This document shows positions 1-64,000 of a stretch of DNA of 64,000 nucleotides, piece after piece; the first letter of the stretch is position 1; the number at the start of each line of letters is the position of its first letter. This stretch comes from Pocillopora damicornis (Eukaryota): assembly GCF_003704095.1 (NCBI RefSeq), contig NW_020844487.1, forward strand, positions 186,001-250,000. The letters are read 5' to 3'. The notes beneath the pieces are model-generated. The model worked only from the letters and a program-made list of their open reading frames with translations. It was not told the DNA's origin and did no database searches. The translations under genes and the position numbers were made by a program.

Positions 1-588
1 TGTAGCCGATCAGAACAGGATACTGGCTTTTAACCAATCGAGAGCGAAATCCAACCGTAAATGCGTGACAGTTTCCCGCGCTCACTACAAATAGCGCAAA
101 AGCCATTAGACACTACTTGTTTGGTTCAGAAAGGTCTATAATCTGCATATTTTCTCTCCCTAACAGACCGTAAAAATCACATGTTGGCGAAGGTTTAGTG
201 CAGACATTTTCAGCTCTTCTTCTACCGTTTCCCACACTAGCGCGACACTGGTGACGAGTTCATGCTCGCGCTTGATCCTAACATTGAGATAGCGCATGAA
301 AAAGCGTCCAACGACGCAGCAATATGCCGTGGAATTCGGAATCTTGCATCAAAACACGAATCTTAAGATGATGAGAGAATTTAACACTGTCACCAATCGT
401 GAGTAATATCATTTGCGCATTAAATATCTTTTAATTTAAGCATAGTGCAACTGCAATAATTTGCATTTAAAGGCGGAATAGCATAAAGAAAAATTCATCA
501 GAGGTGCAACAGTCGTGCAATCCAATCCTGTCTCTGATACTAGTTTATACAGGCTATTCTTGATCATTTTTGAACAGAAGTGTGGCTA

Positions 589-3500
589 TCAGTCGTCATT
601 CTTCAGATTCTCTCGGTCTTCAAACTGTTTATCCACCGTCCATGAAAGCGCACTCAGAAAGGCTGCCAACGCGACAGCAGGAGTCTGGGTAGAAGATAAA
701 AAATACGAAGTTTGTACAGAATGATGATACCCCGCCTCAAGGGCCCGCGACGTTCATGAATGAAATCTAGCTTGGAAAACAAATTCAGTTTCTTTTTTCC
801 TTTGAAACCGTTTCTTCTCCAGCCCTACTCTAATACGTAATGATTCTTAGGATCTTCCTGAGTTAAGCTTCGAAGAAAACCTAGAGACTACGCTGAGATG
901 CGTTACACCTCAGGTCGCACCTGAAAACGTGTCAGAAAACAAGAACAAAACCGAAGGTAAAACAAGACGGTAAAAGCATAGTTAAGAATGGAGAGCTTGA
1001 CGCACATTGTAAACGACATACCAGCAAAATTTAGGAATACATTTTCAACTCTAGTGAGAGGTAATGAACTCATCCTTGTATCAAAGATGGAAACTCTAGC
1101 AACACGTATTTGACTCGGGAGAACACAAACAAACAACTTGAACAGCACAAAATTCCCCTAATTTACAGCTTGAACAGACCTGAACGTGTCCAGCATGTGC
1201 CAAAAATGGAATCTTTCTGAGGGTCCTGCCACTCAGTCCATGACTCTTCCTGTAGCAAATTAATGTAGAATATCAAATACAGGCCAACACAATTTATTGT
1301 TCTTCAACAAGACACAGGTAAATGTGAACAGAAAGATGTTCATCTTTCAACGACTTTACTTGTAAACAAAGTTCTCATGAGGATTCTTAACCAATTTCTG
1401 ATTTCGGATATACTTTGCGAGAAACTGCCACAAAACCTTAAAGCAAGTTACGCCAGAAGCTTAAAGACTGCTTTTAAGGCCATACACTAGGTACAGAGCT
1501 GACCAGCGCAGTACATGCTGCTACGATCAGCAGTATCAAAGGTGTCCTGTGTAGAAATAGGGAACGACACTTTGTCAACTTTAAACGTTAACAATATAGA
1601 CAGTGGACAAACTCTATGAGACCAACCTCGCTATTTCTAAAAGCTCCAGGCTTAAGTTTGTAGCATCATTATGGACAAAACTGAGAAAGAAAGAACAAAA
1701 TTAGAATTTAAAATCATTTCACCGAAAGGGAATTAGCTACGAGCCATTAGAACTCATTACAGTACAGTCAGGAGTTATATTATCGTCTTTGCGTTCTAAC
1801 AGTTCATCCGAACACAGAAGACCCTCGCCGAGGGTCATCATAAAGGAATGGAATAGCTTTTAACTGCAAAAACGGACTCCTCCAATAATACCTCGGATTG
1901 TTTCCGTTGTCATTGGTAGTCCGAATTGGCGGGGTTCTACAATGCGTCCATTGAGCTTTCTAATTTTTTACGATTTATAAGAAGACACCCACTTTCTGAA
2001 TGCAGATTCTGTGATAGCGGAAGACGTTCGTTAAAACAACAACTCACCGTAACACTTCCAAGTCCCTGTTCGGCAATTCCGTTGGAAAAAGGAAAGAATA
2101 TATTCTGTTAGCATATTGTTATTATGTTTAAAGATTACCCACCAGTAACAGGGTAAATTAAGAGATTATCAGGCTAAGAGACTGAATCTTCACGTGACCC
2201 TTACTCCCACGATGATATGTCATTTTTAAATCACTCCCATAATCGGAGATCCCAGCAGACAACCAATCCTGTGTCGTGAATTTTGCTTACGAGGCCATCC
2301 CATGCAACGCGTTCTTCACCGAAACATTCAGGATGCCCGGGCGATAGATGTTACATTAGGTTTCGTAAAACCAACAAACAAAGTTACCACAACTATCAAT
2401 CAACACAAACGAAAATATCCTCAGGAGCAAGTGAGAACTCAAAGCGAAAACAAGCAAACTGCCTGAAGCCAAGCACTTTTGCATCTGATTGGTTGAAGTA
2501 ACGGGGGCCAGTTTTCTAGACCAATCACAGATCGTAGTAAGGCAACCCAATGCAATCCCGGATTACTTCCAAAACACAATTGGAAATTGCCTTATACTAG
2601 GGATACCGGTTACCTTGATTCTAAAGAAAATTCTCTAATTTTCTAAAGAGATTCCGCTTGGAGCGAGCCCTCTATGGGTGGGGAGGGGGGGAAGGGGGGG
2701 GGTCAGTCTCTGGTTAATCTTCCCTTGAGTAAAACAACAAGAGGATAACAATTCACTGGAAAAGCACAAAAATGATAGAGCAAACCTTATGCCAAGTATC
2801 TGTTGCACAGGAGAAATTATCCCTGCCTGGAAAAAGAACAACAAACGTATAACATCAACAATAAATGAATGACACCTTCTCGATGACAAATCCGTTATAC
2901 TCTTACCCTCATAAGCTCAGCGATGCAGGAATGATATATGGAAAATATTGCATTTACAGACGGAGGTCCGATGTACTGTTTGATATCTGCCCTGTTGATT
3001 GAAAGAAAGAAATGACGCCAGAATAAAATCAACAATAACAATAACAACAACAACAACGCAAAAATAACAAACAAATTCATCATATCCATTGTAGATGACT
3101 AAAAATGAAGGGTTCCATCCGTTTTACCACTGGACCTCCGAAACCATCTTCATTTACGTTGATAAAAGAAAGCTAAATCATGAAACCTTACTGAATAAAT
3201 CGCAAACTCGCGTTTCCAAGGTGGAAGACCTTGTGAAGGTTATTCATTAAACTGCAGTGTAAGCGGGCTGTTTTATTGAGACGCACATCCGAAAAAAATT
3301 GCATTAAATCTCCACTAAACATACCTGTCCACAAATGCCAAGTCTATGGCTCCAGTTACATTAGAGGTGGTGAGGATAATTACATTAGGATACCTGAAAA
3401 AGCAGTAGTGCGTCTTTTATTAGGCAGGTGGTGCCATCATTTTCGAAGACATAATACGTTAATAATAACTGTTCTATTAGACTGTCGTTCGTATTATCAT

Positions 3501-6500
3501 CGTGGACAAGAAATTGAGGGAAAGAGTAAGAGCATTGAAAACGTAATACGGAAAGGTAGAAGGACAGCTGAAAAATAGGCAGGATAAGAAACGAGAGCGG
3601 ACAGAGTGAGAGAAATCTTACAAGGAGAAAGGGCGAGAGTATAAGAAGCGATGGAACAAAAGAATCGAGATTAAAAATAATGAGTACATATAACTGAGGG
3701 AAAAAGTGAGGGGAAGTCGAGTGAAAAGCATACAACGAAAGTGGATGATGATAAGGCAACAAGATCGGAACAAGAAAAAAATATATGATAACACTTAGAA
3801 TTCCGAGCAACTTCTCGTGTCTATTACAGAGGTTGTTTCGTCGATCAAATTAGAGACTAATTGACGAGTACATTAAGAGTAAGACAAAGGCTGAGTTTTG
3901 TCATCCACTGAGCTTTTCAATCAGGATAGAAACCCGAATCGTAGTCACACCTTTGATGCATCGAGAGAAACAGTCGCATACATGTGTCCGTGGCGAGGAT
4001 AGGGAGCATGAGAAATTCCTGATGTTTTTCGCTGTTGTTGCCGTGCAAAAGATGTTGTGTATGTAGACGAATGAATCAAGGACTCACAAGTCTCCAGCTT
4101 TTGTGGAGAAGTGTCTCTAATGATATTTTAAAAGGACATGTTCCTTCGTGTGGACAAAGAGGAACTGTGTGTCTACAGTTCCTTTGTCTAGATTCCCTCC
4201 AAGCACATCAGAATCAAAGATTTTTAAGAGAATCTTCAATTTTACTCGAGTAACTCGGTCGCCTGTATAAGCTTATAGTGAGCCCGTCTCACTAGCCTCG
4301 GTTGACCGACTGGTTGAAGTCCATGGAGAAAATTGTCAATAAAGACCTTGGTGGATTATAGAGTGATTACCTTTTAATGTGATCAATTTGTGTAAGCAGA
4401 GCATTCACTACTCTTATTGCATCTGAGGGCTCCTGGCCCTGCATCGCAGACTTCCGAGCTGCAGTCAAACTCTCAACCTGCCAGTTCACATAATGTCGCA
4501 TAATTGAATGTCTTAAAACGGGTGTGTAACCCCCGAGGGGAGGTACATTAAATTAAACATTACATTTCGGTAAATTTTTGTTGGGTATGTGCTGCTAGCC
4601 TCTCAGAACCTTTTTCTCGTTATAGTCTATTCTGTGGCCAATTAAAGACCTCGCCTTCGTCACTTTCTGTACTTGTATTCTTCCTTACTCTCAAATCCTT
4701 TCTTACCAGGATTTTCTTACCTCTAAAATACCAAAAATGTGCAACCCCTTTAGGTAATAGTTTAGAAAATACAACCCCATTACAGTCAATCCAGTTGAGA
4801 AAATGCAACTCACCCAGTGGTACATCCCCATAAACCAATTACTAGGAAGTAGCCCCCTCCCCCACTCATCCATGGTATTACCCTTAATTGCATTAACAAG
4901 AATGACAATTCAACAGAGCCAAAGAAAAGAAAAAGGGTTTTAAAGTGAACTTCAGAAGATATGTACCTCATCGATCAAGACACAAACCAGTGCATCTTTG
5001 TCATCAATTAGTTCTTGGATTTTCTGGAACATCTTCATCACAAGCTTGCCACTCTGTTTTGATCAAGAGTGCAATATAATTAAATGAAAGCAAAACAAAA
5101 TAGAAAACTGTACAATGCTTAAACACTTGAAAAAGACAAAAAGAAATTGTAAAAGTATGACACTAGAGCTTTCCTCTGAAAACCACTTTGAAAATAAGCT
5201 ATGGCTGTTGATCTCTATCAGCTGCCCATATGAATACCTAGGAAAACAAACAAAAGAAATAATACTATGGTAAAAGAACATTCAAAGAATCAAATTGAAC
5301 ACAGTAATTAATATTTCTAAAAATGATATATATTTCCTATTTAAAGACTAATAATATTTAACGAAACAGGCAGCAGCATGGCAGAGTTGTTTGGGTGCTG
5401 AACTTGTTGTTGCAAGTCCAATTTTTCCAGGGTTTTCAGTAGCGTCTGAAAGTGCCAGATGCAGTGGTTCAGCTGGTGGATGTACACCATTTGTGCTGCT
5501 GATGTGAACGTTGAGTGCCGGAGGCACAAACTCCTTAGGGATCCGGGGGCATGCCCCCTTGGGAAATTTGTAAAATTGGACTCTCTAAAATAGAATTTCC
5601 TGCACTCCCTGAGATGATTTACAAATGAAATGTGAGAAAGACTGATTTAGGCAGATGCTCTCTGATCAAAGGTCAGGGTCAGTTGTTGGTTAACTTGTCT
5701 GGTCAGTTATAGCTGGCAGGGAGGGGGGAAGGGATGGGGAATGATGAATAATCATTTTATCATACATGTGTATGATAAGAATTATCTCTTTTTTTCAAAT
5801 GTATGCATTACATAACTAAGTGAGTAAAATAAGAGTCAAGTCTTTCTTTGGTTAATAAATGGGAAAACAATTTTCATATTTAAAAAAATTATTATTTCGT
5901 GTGTGAAGTACCAGATGTTACATGTCAAACAACTAAACGTTGCGTCTTGCATCCAGCCTAAAATGAAACCCCTAACTTTCCACCTTGCTGTACTCAGCAC
6001 ACTTAAACTTAGTTGTTACCAGTTTAACTCTCTGGCTGCAGTTTTTCTAGAATCAGCCAGCTACTCTGCCCCCAGTCATTCATGGTTTTGGATGATTTAC
6101 TTCAATCTATTGTTTTGAAATACTTTTTCCAATTTTTGTTTTAATTAGCCCAGGAGTGGTGATCATTGATGCATGTTGCTTAACAATTTTCATTGTTATT
6201 TTAACTATACTATCATACTGCCTCACCGATCTGACAATCTAATGCTCAGTTTTTGAGCCAGAGCCTTGCAAAGGGATGTCTTCCCAGTTCCTGGCGGACC
6301 TTGTGTGAAAAAAAAAATTTACTCTACTCAGTCAATCATGAAATTTCTTGCTTTTGGTTCCACCCTAAAACAATTCCCAAAATTTTTCATCAGACTCATC
6401 ATAACCCACACTGTAGTCCAAGACTTTTCAGGCCTGGAAAATCCTAAATTCCATGACAGTCACTAACCCAGCCAAACCCTGCCATTTGGAGCAAAAATAT

Positions 6501-9099
6501 CAAAATTCTTACCTACAAATTTCTTTGAGTTAGATGGTAAGTTTTTGGCCCTTCGTTGGAACATTAGCCCTGCAATATTTGCTCTCACAAACGGATACTT
6601 CTTGGAACATCAACTTTAGAAACTCTTAAATTCTTAAGTTCACTCTATTGCTATCACCAAATAATCTTGTTCTTGCTTACCCTTAATCTGTTAAAAGGAA
6701 CAATTTTTATCCCTAAACTGAGAGAACACTGCAATCTCTCTCTACCCTTACCATGAAGGAGAATCACTCTATTCCATGATATTATGTTACTGTTCACACC
6801 CCTACACAAAACAAAGATCATTGCATTGTCAGAAGTGCAGATTCTACAAAAAAACTGAAAATTAACAGAGAAATGGGGAATTCTCTTGTCCCAGTGAAAT
6901 TTCAAGTGAAATCTCTTGCTCAATCTTTTCTTTTCTCTTGCTCAAAAATTGACAGGGTTGTAGAGAAGTAATTTCTTTCAATGTCTGACCCTGAGTCTGG
7001 ATCTTTATATACATTCACAATGCTTTTTTTTATGGATTCCTCTTTAATTTGATATTCATCAACAGTATCTCTTCTAATCCTTCATCTTAAAGTTATTCAA
7101 TGGTGCATATCAAGTAATAATAATTTCTGAGTTAAATAACAATTTTTGCCCTATCTAAGGTATAAAAAACATAGGAATAACGGTTATTCCATGCCTGTCT
7201 GAGAAGAGTAATGTTGTCATTGCATAGTTTATCAGCTGTAAAAGAAAAGAAAGAGAAGAAAATATCACAATCGTGATCTCAATATCAAAAACAACACAAG
7301 TTAAGAAAATTAAATTGTTTTCTCACCTGGGCTTTGACATCTGAATCAAAGATCAGACTTTCCCAAATTCCATGAAAATCATCTGAAAAAAGAATGTTTT
7401 TTTGTCAAATATTGAGGTGACTTGGAGTCCTTCATCAAATAAATCAGTTACTACCATTTCAGCAAAGATCTTTCTTCTGGTAAGAGGGTTACTGCTTACA
7501 CAGCTAAACTCACATTCAGGGGTCCAGAGGCTAATAGTTTCAAAGTTTGCAAATAGCCAACTGGTTGGCTTCCTATGAGTTGGCATTTTAACCCCACAGC
7601 CTTTGGACTACATCTGACATTGCTAAGATTGAATAGAGATTATGATAATCATAAAAATTATCTTAGATAATATTTATATTTTATCAACTGGAAATGGACT
7701 GACTGAGGCTCATACCGGAGGGCAGAAGCCAATGATTTGCTGCTGCTATGTCTTCTTCCAGCTCTTCTGTTGCTGGCCCATCATCATGCAATTGGAAAAC
7801 ATGGATTGCAAGTTTGCAATTCTTGAGATTACTCTGTTTAAAATAGAAAAAAAGAATGGTGACATTGATGTATTGATATGACTGTAATTATATATGTGGA
7901 AAGCCATACTTTTGGTCATGTCTTTAGGCAAGTATAGAATCATGGCTCCTGAGGTCCAAACTGCAATCAACACAGAACTTCTTAAAGACTGTAGTCTGAA
8001 ACAGGGATTCACTTAGGTCTCTTTGTCTGGAATATGTAATTTTTTTGATTCCAGAAGAGCAGTTTTCATTTGATTATCAAAAGTAATCCTAGAGTTCTTT
8101 GGCTTTGCTTTACTTCACTCTGTGATTGGTCTAGAAAAATTAAGCTACCATCTCAACCAATCAAGTGCAAAACTAAAAACAATCCCTGTTCTTTTAAAGC
8201 AGGTTGCCTGTTTTTACTTTGAGATCACATTGTTTAATGATAATGTGAACCTTCCTTCTAATTGGTAATGTTCAGTTGTGATTAATTTTGTTTTGGTTTT
8301 GACACTCATTGAAAACTTCTCTAAAATACAAGCCTATTATTGTCTTAAAGACATTATCTTAACTTGTTTGCAGGTGACAATAATGTTTACCTTTGTTTTG
8401 ATCGGTAATGTTCAGTTGTGATTAATTTGGTTTCGACATGCAACTTAAAAACTTCTTTAAAATACAAGATTAATTGATTGAAAGACTTTATATGAAGTAA
8501 TAAGCATTATCTGTTTACCTGTCTCTCTTTAGACACCAAATCTGTGTCACAGACACTCACAGATTTCACATGTTCTGTCAAAAATCCATCTGTGAATTCC
8601 GTGAAGGTAGTGTCACCATAAACAGTTGCTTCACACATCAAAAATTTCCTCACATGCTCTTTTATAACAGCAGAGCGAGCTGTACTATGTGTGCAAAGAT
8701 TGAAAACAAGGTTTTATTCACATTACTAAAAAAAGTTATTTTTATTCAAAGTATTCTCTTAAATAGATAAATACAGACACATGTTGGGTTTAACTTAACA
8801 CTGTCTTTTCTTGAAGCATGTCAAACTTTGCACTCGGCTGTAATGTCTTCAACTTATAAATGTAAGTCTTTCGGGAATTCTTGCATCCTAAGTGTTAACT
8901 TTTTGAAACACAAACTAGGTAATCCGCCGTCAGTCTATAAAATTTACGAGAATCTTGGATCTTTAATAATAATTTAATTTTTTACTATCATTTCGACCAT
9001 CGACTAAACTTACCTGCATGGATCTTGCAGGACTTCAGCATGGTAGATTAGAGGAGCTTGAAGAGGTAGAGCCTCCGAGAGATCATGTACTTGCTCCAT
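589..9099 (-). CDS. TRIP13: Pachytene checkpoint protein 2 homolog / thyroid receptor-interacting protein 13, AAA+ ATPase; 17 coding exons, ~426 aa
   Basis: Manually spliced exons (5'->3' on minus): 9099-9014, 8684-8519, 7833-7716, 7382-7327, 7235-7195, 6801-6752, 6299-6227, 5237-5174, 5053-4967, 4477-4371, 3393-3325, 2991-2907, 2826-2786, 2065-2048, 1680-1627, 1249-1180, 684-589. Total 1281 nt with all phases consistent. The translation contains [26 protein letters not shown] (Walker A), [36 protein letters not shown] (Walker B), [33 protein letters not shown] and [16 protein letters not shown], all matching TRIP13/Pch2. Confidence 0.97.
2380..2592. repeat. Dispersed repeat family rich in CCAATCA/TGATTGG (other copies ~8060-8320 reversed, ~13540-13835, ~36980-37235, ~45740-45980)
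   Basis: Shared blocks such as CTGATTGGTTGA, TTTTCTAGACCAATCACAGA.CG.AG and CCAATGCAAT...GGATTACTT recur at these positions. Confidence 0.65.
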
Positions 9100-9397
9100 A
9101 ATAGGCGTTAATCTGATCTTACCAGTTTTTTACTGTTCTTAATCCTTCAAACATCCTTAATTTTCAAAGATACTCATTGCGGAAAAAAGATCTCGTTCAA
9201 ATTTTTGCGCCAAGAAATATGAGCATGCACTACGTCCCAGCGGGCTCTTGTAATATGTACATGCGTTCATAGCAGGAGATAGTTCTAAACAGCGGATAAG
9301 AACAAAAACATAAGCGCTCCGGGATATGCGCAGTTTCCGTTTCCGGAAGTCCCGCGCCACATTTGAACGGCACAGTTTACAGTGAAATTTAGCAAAT
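9100..9397. promoter_or_regulatory. Bidirectional promoter of TRIP13 and CEP76 with E2F/CDE-CHR elements and an ETS site
   Basis: 298 bp between the divergent ATGs. Minus strand TTGGCGCA-AAAA-TTTGAA (9213-9196), plus strand TCCCGCGC-CACA-TTTGAA (9350-9367), ETS core CCGGAAGT (9343-9350). Confidence 0.7.
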
Positions 9398-12300
9398 ATG
9401 GCTCTTCCTTCAGAAAAAGTTCATGAACTCAAGCAGATCATTCACAGTCATGTATCCCAAATGAACGTGCATTCTAGGATCAGGGACTGCGTGGATGAAT
9501 CGTTCCGCGGGGAAGAGGCTGAAAGTGCAGGAATCGACGAAGCAGGACTATTGAACGCATTGAAAGAACGAGGCATCGTTGATGATGTGATGAATACGCT
9601 TAAGTTCGAAGGTCTTGAAAGAGATCCGGGACGATCAAAGGATAAAAGGAGGGTGAATGCCTTAGAGGAAGTCCCAGCAAGGGGTAATAGCATGTTACTC
9701 TAGGTAGCTATGGCCGAGCTTTAGAATGTATGTGTAAACGATGCAAAACGTTTGTAAACAAACAACTGTTTCCGATTTTTTGAAACGCGATGGCAGCATG
9801 CGTATCTACATGTACATTCGTGTATATCTTTTAACGAATCAGAGTCCCTTTAAAACGTTTTGCACGTGTGTTTCATAGAAGTTTTGATGAAATTTGAGTG
9901 ACTCTTATCTTTTCGGTTTTAAAAATGGCTTAACTCTGCAATTGAATGTTCCATATGAGGAAACAAATGTGCTAGATTAGTTAAGTTTATGAAATTGCAA
10001 ACGAAAATTTTTGTTCTACACCCTTTGATTAATATTGTAGAACTAAAAGCTTATCATTCATGTCCCTACTTTAAGCATCTACCCTACCAATTATGATAGT
10101 TTTAACAGATACACCCTGTAGTAAGGCATTGCCGATTCAGTAGTTGGTTTGAATCCAGGAGCAACATTTGATCCTGTAGTTTGATCATCCAGGTCAGAGT
10201 GGTGCTCCTGAGAAGGACTGCTGTTGGTTGTGGTGACTGATTTTTTTATAACCCTAGCAGAAGTTATTATCACAGTCAAGTGATGACTTGTTTGTTAAGT
10301 CAGAGTTGTAAATTTGATTGATGTAATAGTCCTGTTGACAGAACAGAGGCACCTAACTTCAAGATGGATCAAAACTGGGCAATCTCCACTGTTTATAACT
10401 ACCTGAGTCTTTCAATAACATCATGGCAAAACTGACCAATTCCAGCAAGTTATTGCTTCCTGTTATTGCTGACTTTTTATGTACTTTTCAGTTGGTGTGG
10501 ATCCCACCAGGCGTTACCTATACCTGCAAGTGTTAGGAGGCAAAGCATTTTTAGAACATCTGCAGGATCCTGAACCACTGCCAGGAAAAGTCACATCCAC
10601 ATTTACTTTGTATGTTCACTTTAAAGGACAACGATTTAAGTCCAGACCTGTTCCTTGTGCATGTGAACCAGACATAAATGAAGGTAAATGAATAAAGGGG
10701 GAAAGTTTCTGAAGAAACTGTGGTGCTGTGTCAGTGGGAGAGTATAACAGAGTAATTTAGCATTATCAACTGACTGGATAATGTAAATTGGTCACCAAAA
10801 AGAGTTTCAAAGCTGACACTTTAGGATGAAGGGCTAATGCTCGAAAAATCAGCTTTGAAACTCTTTACTGTGACAAACAAACAAAGGTATTCAGTTTTAC
10901 TTATGATTTAATGTACTGTTGGTCTTATCAAGTGAGAGATGTAGTGACATATTGGTTAGTGCCTTGGACTCCAGGTTGAGGGGTCCAGGTTTGAATCTTG
11001 GCTGAGTCATTGTGTTGTGTTCTTGGGCAAAACAGTCTACTTTCACTGTGCTTCTCTCTACCTAGGAGTAAAAATTGGTACCGGTAAATTTTCAAGGAAG
11101 CTTGATGAAATACTTGGGGGGGCAACCTTGCTATGGACCATTCCATTCTATCGAGGGGCGAATAGTCATACTCCTAGTCACTTCAGGAAACAGGAATAAG
11201 CTCTGTCTTAAGGGGCAACTTGGCTTGAGAACAGACTTTGCTTTACTTATCAAAATCCTGTCCTTTTGGCTACTATGGCTTCCTTTTTATTTCTCACTCA
11301 ATATGTTTTCCGCAGGATTTTTGCTGGAACTACAAAAGGATGGTGGCAAAATGGCTGATGCAGCAACTCTTCTATCAATCTCAGATTACATTCACTTAGT
11401 CCTTATTAAAACAGATCCCTCAGGTGACACAACATTGATTGGTTCGCATTTCCTTCCATGGAGAGACATTCTGTCTGCAGCAAATGGAAGGTTAACATCT
11501 GCCGTGGAAATAAATGGTGTAGGGGCAGAGGCTAAAGTGCCGATGGGAATACTAGAGATTAAGTTTGAAATAATTCCAAGGTTGAGTCAGGTGAGGTTAG
11601 ACATGTATGTGCATGAACAGCTGTTTTCATTTCTTTTACTTGCATATCATCAGCAGGTCAAAACATGAGTTGTTTTAGTTAATGGTCAGAACATTCTTTT
11701 ACATAGCTGGTAGAAGTACCTTGATGGTATCTGAGAAGTACAGTGCATCCCATGAAAGCCTGATTTTTGTCAGACCTCTTTGTCTCTGAGTTCTTTAATT
11801 ACAGTTTCACATGCAAGGACTGTTTTGTCTCCATAAAACATGCTATAAAGAAAATACTTTGGTTTCAAAATTTCAGATCTTAACAAAAGAGGTAATCTCA
11901 GCACAAGTAAACTTGGAACACTCCAGAATAGCAGAAAGAGAGAGACTTTTCTTGGTATATGCAAAACAGTGGTGGAAGGAATTTCTACAGATACGTGCCT
12001 CTCATAGTAACAGACTTGTGAAAATTTTTGCTCAAGATGAGTGTGGTACCAATCGTCCTGTCTGCTCATTTGTGTGTCCTCTCCGCGCAGGGAGATTACT
12101 TGACAGCCCTCGACAGGCTGCCAGGTTTGTCAGTCTATTAGGGTATGAGCATGCTCCATCTGTTGGTGGTGGAAGGGCAGAGATGTGGAGCAGTTTGCAT
12201 GCATTTCTCTGCAAAGGAAAAGGGGTAAGTAATGGATTAATAAGTTCAAAGAAATGGAATTTTAATGAACAGATTTAGGAATAAAAAATGTTGCTATTTA

Positions 12301-25427: not shown

Positions 25428-26435
25428 ATGACATCGAACTCCAACAAAGACGAAAAACCTCATCACTTTTCTTCATCAAATGAGTCGACTGGCGACAACT
25501 TACTTCGTAAGTGGGCTGAACCTTCCCCAAACTGGCTAAAAGCCATCAAGGAATGGAATTGGCTGTGGAAAGCTCATGTCTATGGTTTCGGAGGACTTTT
25601 TGTTCTTGTAGCGCTGTACGCGATTATGTGCTGTATCTCTTCTCGTAAAACTGTCTTAACACAACACAGAGCCCATCGCACTGTAATGAACTTCATTTTG
25701 CTTGTTGCGGGATTTCTTCGATCTTTGATCCTCTTTTGGGATCCTTATGCCTCCAGTAGCGACACAACAGACTTGCAGCTCCTCTTCTGCATTATTTCTT
25801 GGGGAATATCCACAGCTTGTATCACATCAAGTTTTAGCATCATGCTTCTGATCTTTTTGGAAACTACTATGACCTCACTGGGTCCCGCCCGTCTTAAAAA
25901 CTTACCGTGCCTGCTTTCAATAACTCTGGTTAACGTCGTTTACTTACTGATGTCTGACTTAGTGGTTTGGTTTCATCATGAAGCGAAGGTGATGATCTTT
26001 ACATGTCATGTTACATTTGCGGTCTGGGGACTAGCGGTGTCAGTTGGGTATTCAGTTGCCGGAATCAGAATGTGGCGCAATTTAAAATCATCTCTGGGTA
26101 GAACTTTCTTCAACCGAGCGTTAGACAGAGACTTCAGACGACTTAAGAGATTATTTATTCAGATGTGTTGGGCATCTTGTATAGGAATATTCAAGTTTTC
26201 GCTGTCACTGTACAATGCTATTGGGGAATACGGTGTTTTTTCCGATATTGGTTATGTCAAAAGCTGGCCTTGGTTTGCGGTGCAGTCATCTTTAAGACTT
26301 TTAGAGTTTCTTATTTGCTTTTTTATTTTCCTCATTGCCTTTAGGAATGGGAAAAATAACAGTCACACCAACCCTGAGATTTTTTCCAATGAACTGAACC
26401 AACGACAGCATTTAGAGTCGAATGTACCCAACTAA
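25428..26435 (+). CDS. PRRT3/PRRT4-like multi-pass membrane protein, copy 2 (intact, intronless)
   Basis: AAACATGA start at 25428, in frame with the ORF-track call that begins at GTG 25317. WxxHVYGFGxLF motif, R-x-L-x-L-F-W-D-P-Y motif and ~7 hydrophobic segments ending WPWFAVQSSLRLLEF, as in PRRT3/4-family TM domains. Confidence 0.82.
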   Translation: MTSNSNKDEKPHHFSSSNESTGDNLLRKWAEPSPNWLKAIKEWNWLWKAHVYGFGGLFVLVALYAIMCCISSRKTVLTQHRAHRTVMNFILLVAGFLRSLILFWDPYASSSDTTDLQLLFCIISWGISTACITSSFSIMLLIFLETTMTSLGPARLKNLPCLLSITLVNVVYLLMSDLVVWFHHEAKVMIFTCHVTFAVWGLAVSVGYSVAGIRMWRNLKSSLGRTFFNRALDRDFRRLKRLFIQMCWASCIGIFKFSLSLYNAIGEYGVFSDIGYVKSWPWFAVQSSLRLLEFLICFFIFLIAFRNGKNNSHTNPEIFSNELNQRQHLESNVPN

Positions 26436-26842
26436 GCGGTGATTACTTGGCATGACTCAATAGGATATGAACAAACCAATCACAAGAGAGGAAGGCTTAC
26501 AATAAAGCATCAAGGAAATGATAATCAATCAACTTTACCGAGTCAAAATAAGAAATACCATTCTAAAAACTTCAATTAATTTGGCGCTGATTATCAGTGA
26601 CTTCCATTCAGGTTATCGAAACTTAATTAATCATTTTACTTCCGGCATTCGTTTATCAGGTGTACTCCAAAACTCAGACGATCAAAACCTGATCATAAGT
26701 TGATATGATAAATATAATATCTCGGGTTGGAAACCAGCTTTCTACAAAAATATTAATTTTAGGAGTTTTGACGTTCTTTTCAATTTCAATGCTACCCGAT
26801 TTTCGAGATCGATATTGAAGTTCTTATCACGGTACAGAGATT

Positions 26843-27024
26843 TTAACCCTTTAATTCCCTTGAGTGACCAAGACAGAATTTTTCCTTACAATATCAGTAC
26901 AGTATCAACCGGGAAAGTGATGAGAATAAAGAAAAGTATCAGTTGGGGATAATTGGTCGATCCAATACTAAATGAACTAACTGTATGGAGAATTTCAAAT
27001 TTGATCTGGGAGTTAAAGGGTTAA
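26843..27024. mobile_element. piggyBac-like MITE (TTAA-CCC...GGG-TTAA)
   Basis: Ends TTAACCCTTTAATTCCC and GGGAGTTAAAGGGTTAA form terminal inverted repeats bounded by TTAA. Confidence 0.75.
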
Positions 27025-27481
27025 ATGGTGGCGGATGGATTTCTTCACATCGGTCATTAGCAGAAGTTCACCACAGGACAAGAATGTATTTATAGGAATG
27101 CCATACAAGTCACAACTCCACCATGCTATAATATTGCCTTTCCAGGCAAATGGTTGATTGTCGAGTACGAATCGCGCGGTAGTGCGTGTGGTATGTGCTC
27201 ACTTGCCATGACAAGACTTGCGTGACAAGCGTTTCTCCCCAGTCTCACTCTACCTTTCTTCATGGCGCGCTCCAAACCTTTCACTGAGCTCTGTATACAT
27301 TTATTTAATGATCGCAAAAAGATGAATATCACTCCTACCTAAACAGAATAGAAAGAGTATCCAAAATTGTTGACTTTTAAATAGTTGTACGGCGGCTGCT
27401 GTAAGACTGCTCTATACGTCACACAGAAGGTCACGCTATCACCTTTTTTTCATACCCACACATTGCTCGCCCAAGATGAGC

Positions 27482-27607
27482 AAAGAATCAAGTATAGCAG
27501 GTAATTTAGTGTTTAAGGGCTAACGCTCGAAACGTCAGCTTTTTTACCCTTTACAGTGGCTAATTTACGTTTTCAACCCAGTTGTTAACACTAAATTACC
27601 TGCTATA

Positions 27608-27652
<45 letters not shown>

Positions 27653-27668
27653 TTTAAAGAATCAAGTA
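27482..27668 (+). mobile_element. Penelope-like terminal-repeat insertion with 5' inversion and target-site duplication
   Basis: Direct repeat AAAGAATCAAGTA at 27482-27494 and 27656-27668. The 5' segment AGTATAGCAGGTAATTTAGTGTT is the reverse complement of internal AACACTAAATTACCTGCTATACT. Contains AGGGCTAACGCTCGAAACGTCAG. Confidence 0.75.
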
Positions 27669-27761
27669 ACCTACTATGATTGAGTGATATGGTGTACGTT
27701 ACAAATCGTTTTCTCTTACACGACATACCTTATGCGTACGTGAGAAGTAGTGGCGACCGCC

Positions 27762-29477
27762 ATGGCGACTACTACGGCGGAAGAGGCAGAGGAGAAAACT
27801 TACGAGGATTTTAAAGACGAGTTGCTCCAAAAACTCCATGAGTTCAGAGAAACGAACATTCTCTGTGATACGATAATTCGAGCCCAAGGACAGGACTTCC
27901 CTGCTCACAAATGTGTTTTATCAGCTGCCAGCCCATACTTCCGGGGCATGTTTTCAAATGACTTGAAAGAAAAGGAAAGTAATCTTGTAGAGTTACAGGA
28001 TATCAAATCTTCGACACTGACTGATGTTCTTCGGTATATTTATACTGGTAGAACGCGAATTGACTCTTCCAACGCAAAAGATTTGGTGATGACCGCAGAC
28101 TATTTGATCATTCCAAGGTTAAAAAGGAGAGCAACCCTTTTCCTCGAAGGAACATTGAATGCTTCTAATTGCCTGGCTTTCGAATCGTTTGCTTCTCGGT
28201 ACAACTGCGAATCACTAAAAAAAGCTGCAGTTGCCTATAAGATGGAAAAATTCGTAGATGTCGCGAAATCCGAAGATTTCAGATTGCTTGATGTGGAGAA
28301 AGTTAAAGAACTGATTTGCATGGACGAGATAAACGTGGCCGAGGAAGAGGAAGTGTATGAAGCAGTAATGGCCTGGGTAAAACATGATCTACCATTCAGA
28401 GAATCTTTACTTTTGGATCTTCTGAAATTTGTTAGACTGTTTTCAATATCCAAGTACAGATTACGAATGATTTTGGACGAAGAGTTAGTCAGAAAGGACC
28501 CAATTTGTATGAGAGAAGTGATAACTGCGCTAGATTTGTCTCTATTTCCAGAATATTTCCAAGACAAAACACTAAATCCCCGCCTTTCGTTAGGAAAATA
28601 TGAACAAGTCGTGATCCTAAATGTTGAATATTGTAGTTTTTTAGACCAAAAAACGCTAGGTTTTGTACTTTCTAGCTCAGAATGGTTATCCCTCCCCCAA
28701 GTGCCTTCATATTCTCAGAGTGCTACCGTGTGTGGCGGACAGTTGTATGTAATGGGTGGAAAGAACTCAAATTCAGTGTGTTGTTTTAATCCAAAACAAA
28801 TTAAGTGGAGCACTCTTGACATGACCATGGATAGAAAAGGCTTTACAGTCACATCTTTTCAAGAAGAAATGTATGTAATAGGTGGAGAGGATTCATGGCA
28901 TGATGTTCAAATCTATGATCCAGTCTTCAATAAATGGAGACAAGGTGTCTCAATGGAAACTGCTCGAGCTGAACACAGTGCAGTTGTACTACAAGAACAT
29001 ATTTATGTCATTGCAGGTCACAATGGTGAGGTTTGTCAAAGCAGTGCTGATTGTTATAATCCATTAACTGACCAGTGGACTGAGATCTCAGGTATGTCTC
29101 AAGCACGAAGGTGTGCTGCTGCTGTGGCAGTTGGAAGAAACCTTTTTATTGTGGGAGGATTTGGTGACATGACAAGATATACCATAGAACCTTCCTGTGA
29201 AATATTTGACCCAGGAGCCAATCAATGGAGCCTAATGCCCAGTCTTAGTATTCCTCGTGCTGCAAGTGGTATTGTGAGTACTGGAAACAAGGTTTATTTG
29301 TTTGGAGGGGAGGATGAGAAGCATTGCAGGAAGGAAGTGCTATGTTGTGATATAGGAGAAAATGAATGGTACGAAATATCAGTTTTACCATCTGAATGCT
29401 CATTTTTGCAAGCATCATTGCTCAAATTGCCTAAGGAGTTGATATCATCTAATTCTGAAAGATATGGAAAACTGTGA
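27762..29477 (+). CDS. Kelch-like protein (BTB-BACK-Kelch), intronless, paralog 1
   Basis: GCCATGG Kozak context at 27762. BTB (LCDTII...FPAHKCVLSAASPYFRGMF), BACK (EEEVYEAVMAWVKHD) and Kelch repeats with GG/Y/W signatures (LYVMGG, MYVIGG, IYVIAG, FIVGG, VYLFGG). Confidence 0.95.
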   Translation: MATTTAEEAEEKTYEDFKDELLQKLHEFRETNILCDTIIRAQGQDFPAHKCVLSAASPYFRGMFSNDLKEKESNLVELQDIKSSTLTDVLRYIYTGRTRIDSSNAKDLVMTADYLIIPRLKRRATLFLEGTLNASNCLAFESFASRYNCESLKKAAVAYKMEKFVDVAKSEDFRLLDVEKVKELICMDEINVAEEEEVYEAVMAWVKHDLPFRESLLLDLLKFVRLFSISKYRLRMILDEELVRKDPICMREVITALDLSLFPEYFQDKTLNPRLSLGKYEQVVILNVEYCSFLDQKTLGFVLSSSEWLSLPQVPSYSQSATVCGGQLYVMGGKNSNSVCCFNPKQIKWSTLDMTMDRKGFTVTSFQEEMYVIGGEDSWHDVQIYDPVFNKWRQGVSMETARAEHSAVVLQEHIYVIAGHNGEVCQSSADCYNPLTDQWTEISGMSQARRCAAAVAVGRNLFIVGGFGDMTRYTIEPSCEIFDPGANQWSLMPSLSIPRAASGIVSTGNKVYLFGGEDEKHCRKEVLCCDIGENEWYEISVLPSECSFLQASLLKLPKELISSNSERYGKL

Positions 29478-31667
29478 ACACTTTGATAGGATTGAGACAG
29501 GTCATGTGTTCAGTGACTAATCATAATAAAAGTTAGGAAATGCAAGCAAACCTCAAAACCACAAACTGATTACAATAGCCATGAACAGTTAAGATTTATA
29601 ATTCAATAAATAGTTCTGGTGTTCTCAATTTCCTGAGTTGCACTGTAATTCCTGGTCACCAAAGGTATCTCTCCACTTAAGTATGGGGCAGTTGCTGAGG
29701 TTTTGTGGCCAACAATATGTGAAATCAATAGAAAAAAACTGTGAAGTTGTCTTTAAAAAAAAAGACCTACCACAGATAAAATAATTTTACTCAAGGATTC
29801 TACTGAACATAAGAGTTGTACAAATCTAATACTGTGGGTCTGCCTTATTCTACTAAAAACTTAAAAATTAACAGACCATACTAACATGACAGTCAATGCT
29901 TTTGTTGCAATAATTTAGCATGATAATTAACAAGTTAGCATAATTGTCTTTTTTCTAGAGAGATGTGTAAAATAGGCACCAGTGATTAGCCCTTTCTAGT
30001 AAGAGGGTTTTATAGTAACATCATACAGGGGTTTGGAGATGTTCAATTATTTTTGTATGTTATTTTTGTTGTATTGTATGTGCAATCTTCTGGACAAGAG
30101 AAGAATAACATTAAATCCTAGCTGTCTCTAACAAAGCTCTTCTACTAAGCCACTTTTGGCAACCTAACTTAGGCTGTCTCTTCTCACAAACTCTCATTCT
30201 TTGTCGCCATAGAGAAAGATTGCTGTTTTTTTAGAACCAATTCAGCACACATATGAAGTTTCAATTTTTGTAGAATTTCAACTATATGAATTGGGTTGGA
30301 GCCCACAAGGTGTGAGGTAATCATAAATGAAAGCAACAATTGCCAAATGTTAAACAGCACTATGTGATCTAAATTTCCATGAATCATTCAATTGTTCTAT
30401 CAGGTTAAGGACTGTTTCGTGCTTCAAAAGTTTAGCTATGACATTTAAGTTTCATTTGTCTTGTGTTGAACCAATTGGCTATTTATTGACTTGCTGTATA
30501 TTGTTTCAATAGAATCTTTCCAGAATTTCTTTTGTTTTCATTGCTACTGTGAAAAGCTATTTTGGGCCAAGCCTTCTCAGTACAAGAAGTTTAAATCCTT
30601 TGTTAACTACATACAAAAACTATCAGCTGCCATTCCTGATGTAGAGTTTATCATTGATTGGCAGTGGTTGTTGCCTTAATTTGAAGTTTCTGTCCAAGGT
30701 TATTACAATCTGCAGTTGGGACTTATTCATATCTTTTCCTCTCTATTGAGGCAAGAGATAAAGGAAAATTGGGAGTTGGCAGTTGCATGGGAGAGATGTT
30801 ACAAGACAAAAACTACAAATTTTTATAATTGGATAACTTAGACAATGTGGAGTATGATGTATAAAGTTATCCTGTCATGCTTGTCAGTCTTGTATTCATG
30901 TAAAAATAAATCTCTGTAGAGTTTTCTTCACACCTCACTCATTGGACACAGAATGACACCATACACTACAAATGATAATTTTCCATCATTTTAAATTGTA
31001 TGAGCATTCCATGTGTTTGCAACTGACTTCAATTCTCATCACTGGAATAATACATTTTCATAAACCATGGATCTGCCAATTTCATCCATCATTGGAAGTA
31101 GTTCCAGGGGAATAATAATGTATTTGTGGGAATATCTTTCATCAGGCTGCCTGTTTCTAAAGATTAAATTTTTTAGAGTGAGTGGTGTCATTCCTCAGCT
31201 TTCTTGTGGGCCTTTATGCTGTGCACGTGACAAGCACCTCTGCCAACTATACTCTTTGTTTTTACGTGCCCTAATCGTTTTGTTATAATCTTATGCATGT
31301 TTACGGAATAATCAGGCTGATCTCATGACTTATCTACTGGTCAATAAGGTTAGTCTCATCACACTCTACCACCTTTCACCGAGTGCTTCAAATGAGTCCC
31401 CAATAAGAGTCAAACCAATGACCTTCCAATCAACATTTCTGGCACTCTACCACTAGGCAATGAGAGACTCATTTGCAAGAGGTTTTAGAAAGTGGTACAC
31501 ATCTTTAGTACCAATGGGAGGTTGTGGGTTTGACTCCTAGTGGGAGCACTTGAAGTTCATTTTCTTCAAGTATACCACTGTCATTCACTAATATCATCTT
31601 TCACCAGGCTTATCACTCACCATCTTCATTTGCAGTATCATTGCGCACCCGCTTCATGGTTATTTCC

Positions 31668-31743
31668 AAGCTCGATCCCAGGGTCCTCATTCTTCCCCTC
31701 CTTTCTCGAGGGAGCAACAGAGAGGACCGTGGGAACGAGGTTG
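31668..31743. mobile_element. Short MITE-like hairpin repeat
   Basis: CAAGCTCGATCCCAGGGTCCTC ... GAGGACCGTGGGAACGAGGTTG form imperfect terminal inverted repeats. Confidence 0.55.
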
Positions 31744-31849
31744 AAACACACGCAGTGAGCCAGTGAGTGTGCCATGCGTTGGAAAATTGTCACCATACTA
31801 TACTTTGTTTCCTCATACATGACATATCTACTGCCGTTGTGCTTGTGCA

Positions 31850-32036
31850 TAGCCCAGATGTAGCCGTACCCTCCCCCGCTAAGTTGAAACGGAAGCGAGG
31901 GAAATTCTACAAAAACTTGACACCAATCGTGTTTTATGAAGTCACTCTTTTGCAAGAAAATATATAATGGCTTTTAATTGGTTAACCCTCCCTTCCGTTT
32001 CACCTTTCGGGGGAGGGTACGGCTACACTTAGGCTA
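31850..32036. mobile_element. MITE with ~27 bp terminal inverted repeats, immediately upstream of Kelch paralog 2
   Basis: TAGCCCAGATGTAGCCGTACCCTCCCC ... GGGGAGGGTACGGCTACACTTAGGCTA, with subterminal inverted GAAACGGAAG/CTTCCGTTTC. Confidence 0.75.
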
Positions 32037-32062
32037 CCTTTACACTTTGTGATTTGATTAAC

Positions 32063-33799
32063 ATGGCAACGTTCGCGTTAAAAGAAGCTGAGGATAGAAC
32101 TTTCGATGGCTATAAAGATGAGTTGCTCCACAAACTCAACGAACTCAGAGAAACAAACACTCTTTGTGATGCGACCATTCGAGTTCAAGGCCAGGATTTT
32201 CCGGCCCATAGATGTGTTCTTTCTGCGGCAAGCTCTTACTTCCGAGGTATGTTTACTAGTCCTCTGAGAGAAAGAAAAAGCGGTCTTGTTGAGTTACGGG
32301 AGATCAAATCATCCACATTCGGCGATGTTCTTTGGTTTATTTACACTGGTGAGGAGGTTAGCACTACCTTTGCTAACGCGCAAGACTTAGTGATGGCCGC
32401 CGACTATTTGATCATGCCAAGTTTGAAAGCGAAAGCTGCTTTTTTCCTCGAAAGCACATTAAATGCCACCAATTGCATGGCCTTAGAATCATTTGCTTCT
32501 CGGTATAACTGTGAAACGCTAAAGCAAGCGGCAGTTACCTATAAAGTCAAACATTTTGTAAGGGTGACGCAATCGGAAGACTTTAGAAAGCTGAATTTAG
32601 AGAAAGTTAAGGAACTGATTTGCATGGACGAGATAAACGTGGCAGAAGAAGAGGAAGTGTATGAAGCAGTGATGGCCTGGTTGAAACATGATCTACCATC
32701 CAGGGAATGTTTACTCCTGGAACTGTTGCAGTGTGTAAGATGGTTTTCAATGTCCAAGTACACCATGCGAAAGATCCTCCATGAAGAGTTGATCAGGAAG
32801 AACCTAACTTGTACAAGGTTAGTTGTCGATGCTTTGGATCTTGTTGTATTCCCAGCTTGTTCTCAAGATACTTCACAAAGATCTCGCTTGTCTTTAAGTG
32901 GTTATGAAAATGTAGTGATCCTCACTGGTTCAGAAGATGATTTCCCAGAGGAAACTTGTGACTGCTTTGTGCCTGCTTCTAACACCTGGGTGTCCTTACC
33001 CAATATACCTATACCACGTGTTCATCATGGTGCTGCAGTTTGTGGCGGAGTGTTATACGTGATGGGTGGAAGCGAATCAACTCCGGTGTGTTGCTTTAAC
33101 CCAAAAGAAAATGAGTGGAACACACTTGACACCACGTTGCGCAGAAAAGGCTGTACAGTTACATCGCTTAATGAGGAGCTTTATGTAATTGGTGGAGAGT
33201 ATTCATGGCGAGATGTTGAAATATTCAATCCAGTTCTTAACAAGTGGAGACAAGGAGATTCAATGGAAACTTCTCGTGCTGGACACTGTGCAGTTGCACT
33301 ACAAGAACATATTTATGTCATTGCTGGTCACAATGGTGTGAATTGTCTAAACAGTGCAGAGTGTTACAATCCATCAACTGACCAATGGACTGAGATTGCA
33401 AGCATGTCTAATGTCCGAAGGTCAGCTGCTGCTGTGGCAGTTGGCACAAAAGTGTTTGTGTTTGGAGGGTATGCTGACAATGTATTGGGGGTTATAGAAC
33501 CCTCATGTGAAGTATTTGACTCAAGCACAAGTCAATGGAGCCTGATACCAAGTCTTAGACTTCCTAGAGCAGGAAGTGGTATTGTGAGTATCGGAGACAC
33601 TGTGTATGTGTTTGGAGGAGAGGGTGTTGTTGTTGACGATGAAGAAGTATACCTGAAAGAAGACCTGGGTGATGTGCAGTGCTTTGACATAGGAACAAAT
33701 AGATGGCATAGGATATCGTTTATACCATGTGGGGAATGCTCATATGTGCAAGCATCATTGCTTAAGGTGCCAAAAAGTTTATTAATCACTAGTGACTGA
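32063..33799 (+). CDS. Kelch-like protein (BTB-BACK-Kelch), intronless, paralog 2
   Basis: AACATGG start at 32063. BTB (FPAHRCVLSAASSYFRGMF), BACK and six Kelch repeats; collinear with paralog 1. Confidence 0.95.
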   Translation: MATFALKEAEDRTFDGYKDELLHKLNELRETNTLCDATIRVQGQDFPAHRCVLSAASSYFRGMFTSPLRERKSGLVELREIKSSTFGDVLWFIYTGEEVSTTFANAQDLVMAADYLIMPSLKAKAAFFLESTLNATNCMALESFASRYNCETLKQAAVTYKVKHFVRVTQSEDFRKLNLEKVKELICMDEINVAEEEEVYEAVMAWLKHDLPSRECLLLELLQCVRWFSMSKYTMRKILHEELIRKNLTCTRLVVDALDLVVFPACSQDTSQRSRLSLSGYENVVILTGSEDDFPEETCDCFVPASNTWVSLPNIPIPRVHHGAAVCGGVLYVMGGSESTPVCCFNPKENEWNTLDTTLRRKGCTVTSLNEELYVIGGEYSWRDVEIFNPVLNKWRQGDSMETSRAGHCAVALQEHIYVIAGHNGVNCLNSAECYNPSTDQWTEIASMSNVRRSAAAVAVGTKVFVFGGYADNVLGVIEPSCEVFDSSTSQWSLIPSLRLPRAGSGIVSIGDTVYVFGGEGVVVDDEEVYLKEDLGDVQCFDIGTNRWHRISFIPCGECSYVQASLLKVPKSLLITSD

Positions 33800-35459
33800 A
33801 ATTTTCTCTCCACAAACAGTGACATCATTTCTAGGGTTTTTCACAAGTAACAATACTGGATACTTTTAGGTGGACAGATATGGCATATTGAATAAATTAG
33901 TCATTGGTTATCTCTGTCTCATTGTTTTATGAATTAGAAATGAGTTACATTATTAGCTTGCTTGGCCTCTAAACAAATTGGTGGGAAAGTTTAGAAGAGG
34001 GAAAAGAACAGTTATGTCTGGGTCTTTAAGCCTCTACAAACTTGCCCATCCCACAGGCTACCATATTATATGCCTCCCCTCCCCCCCCCGGAAAAAGAGA
34101 AAAAAAATCATAGACTTCATGCTCCTATAAAGTCCCATTCCTCTTGCTACCCAACTATATGCACCCCACTAAAATAGATCATAGCCAATGTCAGTATGTT
34201 TTATTATAACAAAAAGCTGAATTATACATGTTTTTTGATTGGTTCTTACTTATGATTTATTGGAGGACAGACACATAGGTGACGTCACTGTAAACAACTT
34301 TTTCCTCAACCATTTTGAAAAAAATCAATAAACTCAATTTTGCCACGCAACATGGAATCAGTGACACATAACAGTGGAGCCTAGTGGGTACATTGGGCTG
34401 TGTCTGATGTGCCATAAAAAAGCATAAAGATTCTTCTCTTAAATAAACCTTCTTGTGGCCTGTAAGTAATGAAACCACTTTCCTGTCAATTAAGGAGATT
34501 TAGATCATCCAAATAGTACAATTATGTTTAAAAATGTCTCCTCAGGAAGAAAAGCTTAGGTCAGGCTAAAACTGAGTCACATGCAGAAGAGTTGTTCTGT
34601 ACTAGTCTCTTTTTCACAAGAGGAGTGGTTCATAGGACTCTGTCTTGTCTTTATCAGTTTGCTAGTAGCCTTCCTAGAATATTTACCACTGTACTCTTTG
34701 TAGGTGAGTTTGTGCATCCAGGATATATCGTCTTGCACATATGAGGTCTCACACAAATACCAGCTACAGACAGGAGATACCATTAGTTGCTGGCTAACCA
34801 TTCATAATTAAACAGATAGCACTCTTACTTGAAATGAATATACAGAGGATCTTCCATGGTGCTGCAGTGTTACAAATTGGAAGAGAAATTTCTTATCTCC
34901 AAGAGACCTCAATCTACCCATTGTTAGGGCCAACATTTTCTCACACTTGACAATACGAAATTATTTGATGAAGTTTAACATGATATCATGAATAAACAAT
35001 GCTGAGGTTTTAGTTATATGCTAAAGCCAAAGACTGAGGCAGATAATGCAGATATTTTATGATATTATGCAAAAACCAAATTCAATAATTGTTTTATTAT
35101 ATTTTTTACAATCTGCAAAAGAGGACACACTACACTGACAAGGGGCTTGGAAACTACCAGTAGGCAGGCTTTGAACTCTACATGACAACACAATATCTGC
35201 TGTAGATGTTGGTTATCATGTCAACTTTGCACATTATTGAATAATGACTATAAGCTATTAACCAATCGGAGTTTTTATGGTTAAGAAGAGAGTTAAAATC
35301 AGAGTTTTAACGTTTAATCTATAATAATACATTTTAACTTGTTGTATCTCCACCCTTGTATCTCTACCCTTAGGCCTTTTAAGATACCTCAAGCCTGAAA
35401 AATGTACCCCTTCCCGGCATAACCTTATTCACTAGAGAAATTCCACCTCAGAGAACTTA

Positions 35460-35647
35460 TTTACCCTTTATACTTGAACATCATTATCTATACTCTCTAT
35501 ACTCCCCTACTGACAAGGAGAATTTGCTTAACAATCAAAGGTACCTAGGCTGGCAATCATTTCTCATCTTCATAAATAATGATTCATCACTATTACTGTC
35601 AGGAGAAATTAGATGTTGGTCACTCTTGGGGTTTCCAAAAAGGTTAA
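35460..35647. mobile_element. piggyBac-like MITE, degenerate copy
   Basis: Shares the internal CTGACAAGGAGAATTTG..AACAATCAA and GGAGAAATTAGATG..GGTCACTCTT with the copies at 39352 and 41460. Confidence 0.6.
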
Positions 35648-35798
35648 ATCACAACTTAGTCTTGGGCGTTGCGTGACATTCCCGAAGGAGTCTGCATGTG
35701 ACATGATAAGAACATTTGACCCTTTTTCTTGATTCTTCTCATTTTCCCACCTTTGATCGACTCGAATTTCTTACGGCTTCTTGTTAATTTCTTATGCA

Positions 35799-36260
35799 TC
35801 AAGAATCTTTCCGATCTGTGTCTTTCGGATCTTTGGAAAGCGTTAGTAGATATCCCGACAATAATTCTTGATACAAACTTGCAACATACCACACCGGAAA
35901 ATACTGCAAAGTTATCAAGCCGTAAACATTCCATTGTTGATTACTGTAATCCCAAGGACAGGCATTAAAATGTCTAAGCACTACACCCCAACTGAACTCC
36001 CACAGATACACCCAAATGACGTACAGAACACCTCGAACAGGCATCGGCAAGTACCACTTGTCCTTGCAAGTCAAGTACATTTGTTCAACCACAAAGCTTC
36101 CAAATCCATACTGGAAAAATGACCATAAGGAAGAGTGCCCACGGAATTTCCAGTCAAGGAAGTTCGATTCGACAAAATTAAACAACGATGTGAAGACTAT
36201 TTCATCGAAAAACCCGTGGAGACCGTAAAGGAAAATTCGTAACCAAGCGTTGACCGCCAT
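35799..36260 (-). CDS. TMEM229B: Transmembrane protein 229 (TMEM229B-like), intronless, 153 aa
   Basis: MAVNAWLRIFLYGLHGFFDEIVFT...GHSSLWSFFQYG...WEFSWGVVLRHFNACPWDYS...GLITLQYFPVWY carries the YG.HG..E, CPWDYS and GLITL motifs of TMEM229. The ATG at 36260 is preferred over the upstream extension. Confidence 0.9.
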   Translation of the reverse strand: MAVNAWLRIFLYGLHGFFDEIVFTSLFNFVESNFLDWKFRGHSSLWSFFQYGFGSFVVEQMYLTCKDKWYLPMPVRGVLYVIWVYLWEFSWGVVLRHFNACPWDYSNQQWNVYGLITLQYFPVWYVASLYQELLSGYLLTLSKDPKDTDRKDS

Positions 36261-36397
36261 ATGGTAAGAATCCCCAGCACTATACCCTCGGTTGGAGTTT
36301 CGATATGTAGTATCCAGTCCCTCCTTATCTCGGTATCCAACATGGCGTCGACAACTAGATACGCCAGTCATAGAAAACAGTTTCTATAGCGTTGACG
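36261..36397. promoter_or_regulatory. Compact bidirectional promoter between TMEM229 and the DUF445-like gene
   Basis: Only 137 bp separate the divergent ATGs. YY1-like CAACATGGCG at 36338-36347; both start codons also sit in ATGGCG. Confidence 0.6.
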
Positions 36398-39300
36398 ATG
36401 GCGACTTGGCCGGAAGCGAACAAAAAACGCAATCATGCACGGTGAGAGCATTCTATTTCTCATTTTGTTCCCCGATGATATGTTAAATTTTCGAGCTCTC
36501 GATCGAATGATAGGTCTACTTTCAGTTTTCATACTAATTTGCTTTGACGCACTATTTTACAGTTCTGCACCTAGTTGCCAAGCCTTTGATTTGGAGTGAG
36601 GCTGAAGGTGACCTTGTTGTGATAGAGAACAGTATCTTGTAAGCATGAGAACAAAGTAATTTACATTTGAAATGCAGCTACGTCTGTATCATAACAAGGT
36701 CACCCCTAGCCGCACTCCTGTTCAAAGGTTTGGCAATGAAGCATACAACTGTAAAATGGACCATTGTTCCCCTTCAATTGTTGTTGTTGTTTTTTTGTCT
36801 TTCAATATTATGATCCCTTATTTTAAAATATACCCCAACTATACAAGCTACCATGAATGATAGGCAACCGGATACAAATTGTTGCTCCTATTCTGTGCAT
36901 CAGGCACAGTTCCTGGAGGGAAATTCAAAAAGATGATTTCCCAGTTTGCATTACTTGCTCTCCTTATAAAGCACATCTAGACTGAGTTCAGAAAAACCAA
37001 AGCCAAATTAACTAGAACAGCCAATCAGAGCAAAGTAAAAGATCACAGGGAGTCCATCAGATATCAAAGTATAAACAAAGCAAACTGTTTGAGGTGTAGG
37101 AAAGTGCAAGGGACCAAGTGGCAGTTGGTTTAAGTTTTGAATCTGACTGGCTGAGAGGATGGGGCAGTTTTTTTGGACAGATCACATGGAAGAATAAAGT
37201 TAAACCAATTGAATCCCACATTACCTTCAACACTGTCTTAAGCAAGGTGTCAATTAAAGGAAAGGGAGTGGAAATATTTAAACATTTATTGGCTGAAATT
37301 ATCTTTAACCCCCAAGAGTGATTACTAACCATTTTCCCCTTTCAGTATCACCCCTAAAACAAACATTGAGGTCTTGAGAATAAGAGAAATGATCACCAAC
37401 TGAAGACGCTCTTGATTGTTAAAGAAATTCTCTTTGTCAGGACCATAGGGAATGTATAGAGAACAGTATGGAGAAAGTGCAATCTGATGTTATAGTGTAA
37501 AGGGTTAACCTGAAGTGTTATAGAAAGTAAAGTTAAGTGATAACATTGTCTTGTTACAGAAATGCAACCCTTGAGTTACTATCAGATGGTAGAAGCAGAC
37601 ACTCTAAGAGCGCTCAAGCAAGCAGCAGGGTTACAGAATTTGAAAATCTAGGTCTCTCTGTGGAACGAGATGGACAAGCTATGAGTGATGTGTCATCCTT
37701 TCACTCAGAATCATTGTACAGTCAGCATGCTGATAGTTTGCGCATATCTGCAAGTGTACCCTCACACTTGTCACCAGAAGTTGTATGTTTTTCTCTTTTT
37801 CAGATAAATATTTTATTTTTATCAAAGACATTTTTGCTTTTGGTTATTTTGAAAACTAGGCCAACATGGAAGTTATTTATCCCAATCCTAATAAGAAAAT
37901 GGAACTCGTTATAACTTGGCCGGTTGATATTTTATGAAGTTTCAGAATTGATGGTTAGCAGAAATGTCATGTTCTGAGAATTTAAAGTGCTCTTTCTGAT
38001 ATATCACAGTAGCACAATTAAATGCAGAATGCTATTTTGAATGGAATCCAACCTGTTAATCTAATATTTTATGGAAAGCATAAACACATAGTGAAAATCT
38101 CCAGTTTAGACACCTATGGTGGTGTTTTACTTTACAAGCTCATGCTGCATTCAGATATTATTTTTATTTTCTTTTTTCTACTTTTAATCTTAACCTGCTT
38201 GTATTCCCAAAGACATATCAGAGAAGTTTACCAAACATAACTATTGGCTGTGTCAGTATTGTTGTTACCTTCTTCCTCTTCATCACTGGTGTAATTCTGG
38301 ACACAGTTTTTAAACAAAAAAATGAACAAAAAGGCAAGTGAGATATTTTAGTTGCCTATAATTAGTCATTACATTAAGAAAATCTATACTTAGAATAGAG
38401 GTTGCATAAGCTTTTTCATACATGTGAATGTTTTTCTTCACTGTCTGTCTTGGCCAGCTTTTAGATTACTGTAATTCCTTGAATGAGAGCCCATTCTCTA
38501 ATAAAGCTATTCCCCTGGGTAGGCACCCACCCCTTGGGCCATGAAATCAAACAAGTGCCCCTCTTAAACAAGCCCTCCCCTCCTACCTTACTTTCTCAAA
38601 TAGTGGAGATACAAGGAAAACCTGTTTCTATTGCAACTGTAGAAGAATCAATACAGGTTTTGTGCTGATGACGAGGAAATACAATACATTCTAAGATTGC
38701 TCAAAGCCCATCATTTTTGTGTCTGTAGTGGCCAAGCATGTATTCTTCATTCAATCAACCAGTTATTTATTGTAATAATATGTGCAAGAGCTGCAAGCTT
38801 ATTCAGATACAAACTTATAATAAAATAAATTACTTGTCTGAGAAATATAATAGCCTAAAGTAATGGAACAGCATTGGCAGTGTTTTATTGATTTATAGAT
38901 GGTGAGTTATAAGTGATAATACATCATTATTGATTAATTTACAAATGGATTAAGCATTAATTGGTATCTACAAATGATTAAATTTTTCTTCTCAGTAATT
39001 AAGACGGCTTGTGAAGTGTTGATGGCAGCAGGGCTCTTTGGATTCACTGGTATGATGATATCTATTCCAGTGTATTCTTATATTTCTTTACCTACCGTTT
39101 TCTCAGCCACCATTTTTAGGACTGCTTTATTATAATTGATATTGTCCAGAGCGATGATTTACTAACAGAAGGAATTGTTAATGTTGTAGCAAGAGGAGTA
39201 GAGATCATGACACATATTAAAAAAAACCTGTCCCTTTTTTTAATCCAAGTTCATCATGAATTTTGCCTTCCAAACTAGATATTTGACCAATCGGCAAGAA

Positions 39301-42300
39301 CCTATTACATGCTCTGTTATTGTAGGAACTCAGTTCTTCATTGATTTTTTCTTAACCCTTTACACCCTAACATCAGTATGCATATTCTCCTTACTACTCT
39401 CTAGACATTTCTTAGGGTTCTGACAAGAAGAATTTTCTTCAACAATCAAGAGTTTCTTTAGTTGGTGATCATTTCCTTTATTCTCATGACCTCAATGTTT
39501 GATTGAAGGGTGATTTTGTAAGAAGAAATTAGATGTTAGTGACTCTAAGGGATTGAAGGGTTTAAGCATTAACAATGAACTTACATCAAATGATGTATTT
39601 TGCTCTGTTGCTTTAGGTGGAGTAACCAACTGGGTCGGAATTAAACTGATATTCAACAGGATTCCAGGATTGTTTTTTAGGCATGTGACCCTTGCTGTTG
39701 CCTTCTGAGGGGGGAAGTTCATCTTTACCCTTTGTTCTGTAGCATTCTTGTAGCTTATTAGGCTGCAATCAATTGTCAAAGTATAAGATTTTTCCTGCAA
39801 CACAAAACTTAATTGTTACTTCTCAAATTGGTTTCGATATGTAAGCTTTGGATTCTTTGAAAAAAAGGAAACTACTCACTCTAAGGGGGTCAGTGACTTT
39901 GAAGAGGTTGTTCCAATGTTTCATAGCCAAGCAACATTTATACTTTCATTTGACTTATATGCAGTTTTACATTAAGTTAATGAACTCAGCCTATTATTAG
40001 TAAGTTACAGTTGTAATAATTCTCATTTTAAGTCTTCTTGTTTTTTTCCACAGTGGAGCCATCATTAAGAATTTTGTAACTGCTAGGAAACTGATGACCA
40101 ATTTTATTCTTGAGGCATTTTTCAGTCCTTCACAAGTTAGAAATTACATTAATGACAAAAAGAGAACATATCTGACAGTAGAACAGATAGGTAAATTATG
40201 ATACATTTTATGACAGTTTAGATATATCTTTGCCTTTTTAAGTTGTTCTTTTTCTTGGTTACTATGGAGATTTCCACTTTTTTTAGAACTTAGCAAAATT
40301 AGTGAAACAATGCAACAGTAACAATATTGGAGTTTCTTCTCTGCTTAGGAATAGTACTGTGAACCAAAAGTAGTTAATTTTGATGCTTTTAGTGCAAGTC
40401 TAGCTAAGTCATGCCTTGGAAAGTTTAGCTGCTAAATTTTTCTTGAATCTTATTTTATATATGTATATGTTTTTTTCAAACAGACTATCAGCTTGAGAAA
40501 CTTCTCAATTCCAGAATTGCAGAAGATTTGATTCATGAACAGTTGGAGGTTTTGATGGGAACACCAGAAGGTAAGTTGATTGGTCCATTCAGCAGGTACA
40601 TTTACTGCTTCATTTGGCAGCATATGGATTTGTTGGTTAGTGGATTGAATTCTGACTGCTTTGGGTGACAATAATCCCACCTGGTTAGGAATAAATTAGT
40701 TGGCTATTTTCATTTAAGGAGTTGAAGGTAAGGCAAACAAGCACAACCTCAGGGTGCAGCTGACGGAAGGGTGTGGATCTGGGATTGTATTGTTATTGGA
40801 TTAACAGTGTCCAATATCATAAATTTTATCAAGCATCATGCACTATGTCTGATGAATTCATGTTTTGTTCAATAGCCTGTACATTGGTTAATTTTTTAAA
40901 ATTCTTTTCCTTGCCCTTTGATTCATTTATCAATCCATCCATCCATCTATACCTACATTCCTACATGCATGCTGTTCATTTAGTAGTTCAATTTGTTGTT
41001 TGTTTATTTTTACATTTACTTCTTAGTTCATTCATGTAGTCATTCAGTCTGCCAGTCATACATGAACTTAGTCATTAATTTGCTTTTTTATGCATTATCA
41101 ATGCCCACACCTTCCCATGCAAGGGCTTAATTGTGTCTAACACATGCCCAAATCATAAAATTTTTAAAAGGGAAAATTGCAATGATTAAGTATCACAGGG
41201 AACCACCAAGTGCTCATTGTCTGGTTACAGACCAGTATAATAGCCCCTTCCTCTGTAAAGTGAAGGTTAATGACTTTGTGGCATGTTGTCTGATTTTTAA
41301 TTGTAGGTCTCAAACTTCGTATGCTTGGTGTCACCAAAGCCAAACTGGCGCCCCTTGTAAAACCTCAGTTGATGAAGTATAAAACACACATCGTGCCATT
41401 GGTAAGGAAAAAGGGCAGTATACCTATTGTCCTTCATTATCTAATTCTTCATTTGCATCTTAACCCTTTGCACCCAAACGTCAGTATGTATATTCTCCAT
41501 GCTGTTCGCTTTACATTTCCCAAGGTGCTGATGAGGAGAATTTGTTTAGTGAAGAGTATCTTTGGTGATCATGTCCTTCATTCTCACGACTGTGATGTTT
41601 GATTCAGGGCTGATATTGTAAGGAGAAATTAGATGCTAGTCACTCTAAGGAGTCAAAGGGTCGAAGAAAGTCGTCAACAGGAATTGAACCTGTACGTGCA
41701 TCATATGAAATTCACCATCATGCGAACTGTGAATAAAAATTATGTTGAATGGCTGATGTTCATGTTTTGTTTTGTTTGTTTTTGTAATGTTTTGTAGTTA
41801 CTCTCATCAATTGAATCAGTTGATCTCTTTAATGCGGATCACCTCAGAGAACAGGTATGCATTCTTTTAGATAATGCGTAATAGAAGATACCCATTTGTG
41901 CTATTTAACTTTTTAAAAGTATTTTACACTATTCCATGGGGCCTTGGCACTAGGCTCGGTGCAATGCAAGGTGTGCTGTTTCCATCACTCGTTTCTGTTC
42001 CACTGCACTCCCATACCGTGCATTTCCAGACAGTCAGAGTATGGCTTACTCCCTTCAAGTAGTGCGACATTTTTGTCTTTGTTCTTTTTTTTTCCTTCTA
42101 AAGATTGTGGATTTGATTTCAACAAGGACGCAAGAACTGTCCGCACAACAAGTCAAGCTGGTAAGTGACATCCTTGAGTAATCAACTGTTATGTTCTCTT
42201 TCTAATGTTTAGCAATAGCGTTATCTGGCCTCGGCTTTGAAGAATAAAGTAAAGAGGAAAAAAGAAAATCTTAGGTTATGTGGAAAAAAATCATTGTTAA

Positions 42301-43042
42301 TAATGATATTTTTTCAGGCGAGAAACTGAAAGGCCTGGTTATTTACATGAGGTCTAAACCAAACCGCGCTTTTAAGCAAGCAGAAGGTGTCAGGGATTCT
42401 CTATAAGAGGGTTGGTTTATTTAAATAAATGTCTTTCCACTATTAGCTTTAGGCCCTCTTGACACTGTTCACAAACTTAAACGTTCAGATAATAGGTTTG
42501 GCTTACTTGCAGATGGATTACAACGCGGTTTTGATAAACAACGGCTAAACTTTGTTTAAATAACCAGCCCGAAAGGTTTCTTTAGGGAGAAGAAAGTTAT
42601 AAGGTGTACAATAGTTATCTTCACAAAAAAGAGCAAGTGCTCTTTCTGGTAAATCCTTGAAAGTTGTTGCTGAGTATCTGAGCAGATGAAACGATCTAAG
42701 CTGTGGAACGATGCGTAATGAGAGAATTCGACGAGAGGCAATTGATCGCTTGAAATCGTAATCGTTTAAACAAGGAGATAAACCCCAGCGAGCGTAAATG
42801 CCCATTATTTTGCAACGAGTACGACTTGTTCAACTATCGTTAACAAGTTGGGTGATGGTGAATTGTTCTTTAACTTAAGAATTCACCTGATGTTAACGTG
42901 ACTCTCCTTATCTGTGCACGTGTAGCTGGTCGAAGACGCGGTCTACCGACATTTAAGTTGGATAGTTTTCTGGGGGAGTGTGTTGGGAGCTGTGGTTGGC
43001 TGTGCAGCCGAGCTCGCCTCCGTTTACATCAACGGCACGTGA
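36398..43042 (+). CDS. DUF445-like (bacterial-type) membrane protein; 11 coding exons, ~351 aa
   Basis: Exons 36398-36441, 37560-37782, 38213-38333, 38996-39049, 39617-39680, 40054-40190, 40484-40570, 41307-41401, 41798-41854, 42104-42160, 42926-43042. Total 1056 nt, all phases consistent, two GC donors. The translation includes AAGLFGFTGGVTNWVGIKLIFNRIPGLFFSGAII and TRTQELSAQQVKLLVEDAVYRHLSWIVFWGSVLGAVVG, which match the N- and C-terminal signatures of DUF445 proteins (G..TNW.A..MLF...PG..GSG.I and L.EL.P..VK......HL.WLV.WGGV.G...G). Confidence 0.85.
37299..37508. mobile_element. piggyBac-like MITE (reverse orientation)
   Basis: Reverse complement of the 39352 copy; ends TGTAAAGGGTTAA. Confidence 0.7.
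39352..39564. mobile_element. piggyBac-like MITE
   Basis: TTAACCCTTTACACCCTAACATCAGTATGCATATTCTCC ... GGGATTGAAGGGTTTA, ~210 bp, multiple copies in the window. Confidence 0.75.
41460..41664. mobile_element. piggyBac-like MITE
   Basis: TTAACCCTTTGCACCCAAACGTCAGTATG ... GGAGTCAAAGGGTC; same family as 39352. Confidence 0.72.
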
Positions 43043-43707
43043 CTCGTCAGATGGCTTGGAAACAATGTGTGGGGTCTGGGCTGATTCATTACATGGTCAA
43101 CTTTTAAATGAAAGCCGACTGATCGTACGGGACAATTAACCTTCTGAGCCATAGAGTTTGTCAGGGAGCGATTTGGCCAGCTTCGAAGGTTGCTAAGAGT
43201 GCTCCCGTAGAATGTACACATGTACGTACCATAGATTTCCGCAGATATGAAAAACGTTGTCCGGAACGGCTCACTCAAAGCAAATACACGGTGGATCTTA
43301 AGAAGCTACATTTAGGCTCATGATGACAAAGTGTAAGCATTTGTATGGAATTGCAGATAAATTTTACAAACGTAATGTTGTAAAGGAATTGGAGTTTCAC
43401 AAGGAACAATGAACGAAGAAAATGAAAAAAATTAAAAGGTTAAGGAGAGTTAAGGCTTATAAATCACTTTCAACAATGGTCTTCTTTGAAACGAGTGTTT
43501 AAAAGCGAGATGAAATTCAAAGCAGGGGCGATCGGCGACCGGCGTAAGACGAACCGTGATCATGACAAGATAACAGCAAAATAAAGGTAATGAAAACTGT
43601 CCGTCTATCTGTTTTTGCTCGACCAACTCTTTTTTAACGCGTTTCCAGTGTACAACCTTAAGTAGAGGAGATAGAGACACAAACGTGTGATGGTTCTCTC
43701 TGAGTTT

Positions 43708-43751
43708 ATGCGTGCGTGCACTCGCGTGTGTGCGTGCGCGCGCGTTTGCGT
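43708..43751. repeat. Alternating purine-pyrimidine (TG/CG) tract
   Basis: ATGCGTGCGTGCACTCGCGTGTGTGCGTGCGCGCGCGTTTGCGT. Confidence 0.7.
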
Positions 43752-45325
43752 ACTAAAAATGAAACAGTAGACTAAATGTGTCTCAAACGGTACGTGATAG
43801 CATTTTATAAGCTGTTTTAAATGCATGTGCAACGCATAGGTCTGTCTACGCGTTGAAACGTATTTGGGCGTTATATTTCTTAAAAGTTTATGACCGGCAT
43901 TGTTGCTTCAACCTCCCTATTTGTTTGGAAAGAAGACGGACTTGAGTCCATTTGAGGAACTGAGTATGGAGATCGGCTCTCTTATTAACGCAGATTTTTT
44001 GCTCGTATTTCACCAACTATTGGTTTCAAATAAGCGTTGTCTATTTTTTTATTTTTCTAAAACGTGTTCCGCCGCGCCCAAATGTTTTCACTGAAATATT
44101 GACACAACGCAACTTTTAATTATAACCAACTTTTGTAGACGTTCGTTTACCGAGGGACTCGTTTCAATCTTTCCGTGATTTTTTCATGATTTTTAGCAAT
44201 TCAATTGATTTTATAATTCCTTTCGATAATTTTGTTTTATGTTAGAGGTAGTTGTCCAAAAAACAAACACGACAGGTTTCTTTATCTCGCAAACGATGCA
44301 ATTTGTCTGAAGCCAATGTTTCTTACGTCCTGCTGACACAGTTGTCTGGTACTTCTAAATTATTCAGTGAAAAATAACTTTGCAAGAGAAGACGCTCATT
44401 GTTCTCAGGCGGTACAAGTAGCTTGTGTTTTATACGCTTGTTGCATAGAAAAGAAAAACACAGCATCTTTGAACCACAAAATTTAAAACAGCGTTACGTG
44501 TTTGTTGAAGCCTGCATGTACACTCGATGGATAGTTTAATTTATAATCAATGTTCGCAGGTGGGATTGCTTTTTTAGTTTTGTCATCGTCAAGAAGCTAA
44601 TGCGAGCTTTTAACGTACATTGGACAAATGCATGATTTCAATTCATGTTTGCAGTTTTAATCCCGTTTAGTTTTCGTTGTTTCAGTAATTTATCGTCAAC
44701 TTTTCTAAAGACTGCCGAAGAATTGATCCACCATTGGTATTTTTTCTTTTTTCGCACAAAGAAGTTATATCTTCAACTTTTGAGATTCGAAGGAAGACTG
44801 AAGATGGATAATAAAAATTTGTAGAAATAATCCGCGTGGTGCCACTGCTAAAATTTTCCGCGCCTTTTCTCGCCTGACTGATGTTGTACTTTCACGCGCT
44901 TACCCGCCATCAACTTAAAATGTTGATGGTTTTTTTTTTCGTTTTTTTTTTTATTTTTTTACTAGATACTCATTCGTATTAAATAGCCATTAGCTATTTT
45001 CTTTCGTGGGGTTAAGCTTTACTAGCATGTGACCTCAAGAACTCAAGCATTAAATGTTGTGTGGAGTGCGTTAAATTAGCCTCAGTTTATATTTTATTGT
45101 TGGTTCGCCTAAATCCATAGGGAAAACGTGTTACTGCCCTCCCGCGGTTTTTTGTTTGACAAAACAGTTTGTGGATATTAATTATTGACTTCACCTTCGC
45201 GCTTTATTTTGCATAAAGACCAAGGTCACCTATTTTCATTGTTGAAAATACTCTAGAAAATCTGCTAAAAATATTTCAAGTGTCTTGCGCAAGCGAGGCG
45301 TTTGGGATGTGTGTGCAAGCTGTTG

Positions 45326-45538
45326 TTAACCCTTGAAGCCCTAAGGATGACTAGCATCTAATTTCTCCTCACAATATCACCACTGAATCACACATAAATG
45401 TTATCAGAATAGAGGGAATGATCACCAATTACAGAAACTCTTGATTGTGAGACAAATTCTCCTTGTCGTTAACCTTAGTAAATGTACAGAGAACAGTTTG
45501 GAGAATATGAATGCCGATGTTAGGGTGCAATGGGTTAA
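45326..45538. mobile_element. piggyBac-like MITE (reverse orientation)
   Basis: TTAACCCTTGAAGCCCTAAG ... TTAGGGTGCAATGGGTTAA with TTAA at both ends. Confidence 0.75.
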
Positions 45539-48500
45539 ATAAATTGTTTGGTGAAAATTGACACCTTGTTAAGTTGCCAGTGTTATTAACAAACAGCAAT
45601 AAAAATGGAGAGAGTTAAAAAATATCGAGAAGTTTTTTTTGAAGTACCAAATTCAGAGCAAATCAGGAGGGGAAAAAAAAGAAAACTAGATAGTCCCAGT
45701 GTGAGTTTTTACAAATATAATCTTTTATCCGGTGCTTGAGTATTTTTCGATCGAGTGTCGTTAAGACCAAAACCAAATTAATTTACAACGGCCAATTAGA
45801 AAGACGGAAAATATCACAAGAACCAGAGACATCTCAAGGTAACGGCAAGAAACCTGCCTAAAGCGCGGGAGCCGGATCTTGAGAATTCGAGTCACTTTTG
45901 TTCTAAATTCGTTTTGCACGTGTTTTCAAAGTAAAACAAACTGTAGCAATCCCTGTTTACATTCGATACTCGATATAAAATAGCTCGGAAGAGAAAAGGG
46001 ACATTATTTTGACTCGAAGTTATTAAATTTTCTTAAACAAACAGATTTACTATGAGTTTATACTTTGTTTGTTATTTTGTGTGATGTTAAGTTTTTGAAC
46101 AAGTATTTTCAAGATAACAGGAACAAGATCTATTCTTTGAGCTATAACAGGTCTGTTTTGACCAGTAAGTGAAGGATTTAAGGAAATACATGTATTTGAT
46201 AGTAGGTAAGAGATTTTTGTTTCTTTTCTTCCAGAGCTTTTTGAAGAATTCTTATACGTTGCAAAACAACTTCATCGATTAAAGGAGTGACCTTTTGTTT
46301 TGCACCACTTGTTTCCAAATTTAGCTTATACGCAGACTCCATAAACTATATAGTTTAAACTCTGGTTGATTATGTAATGATAATACTTCATTTACCATTA
46401 GAAATTAAATTTAGTACACAAGAGCTAGCTTACCCAACTTAGTTTTGTGTGTCCCAACGAGTTTTTCCTCAAAACTGTGCGAAAATTCGTAGAGTAAAAC
46501 TCTGTTTGCAAAACATGATTTCCAGACGAAGTGATATTTATCAAAAATGGAATGAGTCAAACATTTTTTACGATGAGCTGTTTACTGAAACAACAGGAAA
46601 GAAACTTATCTATTGCAATAAATCAATCATTTCTAACCGTATGTTATGTAAAGGTTATGTGTTGTTCGTTGTCCGCGCACAACCTTTGGCGTTGTTCGTT
46701 TGCCAATAACATTCTGGTAATCTTGGAGAAAAACATCTCGCGATCAACGAACCTCCACAGCCTCGTTGCGAGGCCACGTGGCCCCTGAAACGAGGTTGTA
46801 TGTCAGATTATTACGTAAGAGGTGTCAAACCTGAGCAAACAACTTTGAAGAAATAGCTGTATTCTCGAGTGGACGGGAATGAATCACGGGAAAACGACTC
46901 TTAAAAACAATGATGTCAAACATTTTAACTTATCTTTCCTAGGTGTTAGAAACTTTTTTCATGCTGTATCTAGCAATTGTACCTTATTCTTTATGCAGTG
47001 TATTTCAAATTCTTGCCTATCGCCATCAAATGGGGCGGCAATTTTTTTGCAGATGTGGTTGAAACACCCATAATTAACATCAACTATGGTGAGTTTGAAG
47101 TGTTTGGGTTTTTTTGCCGTACCCGGCCTAATCCTGTTCCCGCTCTTATGAAAAAGCCACGTGTTCTCGGCGTTTGATAACCGTGACTTATTGTTCGTCG
47201 TTTTCGCCTGTTGCGCGTTTATCGCTAATACGACAATTGAAACCACAAAATTACATTACAATTATAACTGCTCAGAAAATTAATACCTTGTTGTTGTTGT
47301 TTGCCGATCCACTGCCCACGAAACTGAAAAAGTCTGCCGGGTGTCGGTTACGTTTAGAATATTATCCCGTAACTAATGCACTGACTTCCTGTCGTGTGGT
47401 TTTTTTCTCCCTTTTGGTCAATGTCCCCCACATAGTGTCAAGTTCAAAAGGAATCAGTTTGTTTATCCAGATTCGAAAACAAATTTTTTCTGCAAATAGC
47501 CCGTGACTGATTAAGTTTTATTTCGTCGCAAAATGAAGTGAATGCTTTGTGGTTTTCATGATTTGTTTTTCTTGGTTGGCAATTTCCTGATCGAAATAGT
47601 ACCCTGCACCCTCAAAAATGTTATTTGTTTCGTTACGCTTAAGATAGAACGGTTTTGTTTAAAGAAGCGTTTTCTGTTGATCGTAATACATTTAAAGATG
47701 TGATCTTTTCCCGACATTTTTCTTGCGGTTTATTCAAAGGCTTTTGAGGAAGAATCTTTCTCAAATTTTCAAGGTTTTCGATGTGCTTACAGAAATAGTT
47801 CTTTTCAGTTAGCTCTCTTTGGACAAACCAAAAATTTTAAAAAAACCACCTTATTTCTTATTTTTAGAATCCATTTGTTTAGCATTTGTTTTGAGTTCAG
47901 CTTTTATCACAAAATGATTTATTAAAACGAGAGACATTTCCCTTCCCTAATGCACTTTTTGTCTTTGTTTCGTCGACCCTCTTTTGTCTTCGTAACTTAA
48001 ATTCTTTATTTCAAGAAATCGTTAAAATTAGCTTTTTAATCTCCTCTTATATCCTGTAATTTAACTAAGTTGAAAGTTAAATATATTTTTAGGCCTGGCG
48101 ATTGACAAGCTCGAATCGTATTGGTTAAAAGATCGACCAATCACATGTCATTAATTTACGATTGTTGTGCAACCATGAGCTAGAAGACGAGACTAATGCA
48201 ACATGTGGTGGTTACATAACCAAGAAAATTGCTTTATTCATTCTAAGTGTACCGATTACACAACCAAAAGAAAAAAAAAAAAAAGAGCAGATAGATTTCG
48301 TCTCGTTTCTTTCAACCAAATGGTTCATAATTTTCAATTTTATCGTGCACAGATTTAGGGAACTCTAATTGGGGAGGCAAAGTAGACTTGCATGCTGTAG
48401 TTGTAGTCTTTGTGACAGAACACAACGGTTTAGTAAGCAGCAAGAACTTCAATTTAATTGCGGTTTGTGTGAATTCTTCCAAAAAGAAACTCGAAACGGC

Positions 48501-49742
48501 ATAAACATCTCAGTACAGTATCGTCTGTTGAGCGGTTACTTGAAAGAGCGCACAGGTTCTACCCACATACTATACAGGTATTCACGCGTCAGTTGAACTC
48601 ATCCCATGAATTTGAATTTTTACACTGTTTGAGGAATCAGAACGGCCCTTTGATCATGGTGGTCGTTGGTTTGATACTTTTTTGGACAGATCTCCCGAAT
48701 TTTCTCCCGACGACAAATCTTAGAGGATGCTGCGAAATTTCCTGTTCAGGTTTCATTTCCGTCGCCATATTGATATTTCTCGGCTCGAATAGAGTAGATT
48801 TCTCATCCCTTGAGTCAGAGAGCTAGCTTAGTCAGTGTCTTCTATCTCAATTAAGAGTCGTGTATTTAAATTCACTGCAGGATCTTAGCTTGAGGTATGT
48901 TCTTGAGAGTATAATTGTACCGAGCAAAGTTTGTCGTTACAGCTTTTGTGCAATCACTAATCAAAAATGTTTGCTTGCACTTGTCTAATCTCTTGTGTAT
49001 TTTTTACGTTTTCATTCGATGTTTCCCCGGCAGTTACAGGAAAGAAATCCCATAAGCTATGAATTTTTCATCTTCCGCTACCTGCAGCACAAGAAAGTAA
49101 TCGAATCCTTATTTACTGAGATTTTAAAGTAGTGAAATTGAAAGCCAGGGCGCAAAGGAGTACGACTTTTCCGTTTTATGCCTTCAACGCGAAAGGTATC
49201 GAGTAAACCCACTCAAAAGCCGTGCGTAAAACCTTTCACCGTTCTTATTTCGACCGTCAATTACAAGCTATCATATCTATCAAGCTCGTTAGACACCACA
49301 GTCGGGCAGGTCGTGCAGTTATTGTTGGTAAAACCTTGTAATCTCTTGTTTTGAAATAGCTTTTTGAGGCGTTTCTGTGTCTGACAGCGGTATACTCTAT
49401 GTCTAGACAAGAGAATCTTCTCTAAAAAAGCCGCTGCAATTGTAATCTGACATGTCTTGAATAATGTATTGTTGTAACACTCCTTTGATCTGTTGGAGGT
49501 ACAAATAATTAGTCTGCTAAACACTAACGCAGGATGGCGCTACGCTGCTTTAAATAGTTCCAGACTTTTTGTTTCTAATTTTAGTAATCTCTATTTAGAC
49601 GTCTGTAAAATGGTACTATTCTCTGAGGAAAAAAGCAAAGATTTAAGTTGCTTGAATGGGTACGCTAGTGAACCTGGGACCGTGTGAGTTATGTGTCAAA
49701 AATTCTTACGGAGCTTAACCACAGAACTATTTTCGAGAGAAA

Positions 49743-49892
49743 GTGACGCAGGGCTAACGCTCGAAACGTCAGCCTTGAAACTCTTTCCGGTGGCCAATTT
49801 ACGTTATCAACTCAGTTTATAATACTGAATTACCCTGTTATACTCTCCCACCGACGAAGCACCACAGTTTCTTTAGAAACTTAGCCCCTTTA
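49743..49892 (+). mobile_element. Penelope-like terminal-repeat remnant with degenerate hammerhead ribozyme motif
   Basis: GTGACGCA-GGGCTAACGCTC-GAAACGTC followed by the same ~120 bp tail as the 27515 copy (…CTCTCCCACCGACG.AGCACCACAGTTTCTTTAGAAACTT). Confidence 0.7.
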
Positions 49893-52800
49893 TCTATTTC
49901 TGAGAGAGCTGCTTTAAATTCTCATTTTACGACCTGATTCTTCTGAGTGATTTCTTGCGTCGTTATCTTCAACCTTGTCAGGCTATAAAACACTTTTTTG
50001 ATTAGAAAAAAAACAAAAAATAGGGCGAAAGAATTAAGGATAAAACAAGAAGGAACATAGGTGGCTGGTGATAGTGAAAATTAGAAAAGACTAAATATGA
50101 CAAACCTAAAAACAACTAGATTCAAATTTTAAAGATACTCCAATTGTGGTCTTGCTGTTTCAAAGCAAGAAATGAAATTTAGTGTAGAATCCAGGCCTCC
50201 CTCATCTCAGCTGTCTCTTACTTTCAAATCCCTTGGAATTAGTGGCCGAGGGGTGGGTGGGGCGGGGGCTTTCGTGTAGAAAGTGTTTTGCCGCGATAAC
50301 CACAGCACCTTTTATCTTCGAAATACTTTTATCCCTTGTCGATTTCTGGAACTGTGCATGGGTGGGGGGTGGAGGGTTTGGTTTTTTACAGATAATTGAT
50401 TGAAAAACCCTCACTGTTTGGCCTTATCTAATTTGCTTAAACCTGCAGTACACAAGAAACATTCGGGAAAAGCTAAGTTTATGCGTGTTTGAGCAAAAAC
50501 TAAGGGCTGGAAAAAATAATGAAAAAATCAAGGAGATATCGGTAGTAGATCGTATTTGAAATAATGTATTTTCTATCTTACTGCCTTATACTGTATGTAT
50601 TAATGTTTCTCTTTAAATCACCCCATTTTCAGTTATAACTACAAATGAACGGCAAAATATTCGTATCAATTAGATTCTCGCTTGAGTGACTATTACCTTT
50701 GGTGGAAATTGAATTACACAGTTCAAGTTTTAAAAGACTTAGTTTAATTTGCTTTGGAAATCAGTTTTCTATGCACCCGTTGCACTGAACAAAAACGTTC
50801 ACATATTTTGTTTGTCTCTGTATTATCGAAACAAAAGATAACTAACGTCTGTGAGCAATGTTCACCCCCTGCAAAATGATAAGAGACCGTTGAGGTTTTG
50901 ATTATAAACGAAAGAGGCAGTGGTACAGCTTTTAGGCATGACCAATTTCCCTCGATTTTCTGCGCTGCATTTTCACAAAAATACATGAGTTTACCAATTA
51001 ATGCCTGTCGGTGACAGAATAGCGTATAAAAATACTAATTATGATAATGATGATAAAATTTAGAATTTGAACTTAATTGTCCCTACATTGATTACAAAGT
51101 CAGTGCTGTTGGGATAATTTCCTTGAAAGCGACAACTGTCTTCATTTGAGTCGATCAACGGTATACTTGATAACATTCAAAAAGCAGTTGGTAATTTTCC
51201 TTATCAGTGTTTGGATTGGAAGCTGTGTGTATTACGTTTCTCTAGTGTGCCATCTTAAACTCTCTCATTAAATGCGTCAATGAAGACAGCCATTGACAGT
51301 GTTATGCTATAACAGCAGTTCCTATCTAGTGGAGTATCGTTGTCAAGTATGTCTGTGTTTTCTCTTCGCCAATGTTTACCCAAAAGCATAAGCCTTTTGT
51401 GAATTTGAATAGACTTTAATTTGTGAAAATAAGCTGAAAACCGATTAATACATTGTAAAATTTGCTTAATTTCTTTTAAGGTGTTAATGTGACTTTATTT
51501 CGTGTACTGTTACTCATGTTAAAAAAAAAATAATAACCTCAACAACAAAAACAAGGAGTGGAAGTACTTGAAACGGAAACCCAGTTAACTTGGTTCTTGC
51601 TAAAATTACGACTGTCATACGCAGGACTAACCAGTATTTACTGGCAAGAGATGTCTTTGTTGTCGAAAATTGCCCAAACAATCTGATTCCGATTTCCGTT
51701 GCATGCAAAAACCAAAGCAGGTGACACCCCACTGATATACAGCAGCTTCGCTCATATCGCGAAAATTTAATAGAGTAGCGAGGAAAAACCTTAAATGCAA
51801 TTATTGGCATTATCTCAGCTAGTTTTCCTACCGAGATAACAATGTTTTGATTTTGCCGAAAGCGCAAGACAATAATGAGATTGTTAAAGGTTTTTGTCGG
51901 CAGCGGAAACTCGAAAGCAAACCAACTCCAACATGCAATAAAACAAGACTTAAACAGTTTTAATTTTTGATCTTGTTAATTAAGGAATACCATCCGCAGA
52001 GATGGGTGTTAAGAGTCGAGAGAGTGAATAAATTCATCTCTCAATAATAGGTTATTAATGTTGGTTGTACGTCAAGCTAATAAACTCTGGCTTTTTCGCT
52101 TTTGATGAACCTCTGGTGAAGACAATGAAATGAACGACTTTCTGACCGATTGTTTCGTATTCCTTCTTTGCACGGTTTATTATGGTCACACGACATGCAA
52201 GTCGTGTACGCCCTAAAATGCTAGGAAAATGTTTCTGACAAACTCTAAAAGTGGAAAATAAATGGGTGAAGGAGATGGCTTTCTGGCGCCCGTAGAATGT
52301 TTTTCAGCTGTGAGGTTTGAGTGGTTAATCAGACAAGATGTAATTATTAAGGTTTTCTTGCGGGAAAGCATACAGAAATAATTTGGAAATCACCTCCGCC
52401 GAGGATAAAACAAGTCAACCTTTCATTATTGCTTGGTTTAAGAAGAGTTTTTCTCGATTTAAGGAACAAATAACTCACTGAAGCTTAGAAATTGTATTCA
52501 AACTCACTGTGATGTTCTGTAGAAGTAACTGTACATACATTTCTATCTTTTTGTTAATTTTTGTTTAGCTAATTTTATATTTTTTTATATGTCGAATGTA
52601 TTGTATCCCTATCTACTGGGTAAGCACGCCAGATACGAAAACAGCAAAAAGAAAAAGGCAAAGAAATAACAAAAATTTAGAAAAACAGTGAAACTGCTCG
52701 TGGCTGTACGTTATTTTGATCAGTGTGTGGGGGATCTTTACACTGAAGTATTAACATATGTTATTCTCTCGCCTTAGGGTGGCTTTTTTCATGTTTTTTC

Positions 52801-54448
52801 TTATTCCCAACCGAAAAAAAATAGTCAAAACCACGATTGTTTTGTCTCAAGAATATAATTAATACATTCAATTTAATTTAATAACATTGGCGTAAACTGT
52901 TATGTTAAAAGGATGAAAACAGTCTCTCTTTTATTTCGATTTCAAGCAAGTTGATTATTTTTTAAACAACACTTCGTTGAAGTTCCTGTATTTACTGTTT
53001 GTTTAAATTCAAGTGAGCCATGCGTGGTTATTGAAGTTACCGAGCAAGTGCAAATTGTATCTCAATGTGCCAGCCTGCAGCACTTAGTGGTGACCTATCT
53101 TTCGGACAAAAAAGCGGGGGATGTGAAAAGCTTGGTTGATTCCGAACAGACGTTGACATTTTGCTGAGAGTTTTCCATTGTCGGTACGTTCGAGCACGTG
53201 GACAAATCCGGTCTTAGCAGACGCTAATCGAACTAAAATAGAAATGTGTTCTCATGTCCAAGGGCCGCTGGCAGTTCCAGATTAATTATTTTCAACATGT
53301 CTGTTTAAGTTGTATCTTGACACGTAATCTTTTTGTATTTATTAGAAGATAATTTGTAAACAGCTGTCTACCAGATAAGGGATGTGTTTTTGTCTTTGCA
53401 ATACGAAGGGCTTATTCTGGTCACGAAAAGTCTCGAAGTTAACCTTTGCTCCCCTCTTTTGGCGGATATTTTAACAATATCTAAATAACACCATGTTGCC
53501 TCTTCTCTTCACGCGTATCAAAGCAACAAGAATTCATAAAACAAGGCAACGAAAACTTGAAATATTGATTGAAGAGACACGAAGGTTCCCTCCAATTTTC
53601 AGACACCTCTCGAGGACTCTGTTAATATCTCCGGTCACAAAAGAATTTTCGAGATAGTTGATTCTTTCCTGATTTTCAAAGAACAATTTTACCTTCAGAG
53701 ATAGCGAGATATTAAGTTTGGTTAAGTCAACATTTTCCCCTTAATCCACTTTCCGTTACGTTTCTAATGAAATCGCTGGCGAATAATCCGTATACGTCAC
53801 ATAATCAAATACAAAAGAAAGCGAGACCAACCAGTTTCATCAAAGCGGGTTTTATTTCAAAAATTACAATTCTTTTTTCAACTACAAATAATCTCTTTCT
53901 TATCTACAGAAATTCAATTTAAATCATCTATAATACATTTTGTGTGCCGGGGAGTGTGAATTTAGCTTCCTATGAAATTTTTTTGGAACACAACTAATTT
54001 ACAACCCGTTGTTTTTTTTTAAGTCCTTTTCTTTAGAAAAATTTGCAACTCACAAAGTAGCCCTCTCAACACTTTGTGTCAAGCTTATGTAAAACAAATC
54101 GAATGTGCGAGTCCTTTTTTGCATCAGACAGTGCTTTTAGCAGTCCAATGTTGTCACAAACTTATCGTCGACTTCAAACATCATAGAAAATCCCAAGAAC
54201 TTTAATAAAAGGTTGGTATTTGATACTAACCCAGTCGCAAAACGTACAAACACAAACACACGCAAACCAAACCACACCAGAACCGAGACGGAAAAATCTT
54301 ATGTGTTTTACACAGAGTTGTTTTTTGAAAGCGAAATCCTCACTTAAATTCAGTTAGAAAAACATCGTACACTCAGTTTCTATATACACACGTTGATTTC
54401 ACGGCTGTTTTAAATTATTTCTTTCAGCAGAGCAGCTTTTTTTTCCTC

Positions 54449-57400
54449 CTATCGAGCTGATAGAGTTGTCAGCGCTAAAGCTGCGTCAATTTCTCGATAA
54501 TTCGACGTTTCTACGGTTATGCTGTGGAGAACAAGCAGAAAAAATAAAACATTTCAGATTTAAAAGATCCAACGGCAACTAAACGAAGACCCACAAAGGA
54601 ACCACCTTGACAAACTGCGTTTATTAATTTTGATATGACAATCTCAACACATGTTCCAAAGAAGTAAACAGAAAGCGTACTTCACAAAATATATTTTCAG
54701 CGAGACAACACCATTTCTTTGCTTCCGATTTGCCAAACACAAGGTACATAGATCTCCGAACCCTAATCAAATTATCAGATACAGATATAAATTATTCCTC
54801 GTTCTCTTTAGAGAATGTTTGAATTGTATCTTGTACAAAATAAATGTTAAGTGCCCTGCAGTTTTATTGTTTACCTTTTGCTTACGGTATTGAAAGCCCT
54901 CGCCGTTTCCTCTTTCCTCTCCAAGGTTATAGGTTCCTCCTTGGAAGAAGAACTTCTGTGGGGTGACTGACTTTCTATTTCTTTCTTCTCTGTTTCACTT
55001 TGAGAAGGTGTCGAACTCCGTACTGTTAAAAAATACGAGAAATATTTTGTGAACACTCGCACGACCCGGCAACTGATTTTGAGACGGGTTATTAAGAAAA
55101 ACTTAGCAATCAAGAGGGAAGATTTTCGTTAAGTTGTGCAAAACGAAGACAAGATTCAAATATTGAAATTTATTTACGCCAAGTAAAAACTCTGTGTTTG
55201 TGTTTTAAAACTGCCCAGCGGAGGGTTATTTTCTTCATCGTTCTCTCGTTTCTGAAAGCGTTCATGGGTCGGTAATTATTCTAAACGTGTCTGGAAAATT
55301 AACACTTGAAATAAATTTGTTGTGAGGCAACAAAGGCCCTTCAAAGTATTGCTGCGCTCCACAAATTCTCAGTGGGCAATGTAACATCACTGATTTTCGC
55401 TTCAAAAGCGAATGAAGTACTAGAGTGCAAGGTAAAATAAATCTGTTTGTGGGGAAATTTAAACCATGTTAGCATGTTATTCAATTAGGGTCTCATGTAT
55501 AATTTAGCTGGGAAAACAACTCGTTCTAGATGTGATCTGTACCAGACGATAAACGTGTCAGTTCGCACCAATTTGGTGAATAGTGAAGATTTTCATGAAT
55601 GCTGTAAGTTTTAAAAAGCAGTAAATCATCACACTGAAGTACGAGTTGTGCTGCTATCAAAAAAGGAAATATTTAATTATTCGCTTAGAAGTCAGGATTG
55701 ATCACTGAAGGTCTTTACAGAGCGAGCAATACTTCTCAAGTGTGTGTCTTTTTTAATGAACTCTGGCAGACATAAATGGCTTCTTCAGACAAAGCACAAA
55801 TTGCTTGTGATATATCTTGTTCTGTGACCAACTACAATCTTTCCTCTTGAAATGACGCATTTAGAAACAATGATTGCATCCTAAGCTTGCAAGTAAAGCC
55901 GCGAAAAATAAATAAAGCGATGGTAATTTGTGTCGTCTCTCCGGAAAGTATTCGATCAGAGTTCAAGGTGGTTTTCTAGAAGCGATTTTGGATACCCTGC
56001 ACGAAAACAGTTCTGTCGAAACTTTTAAAACTAGAAAATCATCTCCGTTTTGGCTCTTACCTAAAGGAAAACCAGTGACCTGAGAGTCTAAATTTAACAC
56101 AAAGGTGGAAATTTGCCACACCGCTAAGGTTGCATGCAACATTTTCAGGATACCAAAGTTCACCCTAGAGTGATTGATATTTCTGTAACGAAATCCCCGA
56201 CTACCCTACACGTAAACCGCGCAAATGAATTTACTGTACATCGCCAATAAGCTAACGGGATCCAAGCCAACGGAATATCAAAATTACTAAACCACTTTCG
56301 TTAAACAGTGTACCCTTAAAAACCATTACAGGGTTTTTTTTTTCAATAAATAAAGGGGCCATGGCTTATTGAAATTTGGCAACCCCTGCTCGAAGCCATA
56401 TTACAAGGAGGCAATGTTTAGTGCAGTTAATGATCCATAGTAATTGAACAATACAATGTTCTCAGTGGCACTTTGAGCAAGAGACCATTTCTTAACTATT
56501 TTATTCAGTTCTCTTTTATTGCGTTCAAATCTTACCTTGTATGATGACAGACGCTTCGGTGGACGATTTCTGAGGGGGTGTCGATGGAGGTGTTTCACAT
56601 GTCGAAGGACTGGTATTCACAAGACTAACAGGCGTGTTATGAAAGCATCCATCCACCCATTTCCTTAAGCTTTTGACTGGAGAATCTTCTGGGTCACCAG
56701 TAGTAACACACTGAACAGCCCGTAATGCTTGAAATTGAACGACAGGATTAGCCGTTCTGTTTGGCGAACTTTCCGTGCTCAAGTTATGGGTTTTTTTAGG
56801 CTGCTCCGCAACATCCATCGTATTCGACGGCGTGTTTTCCTCCTTTTCATCTTTCTCGCGCGTTTCTGTTCAACAAACAAAGGATACGTGGGAGTTTTTT
56901 CTGACCACTCAGAAAAACCATTCCATTTAAAGTTCCCCCGTGTTTCTCTGAGCCACTCACTGATCTCAAAGTACCAGCCATTACACAAAGATAGAAATAG
57001 CTTAATCCGAAATTGTTTTCGTTGTTTCAGAACAGTACGTAACGCTAAACTTTTCAAACGATAGCACCCACGAAAAACAACAATTTTGCTACAAACTGTA
57101 TGAGGACCACAGCATGATTTCCAGCTGTAGCGCTAAGAAAGTTTATTACATCTCCGATCTGGCTTTCTCAGAAATTTCAAATAAAGAAAAAATCCCTTCT
57201 CGGGCCGATGTCTAGCAGGCAAACACCAGACAATACAAACACTAGACGCGCTTAAAAATAGATGAGTTGTATAGGAGGACTTTAGCTTAATCCCTGACAA
57301 TATTCGACCGATATATCTAAAATCGACGAGTCGATGTAAACAGGAATATGTTTCCACAATCAATACCTTTAATGTTAGTTATATTTTCTTCTTTATCATC

Positions 57401-58868
57401 GCAAAGTTTCTCTTCTTCGCTGCCGCTGTGTTCAGCGTCTGAATCGCTTACAGTGTCTTCGTCTTCGCCGCCCTCTTTTTTCTCGCCACATCGATTCCTC
57501 GGAGACCAAGTCATTTTATTCTCCTTTTTAAGCCTTCGTCTTGCGTTCGCAAACCAAGTTGAAACTTGCGTTAATGTCATCTTTGTCATTATAGCTAGCA
57601 TTATTTTTTCGCCTTTTGTAGGATATGGGTTTTTTCTATGTTCATAAAGCCAAGCTTTGAGTGTGCTTGTTGTCTCTCTGGTAGCGTTCTTCCGTCTCGC
57701 TCCCGCAGCGGCCAAATCGATCGGAGAAAACCTTTAAAACACGAAAGCCATTTCCAAGTTACAATTTTGCGCCAATTGTAATTTAACTAGTTAGCTGAAA
57801 TGTTTAATACTAGCTGTGTGTATATTTCTCTAGAGAATTCGATCGTCATTGTTTGCTCACAAACTTGATTAATCTTAACGATATCAGTATTGAAATGATT
57901 GGTAAAAGGAACCTTTCCATATTTAAGTTCTTCCGCCACTAATAACCAACCTAAATAAAGACAAGTATTGCCTCTCTCAATGTTGCGGTGGGTAGCAAAT
58001 TCGACTTGCACGGAATTGTAGTTAAACACGTTCACTAGCACAAGAAACTCGAACAGTTTGCTTAAGTGGTCTAGTAACTATCGGCAAAGACATTTAATTT
58101 ATTTACCTTTCTCCGAGTCCCGGACACGATGTGTGGGAATGAGGATCAAACCCATGAATCTCTAAAGGATGTCGAGCAGCAGTAGCTTGAGCTAAGTACC
58201 AAGAATCTCTCCACTCTTTGATGTCGCACGCTCGTGCCTATTCGATTAAAGATCGCCCAAGCAAAGAAAATGAGAAAGAACTCAAGAAACAATTATTAGG
58301 CTCAATTAACTTAATGGAGAAGAAAAAAATACTTAAGGCACAATTACATCAGTGAAACAAGTGGCGTAAAAGAGAGATCAATTAATCGGGAGACTAGCGA
58401 AGGGGGAATAAAAATTACACGAGGTTGTTTAAATTCACAATCGTACGGTTAAGTCTCACTCACTAGAGGCGAATAGAAAGCAGACAAGTCTGCAGTCGAT
58501 CCTATTGTGAAACCAGCTTCGTTGAACGGCGGTCTTGGAAGCAAGTTTACTGGCATTGCAGAAACTCGATGTTGAAGGACGCGATCTAACTGACAAGGAC
58601 ACAACGAGGGCGAAGATAGGCCGTCGTGCAAAGGTGAACGCACAGATTCACAACAAGAAGTATGGGCGCCTGGAATCATCAGCTGCGAAAAAAAAAAACC
58701 GAGACGGGTACACAAAATCATGTCTGGTTTTCATGGAGATGAAATTTACATTGTTCGTGGCATCGAATGTGGTCGAACAAGTTGCTGACAACTCGAAAAT
58801 CTTACCTGTGGGGAGAATGTACATCCAAACTGAGGACAAGAAATCTTTGTAGCAGCAGAGTTTGCCAT
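54449..58868 (-). CDS. Irx: Iroquois-class TALE homeobox transcription factor; 7 coding exons, ~442 aa
   Basis: Exons 58868-58806, 58682-58464, 58237-58107, 57731-57367, 56865-56536, 55022-54875, 54521-54449. Total 1329 nt, phases consistent. N-terminal SCPQFG, TSCCES motif, homeodomain [64 protein letters not shown], acidic tract and [10 protein letters not shown] motif. The last two exons are less certain than the homeobox exon. Confidence 0.93.
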
Positions 58869-59199
58869 CAGTGTTCAAGACGGAGCATCAAGGAACTGAG
58901 TCGATCGACAAGTAGATTGAAATCGTAGCAATCGAGACGTAAATAAATTAACAAGACGAAAAAAATGTTTACTGCCGTATTTCTTAGCCCAAGCTCGGGC
59001 CGAGTGAATAAAATGGCTACTGAGTTGTAGCGGTGTCGATTGAGTTTGTTAGGCAGCTAGTATTGATGTACTGTACATACACATGGAACAGTCGTTGAGC
59101 ACCGTTCAGATCCTGTGTGCACAAAACAATATCTTCAATCGTTTCATCTTGTAGTTTCTACAAGGGCTACCGTCAATTTTGACACTTCGTGACACAACG

Positions 59200-59400
59200 T
59201 TTGCTGGTCGAACCAATCGAATTAAAAAGGGAACAAGCTTTGTATTGAAAACGCGAGAAAATGATTGGCAGAACTTGGCTTGTTAACTAGGCTTACATTT
59301 ATTATTGTCTACTGCCAACATGGAAAACGACACGGGTGACAGGGAAAACCCGCCCATGTGGGTGTTTTTGCGGAGTATTGCTCCGCCCAACTGGGTGCAC
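59200..59400 (-). promoter_or_regulatory. Putative Irx proximal promoter
   Basis: CCAAT boxes (~59213 and ~59263 reversed) and GC boxes CCGCCC (~59350, ~59383), 350-520 bp upstream of the Irx ATG. Confidence 0.4.
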
Positions 59401-62400
59401 TCACTTCTGTTGTGTCTCAAAACAGTGATTGCTGATCGCTCCTTCTAGCTAATGATTGCACTAGCGTAGGAAGTCAGATTGTTCTGGTTATTATCGGCAT
59501 TATGAATGCGATTGTAGGCTATTCAATACCGCGACATGACATCTCAAAGGGGAGCGCTGTTTCGGTAGCCTTTGCAAACCTATGTGCTTATTGCTCTCTG
59601 CTATGTTTATTTTGTTGGTTTACATTTTGAACAGCGCAAACCGAGTGCAAGAGTTTAACATATGGATCGATTGTGTTGTGTTCCCAGTCGCGGTTACTTG
59701 AATATCGATCGATCGCTGTATCGGATCATCTAAACTTGTTTTTGACACGTTAATTTTAGCATTCTTTTGGAAATATATTAACATCGTAGACATCACTCAC
59801 CGATGTGTAATTTCTCTTTTTTTTTTCCTTCGGGCGGAGAAGAGTTGTATTTTTTTCCCTTCCTAGTGTGGACCCTCAAGTGATGTTCTCTAGAAGGAAA
59901 TACTCTACCGACCCGGTGCTATAGATATCGAAGCTCACAGCTGTGGCTGAATATTATTTTATCGCTCCCACTTTCTGGCAGCAGAGAAGACGATTCGATA
60001 AACATGAACACGGGAAACCCCCACAGCTGTGAGGCAGCACACAGTGCCAAGAGCTAACATGGCCAACTTATTGAATTTTCTCTATGCGGTTTCGAAAATG
60101 ATTGATGTCGGTCGCCGAGGACATGCATATACATGTATTTAGATGTAATTCAATCGATTATATGACAATTAACAACTCCAGGTCATACAATTAACTAGCA
60201 ATTGTTCGAAAAGCTTGTACTACATCTAATTTGTCTTACCAATGATTATTTAAGGAAACGAAATTATTCCGCTCGCCGAACGAAACGAAATCGAATCCAG
60301 TGGGACAACGGATGTCGACGGGATTTCGCTCCACGAGACGAAAAATAAACTTGAATTATAACCCTGACACAAGCACTTGGATTTAAACAATTAAGTCTAT
60401 ACCCGTCGTGTTCATGCCTCTTGTGTCCATGTTGTTTATATATCTCCAAACAATGCGCTACAAGATAATGAGGTTCTGTGACATGAAGAGCACGTGGACA
60501 AAAGTATTTTTGGAAAACAGTGTCTCACGTTCAATCGAATAAAGCTTCAAAACGCCCTGATTCCGTGCGGAAAATTAAGCAGAATATTCCTGAAACGCAA
60601 TGAACTCGGTAGTGGCTCATTTGAAAAGACTTCAGTGTGTTTATCTCATAGGTGTGAAAAACGTCTACAAGATGTCTACATTTTATGTTAAATAGGTTCG
60701 TTTTGCCAACCATAATAACACCGTGTTTGTACTTCTAACACCATTTGCACGGAAATGCTTTCCATTATGCTCTCCTCTAATCAGCCCAGAATCCTCGCCA
60801 GACATCTTATTATTCATGAAATTAGCATCGTTGGCTATTTATTCAACTCTTTTACAACCCGACAACTACTACAACAAGCCGGAATAATATCAAAAAGATT
60901 ACATATTAAAGCGTATTCTAAATTCTGCCTTCACCTGGAGCGAAGTTGCAGTTGCGATCTCCCGCTAACGAAAATGTTAATTTTCCTGCTGAATTGAAAT
61001 TTGTTTGCCCACTAAACCCATTGTGCCCCGTTGGTAGAAACCACTTGAATTTTGTACATCACTTCTGTACATCTTTGCACGTTAATTAAAAACTCCTTGT
61101 GAAGTTATACCATGACGTCACTGATTAAAAATGCAGTCAGGCGAGACGGCACGCGATACACACGCGTTACACACGCGAAATTCAAATTGAACTCAGTTGT
61201 GGGGTTGCTTCTCTGAAGGAGGAAAAAGACGAAAAAAGAAAATTATTTGATATGAAAACAAAGGACCCTTTTGGAATAATGTTTTCAAATAGAAAACACA
61301 ATAATAAACCTCTCACAATCGGACGTTTCTCCCACGGAGATCTAATGACCAGCTTCCTTCTTGACTGCTCGCTTGGAAATGTTTTTCTTTCTTTTTTTAT
61401 CGCTTTTTTGCTGGCGTCTGTTTCATATTATGTCCACAGATCAGCTTTGCCACCCCGAGTTGTTTATTTTTTGTCCTTTTCTGTAGTAGATTAAGCGTGG
61501 TATGAATTGTCCTGCCAGCGGTGTCGTTTGAAGATCACCGAAACTTATCTTGAAATAAACAGAGGAAGCCTGTATGTTCCTTGTCCCGGAAGCTATCGAC
61601 AACGAATTGCGTTGTTTTTCTTTTTTATTTCGGTAAAGGTTTCTATTTCAACGCATTGTTTTGAAAGGAGCGCAAAATAGCTGAGCTTATTTTGAATTCA
61701 ATTTATCGAAAAAAATATGGAGGGCACTTGTTAAACACATGTGCGGACAAAAATTCCAAAATACGTCGCTGCTAGAAATCTGAAATCCTGAATAAGTTTA
61801 ATCTGACAGATTCAACCTGACTCATTTGGCTCTCAGCGAAATCCCTCACTTAATAATCGTAGTTTGAGCTTATCTCGAACAAATAGCCTTAACGCCCTTT
61901 AAGCTTGGCTGAAAGTGATGCCCAGATAACCAAAACATAGAGGCTGAAAGCCGAATTTCCGGTAAAACTATTGTGATTTTTTTAATTGATCACGTGTGGT
62001 ATTTAAACTATTAAAAAATCAGAACGCATAAGTACAGCTTGATAAAACTATGAAATTGGATTTGAATGTTAATCCAACGATTTACATTAATCTTGCAGAA
62101 AGTTGGTGATAAGATCTAAAAATGAATCTTCATGTGCTCAAACGATTTCATGTATAATGAAATAAGGCAGCCAAGGGCAGGTCATTGTAATTTTAGATTA
62201 TTCTGATATCGTTGTGGATGAAAACCAACGTAACTTCGCTCCACCTGCGCCATGAGAACACATCTGTAAGCGGGGAGTGTGCTTTCTCTGCTGTGAAGAA
62301 CACTAATGTTACCCTTGTAAAATTATTAGCGTATATTTTCTCTTATCGTTACAGAGGTATTTTTGTAACTCATTCATTAAGCGTCCCCCTCTCCACAGAC

Positions 62401-64000
62401 CTCTGAAATACCGAACGTTTTTAGTTTTGCACCAAAGCCCCAAAACCTCCCTGATGCTGTTTAAGCCTTTACTTAGAGCTCGTCAGGAATTCAGTCGGCT
62501 TGGTCTCATCTTTTATTTTGTTGTTTGATAAAATGTATTGAGGTAGAAAAGCTCCCCAAAAAAGTATATTTGTCATGAAAAACTTACAGACAGCAGCACC
62601 AATGATTTGGACAGCTTTAATTAATTTTTAGATGCTGTTCAGTGCGACCTGAGGTTAAATTCCCAGACTAAGTCGTCCAACTTTTGATGATTACAAGGAA
62701 ACCAAAAAAAATATTTAATGGTATCAGTCAGTTATGTCTCAACCATTAAAAGAGGCCAATTGTCACCCCTACGGTGTGAAATTTTAATCATTTGGTTAGC
62801 CTAGAGTCAGTTTCAAAATAGTTTAGTGCTAGAATTGCCAATGTCATGTAGGAAACCGGAAATGAGTACAGAAAGCTACTGACATGGACTTTTAAACTGG
62901 TTCAGAACCTGCACAACCTTTTTCATTTTCAGCATGTACTGATTCGCGTAGAGTTTCCTCAGAGAACGATTTTAAGATCATTACTGAGGTGCAAGAACTG
63001 TAAACCTTTCATCTCTTAATCGGACATTGAATAATTACGCCGACTAGTCATTGAGAGAGCGGAAGGCCTTTAACTGGCGTGGCTTGTTCCTCTACGTAAC
63101 AGGAACAAGCAAACATAGCCGAAACACTTCTATTTGATATCGCTCCAAATTTTAAGTACTTGCGGCCCACGTCGATGAATTAACTGCAAAAAATAAACAA
63201 GAGGATTCTTCTGAATACACCTCCAGTTCCGGTCACTCCCTACTAATTTTTTTTTCCAACTTTTTTCACGGGATATCAACTAAACCGCAAACATATAAAC
63301 CTCAATAGTGATTCTTTTGCGTGGGCGAGGATAACTGTTCATAACTTTTGACTGAGAAATGAATGAGGAATGATTCCCAATTAGAGAAACCTTTGTTCGT
63401 TCCACTATTTTTGGCAATTAACGCAATTACCCTTATGAAATACATGTAATTTTGAACTGTCACAGGAGTACATTTGTAATGGCTCGTGGCTGTTACTATT
63501 AATTCATGTGGGTACATTTTTGTTCGCTGCTGTAATTCTGTTAAGGTGACCGACAACTGACGAAAAAATCCATCCAGTAAGCAACTTATCAATTTTCGTC
63601 CAATTTTGTGGTTATGTCGCAGTAATTTTTCAAAGCTTACTTATTTCATTCATCGATATTAAAGGGGGTAATTGACTCGCTGTACGTCTGTTTTATTTCT
63701 TTAATAAATTGACAGTTTATGGGGGTGTCTGGCGGAAAGATTTAGGTTAAAAAAATTCGTTCATAGGACAGTTTATCACAGTTTTCATCTCATAAACAAT
63801 TTTTTTCACAAATTTTCCTTTTCCGGTCATATACTGAAAGAGTAACGTTACAGTTTCAGATTATCTTGAGAGTTGTTAAATACCTTTGTTAAATGAATTT
63901 GACCTCTATACCTGTATAAAGATTTTCTTAATGACTGGAAATGGGAAAATTACATCGCAAAATTTTACTATATTTGGTGTAGTATTTTGATAATTTGAAA

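Follow-up and report, generated by a model that had tools for sequence, protein, structure and literature searches.

DUF445 (Pfam PF04286) is a large family of membrane proteins with no solved structure and no known function. Its members YjiN of Escherichia coli and YheB of Bacillus subtilis (UPF0754) are functionally uncharacterised, and our literature search on DUF445, UPF0754, yjiN, and yheB found no functional study or experiment. Classical members consist of 380–450 aa, and local profile mapping showed that, in Pseudomonadota, the ~405-aa forms consist of two tandem copies of a ~200-aa unit. A shorter type of ~235 aa, annotated as "DUF445 family protein" (e.g., WP_166015163.1 of Vibrio sp. 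HDW18), is likewise uncharacterised in function. For stony corals, 41 horizontal-transfer candidates have been listed (Bhattacharya et al. 2016, eLife, PMC4878875), including several unnamed "predicted/hypothetical protein" entries of bacterial source. None of the listed entries is named DUF445.

Here we analysed a gene located in a 64-kb stretch of Pocillopora damicornis DNA (the window). Its 351-aa product shares with PF04286 an N-terminal putative membrane helix ending in G-x-x-T-N-x-L-A-x-x-M/L-L/I-F, a helical middle, and a C-terminal putative membrane helix with L-G-G-x-L-G-x-x-x-G. Unlike the classical members, the coral protein is a single unit and is predicted to carry an additional membrane helix in first position and a disordered tail of ~95 aa. 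The Vibrio-type proteins have a coral-like helix layout and align over coral residues ~96–347 at 24–31% identity; unlike the coral protein, they lack the N-terminal tail and their genes lack introns. Similarly to the published transfer candidates, the gene is common to stony corals, has non-animal nearest relatives, and lies on host contigs. In contrast to them, its trees single out statistically neither a donor nor a direction of transfer.

Exon structure and expression of the coral gene

The gene has 11 exons between 36398 and 43042 of the window (+ strand), which total 1056 nt (351 codons and TGA). The frame passes through all exons with consistent phases and no in-frame stop. Eight introns have GT donors and two have GC donors (AAG/GCAAGT at exon 3 and TAG/GCATGT at exon 5), the latter forming GC-AG introns. 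The exons are as follows.

Exon 1, 36398..36441, + strand: start codon, MATWPEANKKRNHA, and 2 bases of a split codon; GT donor; placed by the phase check.
Exon 2, 37560..37782, + strand: Ser/Thr-rich tail (residues 15–89), predicted to be disordered.
Exon 3, 38213..38333, + strand: putative first membrane helix (residues ~100–122, about 38243–38311) and Lys-rich loop; GC donor; joints in 4 runs.
Exon 4, 38996..39049, + strand: beginning of the putative second membrane helix, IKTACEVLMAAGLFGFT; joints 38333/38996 and 39049/39617 in 4 runs.
Exon 5, 39617..39680, + strand: family signature GVTNWVGIKLIFNRIPGLFF; GC donor; joints in 4 runs; register from hhalign.
Exon 6, 40054..40190, + strand: beginning of the predicted helical soluble part (residues 169–214), including the invariant G170; joints in 4 runs.
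Exon 7, 40484..40570, + strand: residues 215–243; joints 40190/40484 and 40570/41307 in 4 runs; phase check.
Exon 8, 41307..41401, + strand: residues 244–275; joints in 4 runs; profile match in its own genome.
Exon 9, 41798..41854, + strand: residues 276–294; joints 41401/41798 and 41854/42104 in 4 runs.
Exon 10, 42104..42160, + strand: residues 295–313, with R302, E305, and L306 conserved throughout the subfamily; joints in 4 runs.
Exon 11, 42926..43042, + strand: putative C-terminal membrane helix with glycine zipper (residues ~323–345, about 42953–43021) and TGA; joint 42160/42926 in 4 runs.

The original prediction had proposed this 11-exon, in-phase model of 351 aa from the letters alone and had suggested RNA-seq as a check on its junctions. 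The RNA bears the model out: nine of the ten junctions were carried by RNA contigs, each in four runs from four studies. The introns skipped exactly by RNA were:

37783–38212, 38334–38995, 39050–39616, 39681–40053, and 40191–40483
40571–41306, 41402–41797, 41855–42103, and 42161–42925

The RNA contig comparison covered a 6-kb stretch, and the junction between exons 1 and 2 lies outside it. This junction is indirectly supported by RNA and by ortholog proteins. At exon 2, where 37782 was joined to 38213 in four runs, RNA contigs begin at the acceptor, and contigs with 121–728 further letters on the upstream side were also found. In orthologous proteins, both transcript-derived and from RefSeq, the sequence over the junction is MATWPEAN...R-NATLEL. 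In addition, an in-frame stop is located eight codons upstream of the exon 1 start codon, and all 14 coral orthologs share the N-terminus encoded by exon 1. Around this junction the gene putatively overlaps a divergent neighbour gene.

The spliced contigs were the deepest in polyA libraries of the four studies, and the introns were also covered, at lower depth, by unspliced RNA or DNA contigs. P. damicornis thus has a functional, polyadenylated 11-exon gene whose product is a 351-aa DUF445-family protein. The lower-depth intron coverage, together with the lack of a known function for the coral protein, could also be read as a sign of a transcribed relic, acquired or inherited, that no longer makes a functional protein. 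We consider this very unlikely, since the spliced contigs were the deepest, an open frame of 336–353 aa has been kept in the named corals of both major clades with more than 100 invariant columns and a mean column identity of 69%, and the family signature residues are all retained.

DUF445 is overwhelmingly bacterial, which raises the question of contamination by bacteria or symbionts or of mis-assembly. The spliced RNA and the flanking genes refute this explanation, to which we give practically no weight. The ten introns are spliceosomal, and within the window the gene is flanked on either side by animal genes (for kelch proteins, a GPCR, and an Irx homeobox protein), so the view in the original prediction that introns and animal neighbours speak against contamination holds. 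Furthermore, the base composition of the locus is unremarkable and matches that of the host, the orthologs of other corals are on chromosome-scale scaffolds, and the nearest bacterial proteins are only about 25–30% identical.

Membership of DUF445 and a compact subfamily

Whole-protein searches used as a stand-in query the near-identical database protein P0022 (339 of 345 residues identical to the window exons). P0022 matched Pfam DUF445 with 39.0 bits (E 1.2e-9) against a gathering cut-off of 33.8 bits, in agreement with the family proposed beforehand. All 14 coral orthologs matched this Pfam family, while P0011 alone scored only 30.5 bits. When the window was scanned exon by exon, only exon 11 gave a match (Pfam positions 335–367 of 368, 19.2 bits, E 0.0012), because the other exons are too short. 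A six-frame Pfam scan of the genome likewise detected exon 11; its three matches outside the window (L001–L003) were rejected as low-complexity or spurious.

Profile comparison with hhalign aligned the coral profile with the bacterial short forms at a probability of 97.6% (E 3.5e-12, 181 columns); coral residues 145–347 aligned with positions 29–214 of 219, that is, with the whole bacterial short form. The local coral profile also gave a two-part collinear match to every bacterial DUF445 ORF tested. Over 69 aligned DUF445 proteins, T151, N152, F160, and G170 are invariant, and G148, L323, G330, G334, and G338 are nearly so. The motifs quoted in the original prediction are all present in the sequence where it had placed them. 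The Pfam cut-off, the domain-wide collinearity, and the signature residues together assign the coral protein to DUF445 at the level of sequence.

The coral profile detected 34 genome-derived ORFs of 216–262 aa with 63–111 bits and metagenomic members with the highest scores (115–168 bits), whereas other DUF445 proteins, including the classical forms, scored at most 27 bits. The designation "YheB/YjiN-type" in the original prediction is right as to the DUF445 family and too simple as to type, the coral protein belonging to a separate subfamily of ~240 aa. Subfamily members and the coral proteins formed one clade with 100/100 support against short-form outgroups. Coral residues 100–122 aligned over the bacterial segment MNKSxxTNxxAxALLAxGY, in which G115 (coral numbering) is invariant, and exon 4 aligned to the AGLFAFSG block of the bacterial members. 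Sequence comparison thus defines a compact, distinct DUF445 subfamily that includes the coral protein and has two N-terminal and one C-terminal putative membrane helices.

tblastn with P0022 found only Vibrio chromids (E 7e-22 to 6e-18). Among the sampled genomes, the subfamily occurred in 29 of 301 Gammaproteobacteria and in 1 of 151 Alphaproteobacteria, and in none of 151 Bacteroidota. 16S comparison placed genomes G514 and G806 no more closely than in a deep gamma and an alpha lineage. Its range covers Vibrio, other Gammaproteobacteria, a bacterial clade of marine metagenomes linked to ddl, and metagenomic proteins with long N-terminal extensions. A pattern scan of 185,579 prokaryotic genomes based on the coral profile returned no relatives because its patterns were coral-specific, and a coral-profile search of ten assorted bacterial genomes gave no match because the subfamily is absent from them. 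PADLOC and NCBIfam gave no match either.

Distribution in corals and origin of the gene

The original prediction had called the gene hidden. It is, however, already present in public databases, both in P. damicornis itself (pdam_00004800) and in P. verrucosa and other stony corals. The deposited model pdam_00004800 has wrong splicing at both GC donors and departs from the RNA-supported model at exon 3; our exon structure corrects it at the two GC-AG introns. RefSeq LOC131797741 of P. verrucosa, compared with the window exon by exon, was identical at 339 of 345 in-frame residues and collinear over 1–351. Annotated orthologs were found in P. verrucosa, Stylophora (LOC111335237), Acropora, Porites, Montipora, Oculina, and Desmophyllum. 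All named orthologs are from Scleractinia, represent both Robusta and Complexa, and are labelled uncharacterised, although some carry the UniRef title "DUF445 domain-containing protein". With exon 6 as query, phmmer recovered P0011, a full-length ortholog of Porites type, together with exon fragments from further corals. Conservation of the gene extends over both major clades of stony corals. In addition, the profile matched a second locus in the same genome (contig C2022, 35.7–37.3 kb, minus strand), which has at least two introns fewer and may be a paralog or a pseudogene, and a further locus (L177, ENA ERZ25073755) is a divergent ortholog; these show that the family extends beyond the named corals. 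No paper dealing with the named orthologs was found.

When 5.8 billion proteins, cnidarian proteomes included, were searched by word index and by profile with P0011 and the coral profile as queries, no match beyond corals was obtained at E values up to 10. In these searches and one 45-aa phmmer query, no ortholog was obtained from sea anemones, octocorals, or other animals, which agrees with the earlier view that the gene is not known to have a vertebrate ortholog.

In a tree of genome-derived sequences only, the corals were nested beside two gammaproteobacterial genomes with 96/96 support. When metagenomic sequences were added, the coral clade moved and this nesting disappeared; the Vibrio-type proteins then formed a clade separate from that bearing the corals. 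A gammaproteobacterial donor was dropped, as the placement was lost under wider sampling and in view of the AU test. The dissolution of so well supported a nesting is a caution for trees built from genomes alone. The metagenomic clade with the gene order ddl–DUF445–SDR and the extended marine sequences (loci L259–L278) formed a 100/100 clade with the corals; these members are about 27–34% identical to the coral protein, and the extended forms share with it a long low-complexity N-terminus. In the best tree, the corals adjoin the metagenomic proteins with long low-complexity N-terminal extensions (support 85/98), and the coral stem branch is very long (2.6–3.0 changes per site). The AU test rejected neither a monophyletic bacterial subfamily (p 0.395) nor a position of the corals outside their best-tree clade (p 0.42). 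Since no alternative placement was rejected, the trees do not decide between transfer and ancient inheritance, the two alternatives offered in the original prediction.

The locus has the features expected of a transferred gene, namely integration in host DNA, host genes alongside, spliceosomal introns, and expression. On balance, we favour, with moderate confidence, a gain by the stony-coral lineage from a non-animal donor. The donor would have been a bacterium, or a microbial eukaryote already carrying the gene, and entry would have preceded the split of Robusta and Complexa; the ten introns and the N-terminal tail would have been gained afterwards, along with fast divergence.

The N-terminally extended metagenomic proteins that adjoin the corals probably come from microbial eukaryotes, and such eukaryote-like nearest sequences also fit vertical descent with losses. 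The gene might then be an ancient eukaryotic one, possibly of organellar or early bacterial ancestry, that was inherited vertically, retained by stony corals and by some microbial eukaryotes, and lost in nearly all other animals, including model species. We regard this as a possibility of lower rank that nevertheless deserves weight. Besides the 85/98 grouping, the contig of one extended sequence (L259) also encodes a 484-aa protein with an NTF2 domain, which is largely eukaryotic; a 282-aa DUF445 cluster in the protein Atlas is 63% eukaryotic among members with a record; a study on microalgae refers to a nuclear locus with a partial YheB/UPF0754 domain; and the ten introns, the very long stem branch, and the second locus in the same genome point the same way. 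Against it, no annotated protein from other animals was retrieved from a database containing cnidarian proteomes, very many independent losses would be required, the eukaryotic source of the extended sequences is putative, and the AU test did not favour their grouping with corals over the alternatives. A gain from a non-animal donor remains our preferred reading.

Predicted structure and possible function

The Ser-rich N-terminal extension noted earlier is evident from composition, with Ser and Thr making up 25% of residues 1–95 and 11% of the remainder. Hydropathy windows peaked over 94–124 and 323–348, and AlphaFold2 added a second helix, giving helices 100–123, 129–160, and 308–349. These agree with the two N-terminal and one C-terminal membrane segments of the original prediction. 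The AlphaFold2 model was built from 69 sequences; a model from the 14 coral sequences alone was discarded because its mean pLDDT was 39.9. Residues 96–351 were all helical with pLDDT 75–97, while residues 1–95 were below 50. Both N-terminal helices were modelled with high confidence (pLDDT ~94 for 100–123), and by alignment the first corresponds to the bacterial first helix.

According to these predictions, the protein begins with a disordered, coral-specific Ser-rich tail (~95 residues) and continues with two membrane helices, of which the second has the invariant Thr-Asn-Trp motif at its end. A soluble, all-helical part (~160 residues) would then lead to a C-terminal membrane helix with a GxxxGxxxG zipper, and the three membrane helices are predicted to pack as one small bundle. 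The comparison with solved folds that had been proposed for the protein gave no match: the best Foldseek hit against PDB had E 0.2, and a wide VIA fold search gave a flat list of generic helical bundles (best Z 8.5) and no known fold. PDB sequence searches returned nothing relevant.

No catalytic-type His, Asp, Cys, or Lys is conserved among the invariant columns. We tentatively suggest that the protein may be a non-enzymatic membrane organiser or transport-associated factor; its soluble helices and Ser-rich tail would be on the cytosolic side, where the tail would be open to regulation. A more speculative and rather improbable scenario is that a bacterial or algal membrane protein was captured before the coral radiation, acquired a regulated cytosolic tail, and was kept in every stony-coral lineage for a coral-specific trait, for instance in the membrane of a calcifying or symbiont-hosting compartment. 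If true, it would open a first way into the function of DUF445 as a whole. A spliced, expressed version under selection in all named stony corals shows that an animal cell can make use of the fold, and the coral gene provides a eukaryotic system for studying the location and partners of DUF445 proteins.

Gene neighbourhoods were compared in five gammaproteobacterial genomes and were conserved within Vibrionaceae only; the Vibrio-type clade as a whole had no conserved neighbourhood. The bacterial metagenomic members lie between genes for D-Ala-D-Ala ligase and a short-chain dehydrogenase, an arrangement with no coral counterpart. This link to ddl in marine bacteria, present in part of the subfamily, narrows the search for its function.

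Gene structure, expression and coral orthologs

Features at the DUF445 locus
36398–43042, plus strand, 11-exon DUF445 gene encoding a 351-aa protein
36398–36441, plus strand, exon 1 of this gene
35799–36371, minus strand, single-exon 190-aa ORF
37303–37508, ~210-nt repeat in intron 1
39350–39566, ~210-nt repeat in intron 4
41458–41666, ~210-nt repeat in intron 8

The window is AT-rich eukaryotic DNA (35–42% G+C) with animal genes (one GPCR, two kelch-type genes, and one Irx homeobox exon), and it shows no compositional break at the DUF445 locus. Short plus-strand open frames at 36.4–43.0 kb contain the motifs quoted in the original prediction. A public run search found the stretch of this gene in 24 runs, polyA RNA libraries among them. 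Contigs from four runs of four studies were aligned to 37150–43149, a 6-kb span ending short of exon 1, and in each run they skipped the same nine intervals. Seven of the nine have GT..AG ends (allowing for the stated offset), and two resolve to GC..AG with the donors AAG/GCAAGT and TAG/GCATGT; a pyrimidine tract was present at every acceptor. When exon 1 is included, the eleven exons amount to 1056 nt (351 codons and TGA); their phases agree, and no stop interrupts the frame. The exon 1–2 junction is supported indirectly, since RNA contigs extend another 121–728 letters upstream of exon 2, orthologous proteins continue straight over the join, and an in-frame stop lies eight codons ahead of the ATG. 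The spliced gene, originally read from sequence alone, was confirmed in detail.

When exon 6 (45 aa) was compared with 1.84 billion representatives by phmmer, it retrieved one full-length protein (P0011, 349 aa) and exon-sized fragments. A word-index search with P0011 yielded 16 more proteins, every named one of which was from a stony coral, and further coral species came from cluster look-ups.

Named species with orthologs, by clade
Robusta: Pocillopora damicornis, P. verrucosa, Stylophora pistillata, Oculina patagonica, Desmophyllum pertusum
Complexa: Porites lobata, P. evermanni, P. lutea, Montipora foliosa, Acropora millepora, A. muricata, A. palmata

The deposited P. damicornis protein (P0028, pdam_00004800) agreed fully with the window across nine of the 11 exons and differed precisely at the two with GC donors, indicating that the window is from P. 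damicornis and that the deposited model is mis-spliced there. Because this 346-aa model avoids both GC-AG introns, it has 13 wrong residues before exon 3 and is cut short in both exon 3, at its end, and exon 5 (38213–38333, 39617–39680). The P. verrucosa ortholog (P0022, LOC131797741 isoform X1, 351 aa) shared 339 of 345 in-frame residues with the window exons, collinear throughout, and was used in searches as a stand-in for the whole window protein. Since UniRef already labels several coral orthologs "DUF445 domain-containing protein", the gene is not hidden, contrary to the original prediction. Our literature search found no paper that mentions a coral DUF445 protein or one of the coral gene ids. 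The gene adds a new animal member, so far uncharacterised, to a known family with no assigned function.

The 190-aa ORF and the DUF445 gene are arranged head-to-head, with the ATGs only 27 bp apart; the ORF resembles TMEM229 and has a weak PF06541 match under the cut-off (E 2e-4). One RNA contig extends 728 letters upstream of exon 2, and the transcripts of the two genes probably overlap. The ~210-nt intron repeat occurs in both orientations at 74–81% identity. RNA-contig depth over it ranged from thousands to 42,000, many contigs jumped among the copies, and ARAGORN found no tRNA genes in this span; the element represents a transcribed repeat family of very high abundance.

Assignment to a ~240-aa DUF445 subfamily

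P0022 scored 39.0 bits against Pfam DUF445 (cut-off, 33.8), 14 of 14 aligned coral orthologs matched, and exon 11 by itself covered the final 33 positions of the profile (E 0.0012). Since Pfam detects only the coral C-terminus, we gathered DUF445 genes of Bacillota and Planctomycetota, many of which were short forms of 195–243 aa. When the coral alignment was compared profile to profile with 21 of the short forms (97.6% probability, E 3.5e-12), coral residues 145–347 spanned essentially the whole bacterial short form. T151, N152, F160, and G170 were invariant in all 69 aligned sequences, and the glycines of the C-terminal helix were nearly so.

We then scored every gathered bacterial DUF445 ORF with the coral profile. 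Five Pseudomonadota ORFs (230–260 aa) reached 88–103 bits, compared with at most 27 bits for all other DUF445 ORFs. At 24–31% identity, these five have in common with the coral protein its two N-terminal membrane helices as well as the AGLFAFSGAITNWLAI and HLGWLVVWGG blocks; one host genome is a Vibrio (98.8% 16S identity). When P0022 was searched against plasmids and chromids by tblastn, only seven Vibrio records matched (E 7e-22 to 6e-18), one of them annotated "DUF445 family protein". All 34 genome-derived subfamily ORFs scored 63–111 bits against the coral profile.

Occurrence of the subfamily in sampled genomes
Gammaproteobacteria: 29 of 301
Alphaproteobacteria: 1 of 151
Bacteroidota: 0 of 151

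These results confirm the predicted DUF445 assignment and sharpen it; membership of the coral protein in the ~240-aa subfamily is firm.

The ~394–432-aa Pseudomonadota ORFs (L178–L184 and L194–L197) each gave two end-to-end matches to the ~200-aa short-form profile, indicating that they are tandem doublets of the short unit. Separately, ~1.2 kb of L052, a record titled Ehrlichia sp. JZT12, was 89–94% identical to rRNA-operon loci of the five gammaproteobacterial genomes, peaking with three Vibrio-like genomes (92–94%). Such identity would not be expected of an alphaproteobacterium, and the record may carry a wrong label or combine more than one source.

Metagenomic relatives, additional loci and origin

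A scan of JGI metagenomes found 563 relatives, with coral-profile scores as high as 168 bits for some, and they are of two kinds. One kind lies on gene-dense bacterial contigs. Four marine contigs (L263, L264, L266, and L268; 41–59% G+C) conserve the order D-Ala-D-Ala ligase (ddl), ~241-aa DUF445, and short-chain dehydrogenase/enoyl reductase, and a fifth (L271; 62% G+C) shows the ligase-DUF445 adjacency alone. This order possibly reflects a functional link to cell envelope or lipid synthesis. The other kind comprises 309–473-aa ORFs with low-complexity N-terminal extensions on short single-ORF or GC-rich contigs, one of which encodes an NTF2-domain protein as well. Microbial eukaryotes are the probable source of these extended ORFs.

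Two further loci widen the family.

L177 (ENA ERZ25073755, 207-kb contig) 8000–14100, divergent ortholog
G000:C2022:35733–37318, minus strand, second subfamily locus in the P. damicornis genome (profile match)

The L177 ortholog keeps the exon order of the coral gene at 42–61% identity per exon. It lies in a stretch of 44% G+C with a reverse-transcriptase ORF directly upstream, and no TMEM229-like neighbour was found within 8 kb. At the C2022 locus, profile positions 182–281 fall inside one 145-aa open frame, indicating that at least two introns are missing, and positions 100–206 align ~950 bp upstream, where stops interrupt the match. This locus, 36% identical to a bacterial member across 64 residues, may be either a paralog that has fewer introns or a pseudogene.

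In a tree of 69 sequences, the subfamily and the corals formed a clade with 100/100 support, in which two gammaproteobacterial genomes adjoined the corals (96/96). That nesting was a sampling artefact that disappeared after metagenomic relatives were added: the corals then grouped with the N-terminally extended sequences (85/98), nested in a 100/100 clade with ddl-linked bacteria and separate from the Vibrio-type clade. The coral stem measured 2.6–3.0 changes per site. The sister group of the corals differs between the two trees; in AU tests, monophyly of the bacterial subfamily was not rejected with the first set (p 0.395), and again nothing was rejected with the second (p 0.42). Because word-index and profile searches of databases that include cnidarian proteomes found no other animal protein, at a sensitivity insufficient to prove absence, we lean toward a non-animal source of the coral gene.

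Predicted structure and proposed role

AlphaFold2 (69-sequence alignment) gave pLDDT below 50 at residues 1–95 and mostly 75–97 at residues 96–351. The modelled part is all helical (main helices 100–123, 129–160, shorter helices between 171 and 249, 254–305, and 308–349). Hydropathy supports the first and last main helices as membrane helices, and the second (129–160) bears the DUF445 signature motif. The structural comparison proposed in the original prediction revealed no known fold: the best Foldseek E was 0.2 and the best Z of a wide structural search was 8.5, values no better than noise among helical proteins, and both searches gave generic helical matches only.

Bacterial forms that have a single helix at each terminus carry an Arg/Lys-rich segment after the first helix, which by the positive-inside rule places their helical part in the cytoplasm. 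By homology, a cytosolic orientation would be expected for both the tail and the helical part of the coral protein. No invariant residues suggesting catalysis were found in the aligned DUF445 sequences. As a tentative proposal, the protein might be a non-enzymatic membrane organiser or transport-associated factor, with the coral-specific Ser-rich tail as a regulatory handle. The Vibrio-type gene neighbourhoods examined showed no ddl or dehydrogenase linkage; in the nearest bacterial clade, these neighbours hint at envelope or lipid biology.
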